NCBI GenBank assembly: GCA_964632485.1
Contig: CAZWDO010000013.1
Location: 62,001-121,187 of the forward strand
Length of the DNA stretch: 59,187 nucleotides
Source: an uncultured bacterium
GTDB lineage: Bacteria; JAGOEH01
Direction: 5' to 3'
A program made the position numbers and the translations under genes. The notes beneath the pieces are model-generated. The model was not told the DNA's origin. It was given only the letters and a program-made list of their open reading frames with translations, and searched no databases. This document shows, one piece after another, positions 1 through 59,187 of the stretch (position 1 is the stretch's first letter; each line of letters starts with the position of its first letter).

Positions 1-108
1 CAAATGGAAAATAAATCATTGGCAATTACAAGCTCCGCTGACGGGATGCATGAAGTCAAAGCCGGTGGAATTTTAACCCTCAAAGGCACTTTAATCAAGG
101 TCAATTAA
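1..108 (+). CDS. 3' end of a VgrG/gp5-like spike protein (partial)
   Basis: Frame 1 reads QMENKSLAITSSADGMHEVKAGGILTLKGTLIKVN*. The ending 'GxLTLKGxxIKVN' is typical of VgrG/gp5 beta-helix C-termini. Only 35 codons are visible. Confidence 0.55.
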   Translation, partial: QMENKSLAITSSADGMHEVKAGGILTLKGTLIKVN

Positions 109-118
109 GGAATCAATT

Positions 119-964
119 ATGGATAGCCCCGAACCCGTCGAAACTGGTGAAGCTCTGGAAGAAAAACGCATTCTGGATGATGATGGGCATCTCCTTAAGC
201 ATTTTTTTCTGTTGAATGAACAGATCCATGGCCGTTGTATGCAATACTATCCTCAGGGTAACCTTGAACTAGAATCAAATTTTGAACAAGGTAAGCTTCA
301 TGGGGAAATGCGGCAATACTCCCCAGAGAACAAATTGGTATTAGTCGCTCATTATATTCAGGGGGTTTTGGAAGGCGAGATGATTGTCTATGGTGAAAAT
401 GGAAAGTTTTCTCAAAAATCGCAATTTACGCAGGGAAAGCTCAATGGGGAAACTATGATGTATAACCTTGATGGTCAGATGATCCAACGAATTTTTTATG
501 TGGATGGTAATGTTGAGGGCAGAATGAAAAGCTATAAAAATAATCAGCTTCAGTTGGAAATTGATTATGTGAAAAATGTCCAGGACGGGGAGATGCTAAG
601 CTATAGCGACAATGGCAATCTCAGCGCTCGGTACCTTTATCGCAAAGGGAAAATGAACGGTCCGGCATCTTTGTATGATAGCGAGGAACGCCTCGTCCGG
701 GAAATGAATTATGTGAATAATAATCTCGAAGGCGATGTCCGCGATTATTATGAGAACGGTGAACTTCGACAGCTTTCTTTTTATCGCGAAAATCTATTGG
801 AGGGAGAAATGTTGCTTTATGATGAAGAAGGCTATTTGCGTAAGCGCATTTATTATAAAAAAGGAAAACAGCAGGGAGAGCCTATTGAATATGATCAGGA
901 AGGGAATGCGCTGAATCAGCCGGAAGATACTCCGAAGAGAAAGAAATGGTTGGGGATTTTCTGA
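119..964 (+). CDS. MORN-variant repeat protein (YwqK-like antitoxin family)
   Basis: About 23-aa repeats (GxxxxYxxNGxLxxxxxYxxGxxxG) run through the whole 281-aa protein. Confidence 0.85.
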   Translation: MDSPEPVETGEALEEKRILDDDGHLLKHFFLLNEQIHGRCMQYYPQGNLELESNFEQGKLHGEMRQYSPENKLVLVAHYIQGVLEGEMIVYGENGKFSQKSQFTQGKLNGETMMYNLDGQMIQRIFYVDGNVEGRMKSYKNNQLQLEIDYVKNVQDGEMLSYSDNGNLSARYLYRKGKMNGPASLYDSEERLVREMNYVNNNLEGDVRDYYENGELRQLSFYRENLLEGEMLLYDEEGYLRKRIYYKKGKQQGEPIEYDQEGNALNQPEDTPKRKKWLGIF

Positions 965-1110
965 ATCGGAGCTTGCCGGTGGAGGTTGAAAAAATCGATT
1001 AGCCGTCATGGGTTGCATTTCGCTGATTAGTTCAGGTTTGCGCGATGTTCCTTGAATGTGACTGCGATCGGATACTGTTTTTGATTGTCAATGGGATAGT
1101 TGACACCGAT

Positions 1111-3135
1111 TCAATTGGAATGGGGTATTAAAATTGTTGATATTACTCCCCGCGGCTGACGGTTTTCTACACTAAGCGTTCCCTCAAATTTTGAGATTAA
1201 AATGCGGGTGATGGGCAATCCTAAACCCATGTGGCTCAAATTCGGTTTTGTGGTAAAAAATGGATCGAATATTTTTTCCGGATCACCAGCTAACCCGCAA
1301 CCATTGTCTTCGATTGTGATTCTGAATGTTGAATTCTCCTTGGCGCATCTGATCTGGATGGTTTTAAGATCAGGGGGCTCACTATCGAAGGATTCGATAG
1401 CATTCATGATTAAATTTAAAATTATCTGAATAAAATTTATTTTTGAACCTTTTAATTGGAATTGATATGGTTGGTTGACTGATAATTCGATTTGGCGTTC
1501 CTTAATCTGGATGTCGATTATTTTAAGGGCTTCCGCAATCGCTTCTGTTAGCGGAAATAGCTCTTTTTCCGTATTCATCGCGGTTTGAAATCGGCGCATT
1601 TCGCCGATAATTTGCTGGATTCGCTGGACGGAGATGGTAATATCCGTCAGATAATCACGGACAAAACCGGGTAATCTCCCTCCTTTAAAGTCTTCCCAGT
1701 ATAAAAGACTCTCACTCAGAACACGGATCGCGTTTAGTGGTTGATTGATTTCGTGGGTGATTCCGGCAGCCATGGTGCCGACGGTGGCCAAACGGGTCGC
1801 CTTCTCGATTAATTCCAGATTGGCCTGGTTTTTGCGTTCAAGTTTAATTTTTTGCTGGTAGTTTTGCTCGCGTTCATAAGCGCTCAGAACAAGGGCAGCG
1901 ATGAGCTCGGCTACATTGAGATCGCTTTTTTGCCATGCGTAGGGAGTGTGTTTAAAAAAGAACATTAATCCTACAATTTGATGCTGCCGTTTAAACGGGA
2001 TGATAATTCCAGATTGAGCAGAAAATGAAGCGAATTGTTCCCCGGCAATTTGTTTGAATTCGTCGGCGCTTTTAAAACTAATGGATTTTGTTTGAATAAA
2101 AAGAGGGCATTGGGCGAATTGGGAAAAAAAACATTGATTGCGAGTAAAAATACCATTTTTTTGCCAATAATAGACTTCTTTAGTTTGCGGATTCTGATAA
2201 TGAAAACAGATTTGGATTTCATCCAATAATGAAAAGGTTCCGCATTTCTCTAAAATTTGACGAATATCGGCATCGAATTGGTTAATCTGGTTAACCTCCT
2301 GAGCGATATTTGTTAAAAATTCTTGTTGCATGAGCGCTTGTTTAATATGGGTGATATCGATTCCCGAACCGATAATTTTACACATCTTGCCATTTTCATC
2401 GAAAATGGGTGTTAATGTATTATAAAACCAGCGTTTCCCCTTATTTTTTGTGGGTATAAACTCTTCAAAGCTTATATTGTTTTTAGTTGCAAAGACTTTC
2501 TTGCATAGGTTGCGATAGAATGTAGCGGCCTCTTCAGGATAGAGTTCCTCAAATTCGATGCCTTTTTCACTGCATAGGTTATAGCCGGTATTTTCCTGAT
2601 CAGCCTTATTATTGTGAATCCAGCGTAGATTTCCATCATTGTCGATATCAGTGACCCAAATCGGAAAGTTGACGCCGTCATAGATCGCTTCGAGAAATTG
2701 TTTAGCCGATTTTAGATTTTCTTCCATTTTTATAGCCGGGGAGATATCCCTTCCGACGGATTGGATGTATTTTATTTCCCCGGATGCTTCGAATACAGCG
2801 TGATCAATCCATTGTTGGTAACTGAAATTTCCATCACCGGTTATCACTGGATGGATATAATTTGCCTTGGGATTTTGGGGGGTGAGTGTATTGATATAGG
2901 TTCGGATTTCTGCATGAATATTTTCGGGAATCAGATTAAATATAGTCATTTTTGTTATTTCCTGGATCGAACGGTGGAAAAAATTACAGTAACTGGAATT
3001 GGCATAAAGTATTTGCCCATCTTTTTTCATGACGCAAACTAAATCTGATTGTATTTCCAAAAACTCTTTATATTCGCCAGGGCCAAATTTGATAAAAGGA
3101 GGCTTGTCTATTTTTGATTTATTTTTGTTCATCAT
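1111..3135 (-). CDS. PAS/PAS/GAF-like sensor histidine kinase (NtrB-like)
   Basis: H-box HEINQPL, N-box NLIMNA, DNGCG, FDPFFTTK and GLGL motifs; two PAS/PAC domains. Start placed at the ATG (3135) that overlaps the upstream TAA. Confidence 0.92.
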   Translation of the reverse strand: MMNKNKSKIDKPPFIKFGPGEYKEFLEIQSDLVCVMKKDGQILYANSSYCNFFHRSIQEITKMTIFNLIPENIHAEIRTYINTLTPQNPKANYIHPVITGDGNFSYQQWIDHAVFEASGEIKYIQSVGRDISPAIKMEENLKSAKQFLEAIYDGVNFPIWVTDIDNDGNLRWIHNNKADQENTGYNLCSEKGIEFEELYPEEAATFYRNLCKKVFATKNNISFEEFIPTKNKGKRWFYNTLTPIFDENGKMCKIIGSGIDITHIKQALMQQEFLTNIAQEVNQINQFDADIRQILEKCGTFSLLDEIQICFHYQNPQTKEVYYWQKNGIFTRNQCFFSQFAQCPLFIQTKSISFKSADEFKQIAGEQFASFSAQSGIIIPFKRQHQIVGLMFFFKHTPYAWQKSDLNVAELIAALVLSAYEREQNYQQKIKLERKNQANLELIEKATRLATVGTMAAGITHEINQPLNAIRVLSESLLYWEDFKGGRLPGFVRDYLTDITISVQRIQQIIGEMRRFQTAMNTEKELFPLTEAIAEALKIIDIQIKERQIELSVNQPYQFQLKGSKINFIQIILNLIMNAIESFDSEPPDLKTIQIRCAKENSTFRITIEDNGCGLAGDPEKIFDPFFTTKPNLSHMGLGLPITRILISKFEGTLSVENRQPRGVISTILIPHSN

Positions 3136-4604
3136 TAAATCAACTTGTAGCGTTTTAAACGAGTGTATAGTTGCGTTCGGGTCAATCCCAGGAACCGAGC
3201 GGTTTCGCTGACATTCTTTTTGTTCTGGCGCCACACGTTAGTGATAATTTTCTTATTCCATTCATCCAGCGAAAACGGTTTTGAAAATGCGGGAACCGTT
3301 GATTCCATTTCTTCAATTATCGTATCCTTTTGTCCCTCGGTTTGATGATTGGTTTTAAGAAATCTCAGGTGTCTGGTTTTGATACTGCGTTCATCAAAGA
3401 GCAAAACCACTCGTTCAATGCAGTTTTGCAGTTCCCTGATATTTCCTGGCCAGGGATAGGATTCAAGTAATTCGAGCGCATCCTTTTCAATATATTGGAA
3501 TTGGCGTTTTTTTTCGCGGGAGAATTGTTCCAGAAAAAGTTGCGAGAGGGGCCCAATTTCTTCTTTTCGGTCCCGTAGCGAGGATACATAAATTCGGCCG
3601 GTATTCAACCGGTAGAATAGGTCGGCCCGGAAAAGTCCGAGTTTAACTTTATTGGGTAAATCCACATTAGTGGCGCAGATAATTCGCACATCGACGGAAA
3701 GAGTTTTTGTACCTCCTACCCGATAAAATTCTCGCTGTTCCAAAAATCGCAGGAGCTTAGGCTGAACATCCAAGGGAAGTTCACCTATTTCATCCAGAAA
3801 AAGAGTCCCTCCGTCAGCAAGTTTGATTTTTCCAATTCCACCCCCACGGGCGGATCCGGTAAAAGAGCCAGGCTCATAGCCAAATAGTTCGCTTTCAAAC
3901 AAGGTTGGCGGCAACGCGGCGCAATTTATACTGATAAACGGATGGGTTTCCTGACCTTTCAGACTGTAATGAACCAAACGCGCAATAATCTCTTTCCCAG
4001 TGCCAGTTTCACCTTCTATCAATACCGGAACCGACCGGTCTTTATGTAATTTCTCCGTTAATTCAACTAACAATCGCATGGAGTTAGAAAATATACCGAT
4101 ACGGCCAATGCCAGTTGCATTATCCTGCACAGATTTATAATACCGGGATCGTTCTTCGGCTGTTTCATTATGTTCCTTTAGTTTTTGAATGCTTTCCCTG
4201 AGATGAGTGTTTTCTTTGATCAGACGGTTTTTATCTTCCAGTCGTTTCAATACGATCGCAAGCTCCTGGATATTCAATGGTTTAAGTAAATAATCCACTG
4301 CGCCTAACCGCAACGCCTGAATGGAAGTCTCCATATCTCCATATCCTGTCATAAGGATGACTTCGATCGATGTGTTTCGTGATTTGATTTCTTTCAGCAA
4401 ACTGATCCCATCCATTTGGGGCATTTTAATATCGGTCAGAACGACCGGATGGTAATCTCTATCCAATAAATCCAGAGCTTCAAAGCCGTTACAACAAACC
4501 GAAACCGTATATTCCAATTGATTCTGCAGAAACGCGTTGATGGCCTTGCGGCTAATTTCATCATCTTCCACTAATAAAACTTTCCAGATGTTTGCCTCAG
4601 GCAA
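3135..4604 (-). CDS. Sigma54-dependent response regulator (REC-AAA+-Fis HTH, NtrC family)
   Basis: REC (EDD, DIKMP), GETGTGKE, ESELFGYEPGSFTGS, LFLDEIGE, WPGNIREL and C-terminal HTH. TTG start with an AGGAG RBS. Confidence 0.95.
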   Translation of the reverse strand: MPEANIWKVLLVEDDEISRKAINAFLQNQLEYTVSVCCNGFEALDLLDRDYHPVVLTDIKMPQMDGISLLKEIKSRNTSIEVILMTGYGDMETSIQALRLGAVDYLLKPLNIQELAIVLKRLEDKNRLIKENTHLRESIQKLKEHNETAEERSRYYKSVQDNATGIGRIGIFSNSMRLLVELTEKLHKDRSVPVLIEGETGTGKEIIARLVHYSLKGQETHPFISINCAALPPTLFESELFGYEPGSFTGSARGGGIGKIKLADGGTLFLDEIGELPLDVQPKLLRFLEQREFYRVGGTKTLSVDVRIICATNVDLPNKVKLGLFRADLFYRLNTGRIYVSSLRDRKEEIGPLSQLFLEQFSREKKRQFQYIEKDALELLESYPWPGNIRELQNCIERVVLLFDERSIKTRHLRFLKTNHQTEGQKDTIIEEMESTVPAFSKPFSLDEWNKKIITNVWRQNKKNVSETARFLGLTRTQLYTRLKRYKLI

Positions 4605-4676
4605 TCATTCACTCCTTTCCGCTTAAAGACTACCGGGACTGCGCCCATTCATTTTTTGGAAGCTCATTTTACTTGA

Positions 4677-4705
4677 AATATAGTTTATTTAAATTAAAAT
4701 GTCAA
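4677..4705 (-). promoter_or_regulatory. Sigma70-type promoter for the NtrC-family/kinase operon
   Basis: TTGACA-17bp-TATATT on the minus strand, about 70 bp upstream of the TTG start. Confidence 0.65.
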
Positions 4706-4756
4706 CATAATAAAAAATTATCACTTGCAGCCATAATTCGCTGTCGCTAAATTATA

Positions 4757-4801
4757 AAATAAAATGAGGTCGAATAGATGGGGGGACATCTATTCGACCT
4801 C
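4757..4801 (-). terminator. Intrinsic terminator closing the sigma54 transcript
   Basis: Perfect 15-bp stem GAGGTCGAATAGATG/CATCTATTCGACCTC (4766-4801), followed by ATTTTATTTT on the minus strand. Confidence 0.8.
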
Positions 4802-4871
4802 TTAGCAATGTGGCCCGATAGAAGACATTACCCACTAGTTTTTGATTTTGTGGGGTGTTGTTTTGTTCTGT
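4757..4871 (-). ncRNA. Candidate sigma54-dependent small RNA (~110 nt)
   Basis: Bounded by a -24/-12 promoter and a strong terminator. No ORF with an RBS inside; A/C-rich 5' half. Confidence 0.6.
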
Positions 4872-4880
4872 AGTATTAAT

Positions 4881-4896
4881 TGCAGTATCTATGCCA
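4881..4896 (-). promoter_or_regulatory. Sigma54 (-24/-12) promoter
   Basis: TGGCATAGATACTGCA: GG and GC sit at exact consensus spacing. Confidence 0.75.
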
Positions 4897-4962
4897 ATAA
4901 TTATTCTATCTTTAACCTGTTATCATTCAATTTGTTATTATGAATAATGCAGTTTTGAAAGA

Positions 4963-5028
4963 TGTTTGATTTTGGACAGTTGGGTAAAATGCGATGTGTA
5001 AAATCAATCATGTGTCTGATTCTGCGCA
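4963..5028. promoter_or_regulatory. Putative upstream activator sites for a sigma54 enhancer-binding protein
   Basis: Three related 16-mers: TGTTTGATTTTGGACA (4963-4978, TGT-N10-ACA), TGATTGATTTTACACA (reverse complement of 4995-5010) and TGTCTGATTCTGCGCA (5013-5028). They lie about 90-160 bp upstream of the predicted TSS. Confidence 0.5.
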
Positions 5029-5036
5029 CAAAAAAA

Positions 5037-6455
5037 TTAAAGCGGGGTGGGAGGAATTGTGAAGGAATTTGTGAATTTAGGGAATTTTTCAAGAATGCAA
5101 GCGCTGATATCATCTTCCAATTCATTAAAATGAGCAGCTATATCCATTAATTTTTGGATCAACTCTGGTGTAGGGAGCGAACGGTATAAGGCAATCTGGT
5201 TGTTCAGATAACTGATTCCGGTATAAGTTGCGTTGGGTTGTTTAATTTCATACAATCCATCGGTAAAAAGGATCAAGCGGTCATCATCCTGTAATTGGAG
5301 TTCCTGTTTAAATCTTTTCGGATTGGGGATAAAGGGGGAGATGAAATGGCTATTGGCTTGATATTTTTCGATGGAGTGATCATTAAAAACAATAAAAGGA
5401 GGGTGCCCGGCATTGCTATAAGTTATTTGGCCATTACCCAGATTGAGACGTAAAATTTGAAGTGTGAGAAAATAATCAGACGACAAATATTTACAAATTT
5501 CAATCTGAATTTCGGTTAGCAATCGATCCACCTCAATTGGATAGGTAACGAGAGAGTGGATAATAGTATTTAGGATAAATACGAAGAAAGAAGCGACGAT
5601 CCCATGTCCGGAAACGTCCCCAATGAAAATATAAAGATATTCATCGATATGAATTGTGTTCAGATAATCTCCGGCCATTTGTTCTGAGGGAGAATAAAAA
5701 TTTGTTAATTGATAGTCGCCGGCTCGTACTTGGTTAGGAGCGATAATCAATTTTTGCAATTCAGCGGCCAATTCGAGTTCACTTTTCAAACGGGTATTAA
5801 AACGCTCAATTTTATATCTGGCTTCCTCATTTTCTTTTAGGGAGGTCAGGAGTTGGATATTGGATTTTTTAAGTTCCTGTGTGCGCTCTTCGACCAATCG
5901 TTCCAAATGCTGACGATAAAGGTTTAATTCGTTTAGATTTTTTTCGATTTGCAACAGGTCCCGGAAATTCCGTAAAGCGGAAATTACGGCAGTGAATAAT
6001 TTTTTTGCCGTTAATTCAGTCTTGGTTTTATAATCATTGATATCATAATCAATGATTATCTTGTTTTCGGGCGCTTGGCCAGGTTGCCCGGTGCGTAGTA
6101 TAATGCGAATGAGCTGATTTTTAATTCGATCCCGGATATAGCGGATGAGTTTCAAGCCTGAATTGTCTTCCTCCATCACAACGTCCAGCAAAATGACACT
6201 GATATCGCTGGTATTGGTTAAAATATTTTCTGCTTCAATGGCGGAATAAGCGGGTAACAATTCCAGTTTTTTTCCTTCAAACTCGATATTTTTCAAAGCC
6301 AGGCAAGTCACTTTGAAAACTTCGGGATCGTCATCGACGACGAGTATTTTCCATTTTTCATGATGGGTATAACTTTGGGTGTCCCCTGTTGCAGGTTCAT
6401 GAAAAAAGAGTAAATCATCGGAAAAAGTTGAAGGAAGTGGATTAATCATAGGCAT
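5037..6455 (-). CDS. Response regulator receiver + SpoIIE/PP2C phosphatase
   Basis: REC (VDDD, LLDVVME), coiled coil, then PP2C motifs AGDY, GDVSGHG, NAGHPP, FTDGL and DDIS. Confidence 0.92.
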   Translation of the reverse strand: MPMINPLPSTFSDDLLFFHEPATGDTQSYTHHEKWKILVVDDDPEVFKVTCLALKNIEFEGKKLELLPAYSAIEAENILTNTSDISVILLDVVMEEDNSGLKLIRYIRDRIKNQLIRIILRTGQPGQAPENKIIIDYDINDYKTKTELTAKKLFTAVISALRNFRDLLQIEKNLNELNLYRQHLERLVEERTQELKKSNIQLLTSLKENEEARYKIERFNTRLKSELELAAELQKLIIAPNQVRAGDYQLTNFYSPSEQMAGDYLNTIHIDEYLYIFIGDVSGHGIVASFFVFILNTIIHSLVTYPIEVDRLLTEIQIEICKYLSSDYFLTLQILRLNLGNGQITYSNAGHPPFIVFNDHSIEKYQANSHFISPFIPNPKRFKQELQLQDDDRLILFTDGLYEIKQPNATYTGISYLNNQIALYRSLPTPELIQKLMDIAAHFNELEDDISACILEKFPKFTNSFTIPPTPL

Positions 6456-7808
6456 CTATTTCATGTCATAACTGTTGCTGATATATTGTTTAAATGAATT
6501 TTCAACAATGTAGCGGATACTGAACGGTGGTTTTATTTTTTCGTTGGGAATTGTTTGCCTGACGCGATATACAATATCACCGGAGGTTGTTTTAACCAGA
6601 TGGATCGCATCTGAGGGTACGATAATCGTATCGCCGGTCATCTGTTCCGGCTTTAAGAAGGCGATTTTCACTATGATATGATTTAATGGCAGATAGTCCA
6701 CAAAATCGAATACAAATTGGATATTTTTTCCATTTTGTTCGATTCGGTTGTTTTTCAGTTCCGGTTTGTTTTCTAATGAAAGTCGTTGGATTTCCGTATT
6801 TTTTTTTAAGTATTCCTGGTGGTTAACATCCAGTTCAATGGCGCGGGGGATGCGATACCCCTGGAGATTATTATTTTTGAAACAGGGTAGGAGGTTCATG
6901 TTTTGGCTTTCGATGGGTACAACCAGATCACCATCACCCACGAGTTCCGATTTGAGAAAGTTTTCAAGAGTCGTTGCCAATGTGCTGGGTAGCCCTAAGT
7001 TAAAATTGCCTTGAAAGAGCCGGCCAGCTTCGCGCTTAAGTTTGGCAATATCCTGTGACAATGATACTTTGCTGATAATACTGATGTATTCGACGTTTTC
7101 CGGATGTTTACTCTCATTCAAAGTTGCCAGCCATTGATTGCCATCTTCCGGTTCCCGTAAGTCGCGAAGCGCTGGCGCATCCAGGGGCATATCGGCCTGG
7201 TTTTCGAGTTGTGAAAAAAAAGGAGAAAAAACGAGTTGGAGGGCTTTGTTTTTTTTAGAAATTGAATTTTTCCAATTCCAGACAACAGCCAGCGGAGAGC
7301 CCTGATGGGGCGAGCCGATGGTGACCAATCGTTTAACGCTATGATTGGCGGCATACGCAACGACGTACGCTCGTCCCGCCAATCCTCCCATGCTGTACCC
7401 AATCAGTATGACATCCTTTGCCGAGGTGGCTTTGCGGACGCTTTGAATGGCTCGGGCTAATTCTTCAATCCATGCGCTTACAGAATCGGTGGGATTATTG
7501 AATGCGATGGTAAAAAAATCGCGCGTTGTTGAAATCGGATGACCTTCTTCCACGCTGATCACTCCATCATGAATAATCCCGCCAAACCCCAGTTTCAGTG
7601 AATCCTGATAATATTGGATTGCCTTTGCATCTTCCCAAACTGTCGCTTTTTGACCTAGTCCATGCAATAAGAGTATGGGAAAAGGAATTTGAAGCGCATT
7701 CACAATCGAGTCTTTTTCCGCGGGGTGATAATAGCTAATGGGTGGTTTTTTCCCCGCGCACGCTAATAAACTAATCATTAAACACAACCCGGCTATCCTA
7801 CGCGTCAT
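6456..7808 (-). CDS. Alpha/beta hydrolase (lipase/PGAP1-like) lipoprotein
   Basis: Lipobox LLAC, LLLHGL oxyanion motif, GYSMGG nucleophile elbow, IGSPHQG and GDLVVP. Confidence 0.85.
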   Translation of the reverse strand: MTRRIAGLCLMISLLACAGKKPPISYYHPAEKDSIVNALQIPFPILLLHGLGQKATVWEDAKAIQYYQDSLKLGFGGIIHDGVISVEEGHPISTTRDFFTIAFNNPTDSVSAWIEELARAIQSVRKATSAKDVILIGYSMGGLAGRAYVVAYAANHSVKRLVTIGSPHQGSPLAVVWNWKNSISKKNKALQLVFSPFFSQLENQADMPLDAPALRDLREPEDGNQWLATLNESKHPENVEYISIISKVSLSQDIAKLKREAGRLFQGNFNLGLPSTLATTLENFLKSELVGDGDLVVPIESQNMNLLPCFKNNNLQGYRIPRAIELDVNHQEYLKKNTEIQRLSLENKPELKNNRIEQNGKNIQFVFDFVDYLPLNHIIVKIAFLKPEQMTGDTIIVPSDAIHLVKTTSGDIVYRVRQTIPNEKIKPPFSIRYIVENSFKQYISNSYDMK

Positions 7809-7995
7809 CTATTCACTCCTTTTTGGGATCATTTCTGTTTGATGGTTGTTATGTAAACTTTTTTGATACTGATTGGGTGTCATCGTTCAGAACTCAAAAA
7901 TTGAACCGAATCAATCTGCTGAATTGCTTTTGGCAGTAAACATGGCTTTCAATTATTCCTGTATCGATGTTATGATAATTTCCTGGCCTCGGGTA

Positions 7996-9213
7996 CTAAG
8001 AGCGTAAATTTTGTGATTCCGATTTTGGGGTTTTAATCTGGCAGAGTGATAACAGATAGCCGGTCGGGCAGAGATATGAGCACCAGAATTTTGGAACAAA
8101 AAGTGAAGCGATCAGTGATGCTATAGCGAGAATCCAGACGAAAACGGCAACGGAGCGCAAAGCGAAAAAAGAAAAAGGTTCAAGATAAGCCAGATCAAAA
8201 TAGATTTGCATCAGCAGTAATCCAACGATTATGATTGAAAAAATAACGCGAAGCCATCGCAAGCGCCTGAACCAAACTGGCGCATTTTTCATGCGTATTT
8301 TTTTCCCGGCTTTGGCGACCAGTTCCTGCAGGGCTCCAAAAGGACACAGGTAAAGGCAGTAATAAGGGCGATTGAATATAAGCGGCAATAACAGCGCCAA
8401 CCCGAAAATCAGCATATACAGATGGTGGGGCCCCCAGTGCATTCCGTTAATTGTCCATCCCCAAAATAGGGAAAGCGATAAAAAGACAGTACTATAGAAT
8501 CCGAGAATGCCCACTGTTGCCAATAATAACCAATCGCGTTTCAGTTTCCACTTTCGGCTTCCAAAATAGTAACACAGGCTGAAAACGACCAGCAATAGCG
8601 TTGGGACGTCACGCCAGGGTGAAGGTTCACCCGTTTGCGGATCAATGGCTGTTTTTACTGCGCATAAGAGTGAAACGCGCTGTCTGAATGTTTGGAGGAT
8701 AGCTGAGCTGGACATTGTTGCGCCGGATACTGTTTCGATGGGTTTCTCCAGAGCTTCGGCCCAGGTCAGGCCATTCCATTGCGACCAATACTCTAATTTT
8801 TCCAATCGTTTTATGAAACCGGCTGTTTCACTGTTCGGCAACAGAGCGATACCGGTAATGCGATGTTCTTCGTTAAATCCGATAATAAAGGGTACCGGTC
8901 CTGCGTAGCCAATGATGGAGTCCGATACCGGACGGGTACAAACGAAATTGCCGATTTCCCGGTTTTGCTCATCGTACACAATTCCACATCGATCAGGTCC
9001 ATGGGCGATTTTAAAATCAGCCGCTTGAGGAAAAATCATGCGGATTTGTTCCATGGTTACGGGTACGCCCTCCTGGGAGATCAATTCAGCTCCGCTATTA
9101 GAAGTGCTGCAGGATTCAATCCAACGTTGATAGCGAGCATGAATCAGCCAGACGATGATAATGGCGCCAATAACAATTCCGCCTTTTTTTAAAAAAAACT
9201 TTACTTTTTCCAT
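7996..9213 (-). CDS. FMN-binding + NapH/NosR-like 4Fe-4S membrane protein
   Basis: Periplasmic FMN_bind domain (GYAGP, ETAG, flavinylation motif VSGATMSS), followed by TM helices with CxxxCPxG twice (YCLYLCPFG, WCSYLCPTG). Confidence 0.85.
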   Translation of the reverse strand: MEKVKFFLKKGGIVIGAIIIVWLIHARYQRWIESCSTSNSGAELISQEGVPVTMEQIRMIFPQAADFKIAHGPDRCGIVYDEQNREIGNFVCTRPVSDSIIGYAGPVPFIIGFNEEHRITGIALLPNSETAGFIKRLEKLEYWSQWNGLTWAEALEKPIETVSGATMSSSAILQTFRQRVSLLCAVKTAIDPQTGEPSPWRDVPTLLLVVFSLCYYFGSRKWKLKRDWLLLATVGILGFYSTVFLSLSLFWGWTINGMHWGPHHLYMLIFGLALLLPLIFNRPYYCLYLCPFGALQELVAKAGKKIRMKNAPVWFRRLRWLRVIFSIIIVGLLLMQIYFDLAYLEPFSFFALRSVAVFVWILAIASLIASLFVPKFWCSYLCPTGYLLSLCQIKTPKSESQNLRS

Positions 9214-9417
9214 CGGATTTCTCCTCTTTGTTGGGCTGCGATTTGAAAAACTATCATAATGATTAATACATTAAAATATAGAATTTGTCAAGGAATTTCC
9301 ATATCGCATAGAATTTTTTTTATAATTTGTATATCAATAGGTTAATTTTGAAATCCGAGTATGTAATTAGCAAATTTTTTCAGCGCCATTCAAGGTATAA
9401 AAATTAAATATACCAAG

Positions 9418-9609
9418 TCAGAATCTTATATTGACGTCGAATCCCAGGAAGAAAACTGTTTTGATATTATTTGCAAATGCGAACTGCCGTGTTATTCGGT
9501 ATAGGTTTCTTTTTTGTCGTTCATAAGTTGGGAGTAAATATTTAAATTACGCAGATTCAGAAAGACGTTTATAGTTTCCGTGACCTGATACGCGACGTTT
9601 CCATGAATT
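9418..9609 (-). pseudogene. Decayed 3' fragment of a paralogous TonB-dependent receptor
   Basis: Translates to IHGNVAYQVTETINVFLNLRNLNIYSQLMNDKKETYTE, then after a 1-bp deletion TRQFAFANNIKTVFFLGFDVNIRF*. It is collinear with the last ~60 aa of 9666..11828. Confidence 0.85.
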
Positions 9610-9633
9610 CCGGTATAGTCCGGAATTCATGGA
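9600..9633. repeat. 14-bp perfect inverted repeat (possible terminator of the TonB receptor gene)
   Basis: TCCATGAATTCCGG-tatagt-CCGGAATTCATGGA, 33 bp after the receptor stop and at the edge of the pseudogene fragment. Confidence 0.7.
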
Positions 9634-9665
9634 GAACACTTATGCGTATTCTATCAGTCGCAATC

Positions 9666-11828
9666 TCAGAAATTGACGTCGAATCCCAGGTAGAATACGG
9701 TTTTAATATTATCGGAAAAAGCAAATTGCCGGGTCAGTTCAGTATAGGATTCTTTTTTATCGTTAACCAGTTGGGTGTAGATGTTTAAATTACGCATATT
9801 CAAGAACACGCTCATGGTTTCCGTAACTTTATACGCGACTTTCCCGTTAAGAATCAAAGTATTGTAGATTTTACAGTTTTTATTGTACTGATATCTCATA
9901 ACGCTTTGGGACATAAAATAGGGGTTGAGGTTGATATTCAGTCGGCTGTAGGGGACGAAGTTCAAGTAAAATCCGCCGTACCAGTTGGGAGTATAGGCGC
10001 CTTCCTCGGTGACAGCGCTATCAATCGGATTCGACAGGTTTTCCAAAACATCGTCCAGTTCAGAATGCTGCCAGGTGATATAGGGGCGTAATTGAAAATT
10101 TTCATGGAGTATATAATTTAGCGCCAGAGTGACTCCCATTTGCTTGGGTTTAACGGTTAGATTCTGAGCGCTGAAATATACTTTATATTTCGGGGCATAA
10201 ACTGTGGAATCAGTGACCGTGGCCGATGAATAGTCTTGGGCTTTAGCATAGAATAATTCGATATCGGCGTGGAGGTTTTTTCGCAATTTGCCGCGATAAC
10301 CCACTTCAAACATATCCATGGTCATCAGTTTCAGGTCCTGGTTGGGCGAATAATGCATCTCTATGCCCGGCGTTACGTAATGGAAATTGACGTAATTATC
10401 GAGCATATTGGCGCCTTTGTTGGCGCGTGAAACCACAAAGCGGGCCAGATGGTTTTCATTGAATTTCCAGGTGCTGGCGAATTGGTAGGAGAGATACATT
10501 TTGTCGGAAGGGTGATTGTATTGATCGCCGCGTAACGCAACCACGACCCGCAACGGATCGAGCGGTTTGTAATCGGCGCGAAGGGAGTAGCCGGTAGTAG
10601 TCAGGTCGTATTCGCCGTTGAGTAAGGCAAGTCCCGAGCTGGAATTCTTACGCCCGATGGAGTCGTCGATACTGAACTGGCGATAGGAGACGCCTGGCCG
10701 GACGGAGAGCTTATTCTCCAGCAACTGCCAGTCGTATTCCAGGTTTAGGGCTAAGTCGCTGAAATCGTATTCCCAGCCCGTCACGCCGAGGGTATTCTGG
10801 TAGCCTTTGAGATAACTGGCCTGCAGGCTGGCGCCGTACGCTGCGGATTTGAAATCGAGGTATTCGGTTTCCGAGACTTCGGTGGTAAAGGGTGTATTAA
10901 TCACATCCACATAGATTTTTTGAACCTTGGAACGTTGCAGTCCCATGGCAAGTTCAAAATTGATCTTTTCCGAAACTTGGTAGGTATTGAAGAGGTTGAT
11001 GCCGTATTTATCCAGGGCCAGGCTGCGATCGGGATAGCGAAGCGAGCCGGAGCCGCGGAATGCGCCAGCGCCCTGGGTTTGGGGCGAGTAGCAGGAATCG
11101 GGATTATCCCAGTATTTCCCCTTGACGTAATCCCAGTAAGTCGTCTGGTAGCGGTTGCGTTTTTGCATGTTGCCGGAGATGTTGAGGCTGTATTTGCCTT
11201 TGGTGAATCCGGTATTCAGGCTGAAGATATCGGATTGGTAGCTGCCGCGCTGGAAATTGATGATACCGGATTCATTTTTGTCTTCTCCTCCGTTTTTACC
11301 GGCGCGTCTGGTAATAATGTTAATGACGCCGGCGACGGCATTGGGTCCGTAAAGGGCGGAAGAGGGGCCGCGAACGACTTCAATGCGATCAATGTCGGCG
11401 ATTTCGACGGGTAATGATTCCCAATAGGTGCCGCCCTGGAAATCGCGGAACACAATGCGGTTATCGATCATGACCAGGGTAATCTGATTCTGCGTGTAGG
11501 GCAAGGCTGAATAGGGAATATAGTCAAAACCGCGCAAATGGGGGTCATAAACGCCGTTGGTCTGTTCTCGAACAATCAGACCCGGAATCAGGCGCAAGGC
11601 TTCGGCAATCGTCGTAACTCCGGCGTTTTTCAGTTCCTGGGCGCTGATCACCGATGCGGATAAGGGCGCATCAAAACTACTTTCGGCCTTTTTGGACGCG
11701 GAAACAATTTCCATGTTCATCAAATCTTCCAGCGACATCTCAGCTAACTGGTCAATATTCAATTCCTGCGCAGAGAGAGAAATCCACCAGCAAAACACGA
11801 TGCTGATCAACAAAATTACTTTTTTCAT
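9666..11828 (-). CDS. TonB-dependent outer-membrane receptor
   Basis: Signal peptide, plug motif RIEVVRGPSSALYGPNAVAGVINIIT, beta-barrel and C-terminal Phe. Confidence 0.95.
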   Translation of the reverse strand: MKKVILLISIVFCWWISLSAQELNIDQLAEMSLEDLMNMEIVSASKKAESSFDAPLSASVISAQELKNAGVTTIAEALRLIPGLIVREQTNGVYDPHLRGFDYIPYSALPYTQNQITLVMIDNRIVFRDFQGGTYWESLPVEIADIDRIEVVRGPSSALYGPNAVAGVINIITRRAGKNGGEDKNESGIINFQRGSYQSDIFSLNTGFTKGKYSLNISGNMQKRNRYQTTYWDYVKGKYWDNPDSCYSPQTQGAGAFRGSGSLRYPDRSLALDKYGINLFNTYQVSEKINFELAMGLQRSKVQKIYVDVINTPFTTEVSETEYLDFKSAAYGASLQASYLKGYQNTLGVTGWEYDFSDLALNLEYDWQLLENKLSVRPGVSYRQFSIDDSIGRKNSSSGLALLNGEYDLTTTGYSLRADYKPLDPLRVVVALRGDQYNHPSDKMYLSYQFASTWKFNENHLARFVVSRANKGANMLDNYVNFHYVTPGIEMHYSPNQDLKLMTMDMFEVGYRGKLRKNLHADIELFYAKAQDYSSATVTDSTVYAPKYKVYFSAQNLTVKPKQMGVTLALNYILHENFQLRPYITWQHSELDDVLENLSNPIDSAVTEEGAYTPNWYGGFYLNFVPYSRLNINLNPYFMSQSVMRYQYNKNCKIYNTLILNGKVAYKVTETMSVFLNMRNLNIYTQLVNDKKESYTELTRQFAFSDNIKTVFYLGFDVNF

Positions 11829-12101
11829 AACGGCTCCTTAATAAAGGGTTGATAATTTTTCATCCGACACGCTGCGGCGTTCCTTAATTCCTGCATTCAT
11901 TTGCGCGTTTCTCATCAAAATACACACCATGTCGGGTTGCTCAGCCCCTTCATCCCAATCCAATTCCACTTGCAGTTGATGATCGGCTAGAGTCCGGAAT
12001 CCATTAAAGATGTATGCCACATTAAATTGATTAAAGTATAAAACCCGCATTTTTTTTGCAAAAAAAGGGACCGCGAGTTTTATCAATAAACTCTCATAGT
12101 T

Positions 12102-12131
12102 ATAATATACTTAAAAAAAAAAAATTGTCAA
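12102..12131 (-). promoter_or_regulatory. Sigma70-type promoter with a T12 spacer (TonB receptor)
   Basis: TTGACA-a-T12-aag-TATATT (16-bp spacer), or TATTAT (18-bp spacer). Confidence 0.5.
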
Positions 12132-12218
12132 TATTAAATTTTTTATTGTTAAAAGCAAATAAATAATTATTGTGTCATCGCTTATCGGGAAGTAGGGTAG
12201 ATATATGGTTTTTGAATA

Positions 12219-12250
12219 GAAAAAGAGGGAACAGCCAGGCTGTTCCCTCT
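12219..12250 (-). terminator. Intrinsic terminator of the hydrogenase operon
   Basis: AGAGGGAACAGC/GCTGTTCCCTCT 12-bp stem followed by TTTT on the minus strand, 20 bp after the stop. Confidence 0.8.
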
Positions 12251-12270
12251 GGATGGAAATTAGCAAATAG

Positions 12271-13865
12271 TTAGTTTTTGATTTTGAATTCGTGCTTAAA
12301 GTAACGGAAAATGGTGCGAATTGGAATAAAGGGAGATTGTCCCAGGGCGCAAAGACAGGTTTTATTCATAATGGAAGCTGTTTTTTCAATCAGCTTCAGA
12401 TCCTCCTCATTGCCTTCGCCAGCGATCATTTTTTCTAATAAACGCACAAGAGTGTCCGTACCGTTACGGCAGGGAGAGCATTTCCCACAGGATTCATGAC
12501 GAAAGAATTTGAGCATGGAAAGTAGCATTTCGGGCATTCCGATCTGGTCATCCATGATCAGCAGCGCGCCGGAACCCAGCGCGGTTTCTTTTTCTGCTAA
12601 GGAATCATAGTCCATGGGGGTTTCCCACAATGCGCGGGGGATAATCCCGCCGGCGGTGCCACCGGTTTGCGCGGCTTTAAATTGGCGGCCGACTTTCATC
12701 CCGCCGCCATAGGTTTCGATGATTTCCCTGAGAGAGATACCCATCGGCACTTCGATCAATCCGGTATTATTGACGCTGCCTAAGAGTGTAAATACTTTCG
12801 TTCCTGGATTGCGTGGAGTACCGATTTTTTTAAATGCGTCGGCGCCTTTGCGCATGATCCAGGGGATATTGGCTAAGGTTTCCACATTGTTTACCAATGT
12901 GGGTTGCCCTNNNNNNNNNNTTTAAAGCCATAGGTATTGGGGTAAGGGGGTTTGACGCGGGGATTGCCGCGTTTGCCTTCCATCGATTCCAATAGCGCTG
13001 TTTCCTCACCGCAGACATAGGCGCCAGCGCCGGTACGCACTTCAATATCGAAACTGAAATCGGTACCCAGAATGCCATTACCCAGGAATCCGACCATCCG
13101 GGCTTTGTGGAGGGCCTGTTCCAGTTTTTCGATGGATAAGGCGTATTCACCGCGGATATAGACATAGCCTTTACTTGCGCCGATCGCATAGGCGGCAATC
13201 GCCATTCCTTCGATCACGGCATGCGGGCTGCCTTCCATGATCAGGCGGTCCTTGAAGGTTCCCGGTTCGCCTTCATCGGCGTTACAGACTACGTATTTAG
13301 GTATTGCGCCGACTTTAGCGGTGAATTCCCATTTCAAGCCTGTAGGAAATCCGGCGCCTCCGCGTCCGCGCAGGCCCGATTCTTTAATGGTGGCGATCAC
13401 TTCGCCCGGTTTCATCTCGGTTACGGCTTTGACCAACCCTTCGTATCCATCGTAGGCGATATATTCCTCGATATCATCGGGGCTGATCACTCCACACCGA
13501 TGTAAAACAATGCGTTGCTGTTGCGCGAGTGTGGATTTTGAAAGCGAATAGGCCACGGATTTAGGAGTGTCTGCTATAGGCGTCAGGAGGTACTCGTTAA
13601 CAGTGCGTCCTTTATAGAAGTGTTCTTCCACGATGCGTCGGGCCTTTTCTACACTCAAATGACCATAGAAAATATTATCGGGCAGGACATGGATTACCAC
13701 TCCTTTATTTGCAAATCCCATGTTGCCGGTTTCAATGACCCGAATCTCATTCTTAAGGCCTTTTTCGGCAATCGCCAGTTCCAATGCGTCTTTTACTTCT
13801 CTCGCCCCCTGCAACAGGTCGGTCACATCGGAAGATACAAGTATGTGCATGCGATATAAAGTCAT
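12271..13865 (-). CDS. NuoF/HydB-like FMN/NADH-binding subunit, short non-bifurcating type (spans N-gap 12911-12920)
   Basis: GRGGAGFPTG, ADEGEPGTFKD, GAYVCGEE, ESCGKCSPC and C-x-LG. The flanks of the gap join as YGFK|GQPTLVNNVETL. No C-terminal ferredoxin domain. Confidence 0.9.
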
Positions 13866-13881
13866 CCTTTTTCCTCCCCGG

Positions 13882-14358
13882 TTAGGCCAGATTGGCCAGG
13901 ATTTCTTTGATTTTTGAGGGCGTCAAATTACCGTGCATATCGTCGTTAATCATCATCGCCGGAGCAACGGCGCATATTCCCAGACAACTGCTGAGTTCCA
14001 GGGTGAATTTGCCGTCTTGGGTCGTTTCACCGACATTGATTTTCAGATAATTCTTCAGGAAATCGAGAATCGAATCACTACCCATTAAATGACACGGTGG
14101 AGAATCGCATAGCCGTATGATGTGCTTGCCGCGCGGTTGGGTAGAAAACAGACTGTAAAAGGTGACGACCCCGTACAGTTTTGAAAGCGGCATATCCAGT
14201 TTTCGGCTCAAATAATCCAACACTCCGGTCGGCAATGAATAGTTAAACAGTTTTTCAACTTCTTTAAGAAGCATGAGCAACATTCCGTCAGCAACATCGA
14301 ACTGACTTATCAGTGTATCCAATTGCGCTTGGATTTCAGGTTTTAAACTTTCAGTCAT
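13882..14358 (-). CDS. NuoE/HydC-like [2Fe-2S] subunit (second copy)
   Basis: GVVTFYSLF, CDSPPC and CLGIC ligands. Confidence 0.92.
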   Translation of the reverse strand: MTESLKPEIQAQLDTLISQFDVADGMLLMLLKEVEKLFNYSLPTGVLDYLSRKLDMPLSKLYGVVTFYSLFSTQPRGKHIIRLCDSPPCHLMGSDSILDFLKNYLKINVGETTQDGKFTLELSSCLGICAVAPAMMINDDMHGNLTPSKIKEILANLA

Positions 14359-14373
14359 TGATCTCTCCTTCCC

Positions 14374-16128
14374 CTACTTTTCGCGAGGTACGATAACAGG
14401 CCGCGGTTTGTAATGGGTATGGAGCAGGTGGTGTGATTTTTCGCCCAACGGTTTTTTCAGGAACAGTTCATAAATCTTGGTAATCGATGGATTTTCATGG
14501 GATTTACGAATGGTCTGTCTGTCATCGTCGCTGTAAATTGCTTCAGTCCGTTTTTTACGGGTTTCTTCGTTAGTGGGTATCGGTTGTCCACCACCCCCGA
14601 TACAGCCTCCGGGACAGGTCATGACTTCGATAAAAGCATAGGGACTTTGGCCTTTTCGTATTTGGTCGAGCAATTGACGAGCATTTGAGAGTCCATGGGC
14701 AATCGCAATTTTAACCGGGGTGCCATCAAGGTCCACCGTGGCTTCACGAATACCTTTCAAGCCGCGAACCGCATCGAATTCGATTTTGGGTAAGGGTTTT
14801 TTCAAGTAAACTTCATAAACAGTACGCAATGCCGCTTCCATAACACCGCCTGTGGCGCCGAAGATTACGGCGGCTCCGGTAGATTCACCCAGCGGATCGT
14901 CATATTTCTCTTCGGTTAACAAAGAAAACTCAATACCGGCCATACGGATCCAGCGGCCCATTTCGCGAACGGTCAAAACATAATCCACATCCTGGTACCC
15001 GGAAGCGCGCATTTCGGGACGTTGGCATTCGTATTTTTTGGCGGTACAGGGCATCAGCGATACTGAAACAATTTTAGCGGGATCAATCCCCATCTTTTCA
15101 GCCCAGTAGGTCTTGATTAATGGTCCCATCATCTGTTGAGGCGATTTACAGGTGGAAATATGTTCCAATAGATCAGGGTAAAAGGTTTCACAAAACCGAA
15201 CCCATCCCGGAGAACAGGATGTAATCATCGGTAGCGTACCGCTGTTTGTAAGCCGGTGCAACAGTTCATTTCCTTCTTCGATGATCGTGAGATCAGCGGT
15301 AAAATCGGTATCGAAAACATACTTGAAACCCAATCGACGGAGGGCGGCAACCATTTTCCCGGTTACGATTGAACCATTGGGCATGCCTACTTCCTCACCC
15401 AGCGCTACGCGGGTGGCAGGAGCGGTTTGAATGACGACCACTTTTTGTGGGTCATTCATAGCATTAATGACGTCGTCAACATTTTCTTTTTCATAGAGCG
15501 CGCCAACCGGGCAAGCCAGTATGCACTGGCCGCAGTTAATGCAGTAGGAATCGGATAGTTTGGGGAATCCGGCGGCGGAAATATGGGATTCATAGCCGCG
15601 GTTTGCGAAATCAATGGCATTTACCGTTTGCACCACAGAGCAGGTCTGGACGCAACGGCCGCAAAGAATACAGCGGTCATAATCGCGGCATACCGCAGGA
15701 CCGGCATCATCCACGCCTTTTTCCCGTTGATTAACCATCGCATTGCCATACGGATTGGCGCGGATTGAGTACTGTTCTGCCAGAGTTTGCAATTCGCAGT
15801 TTCCGTTGCGGGTACAGGTGTTGCAATCATGAACGCCGCTGGAAAGCAGAAGTTCCAGTACTGTGCGGCGGGCTTCCACCACATTCTGGTTGTGGGTATA
15901 GATTACCATGCCATCGCGTTCGATCGGCAGAGCGCAAGAGGCCTGTAGTCCGCGCATCCCTTCTACTTCAACCATACAGACGCGGCAGGCGCCGGGATAA
16001 TAATTCAAAGCGGGATACATACACAAAGTCGGAATCTTGATTCCCAGTTCTCGGACCGCGTCGATGACCCGGGTTCCGGGTTCCACTTCGCATTTGATAC
16101 CATCTATTGTTACGTTGACTTTACTCAT
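14374..16128 (-). CDS. hydA: [FeFe]-hydrogenase group A catalytic subunit (HydA/HndD-like)
   Basis: H-cluster motifs TSCSPGW, MPCTAKKYE and EVMTCPGGCIGGGGQP; N-terminal 2Fe-2S, His-ligated 4Fe-4S and 2x4Fe-4S; ends with LLHTHY. Confidence 0.97.
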   Translation of the reverse strand: MSKVNVTIDGIKCEVEPGTRVIDAVRELGIKIPTLCMYPALNYYPGACRVCMVEVEGMRGLQASCALPIERDGMVIYTHNQNVVEARRTVLELLLSSGVHDCNTCTRNGNCELQTLAEQYSIRANPYGNAMVNQREKGVDDAGPAVCRDYDRCILCGRCVQTCSVVQTVNAIDFANRGYESHISAAGFPKLSDSYCINCGQCILACPVGALYEKENVDDVINAMNDPQKVVVIQTAPATRVALGEEVGMPNGSIVTGKMVAALRRLGFKYVFDTDFTADLTIIEEGNELLHRLTNSGTLPMITSCSPGWVRFCETFYPDLLEHISTCKSPQQMMGPLIKTYWAEKMGIDPAKIVSVSLMPCTAKKYECQRPEMRASGYQDVDYVLTVREMGRWIRMAGIEFSLLTEEKYDDPLGESTGAAVIFGATGGVMEAALRTVYEVYLKKPLPKIEFDAVRGLKGIREATVDLDGTPVKIAIAHGLSNARQLLDQIRKGQSPYAFIEVMTCPGGCIGGGGQPIPTNEETRKKRTEAIYSDDDRQTIRKSHENPSITKIYELFLKKPLGEKSHHLLHTHYKPRPVIVPREK

Positions 16129-16153
16129 CGGTTATAAACTCCTCCCTGTCAGG

Positions 16154-19100
16154 TTAGGCTTGACGATCACAACGCAGGCAGCGTTTGGCCTCTTCCATGG
16201 CCAATTCAACGGCATATCCCAGTTCCACTTCCGGGAATTTTACACTGAAACGCTGATTCGAGGGCAAGCTCGGCATGATTCGTTGCGGTTGCTCAATTAT
16301 CTCTTCATCTTCCGGCGGTATTGGAATTTCAATATCTGTTTCTGGGAGAGGTTGATATTGAAACTTAACCGTTTCGTTGTTCAGATATTTCTGAATGTGA
16401 TTGGCGGCTTTATGGCCAGCCTGCATGGCTTCGATAACGGTTTTAGGACCGCTAACTGCATCTCCGCCGGCAAAAATGCCTGCTTCACCCGTATAAAGCG
16501 TATCGGAATCAACTTCCAGCGTATTCCAGCGTGAAACTTTTATGGCTGGATGAGCGGATAGGAAATCAATATTTACGGATTGGCTGACAGCCGGGATAAC
16601 CATATCCACTTCCATCATAAACTCACTTCCGTCAAGAGGTACCGGTTTGCGGCGCCCACTGCGGTCGAACTCACTTAATTCCATCTTGATGCATTCTAAT
16701 GCTTCGACGTTCTTTTTGCCCAGAATTTTGATGGGAGCGGCCATGAAAATGAACTCAATCCCTTCGTGTTCCGCTTCCATAATTTCCTCAGAATCAGCGG
16801 GCATGTGTTCTTTTTGACGGCGATAGACAATAGTTACTTTTTCCGCGCCCAATCGTAAGAGGGTTCGGGCCGAATCGATCGCGGCATTGCCGCCGCCGAT
16901 TACAGCGATTTTCTTTCCGATTGGCACATTCTTACCCAGATTAATGTCCCGCAGGAAATCGGTTCCGTGCATCACGCCGGCCAATTCCTCCCCGGGGATT
17001 GCCAATTTAAGACTCTCTTGAGCGCCGACAGCGATGAAAAGTGCTTGATAATCCTGGAGGATGCTCTCAAAACTGATATCTTTGCCCACTTGGGTGTTGC
17101 ATTTAATGTCCACTCCCATGTGTTTGATATAGCGGACTTCATAATCCAGAATTTCTGCCGGCAACCGATAGTTGGGGATTCCCCAGGCTAGCATTCCGCC
17201 GGCTTTGGGCATACTTTCGAAAATGGTGACCTGGAATCCTGCCAGGGCCAGATCGTAAGCGGCGGTTAAACCGGCCGGACCGCCACCAATAATAGCCACT
17301 TTTTCCTGGCGTGGATTTTTTGCTATGGGCACTTGAATATGGGGTTGATTTTGGATTTCCCAATCTGATGCAAAGCGTTTGAGCCATTTGATGGCGATGG
17401 GGTCATCGGTCTGGCCGCGACGGCATTTGCTTTGGCATGGATGATGGCATACACGGCCGCAAATTCCAGGTAACGGATTGCGTTCGCGAATTAATTGCAA
17501 CGCATCCTTAAATCGCCCTTCACCGATCAACGCCACGTAACCCGGTACATTGAGTCCCACCGGACACGTATTTTGGCAGGGAGAGGTAAAGAGTGAGGAA
17601 CAGACACTGGCCGAGCAGTGTTTATGTTTAATATGCTCTTCATATTCATGACGAAAATAACGCAACGTACTCAACACCGGATTCGCGGCCGTCTGTCCGA
17701 GTCCGCAGAGAGCGGTTTTAGTGATCTGTTCGCCCAGTGTGATCAGCAGATCGATATCAGACATCTCGCCTTCGCCGCGGGTGATTTTATTGAGAATCTG
17801 CAACATTTTTCTGGTGCCCACGCGGCATGGAGTACATTTGCCACACGATTCTTCGACGATAAAATCCATGAAAAATCGCGCCAGATCGACCATGCAGGTG
17901 TCTTCGTCCATTACGATCAGACCTCCGGAACCCACGATGGATCCGAGTTTTTTTAAAGATTCATAATCGACGGAAGTATTAAGATAGGGTACCGGGATAC
18001 AGCCACCGGAAGGACCGCCGGCCTGGACAGCTTTGAATTCTTTGCCTTTGGGAATTCCGCCGCCGATATCATAAATGATTTCGCCTAAGGGAATGCCCAT
18101 GGGAACTTCGATCAAGCCGGTGTTGTTAATGGCGCCGGCGAGGGCGAAGACTTTTGTGCCTTTGCTTCCCTCTGTTCCCCATTGGGCGAACCATTCTCCG
18201 CCATTGAGGATGATTGGTGGGATATTGGCATAGGTCTCTACGTTATTTAGCAATGATGGACAATCGAAAAGGCCCTTGATGGCAGGATATGGCGGACGGG
18301 GACGGGGCATCCCGCGTTTTCCTTCTACAGAATTGATCAGAGCGGTTTCCTCGCCGCAGACAAATGCGCCAGCGCCGACCCTGATATCGATATCGAACGA
18401 AAAATCCGTGCTCAAAATCTGATTGCCCAGCAGTCCATATTCCCGCGCTTGCAGGATCGCTTTGGAGGTTCGTTCGATGGCTAAGGGGTATTCGGCGCGG
18501 CAGTAAATAAAACCCTGGTTGGCGCCAATGGTGTATCCTGCAATCGCCATCGCTTCCAGTACGGAATGGGGGTCGCCTTCCAGAACGGAACGATCCATAA
18601 ATGCTCCTGGATCGCCTTCATCGGCGTTACAAAGGACATACTTCTGTTCTCCCGGCGATTGACGAGCTAAATCCCACTTGATTCCGGTCGGGAATCCGCC
18701 ACCGCCGCGGCCACGTAATCCGGAAGTTTTGATCGTTTGGACAACTTCTTCGGGCTTCATTTCCGTCAACACTTTAGCGAGGGCCTGATACCCTTCGCGG
18801 GCAATATATTCATCAATTTTTTCGGGATCGATAATCCCGGAATTGCGCAATACTACTTTTATCTGACGTTTGAAAAAGGGAATATCCGCATAATTGGCAA
18901 TTTCCTGCTGACTCTGTTTTTCCTTGTAGAGCAGACGGGTGACCGGGCGGCCTTTCAGAAAGTGTTCTTCAACGATGAGGGGCACATCTTCCGGATTGAC
19001 TTTTTGATAAAAAACACCTTCGGGATAAATCAGGACGACGGGGCCAATGTCGCAGGCTCCCACGCAACCGGTTTGGATCAATTTGATCTCATCCGTCAGT

Positions 19101-19207
19101 TTGTTCCGGAGAATCTCTTCCTCCAGCGCCTGAAAAACGGACATACTTCCGGAAGAAAGGCAGGCGCCGCCGGCACAAACCAGAACTTGCATACGATACA
19201 TCTTCAT
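16154..19207 (-). CDS. HydB/HndC (NuoF-like) subunit fused to a GltD/NfnL-like FAD/NADPH oxidoreductase
   Basis: N-terminal Trx-like 2Fe-2S (4 Cys), ADEGDPGAFMD, GAFVCGEE, GGPSGG, ESCGKCTPC and HxxxxxCxxxxC. Then GltD motifs PCQNTCP, CGRVCHHPC, GGGPAG, GIPNYRLP, GGGNAA, YRR, AGGD and RCLRC. Confidence 0.93.
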   Translation of the reverse strand: MKMYRMQVLVCAGGACLSSGSMSVFQALEEEILRNKLTDEIKLIQTGCVGACDIGPVVLIYPEGVFYQKVNPEDVPLIVEEHFLKGRPVTRLLYKEKQSQQEIANYADIPFFKRQIKVVLRNSGIIDPEKIDEYIAREGYQALAKVLTEMKPEEVVQTIKTSGLRGRGGGGFPTGIKWDLARQSPGEQKYVLCNADEGDPGAFMDRSVLEGDPHSVLEAMAIAGYTIGANQGFIYCRAEYPLAIERTSKAILQAREYGLLGNQILSTDFSFDIDIRVGAGAFVCGEETALINSVEGKRGMPRPRPPYPAIKGLFDCPSLLNNVETYANIPPIILNGGEWFAQWGTEGSKGTKVFALAGAINNTGLIEVPMGIPLGEIIYDIGGGIPKGKEFKAVQAGGPSGGCIPVPYLNTSVDYESLKKLGSIVGSGGLIVMDEDTCMVDLARFFMDFIVEESCGKCTPCRVGTRKMLQILNKITRGEGEMSDIDLLITLGEQITKTALCGLGQTAANPVLSTLRYFRHEYEEHIKHKHCSASVCSSLFTSPCQNTCPVGLNVPGYVALIGEGRFKDALQLIRERNPLPGICGRVCHHPCQSKCRRGQTDDPIAIKWLKRFASDWEIQNQPHIQVPIAKNPRQEKVAIIGGGPAGLTAAYDLALAGFQVTIFESMPKAGGMLAWGIPNYRLPAEILDYEVRYIKHMGVDIKCNTQVGKDISFESILQDYQALFIAVGAQESLKLAIPGEELAGVMHGTDFLRDINLGKNVPIGKKIAVIGGGNAAIDSARTLLRLGAEKVTIVYRRQKEHMPADSEEIMEAEHEGIEFIFMAAPIKILGKKNVEALECIKMELSEFDRSGRRKPVPLDGSEFMMEVDMVIPAVSQSVNIDFLSAHPAIKVSRWNTLEVDSDTLYTGEAGIFAGGDAVSGPKTVIEAMQAGHKAANHIQKYLNNETVKFQYQPLPETDIEIPIPPEDEEIIEQPQRIMPSLPSNQRFSVKFPEVELGYAVELAMEEAKRCLRCDRQA

Positions 19208-19224
19208 TTAGCGTTGCCTCCTTA

Positions 19225-19584
19225 TCATTTTAGCAGGTAGGATTCGACGGGTTGTCCGTTGATCACATGATCGTTGATGATCCGGCGGATTTTATCAGAC
19301 GATACAAATTCATATTTAACGCTTTGATTGTCGGTTTCTATAGTAACAATCGGTTCTCGATCGCACAAACCGATGCAACTGCTTTGTGAAACGGCAATAT
19401 CTTTCAATCCCCGTTTGGAAATCTCATCCATTACAGCATTCAAAACGTCTCGGGCACCGGCGGCTATTCCACAGGTTCCCATGTGAACAATGATTTTTTT
19501 AGTGAATTGGGTGCTCCGCTCCTGGGAAATTCCTTCATTTGTTTCCTTTATCTTGCGGAGGTCGCTTAGGGTAAGTTTTGCCAT
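19225..19584 (-). CDS. Thioredoxin-like [2Fe-2S] ferredoxin subunit (HndB/HydD-like)
   Basis: VHMGTCGIAAGA and SCIGLCDREP motifs. Confidence 0.9.
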   Translation of the reverse strand: MAKLTLSDLRKIKETNEGISQERSTQFTKKIIVHMGTCGIAAGARDVLNAVMDEISKRGLKDIAVSQSSCIGLCDREPIVTIETDNQSVKYEFVSSDKIRRIINDHVINGQPVESYLLK

Positions 19585-19597
19585 ATTTGTTCCTCCA

Positions 19598-20095
19598 TCA
19601 ATCGTATTTTGCCAGGATTTCGTTGATTTTCGTGACTTTCATGCGTTGAAACACTTCCTCGTCCACCACCATAACTGGCGCTAAGCCGCAGGCGCCGACA
19701 CAACGGTTAATTTCCAGTGTAAATCGCAGGTCTTTCGTGGTTTGATTGATGGATATACCCAATTCCTTGTTGATGTGCTCGAGTATCCTTTTCCCACCAC
19801 GGACGTAGCAAGCCGTACCCAGGCAAACCCGGATCGTATGGCGTCCTCGGGGTACCATCGTAAAAAAGGAATAAAAGGTTACGACTCCGTAAATTTCACT
19901 CAAGGGAATTACCATTTTGTCTGAAATATATTTCTGGACAAGTAACGGCAGATACCCAAAAATCCCCTGGGCCTGGTGAAGCACCATGATCAGGCTTCCT
20001 GGCACTTCCCGATAATGCTCGATAACCTGGTCCAGCAGACGATATTTTTCCTCTTCTGGAAGTTGATCGGGATGGATGTCCTTAAGGTTTAACAA
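19598..20095 (-). CDS. NuoE/HydC/HndA-like [2Fe-2S] subunit (first copy)
   Basis: LHQAQGIFGYLP, GVVTFYSFF, CLGTAC and CVGAC; GGAGG RBS before the TTG start. Confidence 0.93.
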   Translation of the reverse strand: MLNLKDIHPDQLPEEEKYRLLDQVIEHYREVPGSLIMVLHQAQGIFGYLPLLVQKYISDKMVIPLSEIYGVVTFYSFFTMVPRGRHTIRVCLGTACYVRGGKRILEHINKELGISINQTTKDLRFTLEINRCVGACGLAPVMVVDEEVFQRMKVTKINEILAKYD

Positions 20096-20147
20096 TACAG
20101 CCTCCTTCGCTTTGAATTAATAAATCGCGCAAAAACTGTTTCCACCC

Positions 20148-20176
20148 AATATATAAAGTAAATGACCTTTTGTCAA
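20148..20176 (-). promoter_or_regulatory. Sigma70-type promoter of the hydrogenase operon
   Basis: TTGACA-17bp-TATATT. Confidence 0.65.
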
Positions 20177-20303
20177 GCCTGAAAAATTTATTATTGAAAA
20201 GATTGGGAACTTTTTTACTAAAACTGATTTTAATAAGCGACTTTAAGTTTTAGTGTTCTTATTGATCTTTAATCCAAAAATAACTTTAAATAAGGAGTTG
20301 CGC

Positions 20304-21263
20304 ATGATCAATATCCGTCAATTAACTCGCTATTATGGCCATTTTCTGGCCGTCGACAATATCAGTTTTGATGTTAATAAGGGAGAAATTCTGGGTTTTT
20401 TAGGCCCGAATGGCGCCGGTAAAACCACGACGATGAAGATGATTACGGGCTTTTTAATGCCAAGCGCCGGGACCATTACCATCGATGAGCTTGATGTCGT
20501 GCAGAACCCTATGAAGATTAAACAAAAGATCGGTTATCTGCCCGAACATAACGCCCTTTACTTGGATATGAACATTATTGAATATTTGACGTTTATCATG
20601 GAAGCGAGAGGGATTGACAAAAACCTCTACCGATCGCGTTTACAATACGTTATTGACGTATGTGGATTGAGCCGGGAGCTGACAAAGAATATCGGCCAAC
20701 TCTCAAAAGGGTATCGTCAACGCGTCGGTTTGGCTCAAGCCTTGATCCATGATCCTGAAATTCTAATTCTGGATGAGCCAACGGTTGGCCTGGACCCCAA
20801 CCAAATTGTTGAAATCCGCAACCTTATTAAAAAAATTGGTGAGCAAAAAACGATTATCTTGTCAACCCACATTCTACCGGAAGTTGAAGTAACTTGTAAT
20901 CGTGTGATTATTATTAATAAAGGCAGTATTGCCGCGATGGGTAGTCTGGATGAATTGCACAAATCCTTTGCCGGCAATGATAAACTAAAAGTTGTCGTTG
21001 AAGGCGACCATCAGGATAAAGCCTCTATCTTCACTTCCCTGAACGCAGTTTTGACTCATACAGTAGCCTTCAATGGGGAAGAAACGACGTTTGAGCTCGG
21101 CGTTGAAAAAGACCAAGATATCCGGAGTGATATTAGAAACCTTCTCAGCGCAAATAAAATTCCCCTATTGGAATTGAAACGGGAACCAGCCAGTCTTGAA
21201 ACAGTTTTCCACTCATTGACAATTGACCAACCGGAATTACCATCCACGCAAACCAACGCCTAA
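20304..21263 (+). CDS. ABC transporter ATP-binding protein (GldA-like)
   Basis: GPNGAGKTT, LSKGYRQR, ILDEPT and STHIL; AAGGAG RBS before the ATG at 20304. Confidence 0.92.
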   Translation: MINIRQLTRYYGHFLAVDNISFDVNKGEILGFLGPNGAGKTTTMKMITGFLMPSAGTITIDELDVVQNPMKIKQKIGYLPEHNALYLDMNIIEYLTFIMEARGIDKNLYRSRLQYVIDVCGLSRELTKNIGQLSKGYRQRVGLAQALIHDPEILILDEPTVGLDPNQIVEIRNLIKKIGEQKTIILSTHILPEVEVTCNRVIIINKGSIAAMGSLDELHKSFAGNDKLKVVVEGDHQDKASIFTSLNAVLTHTVAFNGEETTFELGVEKDQDIRSDIRNLLSANKIPLLELKREPASLETVFHSLTIDQPELPSTQTNA

Positions 21264-21281
21264 TCGTTCAGGAGTTCAATT

Positions 21282-22001
21282 ATGAATATCAAAACTATCA
21301 AAGCTATTTACTTTAAAGAGTTGAAAAGCTTCTTCTATTCGCCCCTGGCCTATATTGTTATTACGCTTTTTTTGATTATTTTGGGATGGTTTTTTACCGC
21401 CACTTTGTTCATTAATAACGGTGAAGCCTCAATGCGTTCAGCCTTTAGTTATATTCCGATTCTTTTTCTGGTTTTCGTTCCGGCGATTACCATGCGTACG
21501 ATTGCCGAAGAGAAGAAGAGCGGAACATTTGAGCTACTAGTAACCATGCCAATATTCGATAGCGAAATCATTATTGCCAAATATTTAGCGTCGTTGTCGT
21601 TGATTATGGCCGCAGTATTTGGAACCCTTGTCTATCTAATCACCCTGACTTCCATGGGGAATCTGGATGGCGGGGAAGTATTTGGCGGCTATTTGGGCTT
21701 GTTCTTGATGGGTGGCGCTTATGTTTCTCTGGGGATACTAGCGTCATCTTTGACCGAAAATCAGATCATCGCTTTTATCCTGGCTTTCGTGTTCGCCTTT
21801 TTCTTTTTTATTATTAACAAGATACTGATGTTCATGCCTGCTTTTTTAACCTCATTTCTCGAATATATTAGCATCGACTATCATTTTGAAAATATTGCCC
21901 GCGGAGTGATCGATACCCGGGATGTTATTTATTATCTTTCATTAAGTTTTCTGTGTCTTTTCCTGGCCACTAAAAGCCTGGAATCCCGTCAAACCGCTTA
22001 A
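21282..22001 (+). CDS. ABC-2 permease (GldF-like)
   Basis: KELKSFFYSP, TMRTIAEEKKSGTFELL, TENQI and six TM helices. Confidence 0.9.
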   Translation: MNIKTIKAIYFKELKSFFYSPLAYIVITLFLIILGWFFTATLFINNGEASMRSAFSYIPILFLVFVPAITMRTIAEEKKSGTFELLVTMPIFDSEIIIAKYLASLSLIMAAVFGTLVYLITLTSMGNLDGGEVFGGYLGLFLMGGAYVSLGILASSLTENQIIAFILAFVFAFFFFIINKILMFMPAFLTSFLEYISIDYHFENIARGVIDTRDVIYYLSLSFLCLFLATKSLESRQTA

Positions 22002-22020
22002 GTTCGAAGGAGCCGTCCAT

Positions 22021-23769
22021 ATGAATCAGAACCAACCACAAAACACCAAGAGAAGCTCGTTTAAAACATTCTTGATTTCACTTCTCGTCGTCCATATAAT
22101 TCAGAAAGTCGTTAATTGGATTCAGAAACAACCGCACAATTCTCCCTCTGCGCCGGCCGTCAATCGAGCATCGATTGGTCGCCATTTGGTGTCTTCCCAC
22201 GCCGTCAATATCTATTTGACCTTTATATTCGTGGCGCTTCTCAATGTCGCTTCGCTGTATATATTTACACGCTTCGATTTTACGGAAAACAGTATCTATT
22301 CGATCTCCAAACCGACCAAGGATTTGATAGGAAATCTCGACGATCGTTTAACGGTTAAAGCGTATTTCTCCAAGGATTTACCGGCACCGTACAACAATGT
22401 TTCCCAATTTGTGCGGGATTTGCTACAGGAATACAAAGCCTATGGCAAGGGGAATGTGTATTATGAATTTATCAATCCCGGCGATGATCAGAAACTGGAA
22501 GAAGAGGCCATGAGCTTTCGTGTCCCGCCGTTGCAAGTCAATGCGCTCGAAAAAGATAAAATTGAATTAAAAAAAGTGTATATGGGACTGGTTTTTCTTT
22601 ACCAGAACAATCAGGAAGTATTGCCGGTTATCAGTAAGACGACAGGGTTAGAATATGATATTACCAGCGCTATCAAGCGCTTGATGTCAACAGAAAAACC
22701 CGCCATCGGAATTCTTCAGGGCCATGGCGAACCGTCCCTTTCCGAGAACCTGCAGACCCTGAAAGCCGCTTTGGATAAACAATATGACGTTCAGCCTGTC
22801 CAACTATCTGCGGTGAATTCGATTCCTCAAAATTTAAAGCTAGCTCTTTTAATTGCCCCACAGGATACTTTCAATATCGAAGACCTTTATAAAATCGATC
22901 AGTTTATTATGAACGGCGGGAAAATGGGATTTTTCTTTAATGAACACGACGTTCAATTGGATAAAGGAAGCGCCCAACCGCTTACGACGAATTTAAGCCC
23001 GTTATTGCAGCAATATGGGATTAAAATTAATAATGATATTGTTATGGATATGAATTGCGCGCCCATCAGTGTTTCCCAGCAACAAGGATTTTTCCAGATT
23101 GTCAATCAGGTGGCTTATCCCTTTTTCCCTATTTTTGACCGATTAAACCGCGAACATATTATAGTAAAAGACCTGGAGAGGTTGGTCCATTTTTTCCCTT
23201 CTTCCTTGGATACGTCATTGGCCGGGAAAATGAGAATACAGGTGACCGCCTTAGCCACGACTTCTGAAAAATCAACGGCACAAACAGGACGGTTTGATGT
23301 TAATCCCATGCAACAATACGATCCCCAGGATTTTAATGATACCAGCGGCCAGGGATATGTAGTTTCGGCCGTTTATACCGGAATGTTTCAATCTTATTTC
23401 ACCTCGGACCAGCAGTTGATTCCGGTGAGCGTTGATAGAAACTTGTTTAAACAGAAAAGTGAAGAGAACCGCATTGTCGTGATTGCCGAAGGTAATTTTA
23501 TTAAAGACGAGTATTTGCAATCGGTCAGAGAAAACACATCGCTGGCTTTAAATACGGCCGACTGGCTTGCTCAAGATGAAGATCTGATCCTTATACGATC
23601 GCGCGAAGTTACAGCGCGTCCCTTAAAAGCTCCGGAAAATGCCGCGATTCGTAATTTGATCCGCTGGCTAAATATTTTATTGCCGCCGATCATTATCATC
23701 GCTATCGGATTAATTATGACCGCTCTTCGTAAAAACCGTCTCAATCGTTTAATTGTTGATCTGAAGTAG
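22021..23769 (+). CDS. GldG-like ABC transporter auxiliary component
   Basis: RFDFTENSIYSIS, LEYDIT, GHGEP, DQFIMNGG, N-x-x-DWL and a C-terminal TM helix. Confidence 0.88.
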   Translation: MNQNQPQNTKRSSFKTFLISLLVVHIIQKVVNWIQKQPHNSPSAPAVNRASIGRHLVSSHAVNIYLTFIFVALLNVASLYIFTRFDFTENSIYSISKPTKDLIGNLDDRLTVKAYFSKDLPAPYNNVSQFVRDLLQEYKAYGKGNVYYEFINPGDDQKLEEEAMSFRVPPLQVNALEKDKIELKKVYMGLVFLYQNNQEVLPVISKTTGLEYDITSAIKRLMSTEKPAIGILQGHGEPSLSENLQTLKAALDKQYDVQPVQLSAVNSIPQNLKLALLIAPQDTFNIEDLYKIDQFIMNGGKMGFFFNEHDVQLDKGSAQPLTTNLSPLLQQYGIKINNDIVMDMNCAPISVSQQQGFFQIVNQVAYPFFPIFDRLNREHIIVKDLERLVHFFPSSLDTSLAGKMRIQVTALATTSEKSTAQTGRFDVNPMQQYDPQDFNDTSGQGYVVSAVYTGMFQSYFTSDQQLIPVSVDRNLFKQKSEENRIVVIAEGNFIKDEYLQSVRENTSLALNTADWLAQDEDLILIRSREVTARPLKAPENAAIRNLIRWLNILLPPIIIIAIGLIMTALRKNRLNRLIVDLK

Positions 23770-23787
23770 TCCGGGAGGAGTTTTCGT

Positions 23788-24756
23788 ATGCGTAAATCTA
23801 ATTGGTATCTCCTGATTTTTATTGTAGTTTTATCCATTATCGTCTATTTTAACAACCGGGAAGAAAAATTCACGGAAAAGGATTCGCTTAAAACCAGCTT
23901 TATCGGACTGGATAGTCTTAAAATTGATCGCCTGGAGTTGAAGAGTACCGATGACAAACAGGTTGTGCTGGTCAAAGACGCTGGCAAATGGTTCATTAGC
24001 GAACCCATACGCTATCCGGCTAACCAGTCGATCGTGGAAGATATGTTGCGCAAAATCAGTAATTTTGAGATTGAAAATATTATCAGCAAAAATCCGTCAA
24101 CGGATACGACGTTCGGGGTGGATTCCGTTAGCGGTTTCAGTGTTTCAATTTTTGAAAACGGCAAATCAGCCAACCGGGTCATTATCGGTAAAGTTTCCGA
24201 AAGCTGGTCGCATACCTATGTTAAGGAAAGTGGCCGGGAAGAAACCTTCCTTCTCCGGGGGAATGTCGGTTATATTTTTAAACGTTCGCTGAGAGATTGG
24301 CGTGATAAATCCATTTTAAAAATCGATAAGGAGATGGTAAAAACAATTCATATCCAGTATCGTGACAGTATTAATCTGGAATTCAAGAAGAATGATACTC
24401 TGTGGATGGTTCAAACTGCTCAACAGCGCGCGCGTGCAAAAAATGCGGATATGGCACAATTATTAAGCTCTCTCAATAATTTTATGGCTGCAGATTTCGT
24501 TGATGATACGACTATCGCCGGTTTGTCCGCCGCCCCGATGAAGTTGGACGTTGAAATGATGAATGGTGATAAATACAGTTTAAATGGTATCCCCACAGAT
24601 TCGATAGCTAATCGGTTTTATGTTCAAACCAGCGGTAATAGCCAGATTTTTTCTGTTTATCGCGCGTCAATGAGTACGTTTTTTAAGGGATTTGAGGGAT
24701 ATCAGCAAATTCCGGCGGAAAATTCCGATTCCACCAGCCTTGCGCCGATGCCGTAA
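23788..24756 (+). CDS. DUF4340-like periplasmic protein of the Gld-type ABC cluster
   Basis: N-terminal anchor, DWRDK motif between two repeats, and the usual position after GldG. Confidence 0.75.
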   Translation: MRKSNWYLLIFIVVLSIIVYFNNREEKFTEKDSLKTSFIGLDSLKIDRLELKSTDDKQVVLVKDAGKWFISEPIRYPANQSIVEDMLRKISNFEIENIISKNPSTDTTFGVDSVSGFSVSIFENGKSANRVIIGKVSESWSHTYVKESGREETFLLRGNVGYIFKRSLRDWRDKSILKIDKEMVKTIHIQYRDSINLEFKKNDTLWMVQTAQQRARAKNADMAQLLSSLNNFMAADFVDDTTIAGLSAAPMKLDVEMMNGDKYSLNGIPTDSIANRFYVQTSGNSQIFSVYRASMSTFFKGFEGYQQIPAENSDSTSLAPMP

Positions 24757-24843
24757 TTCGAAGGTCAATTCGTTATTTTGCTACGGATGCCATCCCTTAA
24801 TGTCAAGGACTTCCGGCAACACCATCGCATCGCAGAAATTTAC

Positions 24844-24877
24844 TTTTTCCCCACCTGATCGCTCAGGTGAGGAAAAA
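24844..24877. terminator. Hairpin/terminator after the ABC cluster
   Basis: TTTTTCCcCACCTGA-tcgc-TCAGGTGaGGAAAAA. Confidence 0.45.
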
Positions 24878-24953
24878 GTGTGTGTTATTCTTCTCCCTTA
24901 AAAAGTCCGGTTGTTTTCGATGCCGGATAAATACCCGGACAGGAGTTTAGTAT

Positions 24954-25700
24954 ATGATGAAATTTTTTTTTTATCTTAGCTTGATTGTAATTATCAATTC
25001 AGGAGTTGTTACAGTGGCTGAAACAAAAATTACCAATTCTAAGGGAGAATGTCACTTTTTTAAAGATACTCTGTTAAAAGAGATTGGTTTGGATTATCTG
25101 TTGTATTTGCCGGAGAATTTTAATGCGCAGAGCAATGAGCGCTATCCGTTGATTCTATTTTTACATGGTTCGGGCGAACGCGGAAATGATTTGGAGCTGG
25201 TTAAAATTCATGGAATTCCAAAAAATCTGGAATCGGGATTTTATCATGATTTTCCATTTGTGGTAGTTTGTCCGCAATGTCCATCAGCTTCCTGGTGGAA
25301 CCGCGAGAGCGATGCTTTGAATGGATTGTTGGATCAAATTATTGCAGAGTTGCCGATCGATACTCAGCGCATATATCTTACCGGAATGAGCATGGGCGGT
25401 TTTGGCGCTTGGGACTTGGCGCTGAAATATCCGCATCGGTTTGCCGCGATCGCGCCGGTTTGCGGGGGTGGTTTTTCGTTTCTAGCCGATCGGATCAAAC
25501 ATTTGCCGGTGTGGGTTTTCCATGGCGCCAAAGACATGGTGGTTCCTCTTTTTTATTCCGAAAGCATGGTCAACGCTTTGAAAAAACAGGGGGCTGACGT
25601 CGAATTTACAGTTTATCCTGAGGCTACTCATGATGCATGGAGCGAAACATATCGTAATCCGGCTTTATTTGAATGGTTTTTAAATCATCGTCGTCCCTAA
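24954..25700 (+). CDS. Phospholipase/carboxylesterase-type alpha/beta hydrolase
   Basis: LFLHGSGERG, PQCP, GMSMGG, FHGAKD and H-x-x-W. Confidence 0.9.
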   Translation: MMKFFFYLSLIVIINSGVVTVAETKITNSKGECHFFKDTLLKEIGLDYLLYLPENFNAQSNERYPLILFLHGSGERGNDLELVKIHGIPKNLESGFYHDFPFVVVCPQCPSASWWNRESDALNGLLDQIIAELPIDTQRIYLTGMSMGGFGAWDLALKYPHRFAAIAPVCGGGFSFLADRIKHLPVWVFHGAKDMVVPLFYSESMVNALKKQGADVEFTVYPEATHDAWSETYRNPALFEWFLNHRRP

Positions 25701-25707
25701 GGAAAAT

Positions 25708-26958
25708 ATGATAAACAGAAAATCCTGGGTTTTTACTTTTTGGTTGAGCATCATCATTTTGATTTCGCCCACTTCAGCCCGCGATTACCATCCCTTTGAC
25801 TTGTGGAGGGCCAAGGATCAATTTTCTGTTAAAGGATTTACCTTTAATGCGGCTTATACTCTGGATTTGTATCATGTTGCGCGCAATGTGGATGATAAAA
25901 CTGGAACGGAAGAATATGGCGCTCCGGAATCCAAAAAATCCAATGTCGCTCTTGGCGACTTTGATCTAATCCTGGGAATCGATGCAGAAAAAGCTTTTTC
26001 TCTTAAGGGTCTTGATGCCTTGTTTTATATTTTGGGCAACCATGGCGGGAGTCCTTCGGAAATCGCAGAAGATGCCCAAACCATCAGCAATATCGATGCG
26101 CCGAATACCTGGAAACTATATGAAGCCTGGGTTCAGTATCGGTTTTTGAATGGACAATTGGCCTTTTTATTTGGTCTTTTCGATTTGAACTCTGAATTTG
26201 ACGTCATTGAAACTGCGGGACTTTTTATCAATTCCTCTCACGGTATTGGACCCGATTTTTCTCAAAGTGGCCAGAATGGCCCATCAATTTTTCCCTCAAC
26301 CTCATTAGCTTTACGCGGCAGCTATTCATTTAATGATCACATTTACCTGCAAACCGCTTTTTTTGATGGAGTTCCCGGTGATGCTGATAATCCTGAAGGA
26401 ACCCATATCAATATAAGCTCCACTGAAGGTTTTCTCTTATGCGCTGAAACCGGATTTCAGCGCCCATCTTCTGATAGTGATCCATATATGAAATTCGCTT
26501 TGGGTGGTTGGATGTATAGCGCTCGGTTCCCTGAAATCCTTGATGGACACGAATCCAGTTCCAATATTGGGGGATATGTTTTTGGTGAAGCCCAGATTGT
26601 CAGGGAGGATCACGACCAGGGAATCGCTGTTTTTTCCAGAATAGGTTTTGCTAATCCTAAGTACAACCAATTTGGTTTTTATGCCGGTGGCGGTCTCGTT
26701 TTTACCGGTCTGATTCCCGGACGCGATGCCGATCAGTGCGGATTGGCGTTGGCCCGCGTAGAAAACGTTACCGATTTCCTGCAGCTTACTGATGGATTAT
26801 TTACAAAATATGAGTTGAATTTGGAAGCGACATATCGATTTCAGCCGGCTCATTGGTGCGCATTTCAGGGAGATATCCAGTGGATCGTGAATCCTGGAAT
26901 GCAGCGTTTTATTAAATCTTGCTATGCCATAGGATTACGTTCCGAAATTATTTTTTAA
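25708..26958 (+). CDS. Carbohydrate-selective porin (OprB family)
   Basis: Signal peptide, QTISNIDA, LYEAW, DLNSEFD, PSIFP, QGDIQW and terminal Phe. Confidence 0.85.
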   Translation: MINRKSWVFTFWLSIIILISPTSARDYHPFDLWRAKDQFSVKGFTFNAAYTLDLYHVARNVDDKTGTEEYGAPESKKSNVALGDFDLILGIDAEKAFSLKGLDALFYILGNHGGSPSEIAEDAQTISNIDAPNTWKLYEAWVQYRFLNGQLAFLFGLFDLNSEFDVIETAGLFINSSHGIGPDFSQSGQNGPSIFPSTSLALRGSYSFNDHIYLQTAFFDGVPGDADNPEGTHINISSTEGFLLCAETGFQRPSSDSDPYMKFALGGWMYSARFPEILDGHESSSNIGGYVFGEAQIVREDHDQGIAVFSRIGFANPKYNQFGFYAGGGLVFTGLIPGRDADQCGLALARVENVTDFLQLTDGLFTKYELNLEATYRFQPAHWCAFQGDIQWIVNPGMQRFIKSCYAIGLRSEIIF

Positions 26959-26976
26959 TCCATTTAATCCGGTTGT

Positions 26977-28575
26977 TCAATCAAAATAATGGTGGAACAG
27001 TTCCATTTCAGGAGTGAGATCAATGCCTGCAGGTGTTTTAGCTTCCTTAAATGTTGCATTGCACTGATGGATTAATTGCGGGCAATCGCGGTAAATCCGC
27101 CGCGGGGATATATAATCAATCAACGTTTCATCTTCATCAAGGAAAGATCGGTACACGAATACCGGCTTGAAATAATTGAGCGCTTCAACCAGGATCGTTG
27201 AATATACGGTAATGACTAAATCCGCTTCCTTTAACCAATGGGCAGCGCAATGTTGGGCGATACTGATTCCCGGGAAGCGGTTTCGATAAATAGTGGATTT
27301 TTCCTGAGGATGTATATGGAGGTGATAGTGTAATGAATTTCCATAATGTTGCATGAACTGCCGGATAATTTTATGCCATTCCTGCAAGGCAGGTTGCCCG
27401 AATATTTCATCAATGGGGTTTGAAAAAAATACGACAACCGGAGGTTGCTGCCGAAGTTGATAATTGGTAGGGGGGGATTTAGCAGATACCTGTTTTTTTG
27501 GATAGAATCCGCTTTGAAACTTTTTGTCATAACTGTACTTTTTCATTAAGCGCATCTCAAAATTTGTCCAAAGCAGATACTGGTCGCAATACGAGCGATA
27601 GGGCAAGGGAGACTGGATTTGGCCATGCTGGAAATGTTCGATAAAAAATCGGTGATGGCGGTTCCAACTGTTCAGCGCGCTGACGTAATCGCTGTTGCCG
27701 TTATTGAACAACAAGTTGTCTGGAAGTAAGGGTTCCAATTGATGGGTAATGAGATCGACAAACTCCCATACCAATGGCAATTTGAAAAAAAAATAGAGAT
27801 GAAGCGCGAGGTAGGAGCGGGAATATGTTTCCGATGAGCATCGCTTCAATTGGTGACGCCAGAGACGGGCGCAGTGACGCAATGTTTGCCCGGAGCGCCG
27901 CCAGTTGTTCCATTGATAGTATTCAAACACGGGGATTCCCTTGCCTGAACGGTTAATCCACCATAATGGACGAGAGAGAGGAGTCAGCAAAACGGGCGCA
28001 TCAGTCGGCCGGGGGGGGAAAGCATAGCTCCGGGGCGCGGCAAACCAGGAGCGTCCTTTCCTGCAAAGTTCCTCTCGGCGGGGAGTTCGTTGGCTGATGA
28101 GCGTTGGCAAGTGGTAGAGAATTAAATATATACTAGCTGCTGCGAGCGTCAACCAACTGTGCGCCAATCGCCATTTATAAAGCCATTTGTCATATTTTGA
28201 TGGCAGGGTGATGATATTGGGAATTGTATTGATTAAATTTTTTTGGATCAAACCTTGGCGCGCCCAGGGGAGGTTTCTGAGATCAAGCTGGAAAATCGGA
28301 GTCTGTTGATGAAGTGTTTCGATATGTAGAATCAGACGGATGGGAATTTCCCAAACCAGTTTGGAAATACCAAAATGAGTCGCCTGAAGAAAATCATATC
28401 CTAAAATCCGGTTCAGAGCCTTTATTGGCAAATCCTGGGCCAGTTGCTCGCGGAACCGGGTTTCAAGCGCTATATAGCGGGCCGGATATTGACTGATGGG
28501 GTGAGCGCTCCAACTGCGCGTCTCTCCATCCAGCCGAAAGAGTGGAAAATCTAAAATTTCAACGAAGTGTTCCAT
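26977..28575 (-). CDS. Hypothetical surface-polysaccharide protein with a GT-B-like C-terminus
   Basis: QHG, HIHPQE and DLVITVYSTILVEALNYFKPV motifs resemble TagF/capsule-synthesis/sialyltransferase-like GT-B C-terminal domains. Confidence 0.55.
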   Translation of the reverse strand: MEHFVEILDFPLFRLDGETRSWSAHPISQYPARYIALETRFREQLAQDLPIKALNRILGYDFLQATHFGISKLVWEIPIRLILHIETLHQQTPIFQLDLRNLPWARQGLIQKNLINTIPNIITLPSKYDKWLYKWRLAHSWLTLAAASIYLILYHLPTLISQRTPRREELCRKGRSWFAAPRSYAFPPRPTDAPVLLTPLSRPLWWINRSGKGIPVFEYYQWNNWRRSGQTLRHCARLWRHQLKRCSSETYSRSYLALHLYFFFKLPLVWEFVDLITHQLEPLLPDNLLFNNGNSDYVSALNSWNRHHRFFIEHFQHGQIQSPLPYRSYCDQYLLWTNFEMRLMKKYSYDKKFQSGFYPKKQVSAKSPPTNYQLRQQPPVVVFFSNPIDEIFGQPALQEWHKIIRQFMQHYGNSLHYHLHIHPQEKSTIYRNRFPGISIAQHCAAHWLKEADLVITVYSTILVEALNYFKPVFVYRSFLDEDETLIDYISPRRIYRDCPQLIHQCNATFKEAKTPAGIDLTPEMELFHHYFD

Positions 28576-28670
28576 TGGCTTATTATAGATGAAAAAGAAA
28601 AAAATTACAAGAAAAATAATTACTTGCTGAAACTCTTTTTTTTTATTAATATCTTACAGGGAGGAACTTC

Positions 28671-29465
28671 ATGAAAAGAAAAATTGTGGCTATCGTCCAG
28701 GCACGTATGAGTTCACAGCGCTTGCCAGGCAAGGTATTGCTTCCTTTAGCCGGTGATTGCGCTCTGGGCGCTCTGTTCAAACGCCTGAGTTTTTCTGAAA
28801 GCATCAGCGAAGTTGTCTTAGCGACCTCAGGCGATTCTACCGACGACGAACTGGAGTATTGGGCGCTTCAGCGCAATATCCGCTGTTTCCGGGGACCCCT
28901 GGAAGATGTATTGGAACGTTTCCGCCTTATCGCCCATGAGATGTGTCCCGATTTACTTCTTCGGATTACCGGGGATTGTCCATTGATTGATGCGGCTCTC
29001 ATTGATCGTGTGATTACCGGCCATATCCGGCTATCTCCAGAGTTAACCGCTACTAACAATGAGAACGGTTTTCCCCGTGGTTTGGATGTGGAAGTTTTCG
29101 AGCCCGAGTTATTGGAAAAAATATCAGCCGAGCATCCCTCCCGCGAGGATCGCGAACATGTAACATTACATGCTTATCATTATTACCAGGGTTATAAAAT
29201 ATCGATCTATCAGCCTCATCCGACGTGCCGCGCGTTTCATTCCTTGCGTTTATGTCTGGATACTCCAGAGGATTATCGGCGAATCGAAGCGATCTTTGAG
29301 CATTTTTTACCCCGTATAGATTTTTCATTGATCGATATTTTGAAATATGCTGAATCAAACTCAATTTTGTTGGAGAATCAGGCCCGGCAGAAGGTCACCC
29401 TCGATTTTGACGCTATTGGAAGCTATTACCCTGAATTGGAGATAGACGATTCGATGAAATATTAA
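28671..29465 (+). CDS. SpsF-like cytidylyltransferase (CTP_transf_3)
   Basis: AIVQARMSSQRLPGKVL, DVLERF, RITGDCPLID, REHVT and RLCLDTPED. Confidence 0.9.
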   Translation: MKRKIVAIVQARMSSQRLPGKVLLPLAGDCALGALFKRLSFSESISEVVLATSGDSTDDELEYWALQRNIRCFRGPLEDVLERFRLIAHEMCPDLLLRITGDCPLIDAALIDRVITGHIRLSPELTATNNENGFPRGLDVEVFEPELLEKISAEHPSREDREHVTLHAYHYYQGYKISIYQPHPTCRAFHSLRLCLDTPEDYRRIEAIFEHFLPRIDFSLIDILKYAESNSILLENQARQKVTLDFDAIGSYYPELEIDDSMKY

Positions 29466-29478
29466 AAAAGGAGCAGTT

Positions 29479-30849
29479 ATGTTCAGTAAGAAAACCTACA
29501 AAAATCGGCGACGTGAGCTGATGAAACTGATGAAACACGGAATAGTGGTTTTTCCGGGACATTTGGAAAGTCCCAGGAATTATCGCGCGAATCCCTATTC
29601 TTTCCGTCAAAACAGCAATTTTTTATATTTTTGGGGACATTCCCTGCCGGGATTGGTGGGATTGATTGATTTGGATGACGAAAATGAGATTCTTTTTGGG
29701 GATGATTTCACGATTGACGATATTATTTGGATGGGTGATCAGCCTAAAATTCAGGAATTAGCGGAGTTTATTGGAATAAAAAAGACCGGAAGCCTGAATG
29801 AATTCAGCGAAATCATACAAAAAGCAATCGCTGAGGGGCGTCGCGTCCATTTCCTTCCTCCCTGCCGCGTGGAACAGACTTTGAGCCTGAGCCGCTGGTT
29901 AGGTATTTCCCCCAACTCTGTCGGCCATTATGTGTCCCGCGAATTGATTGAATCCGTAATTGCGCTGCGTGAAATCAAAAATAATGAAGAAATAACCGAA
30001 ATTGAGACCGCGCTCGATTATTCCTGGGCGATGTATGATCTGGTACTAAAAAACTTAAAACCCGGCATATCGGAGCAGGATTTGGTTGGAATTATGGAAG
30101 GGTATCTTCTCAACCGGGGAAGTCAGACATCATTTCCCACAATTTTGACCGTACATGGAGAAACTCTGCATAATCACGACCACTCCCATTTGTTAAAAGC
30201 GGGGCAGATGGTATTGATCGATTCAGGAGCCGAATCCCCTCGGTTTTATGCTTCGGATATTACTCGCACATTTCCGGTGGATGGACAGTTTTCCCAACAG
30301 CAGAAAGAAATTTATCAAATTGTATTGGATGCGCAGTCAGAGTCGATTCGCCAGGCTAAACCGGGAATAATGTATCGGGATGTGCATTTGGCGGCGGCAA
30401 GGGTGATGGTGGAAGGATTGAAAAATCTGGGTTTGATGCGGGGCGATAGCGAGGAAGCTGTACAAGCCGGCGCTCATGCGCTGTTTTTTCCTCACGGATT
30501 AGGCCACATGTTGGGTCTGGATGTCCATGATATGGAAGACTTGGGCGAGGATTATGTGGGCTATACTAAAAAAGTGACCCGCAGCGATCAATTCGGCCTG
30601 GCGTACTTGCGGATGGCCCGCAAACTGAAAGAAGGGTTTGTAGTGACCTGTGAGCCCGGCATCTACTTTATTCCCAAGTTGATCGATCTGTGGATGAGCG
30701 AGAAGAAATATGAGGATTATATTAATTACGAAGCGTTGGCCCCTTATTGCGATTTTGGTGGTATCCGTATCGAAGATGACCTGTTGATGACGGCAAAGGG
30801 TAATCGGGTGCTGGGCAAACCCATTCCCAAAGATTTCGGCCTCAACTGA
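29479..30849 (+). CDS. pepP: Xaa-Pro aminopeptidase (aminopeptidase P)
   Basis: AMP_N domain (FRQNSNFLY), DSG, YASDITRT, HGLGHMLGLDVHD, EPGIYF and GGIRIEDD. Confidence 0.93.
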   Translation: MFSKKTYKNRRRELMKLMKHGIVVFPGHLESPRNYRANPYSFRQNSNFLYFWGHSLPGLVGLIDLDDENEILFGDDFTIDDIIWMGDQPKIQELAEFIGIKKTGSLNEFSEIIQKAIAEGRRVHFLPPCRVEQTLSLSRWLGISPNSVGHYVSRELIESVIALREIKNNEEITEIETALDYSWAMYDLVLKNLKPGISEQDLVGIMEGYLLNRGSQTSFPTILTVHGETLHNHDHSHLLKAGQMVLIDSGAESPRFYASDITRTFPVDGQFSQQQKEIYQIVLDAQSESIRQAKPGIMYRDVHLAAARVMVEGLKNLGLMRGDSEEAVQAGAHALFFPHGLGHMLGLDVHDMEDLGEDYVGYTKKVTRSDQFGLAYLRMARKLKEGFVVTCEPGIYFIPKLIDLWMSEKKYEDYINYEALAPYCDFGGIRIEDDLLMTAKGNRVLGKPIPKDFGLN

Positions 30850-30882
30850 TACAGATAAAAACAGGCAACTATCGTTGAGTAA

Positions 30883-30911
30883 CGTCATGCGCCCGATTCA
30901 GGCGCATGACG
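30883..30911. terminator. Hairpin between convergent pepP and glgA
   Basis: CGTCATGCGCC-7nt-GGCGCATGACG perfect 11-bp stem. Confidence 0.6.
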
Positions 30912-30931
30912 AAAGTATAGCAGGCTGGATG

Positions 30932-32413
30932 TCAGGCTTTGATTTGCAGCGCGCGATAGTACTCTTTTTCATATTCTTTCGCGCTGTCTTCCCAACTGAA
31001 CCGTTTTTTCATTGCGTTTTTAACGAGCTGCTTGAAATGGTGAGGACGGTCGTACCAGGTACTGACTGCCCAACCGATAGTGAAGTAGATAGCCTGAGCG
31101 CTGGTTTCCCAGAATTTGAAACCTGTACCTTCACCGGTATTTTCATTGTATTGTTCCACGGTATCGTCCAGTCCGCCAGTGGCGCGGACAATGGGCAATG
31201 TTCCGTAGCGCAGGGAATAAATCTGGTTAAGGCCGCAGGGTTCATAGCGTGAGGGCATGATAAAAAAATCGCTTCCGGCCTCGATCAGATGCGCCAACTC
31301 ATTGGAATAACCGATATAGCTGCCGATCCGTCCTGGATAGCGCATGGGTAATTCACCAAAATAGGATTCCAGTCCTTTATGTCCCGAACCGAGAATTGCG
31401 AACTGAACCTGCATATTGAGGATTACATTTTCAACCGTGGCGGCTAAAATATCCAGTCCCTTTTGATCGGCAAACCGGCTGACGACGCCGATAATCGGCA
31501 TTTGCGGAGCAAGTTCCAGATTCATGCGTTGCTGGAGCGCTGCCTTGCATTTTTCTTTGCCTTTGAGATTGCGAATGGAAAAAGTTTGAGGTATGAATGG
31601 GTCGGTTTCCGGGTTCCATTCATCATAATCCACACCATTGAGGATGCCCCGATACCGATCGCCCTTATTGTTGAGATAGGGCGCCAGACCGTATCCGCCA
31701 TCCGGAGTCAGAGTTTCTCGGGCGTATCCGGGACTTACGGTATTGACTAATTCCGCAAACTGTATCCCGCCTTTAAGGAAATTGATGGCGCCATTATCCT
31801 CAAATTTATCCGAAATAAAATTGGCCCATTGCAGACCCAGGTAATTGTAGTGGGATGCCGGATATTTTCCCTGATAGCCAATATTGTGAATAGTCAGCAC
31901 CGAAGCGGCGCCGCCCAATATCGGGTCGTTCCAGTGCCAGATTTTGAGATAGGCGGGGGCGAGCGCTGTTTGCCAGTCGTGAGTATGGACAATATCGGGT
32001 TTGTATTCTAAACTTTTGCACAATTGCAGCGCGGCTCGCGTTAGAAAAGCGAAGCGACGGGGATTATCAGTATAATCATTAAATTCTTTGTCGTGGTAGA
32101 GCCCTTCGCGATCAAAATAAAGATTGTGCTCAACAAAATAAACCGGGATATCGTCATCCATCATGCATGTATGGATTGCGCACCATTCTTCCTGGGTACC
32201 CATCCAGATGCCAACCGGCGCCAGAGCGAGCTCAATGTTGAATTTTGACTGGGAAATAAAGGTGTAGCGCGGCATCACTACGCGGACATCATGCCCCAGG
32301 GCTTTTAAATATTTTGGCAATGCGCCGACTACATCCGCTAAACCGCCGGTTTTGGCAAAAGGTACACATTCCGGACTAATCATAAGAATGTTCAATTTTT
32401 GTTTTTTAGCCAT
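30932..32413 (-). CDS. glgA: Glycogen synthase
   Basis: KTGGLADV, HDWQT, TIHNIGYQG, SRFADQKG, PSRYEPCGLNQ and TGGLDDTV. Confidence 0.96.
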   Translation of the reverse strand: MAKKQKLNILMISPECVPFAKTGGLADVVGALPKYLKALGHDVRVVMPRYTFISQSKFNIELALAPVGIWMGTQEEWCAIHTCMMDDDIPVYFVEHNLYFDREGLYHDKEFNDYTDNPRRFAFLTRAALQLCKSLEYKPDIVHTHDWQTALAPAYLKIWHWNDPILGGAASVLTIHNIGYQGKYPASHYNYLGLQWANFISDKFEDNGAINFLKGGIQFAELVNTVSPGYARETLTPDGGYGLAPYLNNKGDRYRGILNGVDYDEWNPETDPFIPQTFSIRNLKGKEKCKAALQQRMNLELAPQMPIIGVVSRFADQKGLDILAATVENVILNMQVQFAILGSGHKGLESYFGELPMRYPGRIGSYIGYSNELAHLIEAGSDFFIMPSRYEPCGLNQIYSLRYGTLPIVRATGGLDDTVEQYNENTGEGTGFKFWETSAQAIYFTIGWAVSTWYDRPHHFKQLVKNAMKKRFSWEDSAKEYEKEYYRALQIKA

Positions 32414-32442
32414 TCAGTACTCCTTTAGCAGGGTTTGATTTT

Positions 32443-34389
32443 TTACTTTATTTTAGTCCATTGGACTGTTTTTGAATGGAACTGATCATTTAAACAGATG
32501 AAATAGGTTCCGGATGGGAGATGTTGGGTATCGATGAAAAGGGTTTGTATTCCTGGTTTCAGCAGGGGAGTGAGATTTTTAACCAAACGTCCCTCAATAT
32601 CATAGATTTTTAACCCGGCATTTAGCGACTGGTTGAGTAAATAGGGAATAATCAGCGCGCGGGTTCCGGGATTAGGGTAGGGGGAGAATAGCCGCAAAGA
32701 GGGCGTCGATTGAACACTGGGTTCAGTAATTTCAACGGCCAGGGGTTCCAGTAACGGCAAAATCAGATAACTGGCAGAGTTTCCGCCAGTCATGATTTCG
32801 ACATTAGCAATGCGCGTCGGTTGAATAGTGTCAAAAACGGCGTCTCCATTCTGCCGATTGACTTGAAAGCGGGGAGAGTTGCTGCCGCTGATATCCAGTT
32901 GCAGACGATGTCCTGGGGCAAACACATAGGCAGTAGGCCAAAGATCAATGATCAGGGTATATACGGAATCCGGTTGCAGTAGCTGTTCGCTTTCAAAACT
33001 GAGATGATACCGAGCTTTGGCAATACCATCCAGAATATTATAGACTCGTCCGTCAGGCCAGACATCGTTGAGCTTGACACATAAGTCAATATCCGGCGCA
33101 TCAGTTTGAAAACGGACAACGGTTTTTACCGAACCCGCAATTTTGATATGTCGGGTTAAAGTATCGGTGCTAAATCGCAGGATATCTGTCCGCGCCAAAA
33201 GATCACTTTGATTAACGGGCCCGGCGGAAATATTTAAATTATTACCGCCTTTGGTAGGTATAGGGTCGGTTGGATCACTTATCCAGCTCACTGACGCAGG
33301 GTTTAAATTGGCCCTTTGATTCAGGCTGCTATCCGGATTGAGATAGAGAATAAGTGAGTCGTCTTGATTGGGTGGCCAGCTTTCGGCGCTTAGCCATTGG
33401 TTACCGACCTGGTTTGAATTGGAAGGCGCTTCCATCAGGAAATAGTTGACGGGGGCATATGGGTTCATAACGGAATTATCGTTTTTCAAGGTGGCTGAAA
33501 TAAAGTCGATGAGCATGCTAAGAGCATTGAAATCGGCGATGTTGGGGAAATTGAGATCACCAATGCGAGTGGATTGCAGGGTCTCGTGATGGGTCCAGGG
33601 TCCCATCAGCAGATATTGGTGGTCGCGGCTAGAGGCCCCGGCCTGTTGCTTCATGAGCTGAAATGAACGGATGGTTCCCAGACTGAAGCAGTCATACCAG
33701 CCGCCAATATGGAGAATCGGTAAATCCAATAGAGGAATGCGGGTTTCAAAGTTATTTTCCAGCCATAATTGGTCATAAAGAGGGTGGCCGGTGACGACCG
33801 GCATCATGTGGAAGGCATTGGTGCTTTCCAGCCATCCCTGGGTTAGTTCTTCGCGGAAAGCCCCTTGCTGATAGGCTGCCTGGGCGTACAGATTGGAAGT
33901 GGCTACTAATGCGATGACTGATTTCAGATGGGGCGGTAAGGCGCCGGCTCCATGATAGGCATTGATCCCATGGGCGGAGGCGCCTAGAAGCGTGACCTTC
34001 CCATTACACCAGGATTGGGCGGCGGTCCATTCCACTGCGTCATATCCATCCTGACGGTCTCCCCAGCCGTTATCCAAGAAAACCGAATCAATTCCTTGCG
34101 AATCGCCGCGTCCTCGCGTATCTTGAACTACCATCACAATTTGTAGCAGCGTAGGTAAAATAGTGGTTATATCGACTCCGGCAAAAGTAAAGCCCTCTCG
34201 ACCATAGGGTGTGCGGATCAGAACCGCGGGCCATGAATAGCCAAAAAGCGGTTTGTAAATTTCTGTTGCCAATTGGATGCTGTCACGCATGGGACAATAC
34301 TCGGTAGAGCGTTGATAGAGTCTTTGTTCCGCGATGATATCTCCGCTCAATAGGATCAGTATCAGCAGAATGGTTGTTTTTTTTGTCAT
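32443..34389 (-). CDS. CocE/NonD-family hydrolase with a C-terminal secretion/sorting domain
   Basis: Signal peptide, RTPYG, QDTRG, GASAHG, GGWYD, GPWTH and PepX_C domain; tail PYPNP...IYDIEGRLV...SGTYF. Start at the ATG with a GGAG RBS. Confidence 0.9.
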   Translation of the reverse strand: MTKKTTILLILILLSGDIIAEQRLYQRSTEYCPMRDSIQLATEIYKPLFGYSWPAVLIRTPYGREGFTFAGVDITTILPTLLQIVMVVQDTRGRGDSQGIDSVFLDNGWGDRQDGYDAVEWTAAQSWCNGKVTLLGASAHGINAYHGAGALPPHLKSVIALVATSNLYAQAAYQQGAFREELTQGWLESTNAFHMMPVVTGHPLYDQLWLENNFETRIPLLDLPILHIGGWYDCFSLGTIRSFQLMKQQAGASSRDHQYLLMGPWTHHETLQSTRIGDLNFPNIADFNALSMLIDFISATLKNDNSVMNPYAPVNYFLMEAPSNSNQVGNQWLSAESWPPNQDDSLILYLNPDSSLNQRANLNPASVSWISDPTDPIPTKGGNNLNISAGPVNQSDLLARTDILRFSTDTLTRHIKIAGSVKTVVRFQTDAPDIDLCVKLNDVWPDGRVYNILDGIAKARYHLSFESEQLLQPDSVYTLIIDLWPTAYVFAPGHRLQLDISGSNSPRFQVNRQNGDAVFDTIQPTRIANVEIMTGGNSASYLILPLLEPLAVEITEPSVQSTPSLRLFSPYPNPGTRALIIPYLLNQSLNAGLKIYDIEGRLVKNLTPLLKPGIQTLFIDTQHLPSGTYFICLNDQFHSKTVQWTKIK

Positions 34390-34742
34390 GTAAATCTCCT
34401 TGTTTTTATCAGATGGATCTGTTTCCCGTTTTTCTATATTTTGGGCGCAATTTTGCGATTTCCAAGCAGCATTCAACTATTAGTTTTGATTAGGCGTTAT
34501 TGATTTGTTACTTCGGCGCGGGAGCTCATGTGGAGCTTCTTCAGGTGAAAAAATCCAACTGCCGGCTGATTCATTCGATTCTTAGTAAGTGGCATAAGTT
34601 TTAAGGCCATACCCAATGGATTTGAAATTTCACTGCTGCAAACGCATACCGGTGGATTAAAATGATCAGTAGAATCTGAGCATGGTTCCAGTTTTTTATT
34701 GAATCGCAGGATAATGACGCGCGAATTAATAAAATGAAATCG

Positions 34743-35759
34743 TTATTCGGTAAAAAATGTTATCCGTGTCAACCACTTTGACGGATCAGGCTCCTGGGCT
34801 GGGTCAGTGATATATTCTTCAATGACCGGCATTTTTTGCTTGAGTCCACTTTTAGCAAAAAAATAATCAGCCGCATAATAAACGCCCATGGATTGGTCGT
34901 AAGGACCCAGGTAGTCGACCTGCCATGCTTTTGTGGCAGAAATATGAAAAGTGTCCAGGCCAGTGGGTGATACCTGAATAGCAATCGGGACGGCTGCTGC
35001 CAATTCCGTGATCATAGTCTCTTCGTCGAAGGTAAAGTATAATCCACAGGGCGTACCTGTCGGGCGAATTCTCTGCTTACCTAATCCTTCATAAATCGCT
35101 CCGTATGAATTTTGGAAAAACGAGGAAAGACCGTTCATGGATAACGTGTCTCTGATAATAGCATAATTGATCTCAGGGAATTCAATCTGTTTTAATTCAT
35201 AGTTTTTCGCCAGTTTCCAGGTTTCTTCGGCGATTGTTTTAAGTTTGCTCAACCCTTTTTCGAAATCAGGCGCAATCATCGACTCCATATTGGAAAATAA
35301 TAATATTAAATTAAATGGGATATTAATATTGCCTTTAACGCCCCAGGTCACTTCGCTGACGCCGCTGCTGTCGGCAACCAGTGTATATCCGGTTGCTTTG
35401 GAGGGTCTGGGCATTTCGAAAATCAGATCATATTCCACTTGCTCATTGGGGACAATTTTAGTGATAATCATCTTGCCTTTTCCGGTAAGTTGGGGATCGC
35501 CCTGCCAGCTATACTCGGACCCGACTTGTCCATCAATTTCACTGTAATCGGTCTTCATCATCGAATCTTTTTCTGCCCAAGGCGAGCATTGATGATTTTT
35601 TTTCAGGTATTGGACATAAGTAAAAATAAATTCGCGGGGAGCGTCAATTTGAACAGTACGATGAACGTCATAGGATTTAGGACTGATCAATGCGACGATA
35701 AAAACAAGCGCAACCAGTACTAACAACACTGCCAGGATAATTTTAACGATTTTCATCAT
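34743..35759 (-). CDS. SRPBCC (polyketide cyclase-like) + GyrI-like small-molecule-binding protein
   Basis: N-terminal anchor, SRPBCC (SPW, YSWQG, DFEKGLSKLK) and GyrI-like end (YLGPYD, EEYITDP, WLTRI). Confidence 0.8.
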   Translation of the reverse strand: MMKIVKIILAVLLVLVALVFIVALISPKSYDVHRTVQIDAPREFIFTYVQYLKKNHQCSPWAEKDSMMKTDYSEIDGQVGSEYSWQGDPQLTGKGKMIITKIVPNEQVEYDLIFEMPRPSKATGYTLVADSSGVSEVTWGVKGNINIPFNLILLFSNMESMIAPDFEKGLSKLKTIAEETWKLAKNYELKQIEFPEINYAIIRDTLSMNGLSSFFQNSYGAIYEGLGKQRIRPTGTPCGLYFTFDEETMITELAAAVPIAIQVSPTGLDTFHISATKAWQVDYLGPYDQSMGVYYAADYFFAKSGLKQKMPVIEEYITDPAQEPDPSKWLTRITFFTE

Positions 35760-36293
35760 TCCTCCCTGAAGATATTAGGGTGTTTCGGTTTAAACTCAGT
35801 TGAACGATTTGTTTCAATTCAGAATACAAATACAGAGGCTCTTTTAAGGGGTGGTTACCGAAACGAGCGTTTCTGCCGGAGTTTCTACCGTATTCCAAAA
35901 GAACCTCACTTTTTTTATTTTCGCATCCTGTTGTTGAACAGATGGCTGTTATAGCAATTATCCTTCAGTTTTTCCAGGGAATTCGCTATTCTCATTCACG
36001 AAAAAATTCACAGGATCGATATTAAAAATATAAGGTAAAGTTTATATTTAAGCAAGTTTTTTTTTGTTAAATTTAATTTTTTGTTGCTCTGAACTCGTTT
36101 TTTTATTATGTTAATAAGGGATTAAATCCTGTTGGCGGTTTTCAGTCCCGAATCTGCTAACGAATTTGAACAGGTGGAGTAGAAGTCAAAAGCGAGCGTA
36201 GAAAAGCAATCGGTTCCCTGTTGGAACTGCAGAGCGGATTTATGGTATGTAGATATGGTTTTTATGATAACTTTCGAGTCGATAATTTAACAA

Positions 36294-37271
36294 GTGATCA
36301 GAGGAAAGGATAAAGTTTTGGAAAAAGCAAAGCAACCGGAATTGTTGATTGGGGGACAGGCAGTGATTGAGGGGGTGATGATGCGCGGGCCGGAATACCT
36401 GGCAACGGCTATCCGTCGGAAAGACGGCGCGATCGAAATCAAGCGCGAGTATTTTTTAAGTATTACCAAACGCATCAAATGGTTGGGCGCGCCTTTTATC
36501 AGAGGGGCTGTCTCGCTTTTTGAAGTGATGCGGATTGGCTATGGAACGTTAAATTTTTCCGCTCAGCGCGCCATGTTGGATGAGGATGAGGGCAAAGAAC
36601 GGGCGCCCTGGGTGAACAAGCTTGAGGAATGGGCGATGTTTGCGATCGCCTTGGTGGCAGCATTCGCGTTATTTGTGTATGGGCCTTATCGACTGGCCGA
36701 TTGGTTGGACCTGGGCCGGGAAAATTTTTATTTCAATTTGCTGGCCGGATTTCTTCGGATTGTGGTTTTTGTGCTTTACGTTTGGTTGATCCATTTCATG
36801 AAAGATGTCCAACGCTTGTTTGCGTATCATGGCGCAGAGCATAAAACAGTTCATGCCTATGAGCAAAAGAAAGAATTAGTTCCGTTAGAAGTCCAAAAAT
36901 TTTCAACCTTGCATCAGCGTTGTGGAACAAGTTTTATGTTTTTTGTGCTATTAATTGCCATTTTGTTTTTTTCATTGATCGATATGGTAGTGATGGTGTA
37001 TTGGGGGAAACCGGTTTTAGGAGTACGGATTTTTTATCATCTTTTATTATTGCCGGTAATTGGCGGTATTTCTTATGAGCTGTTGCGTTTTTCTGGAAAA
37101 AAAACGGATCATCCGTTGGTGCAGTTGCTCATTTTCCCAGGAATGGCCTTGCAGCGGATTACCACGCAACCCCCGGACGATAGCCAGGTGGAAATTGCGA
37201 TTGTAGCGTTGAGAGCAGCCATTGGGGACGAATTGACTGATTATCCCGGTGTTCGGTGGCTGAACAACTAA
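36294..37271 (+). CDS. DUF1385 (YqhQ-like) membrane protein
   Basis: IGGQAVIEGVMM, YHGAEHK, RCGTSF and LQRITTQPP. Confidence 0.9.
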   Translation: MIRGKDKVLEKAKQPELLIGGQAVIEGVMMRGPEYLATAIRRKDGAIEIKREYFLSITKRIKWLGAPFIRGAVSLFEVMRIGYGTLNFSAQRAMLDEDEGKERAPWVNKLEEWAMFAIALVAAFALFVYGPYRLADWLDLGRENFYFNLLAGFLRIVVFVLYVWLIHFMKDVQRLFAYHGAEHKTVHAYEQKKELVPLEVQKFSTLHQRCGTSFMFFVLLIAILFFSLIDMVVMVYWGKPVLGVRIFYHLLLLPVIGGISYELLRFSGKKTDHPLVQLLIFPGMALQRITTQPPDDSQVEIAIVALRAAIGDELTDYPGVRWLNN

Positions 37272-37325
37272 AGATGAGCAATTGGTTTTGCTATTTGTCG
37301 GCTAAACTCAGACGGGAGAATAACG

Positions 37326-38783
37326 GTGAATATTGTGGTTGTTGACGACACCCCGCAGGTACTCAATAGTTCGGCGCGTTACATTCGCCGTTTAGGCCAT
37401 CAGGTTTTTACCTGTTCCAAAGCGTCGGCGGTTTTTGAATTGTTGGACCAGCAAGCCATCCATTTAATTTTATCAGACGTTTGCATGCCTGAAATGGATG
37501 GATACGCCCTTCTTGAAGAAATTAAAAAAAATGAACGGTATCGTACCGTTATTGTCGTTCTTATGACAGGTTATGGCGATGTCCAGGGAGCCGTACGCGC
37601 GATGCGCAATGGCGCATATGAGTATTTGCTCAAACCGGTTGATGTGAATGAGTTGAAGATTTTAATCGAGCGCGTTGCGGAATATATCACGCTAAAAGAA
37701 GAAAACCAGCAGCTATCGCGTCATTTTGATGAAAAAGTCAGAGAATCGACGGCGGAACTCCAATCGCGATTGAATGATCTGCAACAGGCCCTGGCTGAAA
37801 AAGTAGGGCTGGCCGATATTGGCATTTATTCACCCGCCATGCGGCAGGTCTTTGTCATTGCGGAGAAATTTCATCGCGATCCCTCAATCCCTGTTTTGAT
37901 TGAAGGGGAAACCGGAACCGGCAAGGAAGTGATCGCGCGTTTTATCCATTATGGCTATGATATGACCCCTACTTCGTTCATTGATATCAACTGCGCGTCG
38001 ATCAGTCCGTCTCTGTTTGAAAGCGAACTTTTTGGTTATGAAGGCGGTTCGTTTACCGGGGCAAAGAGCAAAGGAGAAAAGGGTAAAATCGAAATGGCTC
38101 GCAATGGTACTCTTTTTCTGGATGAAATCAGCGAACTGCCACTGCCAATGCAGGCGAAGCTCTTGCGTGTGATACAGGAACGGGAATATTATCCGGTCGG
38201 CGGGACCAAAAAACTATCAACCAATGCGCGTTTTATCAGCGCTACTAATCGCAATATCTGGACATATTCTGAAAGCGGAGAATTCAGAAAAGACCTTTAT
38301 TTCCGGTTACAAGTCGGTCATTTAGTCATTCCTCCCCTCCGGGAACGACGGGAAGAGATCATTCCTTTAGCTAATCTTTTTTTAAAACAATTTCAAAAGC
38401 TGCGAAAAACCAGTTTTACTAAAATTTCCAATGCAGCAGCCGTGTTGCTTCAAACCCATGATTGGAGCGGGAATGTCCGTGAATTGAAAAACGCCATTGA
38501 AAAGATTACCGTGTTTTTTGAGGATGAAGCCATCGAACCGCGTCATTGCGAGTTTGTACTGCATAAACAGAGGGACGATACTTATTCTGAAAATTCTACT
38601 TTTACCCCGCTGAACCCTCAGTCCCTTCCTGATAATCAGTTCGATTTGAAAGATTGGGACCAGCGTATTGTGCAACTGGCTCTGCAAAAAAATGGATTTA
38701 ATAAGAGCCGCACTGCCCAATATTTAGGATTAACCCGTAATGAATTATATACGTACCTCAGTCGAATTGATAAAGACCGATAA
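37326..38783 (+). CDS. Sigma54-dependent response regulator (NtrC family), paralog of 3135..4604
   Basis: REC, GETGTGKE, ESELFGYEGGSFTGA, LFLDEISE, WSGNVREL and HTH. Confidence 0.95.
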   Translation: MNIVVVDDTPQVLNSSARYIRRLGHQVFTCSKASAVFELLDQQAIHLILSDVCMPEMDGYALLEEIKKNERYRTVIVVLMTGYGDVQGAVRAMRNGAYEYLLKPVDVNELKILIERVAEYITLKEENQQLSRHFDEKVRESTAELQSRLNDLQQALAEKVGLADIGIYSPAMRQVFVIAEKFHRDPSIPVLIEGETGTGKEVIARFIHYGYDMTPTSFIDINCASISPSLFESELFGYEGGSFTGAKSKGEKGKIEMARNGTLFLDEISELPLPMQAKLLRVIQEREYYPVGGTKKLSTNARFISATNRNIWTYSESGEFRKDLYFRLQVGHLVIPPLRERREEIIPLANLFLKQFQKLRKTSFTKISNAAAVLLQTHDWSGNVRELKNAIEKITVFFEDEAIEPRHCEFVLHKQRDDTYSENSTFTPLNPQSLPDNQFDLKDWDQRIVQLALQKNGFNKSRTAQYLGLTRNELYTYLSRIDKDR

Positions 38784-38878
38784 TGGTTTCTTCCTAAAGC
38801 TCCCGATAAATCTGACTGATGGGCCAACGCGGCTGAAAATGCGTGAATGAAACCCGGGAAATAAGAAACCCCGTTTTC

Positions 38879-41035
38879 TTAATCAATAAGAATAAATGTC
38901 AGAGATTTTGAAATGGTTTGCTCGCTGAGATGATCAGTTACCGTAACCGCGAGTTTGCATTCCCCGGAAGGAATCTTTTTTAGATCGAGTTGGAAAAGCT
39001 CCCGATTGTCACTTCCTTTTCCCTGGTATTCCAGCGCGACTTCGATGGATCCGGGTTTTCCGCCGAAAAGCGGTGATACTAAATAGTTGTAGAGTTTTTT
39101 CAGAGCATTGGTGCGGGGTTTTGTCGATATAATTTTATATGAGACCAAATATGTGTTGTAGTTGTTGATTTCGCGGAGTCGGCCGATTTCTAATAGTACG
39201 TAGTTTTGATTTGATTTTTTAATCACTTCGAACGGGTAGGGGGAGAGATTCTCTGCAATGCGTGAAGTATCGTTTTCCGGGAAGATACTAATCATTAGAT
39301 CGCTGAGTGAAGGACTCTGGCTGAAGGCATCAATATGAATTGGCCGGCGGGTAACTCCGCGATGTCCCGAATGATGGTCCACCAGGTTGACGATCAGTTC
39401 ATAGTTGCCGGGTTCGACTTCGATGTTCAATTTGAATACCGAATAATAGCTGACGTCTCGCTTATTTTTAAAGTAAAATAATTGGGTGCGGTCAATGCGC
39501 TGGATTGTTTGATCTTTTTTATTTTCCAGAAGAACGGTAATATTTATCTGAATTTGTCCAAAATAGGGATCGGAGGGAATAATGGTCAAATGCTCCGTCG
39601 GTACCCCAAAGTGTAGTTGAATGGATGTTTTGGCAGAATCTCCCCGGTACTGGTAGGTTTTTATATGATATGAAAATATTTCATCGCGGCTACCCATAAG
39701 CGAAACGTCCTGTTGGATCGCATTGGCTGTTTGAGTTTTATCGTATTGAAACTGGTTGTCAACTTGTTCGACATCAAACATCAAATTATTGTTGGAACGG
39801 CTTTGCATGATGCTGCTCAACTGGTTTGTTGCCTTTTCGTAGGAATATGATAAATGGCTGCGTTCCCGGTACAGCTCATAAAGCAAAGAGTAGTTATCAT
39901 TATAGCGTCGCAACGCTTCCTTGAGTGAGGGAACTAGTAAGTAAATGTTTTCGGTGCGAACAAAGTCAAAAACAACTTCCTGCTTGTAGATCAGGTAAAT
40001 CCAACTTTCATTCGGCAGCACATCGCTATTCATGATACTTGATCGGTACGAGCGGTCCGGGGGTCCATAAAGCAGATATATCCGGCCCCGATCATCGTAT
40101 CGTGTGGGAGAATGCTCGGTACTGTAGGTTTCGCGGACATAGAATGAACGTTTGAGATGTTCAAATAAGCGTTCATTTTCGAGTGTCCGGAAATCGCCGT
40201 CATTTTTTTGCCAGAAATTTTTTATGAAATTTTTTTTAGCTTCGATGGATAGGTCGCGCAGAGAATCCAATTCAGGGATGAGTGTCAATGGCCATAAATA
40301 ATCGATTATTTCCTCCAATAAAGGTCCATCATCAATTTTTTCCAAGGCATCAGTGTAATACTGGGTGCATTTTGTAATATTATTCATTAATAGATAGTTC
40401 AACGCCATGTAATAATAGATCCGGCCCCGATCATCGGTTTTCAATCCCATATAATCAACCAGAAGCTTTAATGATGCCGAGGGCTGTTTCATCCGGTGAA
40501 GATAGATTGCCTTTAAAAGGAGTACGTCCTCGAAACTGTGATCAATTGAAATAGCCTGGTCGATAAACGGTAAGCCATCACTTAAAGCGGCATCCCCTGC
40601 CTTGAATAGATAGGCGCGGGCGATCAGATAATAACCCCACACGCTATCCGTTTTCAAATCGATTATCGTTTGAAACTCATCGCGCGCTTTGGAAAAATAA
40701 TCTATTTTCAAAAGTCTTTTAAGTTGTTCAAATGGGATTAGCTTGGCTTTAGGCCTTCGTAAATAAATCTCACCCAGATAATAGTGGCTTTGTAATTCAG
40801 TTGTGTGATTTTTTTTTGAAATTTTAAACAGTTTCTCTGCGGCGCGATCTTGTTCAAGAAGGAAGAGTTTTTGCCCGATGGCAAATATCAATACGGGGTC
40901 GCTTTCACTTTCTTTGCTGATCGAATCGCTGATAGCATCTGCGTCGGCTTGCAGTAGTGAATCCGGCCAGGGAAGTGGATTGGCCGCGCTTACGGAAATC
41001 AGGAATAAAAAAAATAGAAGTATTATATAATTCAT
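38879..41035 (-). CDS. TPR + GWxTD-like domain exported protein
   Basis: Signal peptide, TPR-like helices, FW...D...T.ENE, DDRGRIYLLYGPPD, ESWIY, and Ig-like C-terminal domains (PGNYEL, LSDL). Confidence 0.8.
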   Translation of the reverse strand: MNYIILLFFLFLISVSAANPLPWPDSLLQADADAISDSISKESESDPVLIFAIGQKLFLLEQDRAAEKLFKISKKNHTTELQSHYYLGEIYLRRPKAKLIPFEQLKRLLKIDYFSKARDEFQTIIDLKTDSVWGYYLIARAYLFKAGDAALSDGLPFIDQAISIDHSFEDVLLLKAIYLHRMKQPSASLKLLVDYMGLKTDDRGRIYYYMALNYLLMNNITKCTQYYTDALEKIDDGPLLEEIIDYLWPLTLIPELDSLRDLSIEAKKNFIKNFWQKNDGDFRTLENERLFEHLKRSFYVRETYSTEHSPTRYDDRGRIYLLYGPPDRSYRSSIMNSDVLPNESWIYLIYKQEVVFDFVRTENIYLLVPSLKEALRRYNDNYSLLYELYRERSHLSYSYEKATNQLSSIMQSRSNNNLMFDVEQVDNQFQYDKTQTANAIQQDVSLMGSRDEIFSYHIKTYQYRGDSAKTSIQLHFGVPTEHLTIIPSDPYFGQIQINITVLLENKKDQTIQRIDRTQLFYFKNKRDVSYYSVFKLNIEVEPGNYELIVNLVDHHSGHRGVTRRPIHIDAFSQSPSLSDLMISIFPENDTSRIAENLSPYPFEVIKKSNQNYVLLEIGRLREINNYNTYLVSYKIISTKPRTNALKKLYNYLVSPLFGGKPGSIEVALEYQGKGSDNRELFQLDLKKIPSGECKLAVTVTDHLSEQTISKSLTFILID

Positions 41036-42159
41036 AAATCTGTTGAAGGGGGTGAAGGGGTTTCAATTTCAGTGATTTTGTTACTCATTAGAATGTCGAT
41101 AAATTGAAGCGAGGGTACGTTTTTACAAATAATTTTAATGATGGCGGTAATGGGAATTCCAATGAACATGCCTTGAATGCCCCACAACCATCCCCAGAAA
41201 ATTAAAGAAATCAATACAGTCACCGGGCTCATGTCCAGGCTTTCACCCGTTAGATAAGGGTCGAGAATGTTTCCCATGATCATTTGTAGAAACGTCAAGG
41301 TCATGAGTATCCAGAAGGGTATCATTAAATCGCCGAATTGAACTAGTGTCTGGATCGCCGGCAACAGAGTCGCGATAATCGAACCGATGTTGGGGATGAA
41401 ATTGAGGATAAATGTCAGCACTCCCCATATAATGGCAAAATCGACCCCATAAATGACCAAAATGATATAGGCGCCCAGACCGGTAAAAAAACTAATCAGG
41501 CTTTTTGTGAGCAGATAGGAGAAAACCTGTTGTTTAATGCCGCGGATGACGTTGTTCCAACTATAAGTAAAATGATAGGCAATATTAATCTTTTTAGTAA
41601 AACTCCCCTCACTCATTTGAAGGAAAATAAAGATAATCAGGATCAGAAAGAAGCGGGAGCCAAATCCAATAATGGAATTAAACAACATGGTGATCATTTG
41701 AGATAGCGAATTAGTTTCATCGAATTTAGAGAGAAATGAGTGCTTTACTATATTGGAAAAAAAAGGGAATTGATTGAGAAGTTGTTTGTAGGTCAAACTG
41801 ATTTTTGATCCGTATTCGGGAAGTTGGTTCATAAAAGCGCCGAAGCTGGTATAAATGATAATCCCAACGGTTTGCAGTATGACGAATAGCAGAATGAATG
41901 TCAGCGCAGTGGCCAGAAAATTGGGTACCTTTTTCCGTTTGAGAAAAACGATAATCGGGCTGAAGAGGATATGTAGAAATCCTGCTACGATAATGGGTAC
42001 CATTACGTCTTTCATAGGTCGGAGAATGAAGCCCACCAAAAGAACGCTGAAAATTGCCAAAAGAAACAGGTTGATTTCCGAGAGGCGGGAGACACGGTTG
42101 ATGATATTTTTTTGGTTTTGGTTAAAGGTCATGGTAAAAAAAAGGGCAGGTATAATCAC
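41032..42159 (-). CDS. AI-2E family transporter
   Basis: FILNFIPNIGS, GNILDPYLTGESLDMSP and FWGWLWGIQGM. The true start may be the ATG at 42132. Confidence 0.9.
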   Translation of the reverse strand: MIIPALFFTMTFNQNQKNIINRVSRLSEINLFLLAIFSVLLVGFILRPMKDVMVPIIVAGFLHILFSPIIVFLKRKKVPNFLATALTFILLFVILQTVGIIIYTSFGAFMNQLPEYGSKISLTYKQLLNQFPFFSNIVKHSFLSKFDETNSLSQMITMLFNSIIGFGSRFFLILIIFIFLQMSEGSFTKKINIAYHFTYSWNNVIRGIKQQVFSYLLTKSLISFFTGLGAYIILVIYGVDFAIIWGVLTFILNFIPNIGSIIATLLPAIQTLVQFGDLMIPFWILMTLTFLQMIMGNILDPYLTGESLDMSPVTVLISLIFWGWLWGIQGMFIGIPITAIIKIICKNVPSLQFIDILMSNKITEIETPSPPSTDL

Positions 42160-42178
42160 CTGCCCTTGGAAAGTTTGG

Positions 42179-44362
<2,184 letters not shown>

Positions 44363-44529
44363 GATGCCTCCCTGGTTAGAGTATGAAGTTTAAGAAACCG
44401 GTTTGTTCCGCTTTAAATCCATAAATTTCCGCATCTCATTGTCAACCAATATAAGCAAAAAAAAAATGATAGTCAACAAAAAAATTATTTTTCTCTTGCC
44501 TTTTGCATTAACTTTTCATAATTATTAAC

Positions 44530-45543
44530 ATGATGAAAATGCGCATTAGATTGGAAGACTACCAAGCCCGCCCTCTATTCCGTTTGTTGACCTTCCCGGT
44601 TTATCTGGTTATTGCTGCGATAGCTCTGATCCGTTCATTGTTCATGCGGGTTTATCCGGGTGTTTATAGGCGGGATCTCTATATCATTGGAATCGGGAAC
44701 CTGGATGTGGGAGGAACGGGGAAAACTCCCCTGGAATTGGAGATTGCGCGGCTTTTTATGGGGCATGTCAATATTGTTACCCGTGGCTATCGCCGTCGGA
44801 TTCGTTCCGATATTTTTGGAACCGGAGAAACCCTCTTGCGGCGCTACCATGCCGCTGAAATTGGGGATGAAGCCTGGTGGCTGGCCCAGGCCCTGCCCGA
44901 AGCGTATTTCTGCATTACCCGGGATAAAGACCATGTGTTACGGCATCATACGTTTCCTTACACTATAACCATTGTGGACGATGCTTTTCACCGTTTTCGC
45001 GTGCGCCAGCAGCGCCGTATCTGTGTGCTAGATGCCGCAACTCCTTTGGGAACGTCGGCGCTTTTGCCCTGGGGACGGCGGCGCCATTTGCTGAATGAAT
45101 TATCCTTTGCCGATATCGTTTGCTTTCATCGCGTCAATTACTGTTCTCCTACGGAATTGAAAACTAACCGCGAAATAGCCGGGCGAATAGCGCCTCATGC
45201 CCGATTCCTGTTTTGCGCATATTCTCCTATGGGTTTGAAAACCAGGGGTTCCACCTTATTCCCAATGGAACTGCTTGCCTCAAAGAAGATACTTGCTTTT
45301 TGCGGCATCGCCCGCCCTCACTATTTTTTTTCTATTCTGGAACCCTATGCGCTGTCAATGGAAACTATTATCTTGCCGGATCATGCCGTTTACGATACGT
45401 CATTATTGAATAATCTATCGGAAGCTCTGGCTTCTAATCGTTACGATTACCTGGTAACTACCGAGAAAGATTGGGTGAAATTATCGGCTCTCTATAACGA
45501 CCCATGTCTGTTGGCCCTAATCATGAAAATCACCTGGGAGTAG
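44530..45543 (+). CDS. lpxK: Tetraacyldisaccharide 4'-kinase
   Basis: IGNLDVGGTGKTP, RGY, GDEA, DDAF, AFCGIARP, PDH and TTEKDWVKL. Confidence 0.9.
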   Translation: MMKMRIRLEDYQARPLFRLLTFPVYLVIAAIALIRSLFMRVYPGVYRRDLYIIGIGNLDVGGTGKTPLELEIARLFMGHVNIVTRGYRRRIRSDIFGTGETLLRRYHAAEIGDEAWWLAQALPEAYFCITRDKDHVLRHHTFPYTITIVDDAFHRFRVRQQRRICVLDAATPLGTSALLPWGRRRHLLNELSFADIVCFHRVNYCSPTELKTNREIAGRIAPHARFLFCAYSPMGLKTRGSTLFPMELLASKKILAFCGIARPHYFFSILEPYALSMETIILPDHAVYDTSLLNNLSEALASNRYDYLVTTEKDWVKLSALYNDPCLLALIMKITWE

Positions 45544-45547
45544 AAAC

Positions 45548-48526
45548 ATGGATATGCAGGAACTGAATTACTATTATAATCGATTTCGGTATGGCGAGGA
45601 TAATTATCATGAGTTGATGCAATTTCGAGTTAGAGAAATTTTACTGATTTCCACTTTTTATGATGCCTACATTTTTCAGGAGGACGGTCGTCTGTCCGAA
45701 GAGATATTTGGCGAATACTATAAACTGAACCTTTCCTGGGCGCCGCGTGTGACCAGTGTTCCAAGCGGAGAAGACGCTCTGAAAGAAGTTGAAAAAGGTC
45801 ATTTCGATCTGGTGATTACCACTATGCGGATTGGCAAGCTTTCGCCATTTGATTTGTCGCGCAATATTAAGGAGAAGCGACCTGACTTGCCGGTACTGCT
45901 TTTAATGAACGTCCAATCCGACCTGTCAATAGTCGAACGCAATAAAGATAAAATTGCCTGGTTGGATGATATCTATTTTTGGAACGGCGATTCAAAAATT
46001 TTTTTAGCCATGGTGAAATATATTGAGGATTTGAAAAATGTGGCGTATGATACCCAAAAAGGACTGATTAGCCTTATTCTGTTGGTTGAAGATTCAATCA
46101 AATTCTATTCGATCCTGCTTCCCCTGTTGTTTACGGAAGTAATGAAACAGACGCAGTATTTACTTTCCGACGAATTGACCGATATGCAGAAAAACTATCG
46201 GATGCGCGCACGGCCGAAGGTATTGATGGCGCATACTTATAATGATGCGCTTTCGATTTGTCGGCGTTATAAGGATTATCTGATTGCCGTTATTTCGGAT
46301 GTATCTTTTCCTCGCGACGAACAATGCGATGAACAAGCCGGAATTACTCTGATCCGGCATTTGAAATCGGAGAATTTTGATATTGCCTATTTATTGCAAT
46401 CCTCGGATTTGCGGCATAGTCAGGTGGCAAAGGAATTGAAAGTGGAATTTGTCCATAAGAATTCCAAGACGTTGTTGAATGAACTCAGTCAGTTTATCAA
46501 TATCAACCTTGGATATGGGGATTTCATTTTTCGTGACAGTAAGGGCAAGCCCGTGGAAAGAGCCCGTTCCCTGGCTGAGTTTGAGTCCAAACTGGCAGCG
46601 GTTCCGGTAGAATCGCTGCTTTATCATAGTCGTCGGAATGATTATTCCGCCTGGCTGATTGCGCATGGAGAGGTTCAGGTCGCTCGAGCCATTCGCCCGG
46701 TAAAGGATTCAGATTTTCTCACTCCTGAAGATCACCGACGTTTTCTCATTAATATTTTTAAAGAAGTCTGGGCACTGAAGAATCGTGGCCAGATTGTCAA
46801 TTTTGAATCCGGCAACTGGAGAGACGGCAAACAAATCGTGCGTTTAGCCGATGGTTCGCTGGGTGGTAAGGGACGGGGGATTGCTTTTTTAAATGCCTTG
46901 CTGACGACGATGGAATTTGAAAAACGGTTTCCCCAGGTTCATATTCAAATTCCGCGCACAACGATCATTGGTACCAGCGAATATGATTATTTTATCAATA
47001 CCAATCAATTGCTGTCGGCCATGGCATGCGATGACGACCAGGAAATCAAACAGCGCTTCCTATCGGGTGCTCTCTCGCCGGTACTGCTGGATAAACTGCG
47101 GATTTTTTTGAGTTATTTTCGTAACCCACTGGCCGTCCGTTCCTCAGGATTGCTTGAGGACTCGCAATCGCAACCATTCGCCGGGGTTTTCCAGACTTAT
47201 ATGATATCCAACAATGAGGCCGATGACAATGAACGTTTACGGCAATTATGCAATGCTATAAAGCTGGTCTTTGCCTCGGTTTTTTTACGCAATGCCCGAT
47301 ATTATATCGAGCATATTCATTTTCGGGTGGAGGAAGAAAAAATGGCGGTCATTATTCAGGAAATCGCCGGGCGCCGCTATGATACACATTTTTATCCCCA
47401 TATTTCCGGTGTCGCCCAATCTTATAATTACTATCCACAAGCCTATATGAAACATGCCGACGGCGTGGTTTCAATGGCCCTGGGGTTGGGACAGGCTGTT
47501 GTCGAGGGGGAAAGAACCTTTCGCTTCTGTCCCAAATATCCGGAGCTTCAGGGATTGGCACCGGAACAATTGCTCAAGCATTCGCAAACTCATTTTTATG
47601 CCATTGATATGCTGACTGATAAATCGCTTTTGGAGGAGGGAGAACATGCCCGGCTGGTCCGTTTAACGTTACGGACCGCAGAAAAGGAAGGGTCGCTTTG
47701 GCACCTGGCTTCGGTCTGGGATAATGACAATCACCGTTTAGTGGACGATCTGTCGTTAATCGGTCCACGAGTGGTCACTTTTGCCAATGTTTTACGTTAT
47801 AATTTTTTTCCTTTGGCCGATATCTTGAATGAACTGCTGGACATTGGGGAAAAGGCGTTGGGAGTACCCGTGGAAATCGAGTTTGCAGTGGATTTGACAC
47901 GGGATATCAAACAGAATATCTGGCCTTCATTTTATGTATTACAGATTCGCCCGTTGACTGTTAACCTGGAAGAGACAACGATTGAGCTCAATCAGATTGA
48001 TCCGTCGGAGTTGCTGCTTGTTACCGAAAAAGGGATGGGCCATGGCATTCTTGATCATTTAACGGATTTGATATATGTGGATCCGAAACTGTTTAATAAC
48101 AATCAGACACTGGAAATGCTGGCGGAAATCGCTGAATTGAATCAGTCTCTGGAAAAAGAAGGCCGGTCATATATACTGGTAGGGCCGGGCCGCTGGGGAT
48201 CCCGCGATCGTTTCTTAGGTATCCCTGTACAGTGGATGCATATCAGCCAGGCGCGAATTATTGTTGAAGTCGGTATCGAGGGATTTGAGGTAGATGCCTC
48301 CCAGGGCGCTCATTTTTTCCATAATCTGGTCGCCATGAACGTCGGTTATTTTACGGTACCCTATCGTTCCGCTACAGATAAAATGGATTGGGACTGGCTT
48401 CATTGCCAACAAATATTTCATAAAAAAAATCATCTGCTCCATCTCCGATTCGATAAATCGTTGCTGGTGAAGATGGATGGGCGGAGCGGCCTGTGCGTTA
48501 TTTATAAACCCGGGTATGCAACTTGA
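45548..48526 (+). CDS. Receiver-like domains fused to a PEP synthase/PPDK ATP-grasp domain (gdh-associated family)
   Basis: Two REC-like regions (ILLVEDS), GSLGGKGRG, AVRSSGLLEDS, FAGVF, EEKMAVIIQE, GPGRWGS and SQGAHFFHN. No phosphocarrier-His (TSHAA) motif is seen. Confidence 0.85.
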   Translation: MDMQELNYYYNRFRYGEDNYHELMQFRVREILLISTFYDAYIFQEDGRLSEEIFGEYYKLNLSWAPRVTSVPSGEDALKEVEKGHFDLVITTMRIGKLSPFDLSRNIKEKRPDLPVLLLMNVQSDLSIVERNKDKIAWLDDIYFWNGDSKIFLAMVKYIEDLKNVAYDTQKGLISLILLVEDSIKFYSILLPLLFTEVMKQTQYLLSDELTDMQKNYRMRARPKVLMAHTYNDALSICRRYKDYLIAVISDVSFPRDEQCDEQAGITLIRHLKSENFDIAYLLQSSDLRHSQVAKELKVEFVHKNSKTLLNELSQFININLGYGDFIFRDSKGKPVERARSLAEFESKLAAVPVESLLYHSRRNDYSAWLIAHGEVQVARAIRPVKDSDFLTPEDHRRFLINIFKEVWALKNRGQIVNFESGNWRDGKQIVRLADGSLGGKGRGIAFLNALLTTMEFEKRFPQVHIQIPRTTIIGTSEYDYFINTNQLLSAMACDDDQEIKQRFLSGALSPVLLDKLRIFLSYFRNPLAVRSSGLLEDSQSQPFAGVFQTYMISNNEADDNERLRQLCNAIKLVFASVFLRNARYYIEHIHFRVEEEKMAVIIQEIAGRRYDTHFYPHISGVAQSYNYYPQAYMKHADGVVSMALGLGQAVVEGERTFRFCPKYPELQGLAPEQLLKHSQTHFYAIDMLTDKSLLEEGEHARLVRLTLRTAEKEGSLWHLASVWDNDNHRLVDDLSLIGPRVVTFANVLRYNFFPLADILNELLDIGEKALGVPVEIEFAVDLTRDIKQNIWPSFYVLQIRPLTVNLEETTIELNQIDPSELLLVTEKGMGHGILDHLTDLIYVDPKLFNNNQTLEMLAEIAELNQSLEKEGRSYILVGPGRWGSRDRFLGIPVQWMHISQARIIVEVGIEGFEVDASQGAHFFHNLVAMNVGYFTVPYRSATDKMDWDWLHCQQIFHKKNHLLHLRFDKSLLVKMDGRSGLCVIYKPGYAT

Positions 48527-48544
48527 TAACAAGAAGGTAATGCC

Positions 48545-50656
48545 ATGGCAGGAAAAGATTTTGCTACTTTGATCGTCCGTAAGGATGATTTTACGATGAT
48601 TCGCGTTAATTCTCAGTTCACCCAACTTCTGGAAATTGATCAGGAAGATTTAACTGGTCAGCCGATCCGGACGATTGTCCATCCGGATGATCATGCCAGG
48701 CTTCAGCAAATATTGAAGCAGGGATTAGAACAATATTCCATGGATTTGCGGCTGATGGCAAAAAATGGATCGGTTATTTCACTTTATGTTACGATTAAAC
48801 TGAATAGTATCACCCAAAACTATATCTTCTATTTTTATTCTGACCAGTCTTTAAAGGACATGGAGGAAGAACGGAATCGCATAAAGACCGAATTGCTACA
48901 GGGTATAGAAGGGTATCGAAATTTTTTTGAGGAAGCCCATCTGGCTATGTGCCGAACAAATGCCGATGGGAAAATCATCCTGGCCAATAGCACTTTTTTT
49001 ACCCTGATTGGACAGGATGCGGCCCAGTTGGATTTTTTAGAAAAAAAATTGAATGTCTTTGATTACCATGGTGAAAAGGAACGGTTTTGGGAGTTGATCG
49101 GACGGAACGGCGCTATCCATTCTGCGGATTTTCAATGGACCCTGGAAAATGGGAAGAAAATCATGGTCCGCGAACAACTGAATATCGTTCAAAATGCTTT
49201 AGGAGATATCCGCTTCTATGATTTCATCATCGAGGATATCAGTACTACCCGGATGAAAGATATCTTACTGGATTTGCAGGATGCCTATTTGAAAATCTGG
49301 TTTGAAAATTCTCCCATTGGCGCTATTCTACTGAGCAATGAAGGTCGGATAATGAATGCCAATCAACGTTTTTTAGATATGTTCGGATATACCTTAGAGG
49401 AAATCCGGCTTGAATCGATTTTTGATTTGATAGTGCCCCCCGAAGAAAAAAAATCTCGGTTACAACTCATGGAACGCGCCCTGGGGGGCGAGTTGGTTGA
49501 ATTTATGGGTGAAGGGGTAAAAAAGAATGGTCAGCGTCTTGCGTTGCAAATCAAACAACTGCCGGTGATGGTTTCCGATCATGTGAGCTCTACCAGCTCG
49601 TTGATGGGTGTTTGCGCTTTCTATGTCGATATCAGCCCTTTGAAAGAAACGGAACGGAAACTGAAGCGGGCCTTTGCGATTCTGAAAACGATGCTCGAAA
49701 ATATTCCTTTAGCGGTTCTTTTTGTGGACCGTCAGGGACATGTCGTTATGTCTAATCGGGTTTTTTCACAGGAATGGGGAGTGCCCAAGGAGGAAGTAGA
49801 AGGCCATGATTTTATCCGGCTTTTTGAACCCTGGCCTCAATTTGTTGCGCAGCATGATAAGACTCTGGCTACCGGACAGCCATCCACAATATGCATCCAG
49901 GAATTCGGACCCCATAAAGATGCGATCTATGAAATATCTCAAACTCGGGTCGATAATGAAGATAACACGATTCTGGGCGTTGTGTCGGTATTTAAAAATA
50001 TTACCGGGCATGTGCAGTCCCAAAATTTGTTGAAAAATTCCCAGGAGATTTTAGAGCGTCAGGTTCAGGAACGTACAGAAAGTTTAGCCGGGATTAATCG
50101 GAAAATAATTGATATTTTAAATTCGGCCATCGATTTGCGCGATCCTTTGACGGCCGGGCATCAAAAACGGGTGACACTGCTGGTGGATAAAATTTCAGCG
50201 GAACTCGATTTGAGTCTGCCGCAACGTAAAATCGTTCATTCTGCGGCTTTGCTCCATGATATCGGCAAACTCAGAATTCCGTTTGAAATCCTGAATCGGG
50301 CGGCATGGCTCGATGAAGATGAACTCAAATTGGTTCGTAAGCACCCCATATATAGTTATGATATGATCCGGGAATTGCCGGAAGATGAGTTGTTTTTTAA
50401 AATCATCCTCCAGCATCAGGAATCGCAGGATGGGTCCGGGTATCCGCATGGGTTGAAGAATGATGAAATTATTTTCGAAGCCCGCATCCTGCATGTAGCG
50501 GATGCCGTTGAGGCAATGCTGTCATTCCGTCCGCATCGGCCACCCCTGTCGCTCAATCAGGTAATTCACGAATTAGAAGAGGACAAAGGGAACCGATACG
50601 ATTTGAGAGTTGTTGAGGCTACATTAAAAATTTTGCGAAATGGATTTGTTTTTTAA
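48545..50656 (+). CDS. Multi-PAS + HD-GYP phosphodiesterase
   Basis: Four PAS-like domains; RDPLTAGHQ, HDIGK, HQESQDGSGYP, ADAVEAM and RPHRP. Confidence 0.9.
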   Translation: MAGKDFATLIVRKDDFTMIRVNSQFTQLLEIDQEDLTGQPIRTIVHPDDHARLQQILKQGLEQYSMDLRLMAKNGSVISLYVTIKLNSITQNYIFYFYSDQSLKDMEEERNRIKTELLQGIEGYRNFFEEAHLAMCRTNADGKIILANSTFFTLIGQDAAQLDFLEKKLNVFDYHGEKERFWELIGRNGAIHSADFQWTLENGKKIMVREQLNIVQNALGDIRFYDFIIEDISTTRMKDILLDLQDAYLKIWFENSPIGAILLSNEGRIMNANQRFLDMFGYTLEEIRLESIFDLIVPPEEKKSRLQLMERALGGELVEFMGEGVKKNGQRLALQIKQLPVMVSDHVSSTSSLMGVCAFYVDISPLKETERKLKRAFAILKTMLENIPLAVLFVDRQGHVVMSNRVFSQEWGVPKEEVEGHDFIRLFEPWPQFVAQHDKTLATGQPSTICIQEFGPHKDAIYEISQTRVDNEDNTILGVVSVFKNITGHVQSQNLLKNSQEILERQVQERTESLAGINRKIIDILNSAIDLRDPLTAGHQKRVTLLVDKISAELDLSLPQRKIVHSAALLHDIGKLRIPFEILNRAAWLDEDELKLVRKHPIYSYDMIRELPEDELFFKIILQHQESQDGSGYPHGLKNDEIIFEARILHVADAVEAMLSFRPHRPPLSLNQVIHELEEDKGNRYDLRVVEATLKILRNGFVF

Positions 50657-50662
50657 ATTAAC

Positions 50663-50691
50663 TTGACAGTCGCCTCTATTTTTGTTTTAAT
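50663..50691 (+). promoter_or_regulatory. Sigma70-type promoter for gdhA
   Basis: TTGACA-17bp-TTTAAT. Confidence 0.55.
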
Positions 50692-50701
50692 AGTAGTTTA
50701 G

Positions 50702-52111
<1,410 letters not shown>

Positions 52112-52126
52112 TATTTTTTTGTTTGG

Positions 52127-52149
52127 CCGGGTATCGCTCCGATACCCGG
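52127..52149. terminator. Hairpin after gdhA
   Basis: CCGGGTATCG-ctc-CGATACCCGG. There is no clear U-tract, so termination is uncertain. Confidence 0.45.
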
Positions 52150-52669
52150 TCAATTACTGAAATTTGACGGATTCGATATTGCAATCCGGATGAAGTTTAC
52201 GATTATAATGATATACCTGAAATTGCTAATAAAATTATTTTTGCAAAGAACAGTCTCTTTATCCATTACTATTTGCGCTATCATAGCGGGAACCCTTGCC
52301 GGTCGCCCACTCTCCCCTTATTTCCTCGCTGGCGGGCATCTCTTTACCGTCGCCGTCACTCCGTCGCTTTTATCTGTCATTCTGGACTCCGATCCGGAAT
52401 CCATTGTCAATTAACGCATTGCGGACATTCGTAGATGTTTTGCACCGGTCGATGAGACGCTTCGTTTAATTGCTTTCAGCAAGCGATTTGGGAAAAATTC
52501 CCTATTTTTGAGGCAAAAAATGCGAATTATGTAGAATATTTACCTGTTTTTTAGATAGAAAATCGATTTATAGTAGAATAATTCCCCATTTTGAACAGTT
52601 TTTAAAAAGTTGACAGAACTGTAAAATGCAACTCGTTGCCCGATAACGGATTAAGATATGGTATAATTC

Positions 52670-52685
52670 TGGCATGAAAACTGCA
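52670..52685 (+). promoter_or_regulatory. Sigma54 (-24/-12) promoter
   Basis: TGGCATGAAAACTGCA at exact spacing. Related imperfect palindromes lie upstream (52489-52504, 52531-52544, 52573-52587). Confidence 0.75.
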
Positions 52686-52695
52686 TATATATTAT

Positions 52696-53165
52696 CGGCG
52701 CCAATGAGTCCAAAAAAGAGCGATCCCATCGCCCCGGCAGGTAGTCGCCCTTCGGCTGTCGCGCTCCCCTCGCTGGCGCTCTTTCTCCCTCGCGTTCCCG
52801 CGATCCCGGATGCGTCGAATCAACGGCGCGGGCGCGGTTGGAGAACCCGCAGCCACGGTCGCTCCGGAAGAGTGACGCTCGTTTTGCTGACCGCAAGACT
52901 TGGAACAGGCATTCGACCGGTTCGCCGCATCCGGGTTTAAGGTCAGCGTAAGCGCGATCTCTTTTCCGAACGTTATGGATTTCGTACCAGGATTTTAATA
53001 ATAAACCCGGGAGGTTATCAACGAACCACGGCTGAAGCAGAACATTTGCGTTTTCGTCCGAGGCTCGTCCGATTCCCACGGCCCACAATACCGCTGAGCG
53101 ATCATGCCCGCCTGCTGAGACAATTCCGGCCGGCTTCAGCGCCGGAGGTGAATGTTGCGCTCAGG
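52696..53165 (+). ncRNA. Candidate structured sigma54-driven RNA
   Basis: GC-rich stretch starting at the predicted TSS with several long complementary segments and no credible ORF. Confidence 0.4.
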
Positions 53166-53340
53166 GATGAAAACAATGTCCATCGTAAAAATTAGATTGT
53201 CAATTATTAATTGTTAATTCTGAATGATAACAAATAATTTGAATTATGAATTAACTTATTATGCTGTTTTACAATGAGTTGACAGTAGTAAATAAAAATA
53301 GATTGAAGAATTATTTTATGAATATAATTAAATTTTTTGC

Positions 53341-53369
53341 TTGACATCCTGATTTAAATTGATTATAAT
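53341..53369 (+). promoter_or_regulatory. Perfect sigma70 consensus promoter
   Basis: TTGACA-17bp-TATAAT preceded by an AT-rich tract. Confidence 0.8.
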
Positions 53370-53590
53370 GGATCGAAGGCAAAAAAATCTCCGGGAGAAA
53401 GGACCGTGAGATTGGAACAAAACGTAAGGAGCCGTGATTTGGAAAAGGCAATGGAATTGAAACGCAACGAAAGGATTCCGGACGCATGCATGGAGATTGT
53501 CGGGATCATGTTCAGGTAGAGACATCATTAAGTAGATTGATATTACGATGTCGGTCAAATCTGAATTTTATATATAGCAATCTAAGTAAT

Positions 53591-53675
53591 TACAGGTTCA
53601 ATCAGGTTCAGTCAATTCCGGTCAATTCCGGTCAATTCCGGTCAATTCCGGTCAATTCCGGTCAATTCCGGTCAA
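53591..53675. repeat. 10-bp tandem array (GTCAATTCCG)x6.5 preceded by two degenerate units
   Basis: Six exact copies at 53611-53670 plus GTCAA; TACAGGTTCA and ATCAGGTTCA precede them in register. Confidence 0.95.
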
Positions 53676-53994
53676 AAGGCCGCGCCCGGTTTTGGGCGGG
53701 TTGCGGCATTGGAAGCCCGGATTTATGCAACCGGAACTCTCATATACCGCGAAAGGGGCATCATTCTCCGCTCAGTTGCATCTCAATTATCTGCCCTCAT
53801 TACCTGAAATGTCTCACCCATCCGATAGTGGAGCGGGCGTGGTTCATAGCTCTGCGTCCGCTCGCATATTTGTTCGAACTCCGTCGCGCCAATTTCATGT
53901 ATGCCGAGTTCTGCCGCTGGGTCTGAATTCCCTATCAATCCTTCGTTTCTAACTGTTTATGATGTTAAAATAAATTAACAAAAAGGATTGTTAA

Positions 53995-55632
53995 ATGAAA
54001 CGCTATTTGTTTTTGATCCTGATGATGATCTTCAGTCTGATGTTTTTTTGCAGCGACAAGGATTCACAATCTTCATTGGTCGATGATACCAATAATTCAA
54101 GTGTACTGGAAAAGAACGGCAAGAAAATTGAAATCACGACGGATGATTATATCGTGATAGAAGAATTGAAGAATAAAAAAGATAAAAAGCCAATAGAAAA
54201 AGCCAAGCTGATTGAATTGGAATTGAAGTATTTCAGTATGGCCATGGCGTTGCTGGTTACGGAAGAAGATGTCTGCACCCTATTGAAAAACAATATCGCC
54301 AAGCAATTTGACGGTGATTATGATGTATTGTGGGGCGATTTAAAAGATGTGAAGCTCAATCGCGGTCAGTTTAAGAAAATGCTGGAGGCATGTTTTGATG
54401 AATCGGCGAAAAAGTTGCTGAAAGCGGAGGATTTTGATGCGATTAAACTTCTCAATCTTGCAATACCCGTACAATTTGAGAACTGGGATGGCATATCACC
54501 ATTGCTGGTTACGTATTGTCCGATAACGATCAATGATATTGATGTACAAACTCTGGAAGCTTTTGACGCTGAATTGAATGTTACGATACTCGATGCGCAA
54601 AAAGAACCAAGTTTCCCTGTTTTAGTGATCGGTATGAATGAGCGTGTCGATGAGAATACAATGCAAGTGAAAAGAGATGGCATAGTGGAGATACGCGATG
54701 CAAACCCAAGTAATCCAATCTGCCAATCAGCAAATCGTAAAATGACTCTGGATCCTAAATCAAAAGAGATCATTACCAATCAAGAAGTCAGTAATCATCT
54801 AAGTAAGAGACTGAATGCAGTTCCATTCTATTTGGAATGGTTTAAATCAGGGGACAATTCTGAATACTGGTGGTGTGGAGCTGGAGAGTTTAATTTTTAT
54901 TTTTTGACTGATTTAGGAAAAACAGTAATGTATCGAAAAACAGGAATTGCGAGCCACCATGCTTATCATCCTCAACAATTATTATTCTATTTTTATGAAG
55001 ATATTGGTAAGTATTTAGCTGTCAAGATTTATGAAACGGATGGATCAGGTGCTGACCTTACCATTAGTTTATCGATAACCAAATATGGAGTAACTGTAAG
55101 TGGTAGTTGGGAACTTGATGACGATGATGATCCAATCGGCACAAATGAATTAATAAATATGTCTTTTGGTCCACTTTATTCAGACAGGACTCAAGAACCT
55201 ACATGGGGGACTTCCTATCCAGTAGGGGATTGCCAATTGACATTCTGGTGGGATTATAAAGAGTGCTGGCCAATAAATAGTTTGCCCTATATCCATCAAT
55301 ATACCAATATCGGCAAAGGAAATGACTGGGATGTCCTGGGAGCGGATGGCGAGGACGTCGCCTATCTGCTTGAAGTCAATGAACAGTCATGGCTGGATAT
55401 TCAGACCTGCAATGGCTACACTAATTTCGATACGAAAATTGAAATTTTCGATTGCTATGGTTCTTCAACCGGCCAATATAATGACAATTGGATATACTGT
55501 GACTGCATCACTCCCTGGCATGCCGGGCTTAGCAATATTCCCTTCCCTCCGGGTTTATATTACATCGTGGTTGATGGGAATCCGCAAACTTTGGGATCTG
55601 GCGTATATCAATTGGAAGTGAGAACACATTGA
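53995..55632 (+). CDS. Secreted lipoprotein, DUF3103-like N-terminus and PPC-like beta-sandwich C-terminus
   Basis: Lipoprotein-like signal (MKRYLF...FFC), P...AFD...LD...P..PVLVIG.NER segment, acidic DDDDD motif, and FDTKIEIFD...PGLYYIVVDG...YQLEV. Confidence 0.7.
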   Translation: MKRYLFLILMMIFSLMFFCSDKDSQSSLVDDTNNSSVLEKNGKKIEITTDDYIVIEELKNKKDKKPIEKAKLIELELKYFSMAMALLVTEEDVCTLLKNNIAKQFDGDYDVLWGDLKDVKLNRGQFKKMLEACFDESAKKLLKAEDFDAIKLLNLAIPVQFENWDGISPLLVTYCPITINDIDVQTLEAFDAELNVTILDAQKEPSFPVLVIGMNERVDENTMQVKRDGIVEIRDANPSNPICQSANRKMTLDPKSKEIITNQEVSNHLSKRLNAVPFYLEWFKSGDNSEYWWCGAGEFNFYFLTDLGKTVMYRKTGIASHHAYHPQQLLFYFYEDIGKYLAVKIYETDGSGADLTISLSITKYGVTVSGSWELDDDDDPIGTNELINMSFGPLYSDRTQEPTWGTSYPVGDCQLTFWWDYKECWPINSLPYIHQYTNIGKGNDWDVLGADGEDVAYLLEVNEQSWLDIQTCNGYTNFDTKIEIFDCYGSSTGQYNDNWIYCDCITPWHAGLSNIPFPPGLYYIVVDGNPQTLGSGVYQLEVRTH

Positions 55633-55686
55633 TGCCGTTTAATGCATTGTTCACAATGAATGATTTAATTTAACAGTCTTATTTGC

Positions 55687-55720
55687 CTCCCCATCTCAAA
55701 AATGGGATGGGGAGTTTTTT
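55687..55720 (+). terminator. Intrinsic terminator
   Basis: CTCCCCATCTCA-aaaa-TGGGATGGGGAG followed by TTTTTT. Confidence 0.85.
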
Positions 55721-55753
55721 GAAAGAAACCTATAACATATTAAAGGAGCTGCA

Positions 55754-57274
55754 ATGAATAATAATGTGTATGTAAATATATCGACCAATCGTGTAAAACG
55801 ATTGCTGTGCATTGTAATTTTAACTATGTTTATGGCATCGCCCGCGGCCGCGCAGTGGAGTGAAAGTCTGGAACTGTTCCCGGATCAGGCGGTTCCATTT
55901 ACTGATCTGGAAGATGCATTGTCAGTGCCGATCATGGTTGCTCAATGTGATTCCCAGGGTCGCATTCATCTGATCTGGATCGATGATAACGCCGCCACTC
56001 CTGAAATTTTCTATTCGGTACGGTCGCAGTGTACCTGGTCGGCGCCGTTGAACATTTCACGGCGCCCGGGCATCTCCTTCATGCCCAATCTGGCCATCGA
56101 CTCGCATGACGGCATCCATTGCGCCTGGACGGAATGGAACGGCGATACCGTCGCTCAGGCCTGTTATACCGAAAAACCGGCAAATGGAAGCTGGTCTGAG
56201 CCAATCATCATTTCGGACACCACCCGCTACCTTGCCTCTTATCCCGTCATGGCCATCGATGCGAATGACAATATTCATTTCATGTGGAGCGACTATTCTC
56301 AGCTTAGCGATTATTCTAATAGAATTGGATTTCTTGCATTTCGCATTAAATACGCGAATAATGAATGGTCTGATTTTCTGGCCCCTCCCCTGAAAGAACG
56401 TTATCCTTTTCGACCTGAAATTCTTTTCGACAAGCAGGGAAGGCTGCATTGTTTGTGGTATGATTCAATCGAAGGGTTGGGACGATCCATCCAGCATAGC
56501 GCCTGGGATGGGGCTTCATGGTCCGCTACGGAGTTAGTGGCGGGAGGCTGGATTATGGATGATTTCGGCTTGGGAGTCTGCATGGACAGCAGTTCGCGAA
56601 TTTATTGCGTTTGGTATGATTATTGGGAAAATTATTCCTACTTGACATACCTGGACGAAAACCAGCCCTGGAGTGTTCCGATCAGTATGGATTATTTAAA
56701 CCGGGCTGGTCAATTGGTTGTTGATCAATACAATGCCGTTCATTGCGTTATGAATGATATGTATAATACGATTTGCTATCAGCGTTTCTCAAACAATGAA
56801 TTATTGACAAGTGTTGAGCATTTTGGAAAATCCTTGATGGGTACAGACCTTTGTCCATATCCTGAATTGATTATCTGCAACGACACCTTGTGGTGCTTTT
56901 CCCTGGGATTCGAGGATCATGCCCGCTTGCTGGTCAATACCCGTCCCCTCGAACCGCCCTCGGGAATCGATGACGGGGATATCTCTCCGGAGATTTGCCA
57001 TGAACCGATGATTCGTTTTTCCCCCAATCCGTTCCGAGGGCAAACCCGAATCGAATATCACCCATCGGTGGCGGGGCTTGTCCGTTTGGCGATCTTTGAT
57101 GTGCTGGGCCGGGAAGTCGTCCAACTGGTCAATGATTATCGCGAGGCGAAACCCTGCCAAGTGGAGTGGGACGGCAGCGATCACTCGGGGCATCCGGCGC
57201 CCGCGGGAATCTATTTCTACCGGCTCGAATGCGCCGGGCAAACCGCCACGGGCAAGCTGATGCGGATGAAATGA
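55754..57274 (+). CDS. Secreted beta-propeller (BNR-like repeat) protein with a FlgD-Ig/T9SS-like C-terminal domain
   Basis: Signal peptide; repeats P.LA.DS.G.IH..W...WS.P; tail PNPF...IFDVLGREV..L...WDG.D..G...PAGIYFYRL. Confidence 0.85.
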   Translation: MNNNVYVNISTNRVKRLLCIVILTMFMASPAAAQWSESLELFPDQAVPFTDLEDALSVPIMVAQCDSQGRIHLIWIDDNAATPEIFYSVRSQCTWSAPLNISRRPGISFMPNLAIDSHDGIHCAWTEWNGDTVAQACYTEKPANGSWSEPIIISDTTRYLASYPVMAIDANDNIHFMWSDYSQLSDYSNRIGFLAFRIKYANNEWSDFLAPPLKERYPFRPEILFDKQGRLHCLWYDSIEGLGRSIQHSAWDGASWSATELVAGGWIMDDFGLGVCMDSSSRIYCVWYDYWENYSYLTYLDENQPWSVPISMDYLNRAGQLVVDQYNAVHCVMNDMYNTICYQRFSNNELLTSVEHFGKSLMGTDLCPYPELIICNDTLWCFSLGFEDHARLLVNTRPLEPPSGIDDGDISPEICHEPMIRFSPNPFRGQTRIEYHPSVAGLVRLAIFDVLGREVVQLVNDYREAKPCQVEWDGSDHSGHPAPAGIYFYRLECAGQTATGKLMRMK

Positions 57275-57403
57275 GGAAAGCCCTTGGCCGGTAAATGCAT
57301 TCCGGCGGAAAAAATCGGCCATGCTTCCGGGTATGGGGATTGCGAGAATTTAAAGTTGTTCCGATAGGACTCAATTGATGAAAAACTTTCAAAGGAGTAA
57401 TGT

Positions 57404-57979
57404 GTGAGAAAACTTTCGCTTTAATTGGCTTTTGTCATCTGGACGGCTCAACAAACCCCGGGGTGGGAATTGGGACTGGATTACGGATTCTATGGCGTCG
57501 AGAACTACGATCCGAATGTCGCCGGATATGGCATTCATCTGTTTTGGAACGTTTCCGATCGTACCGGCGCCGATCTGTCGTTTTCGCATTGGGGCGGTGA
57601 GGACGGTAACTTCACAACCATGAAGCGGTATCACGACTCGTATTCCATGACGGGTAGTTTTTTTGGTAATACCGGCATATCCTTTGCGCTCCATTACTGT
57701 CTTATGAACCGGGATGGTTGGCGGATTGCCCTGGGCGGCGGGTTTTCCGGCTGGGAGAAGGTCAAGGTGAACGATATGACGGATTCCTATATCAATACTT
57801 ATTCGTTGTATGAATCGGGCGTGGATGTTTCGGCATTGATCCGGAAAGAACTCACTAAAAAGCTTTTCTGCTTCGTGAAACTTAGGGGTTCAGTCCCTCT
57901 TGACTTCATCCATAACGGAGTTCCCCGACCCAATTGGGGAAATCTGTCGCTGGGTTTGGCTTACTGTATATTCCGGTGA
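57404..57979 (+). pseudogene. Small outer-membrane beta-barrel-like protein with a nonsense codon in the signal peptide
   Basis: AAGGAG RBS, then GTG AGA AAA CTT TCG CTT TAA TTG GCT... (MRKLSL*LAFVIW), in frame with ORF 57425..57979. That ORF has alternating beta-strand patterns ending in LSLGLAY. Confidence 0.6.
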
Positions 57980-58543
57980 AATGCGCCAATCGGATCCATG
58001 GTGAGACTATTCCCTGCATGCTGGTCTCGGCTATGCATGAATTGAGGGATAGTCAGGTTTGACTTGGAATCCAGCGCGCTTTCCTTACCATTCCGGACTT
58101 GAGCACCAGTGCGGCTCCGGATCGCACGGACAGTCAAGCCCGGAATAACCTCCATAGTCTTACCGCACTTGATGCGGCATCATGAGAAAAGAAGGATTAC
58201 CCGTCCGAAAGGACGACCATGCGCCGCATCTGACAGCGAACGTCCCCGCCGAGCGTGGGCGTCAGTTCGCTTTTCGCCGGAATCGGCGCGTCGCGCCTCG
58301 GGAGCGTGTCCATCTTCCACCATGGCGTCCGCCCTTCGGTCTGGCCGATGCGGCGCGCGAAGGCGTGACCCGGCTCATGGCCCGCATCCGAATCATTTAA
58401 TTATCATTGCTTTTGATATAATTAAATAGTTTTATTGCTTATATTATTATATGCTGATGTATTATCCTATTTATCAGCTAATTGCATATAATTATTCATC
58501 TACGATAAAATAAAATATTATTCAGATTACTTGCATTTTTTGC

Positions 58544-58572
58544 TTGACTTTTCGCTTTGAATGGCGTATTAT
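58544..58572 (+). promoter_or_regulatory. Near-consensus sigma70 promoter
   Basis: TTGACT-17bp-TATTAT, preceded by TTTTTTGC and an AT-rich tract as at 53341. Confidence 0.7.
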
Positions 58573-58790
58573 GCGACAACGGAAATCATATCCCGGGAAA
58601 CCGGGCTCGAAAAACGGAACGCCAGGCGAACTTGCATGAACATAATACGGCTGCATCGGGGAGTTTCAATTACCCGATGCAGCCTGATCGGCGAAAGGGC
58701 GAAACTCGCTTGAAGAGCCGTCGACATCGGGTCGCCACCGCCATCCCTTGCCATATATATGATATGAAGGAAATCCGGGGGTTGCATTTT

Positions 58791-58832
58791 CCCGAATTCT
58801 CGCGAACTCTCACAAACTCTCACAAACTCTCA
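58791..58832. repeat. 10-bp tandem array CCCGAATTCT/CGCGAACTCT/CACAAACTCT/CACAAACTCT
   Basis: Four in-register units; the last two are identical. Confidence 0.8.
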
Positions 58833-59152
58833 GGGCCGCGGCCGGCGGCGAGCGATCCCCGCTCATCGCGAAAACGGCTACCCGGAGCTCCGGGCTGCCG
58901 CATCCCCCGCGCCCTATCTGACATTTCCCGCTCCCTCATGCGCAGCGGGAACGCATCCATGCCTTCGAACGGCGCCCGAATGGCTTTTCGCCCTCTCCCG
59001 CGCCCATTACCTCCATGCGGAGTTCTGCCGATGGATCTGAGCATTCCCGACGGATGCCTTCAATTCGTCGGGCAAAATATCGTTCATTTAATTTGTGAGA
59101 CCGAGTGTATCCATCAAAGAATGGAAACTGTCAACATCATCAGGAGATTCCA

Positions 59153-59187
59153 ATGAAACGTTTACTCATAGTGTCATGTATCTTATG
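59153..59187 (+). CDS. 5' end of a signal-peptide-bearing protein (partial)
   Basis: AGGAG RBS, then MKRLLIVSCIL...; runs off the window. Confidence 0.6.
   Translation, partial: MKRLLIVSCIL

Follow-up and report, generated by a model that had tools for sequence, protein, structure and literature searches.

A single [FeFe]-hydrogenase gene clustered with bifurcating-type and non-bifurcating-type flavoprotein modules in an uncultured bacterium

In the 59,187-nt stretch of DNA analysed here (the window), a single [FeFe]-hydrogenase gene, hydA, is packed together with the genes of two different flavoprotein modules, one containing a bifurcating-type and the other a non-bifurcating-type NuoF/HydB subunit. 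They presumably encode one enzyme system, a reading to which we assign a probability of roughly 0.6, in which the single HydA is used by both modules.

Gene cluster and its two modules

Six tightly packed ORFs on the minus strand, nuoE1, the gene of a small Trx-like protein, nuoF1::gltD, hydA, nuoE2 and nuoF2, occupy positions 12271-20095, and Pfam backs the assignment of each of them. The features, in the direction of transcription, are as follows.

20148..20176, minus strand: promoter-like site TTGACA-17-TATATT, about 50 nt upstream of nuoE1 (11 of 12 consensus positions; consensus match only)
19598..20095, minus strand: nuoE1, hydC-hndA-like [2Fe-2S] subunit, 165 aa, TTG start (PF01257, 163.5 bits)
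19225..19584, minus strand: small Trx-like protein (HndB/HydD-like), 119 aa, only 3 Cys (PF01257, 23.3 bits, just below the cut-off of 24.8 bits)
16154..19207, minus strand: nuoF1::gltD, whole ORF, 1017 aa (Pfam)
17585..19207, minus strand: nuoF1 core, bifurcating-type HydB/BfuB, residues 1-541 (Pfam, signatures, tree)
16154..17584, minus strand: GltD/NfnB-like C-terminal module, residues 542-1017 of NuoF1::GltD (Pfam PF14691, PF07992)
14374..16128, minus strand: hydA, [FeFe]-hydrogenase catalytic subunit, 584 aa, M3-type N-terminal FeS domains (PF02906, 338 bits)
13882..14358, minus strand: nuoE2, second NuoE/HydC-like [2Fe-2S] subunit, 158 aa (PF01257, 154.5 bits)
12271..13865, minus strand: nuoF2, short non-bifurcating-type NuoF/HydB, 527 aa without the scaffold gap (Pfam on both parts)
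12224..12250, minus strand: intrinsic terminator-like hairpin with a 12-bp stem, 7 G-C pairs and a T run, 21 nt after the nuoF2 stop

The gene order, short gaps, one promoter and one terminator claimed in the initial annotation are borne out, all six ORFs lying where it placed them and both a promoter-like site and a strong terminator being present. From the first gene to the sixth, the intergenic gaps are 13, 17, 25, 15 and 16 nt, a GGAGG-type ribosome site precedes every start, and no minus-strand terminator comparable in strength to the hairpin at 12250-12224 is found inside the operon. Because of the gaps of 13-25 nt, the ribosome sites, the one promoter-like site and the one strong terminator, the six genes are likely to constitute one transcription unit, as judged from the DNA. 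Promoter-like sites in the region number 13 against a shuffle mean of 13.2, so that the scan is not above shuffles. The gaps leave no space for an internal promoter by which nuoE2 and nuoF2 might be split off transcriptionally, an objection that the initial annotation itself had raised. An RNA run (X4), which has a 0.05 share of the sampled words and possibly includes DNA carry-over, gives two exact 151-nt contigs within hydA and short imperfect pieces elsewhere, none spanning a gene junction. The first four genes stand in the order E, small Trx-like, F and A, which we take to be that of hnd.

In the window, nuoF2 appears as two ORFs (324 and 208 aa) split at a 10-N run (12911-12920), one of 99 such scaffold gaps across the genome. 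Contigs of two DNA runs (X2 and X3) span this gap with exactly 11 letters omitted at 12910 and the frame restored, and the orthologs in two kin genomes (G001 and G002), of 531 and 527 aa, are intact and cover both window parts in one contiguous alignment; a frameshift or split of nuoF2 is thereby ruled out.

In bifurcating HydB, A/E232 and M234, F367 and GGPSG (T. maritima HydB numbering) are found, while non-bifurcating proteins have T/S, K/S/A and Y at these positions and no GGPSG (Losey et al., 2020; PMC7311640); F182, A202 and M204 of the A. mobile protein are likewise named as bifurcating-type residues (Schut et al., 2022; PMC9304861). NuoF1 is of the former type. Its core, whose top solved relatives are 7t2r_B and 7q4v_B (E ~1e-235), consists of the N-terminal [2Fe-2S] Cys, an FMN/NAD(H) site, an SLBB domain and a [4Fe-4S] domain, and NuoF1 contains ADEGDPGAFMD, GAFVCGEE, GGPSG and HIKHKHCSASVC. 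Thus, of the bifurcating-type pair Ala/Glu and Met at the NADH site, Ala and Met are present (DPGAFMD), Phe lies near FMN (GAGAFVCGEE), GGPSG is found in the SLBB region, and the N-terminal Trx-like domain (PF01257 on residues 5-81) has CCCC at the four aligned [2Fe-2S] positions. NuoF1 departs from the Bfu family in one respect: the C-terminal 2x[4Fe-4S] ferredoxin-type domain (B3/B4), treated as invariant in the family definition, is replaced by Fer4_20 and Pyr_redox_2, a GltD/NfnB-like FAD-NADP(H) module. This module comprises 2x[4Fe-4S] (Fer4_20) and an FAD/NADP(H) domain, has GGGNAA and YRR in its sequence, and is closest among solved structures to NfnA 9n5u_A, 9bov_A and T. maritima NfnB 4ylf_B. 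Its C-terminal RCLRC tail is matched in the alignment by the NfnB N-terminus, which indicates a permuted domain like that of StnC/NfnA. The NfnB Arg 'R201' was dropped as a marker of a bifurcating FAD, because that alignment shows it conserved not only in NuoF1::GltD but in StnC as well. As for the other subunits of the first module, NuoE1 has both Cys pairs and is 84% identical to its G001 ortholog, and the small Trx-like protein is retained in both kin genomes and most related clusters.

In the second module, NuoE2 is 73% identical to its G001 ortholog and only ~41% identical to NuoE1. NuoF2 has ADEGEPGTFKD, GAYVCGEE and GGTAG, that is, T and K in EPGTFKD, Y in GAGAYVCGEE and no GGPSG, as in the non-bifurcating proteins of Losey et al. 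(2020); all motifs that had been quoted for the two NuoF proteins are located in the translations. Its C-terminal end lies 5 residues past the NADH_4Fe-4S domain, in accord with the earlier statement that it halts right after this domain, and it has no C-terminal clusters and fewer FeS domains than bifurcating HydB. Its N-terminal Trx-like domain is Cys-less, with S/D/N/A at the four Cys positions.

The use of these residues and of the lost C-terminal clusters as markers of the two types, as initially proposed, matches the criteria of PMC7311640, and no sequence breaks the separation of the two signature sets in a table of 96 HydB/NuoF-like sequences and 4 complex-I-type outgroups. A HydB/NuoF phylogeny, also proposed at the outset, places the bifurcating-signature sequences in one clade (80 rows, SH-aLRT 100; quick IQ-TREE, LG+G4), where NuoF1 is grouped with the GltD-fused proteins of two other loci (L043 and L070; support 99). 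NuoF2 falls outside this clade in a basal grade beside complex-I-type NuoF, in a tree without the S. wolfei and S. aciditrophicus proteins, and its likeness to S. wolfei Hyd1 is by signatures only.

The six-gene order, with nuoE2 and nuoF2 in place as the initial annotation expected of relatives, is conserved in both kin genomes. The six proteins are 68-86% identical to those of the kin (HydA, 79%). Synonymous sites are saturated (pS 0.71-0.95), and dN ranges from 0.12 to 0.19 for G001 and reaches 0.25 for G002, with nuoE2 and nuoF2 (0.15-0.25) near the other genes; in sequence comparison, these two genes are seen to be under purifying selection across the order.

HydA, its maturation and its partners

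HydA also matches PF02256, PF13510 and PF10588, and among solved structures A. woodii HydA1 is its top relative (7q4v_A, E 9e-184). It carries MPCTAKKYE and EVMTCPGGCIGGGGQP, and all three H-cluster motifs, sought with the patterns TSCxPxW (P1), MPCxAKK (P2) and ExMxCPGGCxxGxGQ (P3), are present as TSCSPGW, MPCTAKK and EVMTCPGGCIGGGGQ. A StnC-like dead HydA, which TSCSP in motif 1 might suggest, is ruled out by the identical letters, TSCSPGW, of the active A. woodii HydA1, and Ser at the fifth position of P1 is described as common in group A3 hydrogenases (PMC11406978).

An active H-cluster is not assured, because HydE, HydF and HydG have no match over the cut-off in this assembly (G000, 97.95% complete), although unbinned contigs may hold them. 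HydG is also without a match in G001 and is present in G002; the place syntenic with the HydG gene of G002 lies on a continuous 81.7-kb contig from which the gene is absent. If the maturases are truly missing, HydA would be inactive as a hydrogenase and would serve an FeS/flavin electron-transfer enzyme such as a StnABC-like NADH/NADPH transhydrogenase, for which StnC, a HydA/NuoG-like protein without hydrogenase function (PMC10482914), is a precedent. This is highly improbable in view of the three intact motifs, the conservation of HydA in the kin with low dN, and the retention in this genome of four such HydA genes and of two sensory-type HydA genes. Moreover, metagenome bins often miss contigs, and the genome has a genuine Stn/NfnABC-like cluster at another place (C1:372598-378347).

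The assembly has 6 NuoE and 6 NuoF/HydB-like genes against 5 NuoG-type partners (4 HydA and 1 Stn/NfnA-like), and each other NuoG-type partner adjoins its own BC pair. Because six NuoEF pairs thus face five catalytic partners, NuoE2F2 is left without one of its own. Within the genome, PF10588 finds only the 4 HydA, and PF00384 gives no match. The one protein that PF13510 (Fer2_4) matches in addition to the HydAs and the Stn-like gene, on contig C12, was rejected as a partner of NuoE2F2 since it belongs to an unrelated Pyr_redox_2/DAO system. The possibility that NuoE2F2 works with another catalytic subunit, e.g. formate dehydrogenase, which the initial annotation had held against its own proposal, finds no candidate in the assembly, where there are neither molybdopterin/formate dehydrogenase matches (0) nor a spare NuoG-type partner. 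The HydA tree did not show with which module HydA has co-evolved.

A model of HydA with NuoE2F2, suggested earlier as a check, passed its controls: docking of G001 HydA (residues 1-230) with NuoF2 and NuoE2 scored 0.87 against 0.25 for the best of 3 controls, which speaks for likeness to known complexes and not for binding by this copy, because HydABC and complex I alike are solved. Of 157 solved complexes, 116 attain the mark applied to this score, as do 2 of 215 mismatched pairs. The runs share at least 95% of their contacts, the partner pLDDT is at least 82, and the contacts cluster around the [4Fe-4S] region of NuoF2.

Related enzymes and occurrence of the pairing

Within the electron-bifurcating [FeFe]-hydrogenases HydABC(D)/HndABCD of the Bfu family (7q4v, A. 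woodii; 8a6t, T. kivui; 7p5h, T. maritima; PMC9304861), HydA is nearest to 7q4v_A and the NuoF1 core to 7q4v_B and 7t2r_B. NuoF1 shares with them the A/M, F and GGPSG residues and the N-terminal [2Fe-2S] ligands, whereas the window operon adds a second, non-bifurcating BC pair. For Hydrogenedentota, group A3 BfuABC of 'sub-type I' and 'sub-type II' have been described (Zheng and Huang, 2024; PMC11406978). In that account, BfuB of sub-type I has DPD_II and an FAD/NAD(P) domain instead of B3/B4, likewise NuoF1::GltD, and BfuB of sub-type II is without B3, B4 and B5 and is termed non-bifurcating, likewise NuoF2. Both the GltD fusion and the short type have therefore already been published, as separate hydrogenase sub-types, but each is presented there with its own gene cluster and its own BfuA, whereas in the window the two BC sets lie in a single operon with a single HydA. 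Strains with sub-type II are said there nearly always to carry another sub-type elsewhere in the genome. The NADH-only hydrogenases (PMC7311640) resemble NuoF2 in all four sequence features and in the fewer FeS domains, but they are described as stand-alone enzymes with their own HydA, whereas NuoF2 has no HydA of its own and retains the Cys-less N-terminal Trx-like domain.

StnABC/NfnABC (S. ovata, 8oh5; C. saccharolyticus, 9n5u) also combine a bifurcating HydBC-type core with a GltD-like NADPH/FAD domain, and the GltD module of the window is most like NfnA 9n5u_A, the permuted order being common to StnC/NfnA. In those enzymes, however, the GltD-like domain is inserted in a NuoG-like A subunit without an H-cluster, an arrangement absent here, where it forms a C-terminal fusion with the B subunit and A is a full HydA. 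In the literature found, duplicated B subunits accompany a single catalytic subunit in one case only, the fdh cluster of Clostridium aceticum, with fdhA, two HydB-like and two HydD-like genes in one operon (Wiechmann and Mueller, 2021; PMC7911925). Its HydB copies are reported as 82% identical, both resembling HylB of the bifurcating G. acidurici enzyme, and only one HydC is named in its figure legend; unlike the window operon, this is not a bifurcating plus non-bifurcating pairing. In the literature searched, which included terms in PMC9304861, PMC7311640, PMC11406978 and PMC6288185, no description was found of a bifurcating and a non-bifurcating BC pair in one operon with one catalytic subunit, although supplements or figures may show such; T. 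maritima locus tags led to unrelated papers only.

A synteny search across genomes, which the initial annotation had recommended, finds the same gene set with one HydA again, in other orders. Among the loci, retrieved with the window's own proteins as queries and hence a biased sample, 19 of the 22 short-type genes seen share a cluster with a bifurcating-type pair. The E2-type gene invariably precedes the short-type F, and the catalytic gene of the paired clusters is FeFe hydrogenase, NiFe hydrogenase, formate dehydrogenase or none. Four loci (L083, L142, L143 and L144) have the order E1-Fd-F::GltD-E2-Fshort-HydA with a single HydA, and L145 has F::GltD-FdhA(TGA)-E2-Fshort. In L043 (F::GltD-HydA-E2-Fshort-HydA), each module has its own HydA, and L015-L017 are stand-alone short-type hydrogenases. 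In two Thermotogota loci (L018 and L063), E-Fd-F-E'-F' occurs with no catalytic gene nearby and with unrelated flanks, and a PF01512 frame of ~538-553 aa, counted by length alone, is present in at least 46 of 121 Thermotogota genomes among the 150 of 395 matches listed. The pairing is not a curiosity of one genome, as it spans at least eight phylum-level lineages among the loci. The initial annotation was silent on this wide spread, on the printed sub-types and on the maturases that were not found.

These loci bear on the question of whether NuoE2F2 uses HydA at all. NuoE2F2 could be the remnant of a second hydrogenase that has lost its HydA, now acting as a third-substrate input to the bifurcating core or as a free NADH diaphorase. 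An L043-like ancestor, the Thermotogota operons without a catalytic subunit and the Thermotogota frames counted above are compatible with such an origin. It is nevertheless improbable, because HydA stands directly 3' of E2-Fshort in L083 and L142-L144, with the bifurcating pair upstream, because the docking of HydA with NuoE2F2 passed, in its likeness to solved complexes, and because nuoE2 and nuoF2 are under purifying selection across the order.

Proposed electron flow through a shared HydA

In the favoured reading of one enzyme system, module 1 (NuoE1, the Trx-like protein and NuoF1::GltD) would connect the H-cluster with NAD(H) through its FMN and with NADP(H) through its FAD. It should link these two nucleotides because the ferredoxin-docking domain of the bifurcating-type core is replaced by the NfnB/GltD-like FAD domain; a role of ferredoxin is also possible. 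Module 2 (NuoE2 and NuoF2), a complex-I-like, non-bifurcating NADH:FeS module, would pass electrons directly between NADH and HydA, as in the NADH-only hydrogenases of syntrophs. Both modules would dock on HydA, most likely as mixed protomers within one multimer, since HydABC enzymes assemble their ABC units into dimers or tetramers. The outcome would be a redox hub connecting H2, NADH and NADPH.

A non-bifurcating NADH module on the same FeS chain could short-circuit the bifurcating core, which argues against free electron exchange in one complex. Two strictly alternative enzymes, HydA-NuoE1-Fd-NuoF1::GltD and HydA-NuoE2-NuoF2, never mixed and chosen by H2 pressure and NAD(P)H ratios, would avoid the short circuit; this corresponds to the swapping of modules suggested in the initial annotation. 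Each type is known as a complete hydrogenase, L043 having both side by side and L015-L017 the short type alone; sub-types I and II are described separately (PMC11406978), and the NADH-only enzymes are reported to operate only at low H2 pressure (PMC7311640). Co-transcription, however, gives no means of choosing between the two, and a fixed partnership fits better with the pairing seen without a catalytic subunit (L018 and L063) and with NiFe hydrogenase or formate dehydrogenase. The strictly alternative enzymes are thus rather unlikely, although they deserve more weight than a remnant.

Because L018 and L063 are without a catalytic gene, the bifurcating pair, not HydA, may be the constant partner of the short type. 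It is tentatively conceivable that a short NuoE'F' is a regular partner of the bifurcating BfuBC core rather than an alternative to it, the two sharing one complex in a hitherto undescribed 'dual-flavoprotein' Bfu class pluggable onto FeFe hydrogenase, NiFe hydrogenase, Fdh or nothing. If so, the window would encode an enzyme of six subunits that passes electrons between H2, NADH and NADPH, possibly with H2-independent transhydrogenation.

With both modules on HydA, a fermenter would be able to release or consume H2 with NADH as the only counterpart when H2 is low, and otherwise with NADH plus NADPH (or ferredoxin), a dual-module option not yet represented in metabolic models for uncultured anaerobes. 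The site and the mechanism of electron-pair splitting in HydABC-type enzymes are still under debate, and natural operons with both flavoprotein types on one catalytic subunit provide a built-in comparison. If both modules occur in one complex, electron gating would be needed against a short circuit via the simple NADH path, which would be informative for the mechanism.

Layout of the operon

The six genes are all on the minus strand and comprise a bifurcating-type set (NuoE1, a small Trx-like protein and NuoF1::GltD; module 1), HydA, and a short-type pair (NuoE2 and NuoF2; module 2).

Genes of the operon at 12271..20095
19598-20095, minus strand: nuoE1, 165 aa, with the expected Pfam family
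19225-19584, minus strand: small Trx-like protein, 119 aa, with only three Cys
16154-19207, minus strand: nuoF1::gltD, 1017 aa, with the expected Pfam families
14374-16128, minus strand: hydA, 584 aa, with the expected Pfam families
13882-14358, minus strand: nuoE2, 158 aa, with the expected Pfam family
12271-13865, minus strand: nuoF2, 527 aa after a scaffold gap is set aside, with the expected Pfam families

The intergenic gaps are 13, 17, 25, 15 and 16 nt, and a GGAGG-type ribosome site is present at each gene. A promoter-like TTGACA-17-TATATT precedes nuoE1 by about 50 nt and a terminator-like hairpin (12-bp stem and T run) lies 21 nt past the nuoF2 stop codon, with no minus-strand terminator of comparable strength between them; both signals are consensus matches, and promoter-like sites are no more numerous in this region than in its shuffles. 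The initial annotation had the six genes, their order, the short gaps and the motifs right, and has to be corrected as to the strand and the scaffold gap in nuoF2.

In the ORF listing, a run of ten N (12911-12920) divides nuoF2 into pieces of 324 and 208 aa. Such 10-N runs, of which the genome has 99, mark scaffold joins. The orthologs in two kin genomes, G001 (same family) and G002 (same order), are unbroken proteins of 531 and 527 aa, to which the window's parts align at 1-315 and then 316-524 with no residue missing. Contigs from two DNA runs of another sample (X2 and X3) span the gap and omit exactly 11 letters at 12910, that is, ten N and one base, so that the two parts join in frame. From the intact orthologs and these contigs, NuoF2 is thus a 527-aa protein, and a true break in the gene is ruled out in favour of an assembly artefact.

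The operon is flanked by a putative TonB-dependent-receptor-like gene (9666-11828, minus strand; 720 aa, signal-peptide-like start; translation read by eye), which a 725-aa gene following the operon in G002 resembles, and on the other side by a putative divergent ABC-transporter ATPase-like gene (20253-21263, plus strand). Two 151-nt contigs of a sediment metatranscriptome (X4) are identical to hydA (14836-15184), which hints at the presence of hydA of a near-identical organism in this RNA library, with DNA carry-over being possible.

Two kinds of flavoprotein

In the account of beta subunits by Losey et al. (2020; PMC7311640), bifurcating ones carry A/E232 with M234, F367 and GGPSG, whereas NADH-only ones carry T/S, K/S/A and Y and are devoid of GGPSG. 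F182, A202 and M204 are named by Schut et al. (2022; PMC9304861), so that the criteria treated as established in the initial annotation are indeed in print. NuoF1 has DPGAFMD, GAGAFVCGEE and GGPSG, and its Trx-like domain at the N-terminus contains four Cys. In NuoF2 the corresponding motifs are EPGTFKD, GAGAYVCGEE and GGTAG; this protein bears S/D/N/A at the positions of the four Cys and terminates five residues beyond the [4Fe-4S] domain. In an alignment of 96 HydB/NuoF-like sequences (from fetched loci, the two kin genomes and the window's own genome) and four complex-I-type outgroups, the two signature sets do not mix in any sequence. A quick maximum-likelihood tree computed on the core region (LG+G4, 101 rows; S. 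wolfei and S. aciditrophicus proteins not among them) places all 80 bifurcating-signature sequences in one clade (SH-aLRT 100) and the 17 short types in a basal grade between this clade and the outgroup of complex-I type. NuoF2 and its kin fall with Anaerolineae short types (97) and NuoF1 with other GltD-fused proteins (99); the GltD fusion is scattered across the tree, forcing at least five changes.

HydB usually has a C-terminal 2x[4Fe-4S] ferredoxin domain, in place of which NuoF1 has a GltD module (residues 542-1017; Fer4_20 and a pyridine-nucleotide-disulphide-oxidoreductase fold in Pfam). The closest solved chains to this module are NfnA of Bfu-type NfnABC (9n5u_A), 9bov_A, T. maritima NfnB (4ylf_B) and StnC (8oh5_C). 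The C-terminal 26 residues of NuoF1::GltD (…RCLRC…) align to the N-terminus of NfnB, and the module is therefore in permuted order, as are the GltD domains inserted in StnC and NfnA. Its GGGNAA fits the GxGxxA motif assigned to NADP(H) by Kremp et al. (PMC7483475), and the YRR that follows is common to NfnB in the alignment. The closest solved chain to HydA is A. woodii HydA1 (7q4v_A; E 9e-184), with which it shares TSCSPGW as the first H-cluster motif, the other two motifs being canonical; Ser at this position of the first motif is common (Zheng and Huang, 2024; PMC11406978).

The same survey describes a 'sub-type I' BfuB, in which DPD_II and FAD replace B3/B4, and a non-bifurcating 'sub-type II' without B3, B4 and B5, and strains with the latter nearly always have another sub-type too. 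Where the survey treats these sub-types, they belong to separate gene clusters, each with its own BfuA, whereas here the two kinds lie in one operon with a single HydA gene. In a Vallitalea genome, one HydB carries a GltD domain and a second, encoded at a different locus, lacks the 2x[4Fe-4S] domain (PMC6163223), and the fdh cluster of C. aceticum has two HydB genes, 82% identical, beside one FdhA (PMC7911925). Searches of the full-text literature, supplements and figures aside, found no description of a bifurcating and a non-bifurcating pair sharing an operon and a catalytic subunit, nor did term look-up in the Bfu, Losey, Hydrogenedentota and Schuchmann papers, within the passages so reached. 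Each component has been described before; together they make a new variant.

Probable association of NuoE2F2 with HydA, and recurrence of the paired modules

The six-gene synteny for which the initial annotation had called is present, in the same order, in both of the kin genomes compared. Synonymous sites are saturated against these kin (pS 0.71-0.95), and dN against G001 is 0.15-0.19 for nuoE2/nuoF2, near the 0.12-0.16 of the other genes. The initial annotation had also considered that NuoE2F2 might belong to another catalytic subunit, such as formate dehydrogenase. The assembly of the window's genome, G000 (97.95% complete), has no spare partner of this kind: it encodes six NuoE-like and six NuoF/HydB-like proteins and five NuoG-type partners (four HydA and one Stn/NfnA-like), and the four partners besides the window HydA each adjoin their own BC pair. 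No molybdopterin-family match was found in G000. A seventh Complex1_51K match (about 460 aa), without a BLAST match to NuoF1 at E<1e-8, is taken from its length to be a putative RnfC-like protein. The only other Fer2_4 protein in G000 was rejected as a partner of NuoE2F2, since it belongs to a Pyr_redox_2/DAO system.

The N-terminal region (1-230) of G001 HydA was docked with G001 NuoF2 and NuoE2 using custom alignments, giving a score of 0.87 versus 0.25 for the best of three controls; among 157 solved complexes 116 attain this mark, and among 215 mismatched pairs 2 do. Contact agreement in the runs was at least 95% and partner pLDDT at least 82, and the contacts sit around the [4Fe-4S] region of NuoF2. 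Because HydABC and complex I have already been solved, the pass indicates surface likeness rather than binding by this copy; in the model, the docking surface looks intact.

Two scans of species genomes yielded 79 loci with the N-terminal part of NuoF2 and 80 loci with NuoF1::GltD as the query, which were annotated by motif and by BLAST comparison with the six proteins of the window. In all, 22 short-type genes were counted: the first set, the kin and the window together account for 17, and the second set for five. The short type is clustered with a bifurcating-type pair in 19 of the 22, in a sample biased by the origin of both queries in this operon; among GltD-fused loci of the second scan, 5/46 have a short pair. 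Left out were L020 and L022 (second F cut by the contig end), L024 (an E2-type gene after a bifurcating F, with no short-type F found) and a 616-aa protein of L182 (matching by motif pattern only).

Gene arrangements at fetched loci (L). E, Fd and F, bifurcating-type NuoE, Trx-like and NuoF/HydB genes; E' and F', short-type pair
E-(HATPase)-Fd-F-E'-F', then NuoG-like subunit: L027, L030, L033, L037, L050 (Anaerolineae), L172 (Caldilineaceae); Pfam for L027 and L037 only; NiFe small and large subunits follow in L027
E-(HATPase)-Fd-F-E'-F', then formate-dehydrogenase-like protein: L059
F::GltD-FdhA (in-frame TGA)-E'-F': L145; the window's gene order, with Fdh replacing HydA
E-Fd-F::GltD-E'-F'-HydA: L083, L142, L143, L144; the window's six genes, order changed
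E-Fd-F-E'-F', then HydA-like N-terminus at contig end: L019
F::GltD-HydA-E'-F'-HydA: L043; own HydA for each module
E-Fd-F-E'-F', unrelated flanks: L018:6795-11620, L063:6501-11605 (Thermotogota)
Fd-E'-F'-HydA: L015-L017, the three exceptions

The combination is of interest in that it recurs with different catalytic subunits in many phyla. One of the two Thermotogota loci is in the complete genome of a cultured Fervidobacterium, and no HydA, NiFe or Fdh gene was found near either five-gene set; among the matches listed, at least 46 of 121 Thermotogota genomes have a frame with PF01512 that is about 538-553 aa long. The L017 genome encodes a long HydB 11.5 kb upstream of the locus, in the same orientation.

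The Anaerolineae NiFe clusters (L027:4340-13630; also L030, L033, L037 and L050) are of the HydABCSL kind with an extra E'F' between the bifurcating-type B and A genes, and in the bifurcating-type B of these clusters the Cys of the N-terminal [2Fe-2S] are lost and GGPSG is replaced by GGPMG. L145:386-8261 is from Thermodesulfobacteriota, and the TGA of its FdhA (4525-4527; context C-A-R-L-TGA-H-S) looks like a selenocysteine codon.

Possible working and maturation

A HydBC-type core works with FMN and NAD(H), and low-potential electrons pass via C-terminal clusters to ferredoxin. In StnABC, as described in PMC10482914, NADPH is bound at the FAD of a GltD-like domain, which supplies the core but does not bifurcate by itself. 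HydB without the extra clusters gives NADH-only hydrogenases, whose H2 production is confined to low H2 pressure (PMC7311640; PMC11406978). Module 1 would thus connect HydA with NAD(H) plus NADP(H), the latter replacing or acting besides ferredoxin, and module 2 would connect HydA with NADH directly, a single HydA serving both. The reading with the best support, at a probability of roughly 0.6, is one HydA with diaphorase modules of two kinds. As to its arrangement, mixed protomers in one multimer are favoured, because the six genes are apparently co-transcribed, the two pairs stay together even where a catalytic gene is missing, and HydABC-type enzymes are multimers of ABC units. T. maritima HydABC is a tetramer of trimers. 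Stn is likewise a tetramer of trimers (PMC10482914). Alternatively, each module may form a separate complex. With mixed protomers, a simple NADH module wired to a bifurcating core would need gating against a short circuit.

Models of HydF, HydG and HydE gave nothing over the cut-offs in the G000 assembly (98% complete), and G001, of the same family (92% complete), gave no HydG either. HydG is present in G002, and this protein had no tblastn match in G000. The G000 counterparts of its downstream neighbours (31-69% identical, three of four 56-69%) lie at a syntenic place (C17:43719-51193) on a continuous 81.7-kb contig, where the next gene is not HydG. Either the maturases are on unbinned DNA, or the family matures its four HydA and two sensory-type proteins in another way.

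G000 has four full HydA and two sensory-type HydA-like genes. A Stn/NfnABC-like cluster (C1:372598-378347) consists of NuoE, a 602-aa HydB-type gene, a HydA-N-terminal piece and a 1052-aa GltD-containing protein, of which the last two may be one gene. Three further HydABC sets are found on C1 (~69-76 kb), C14 (~80-86 kb) and C3 (~15-19 kb), two of them adjoining sensory-type HydA-like genes.
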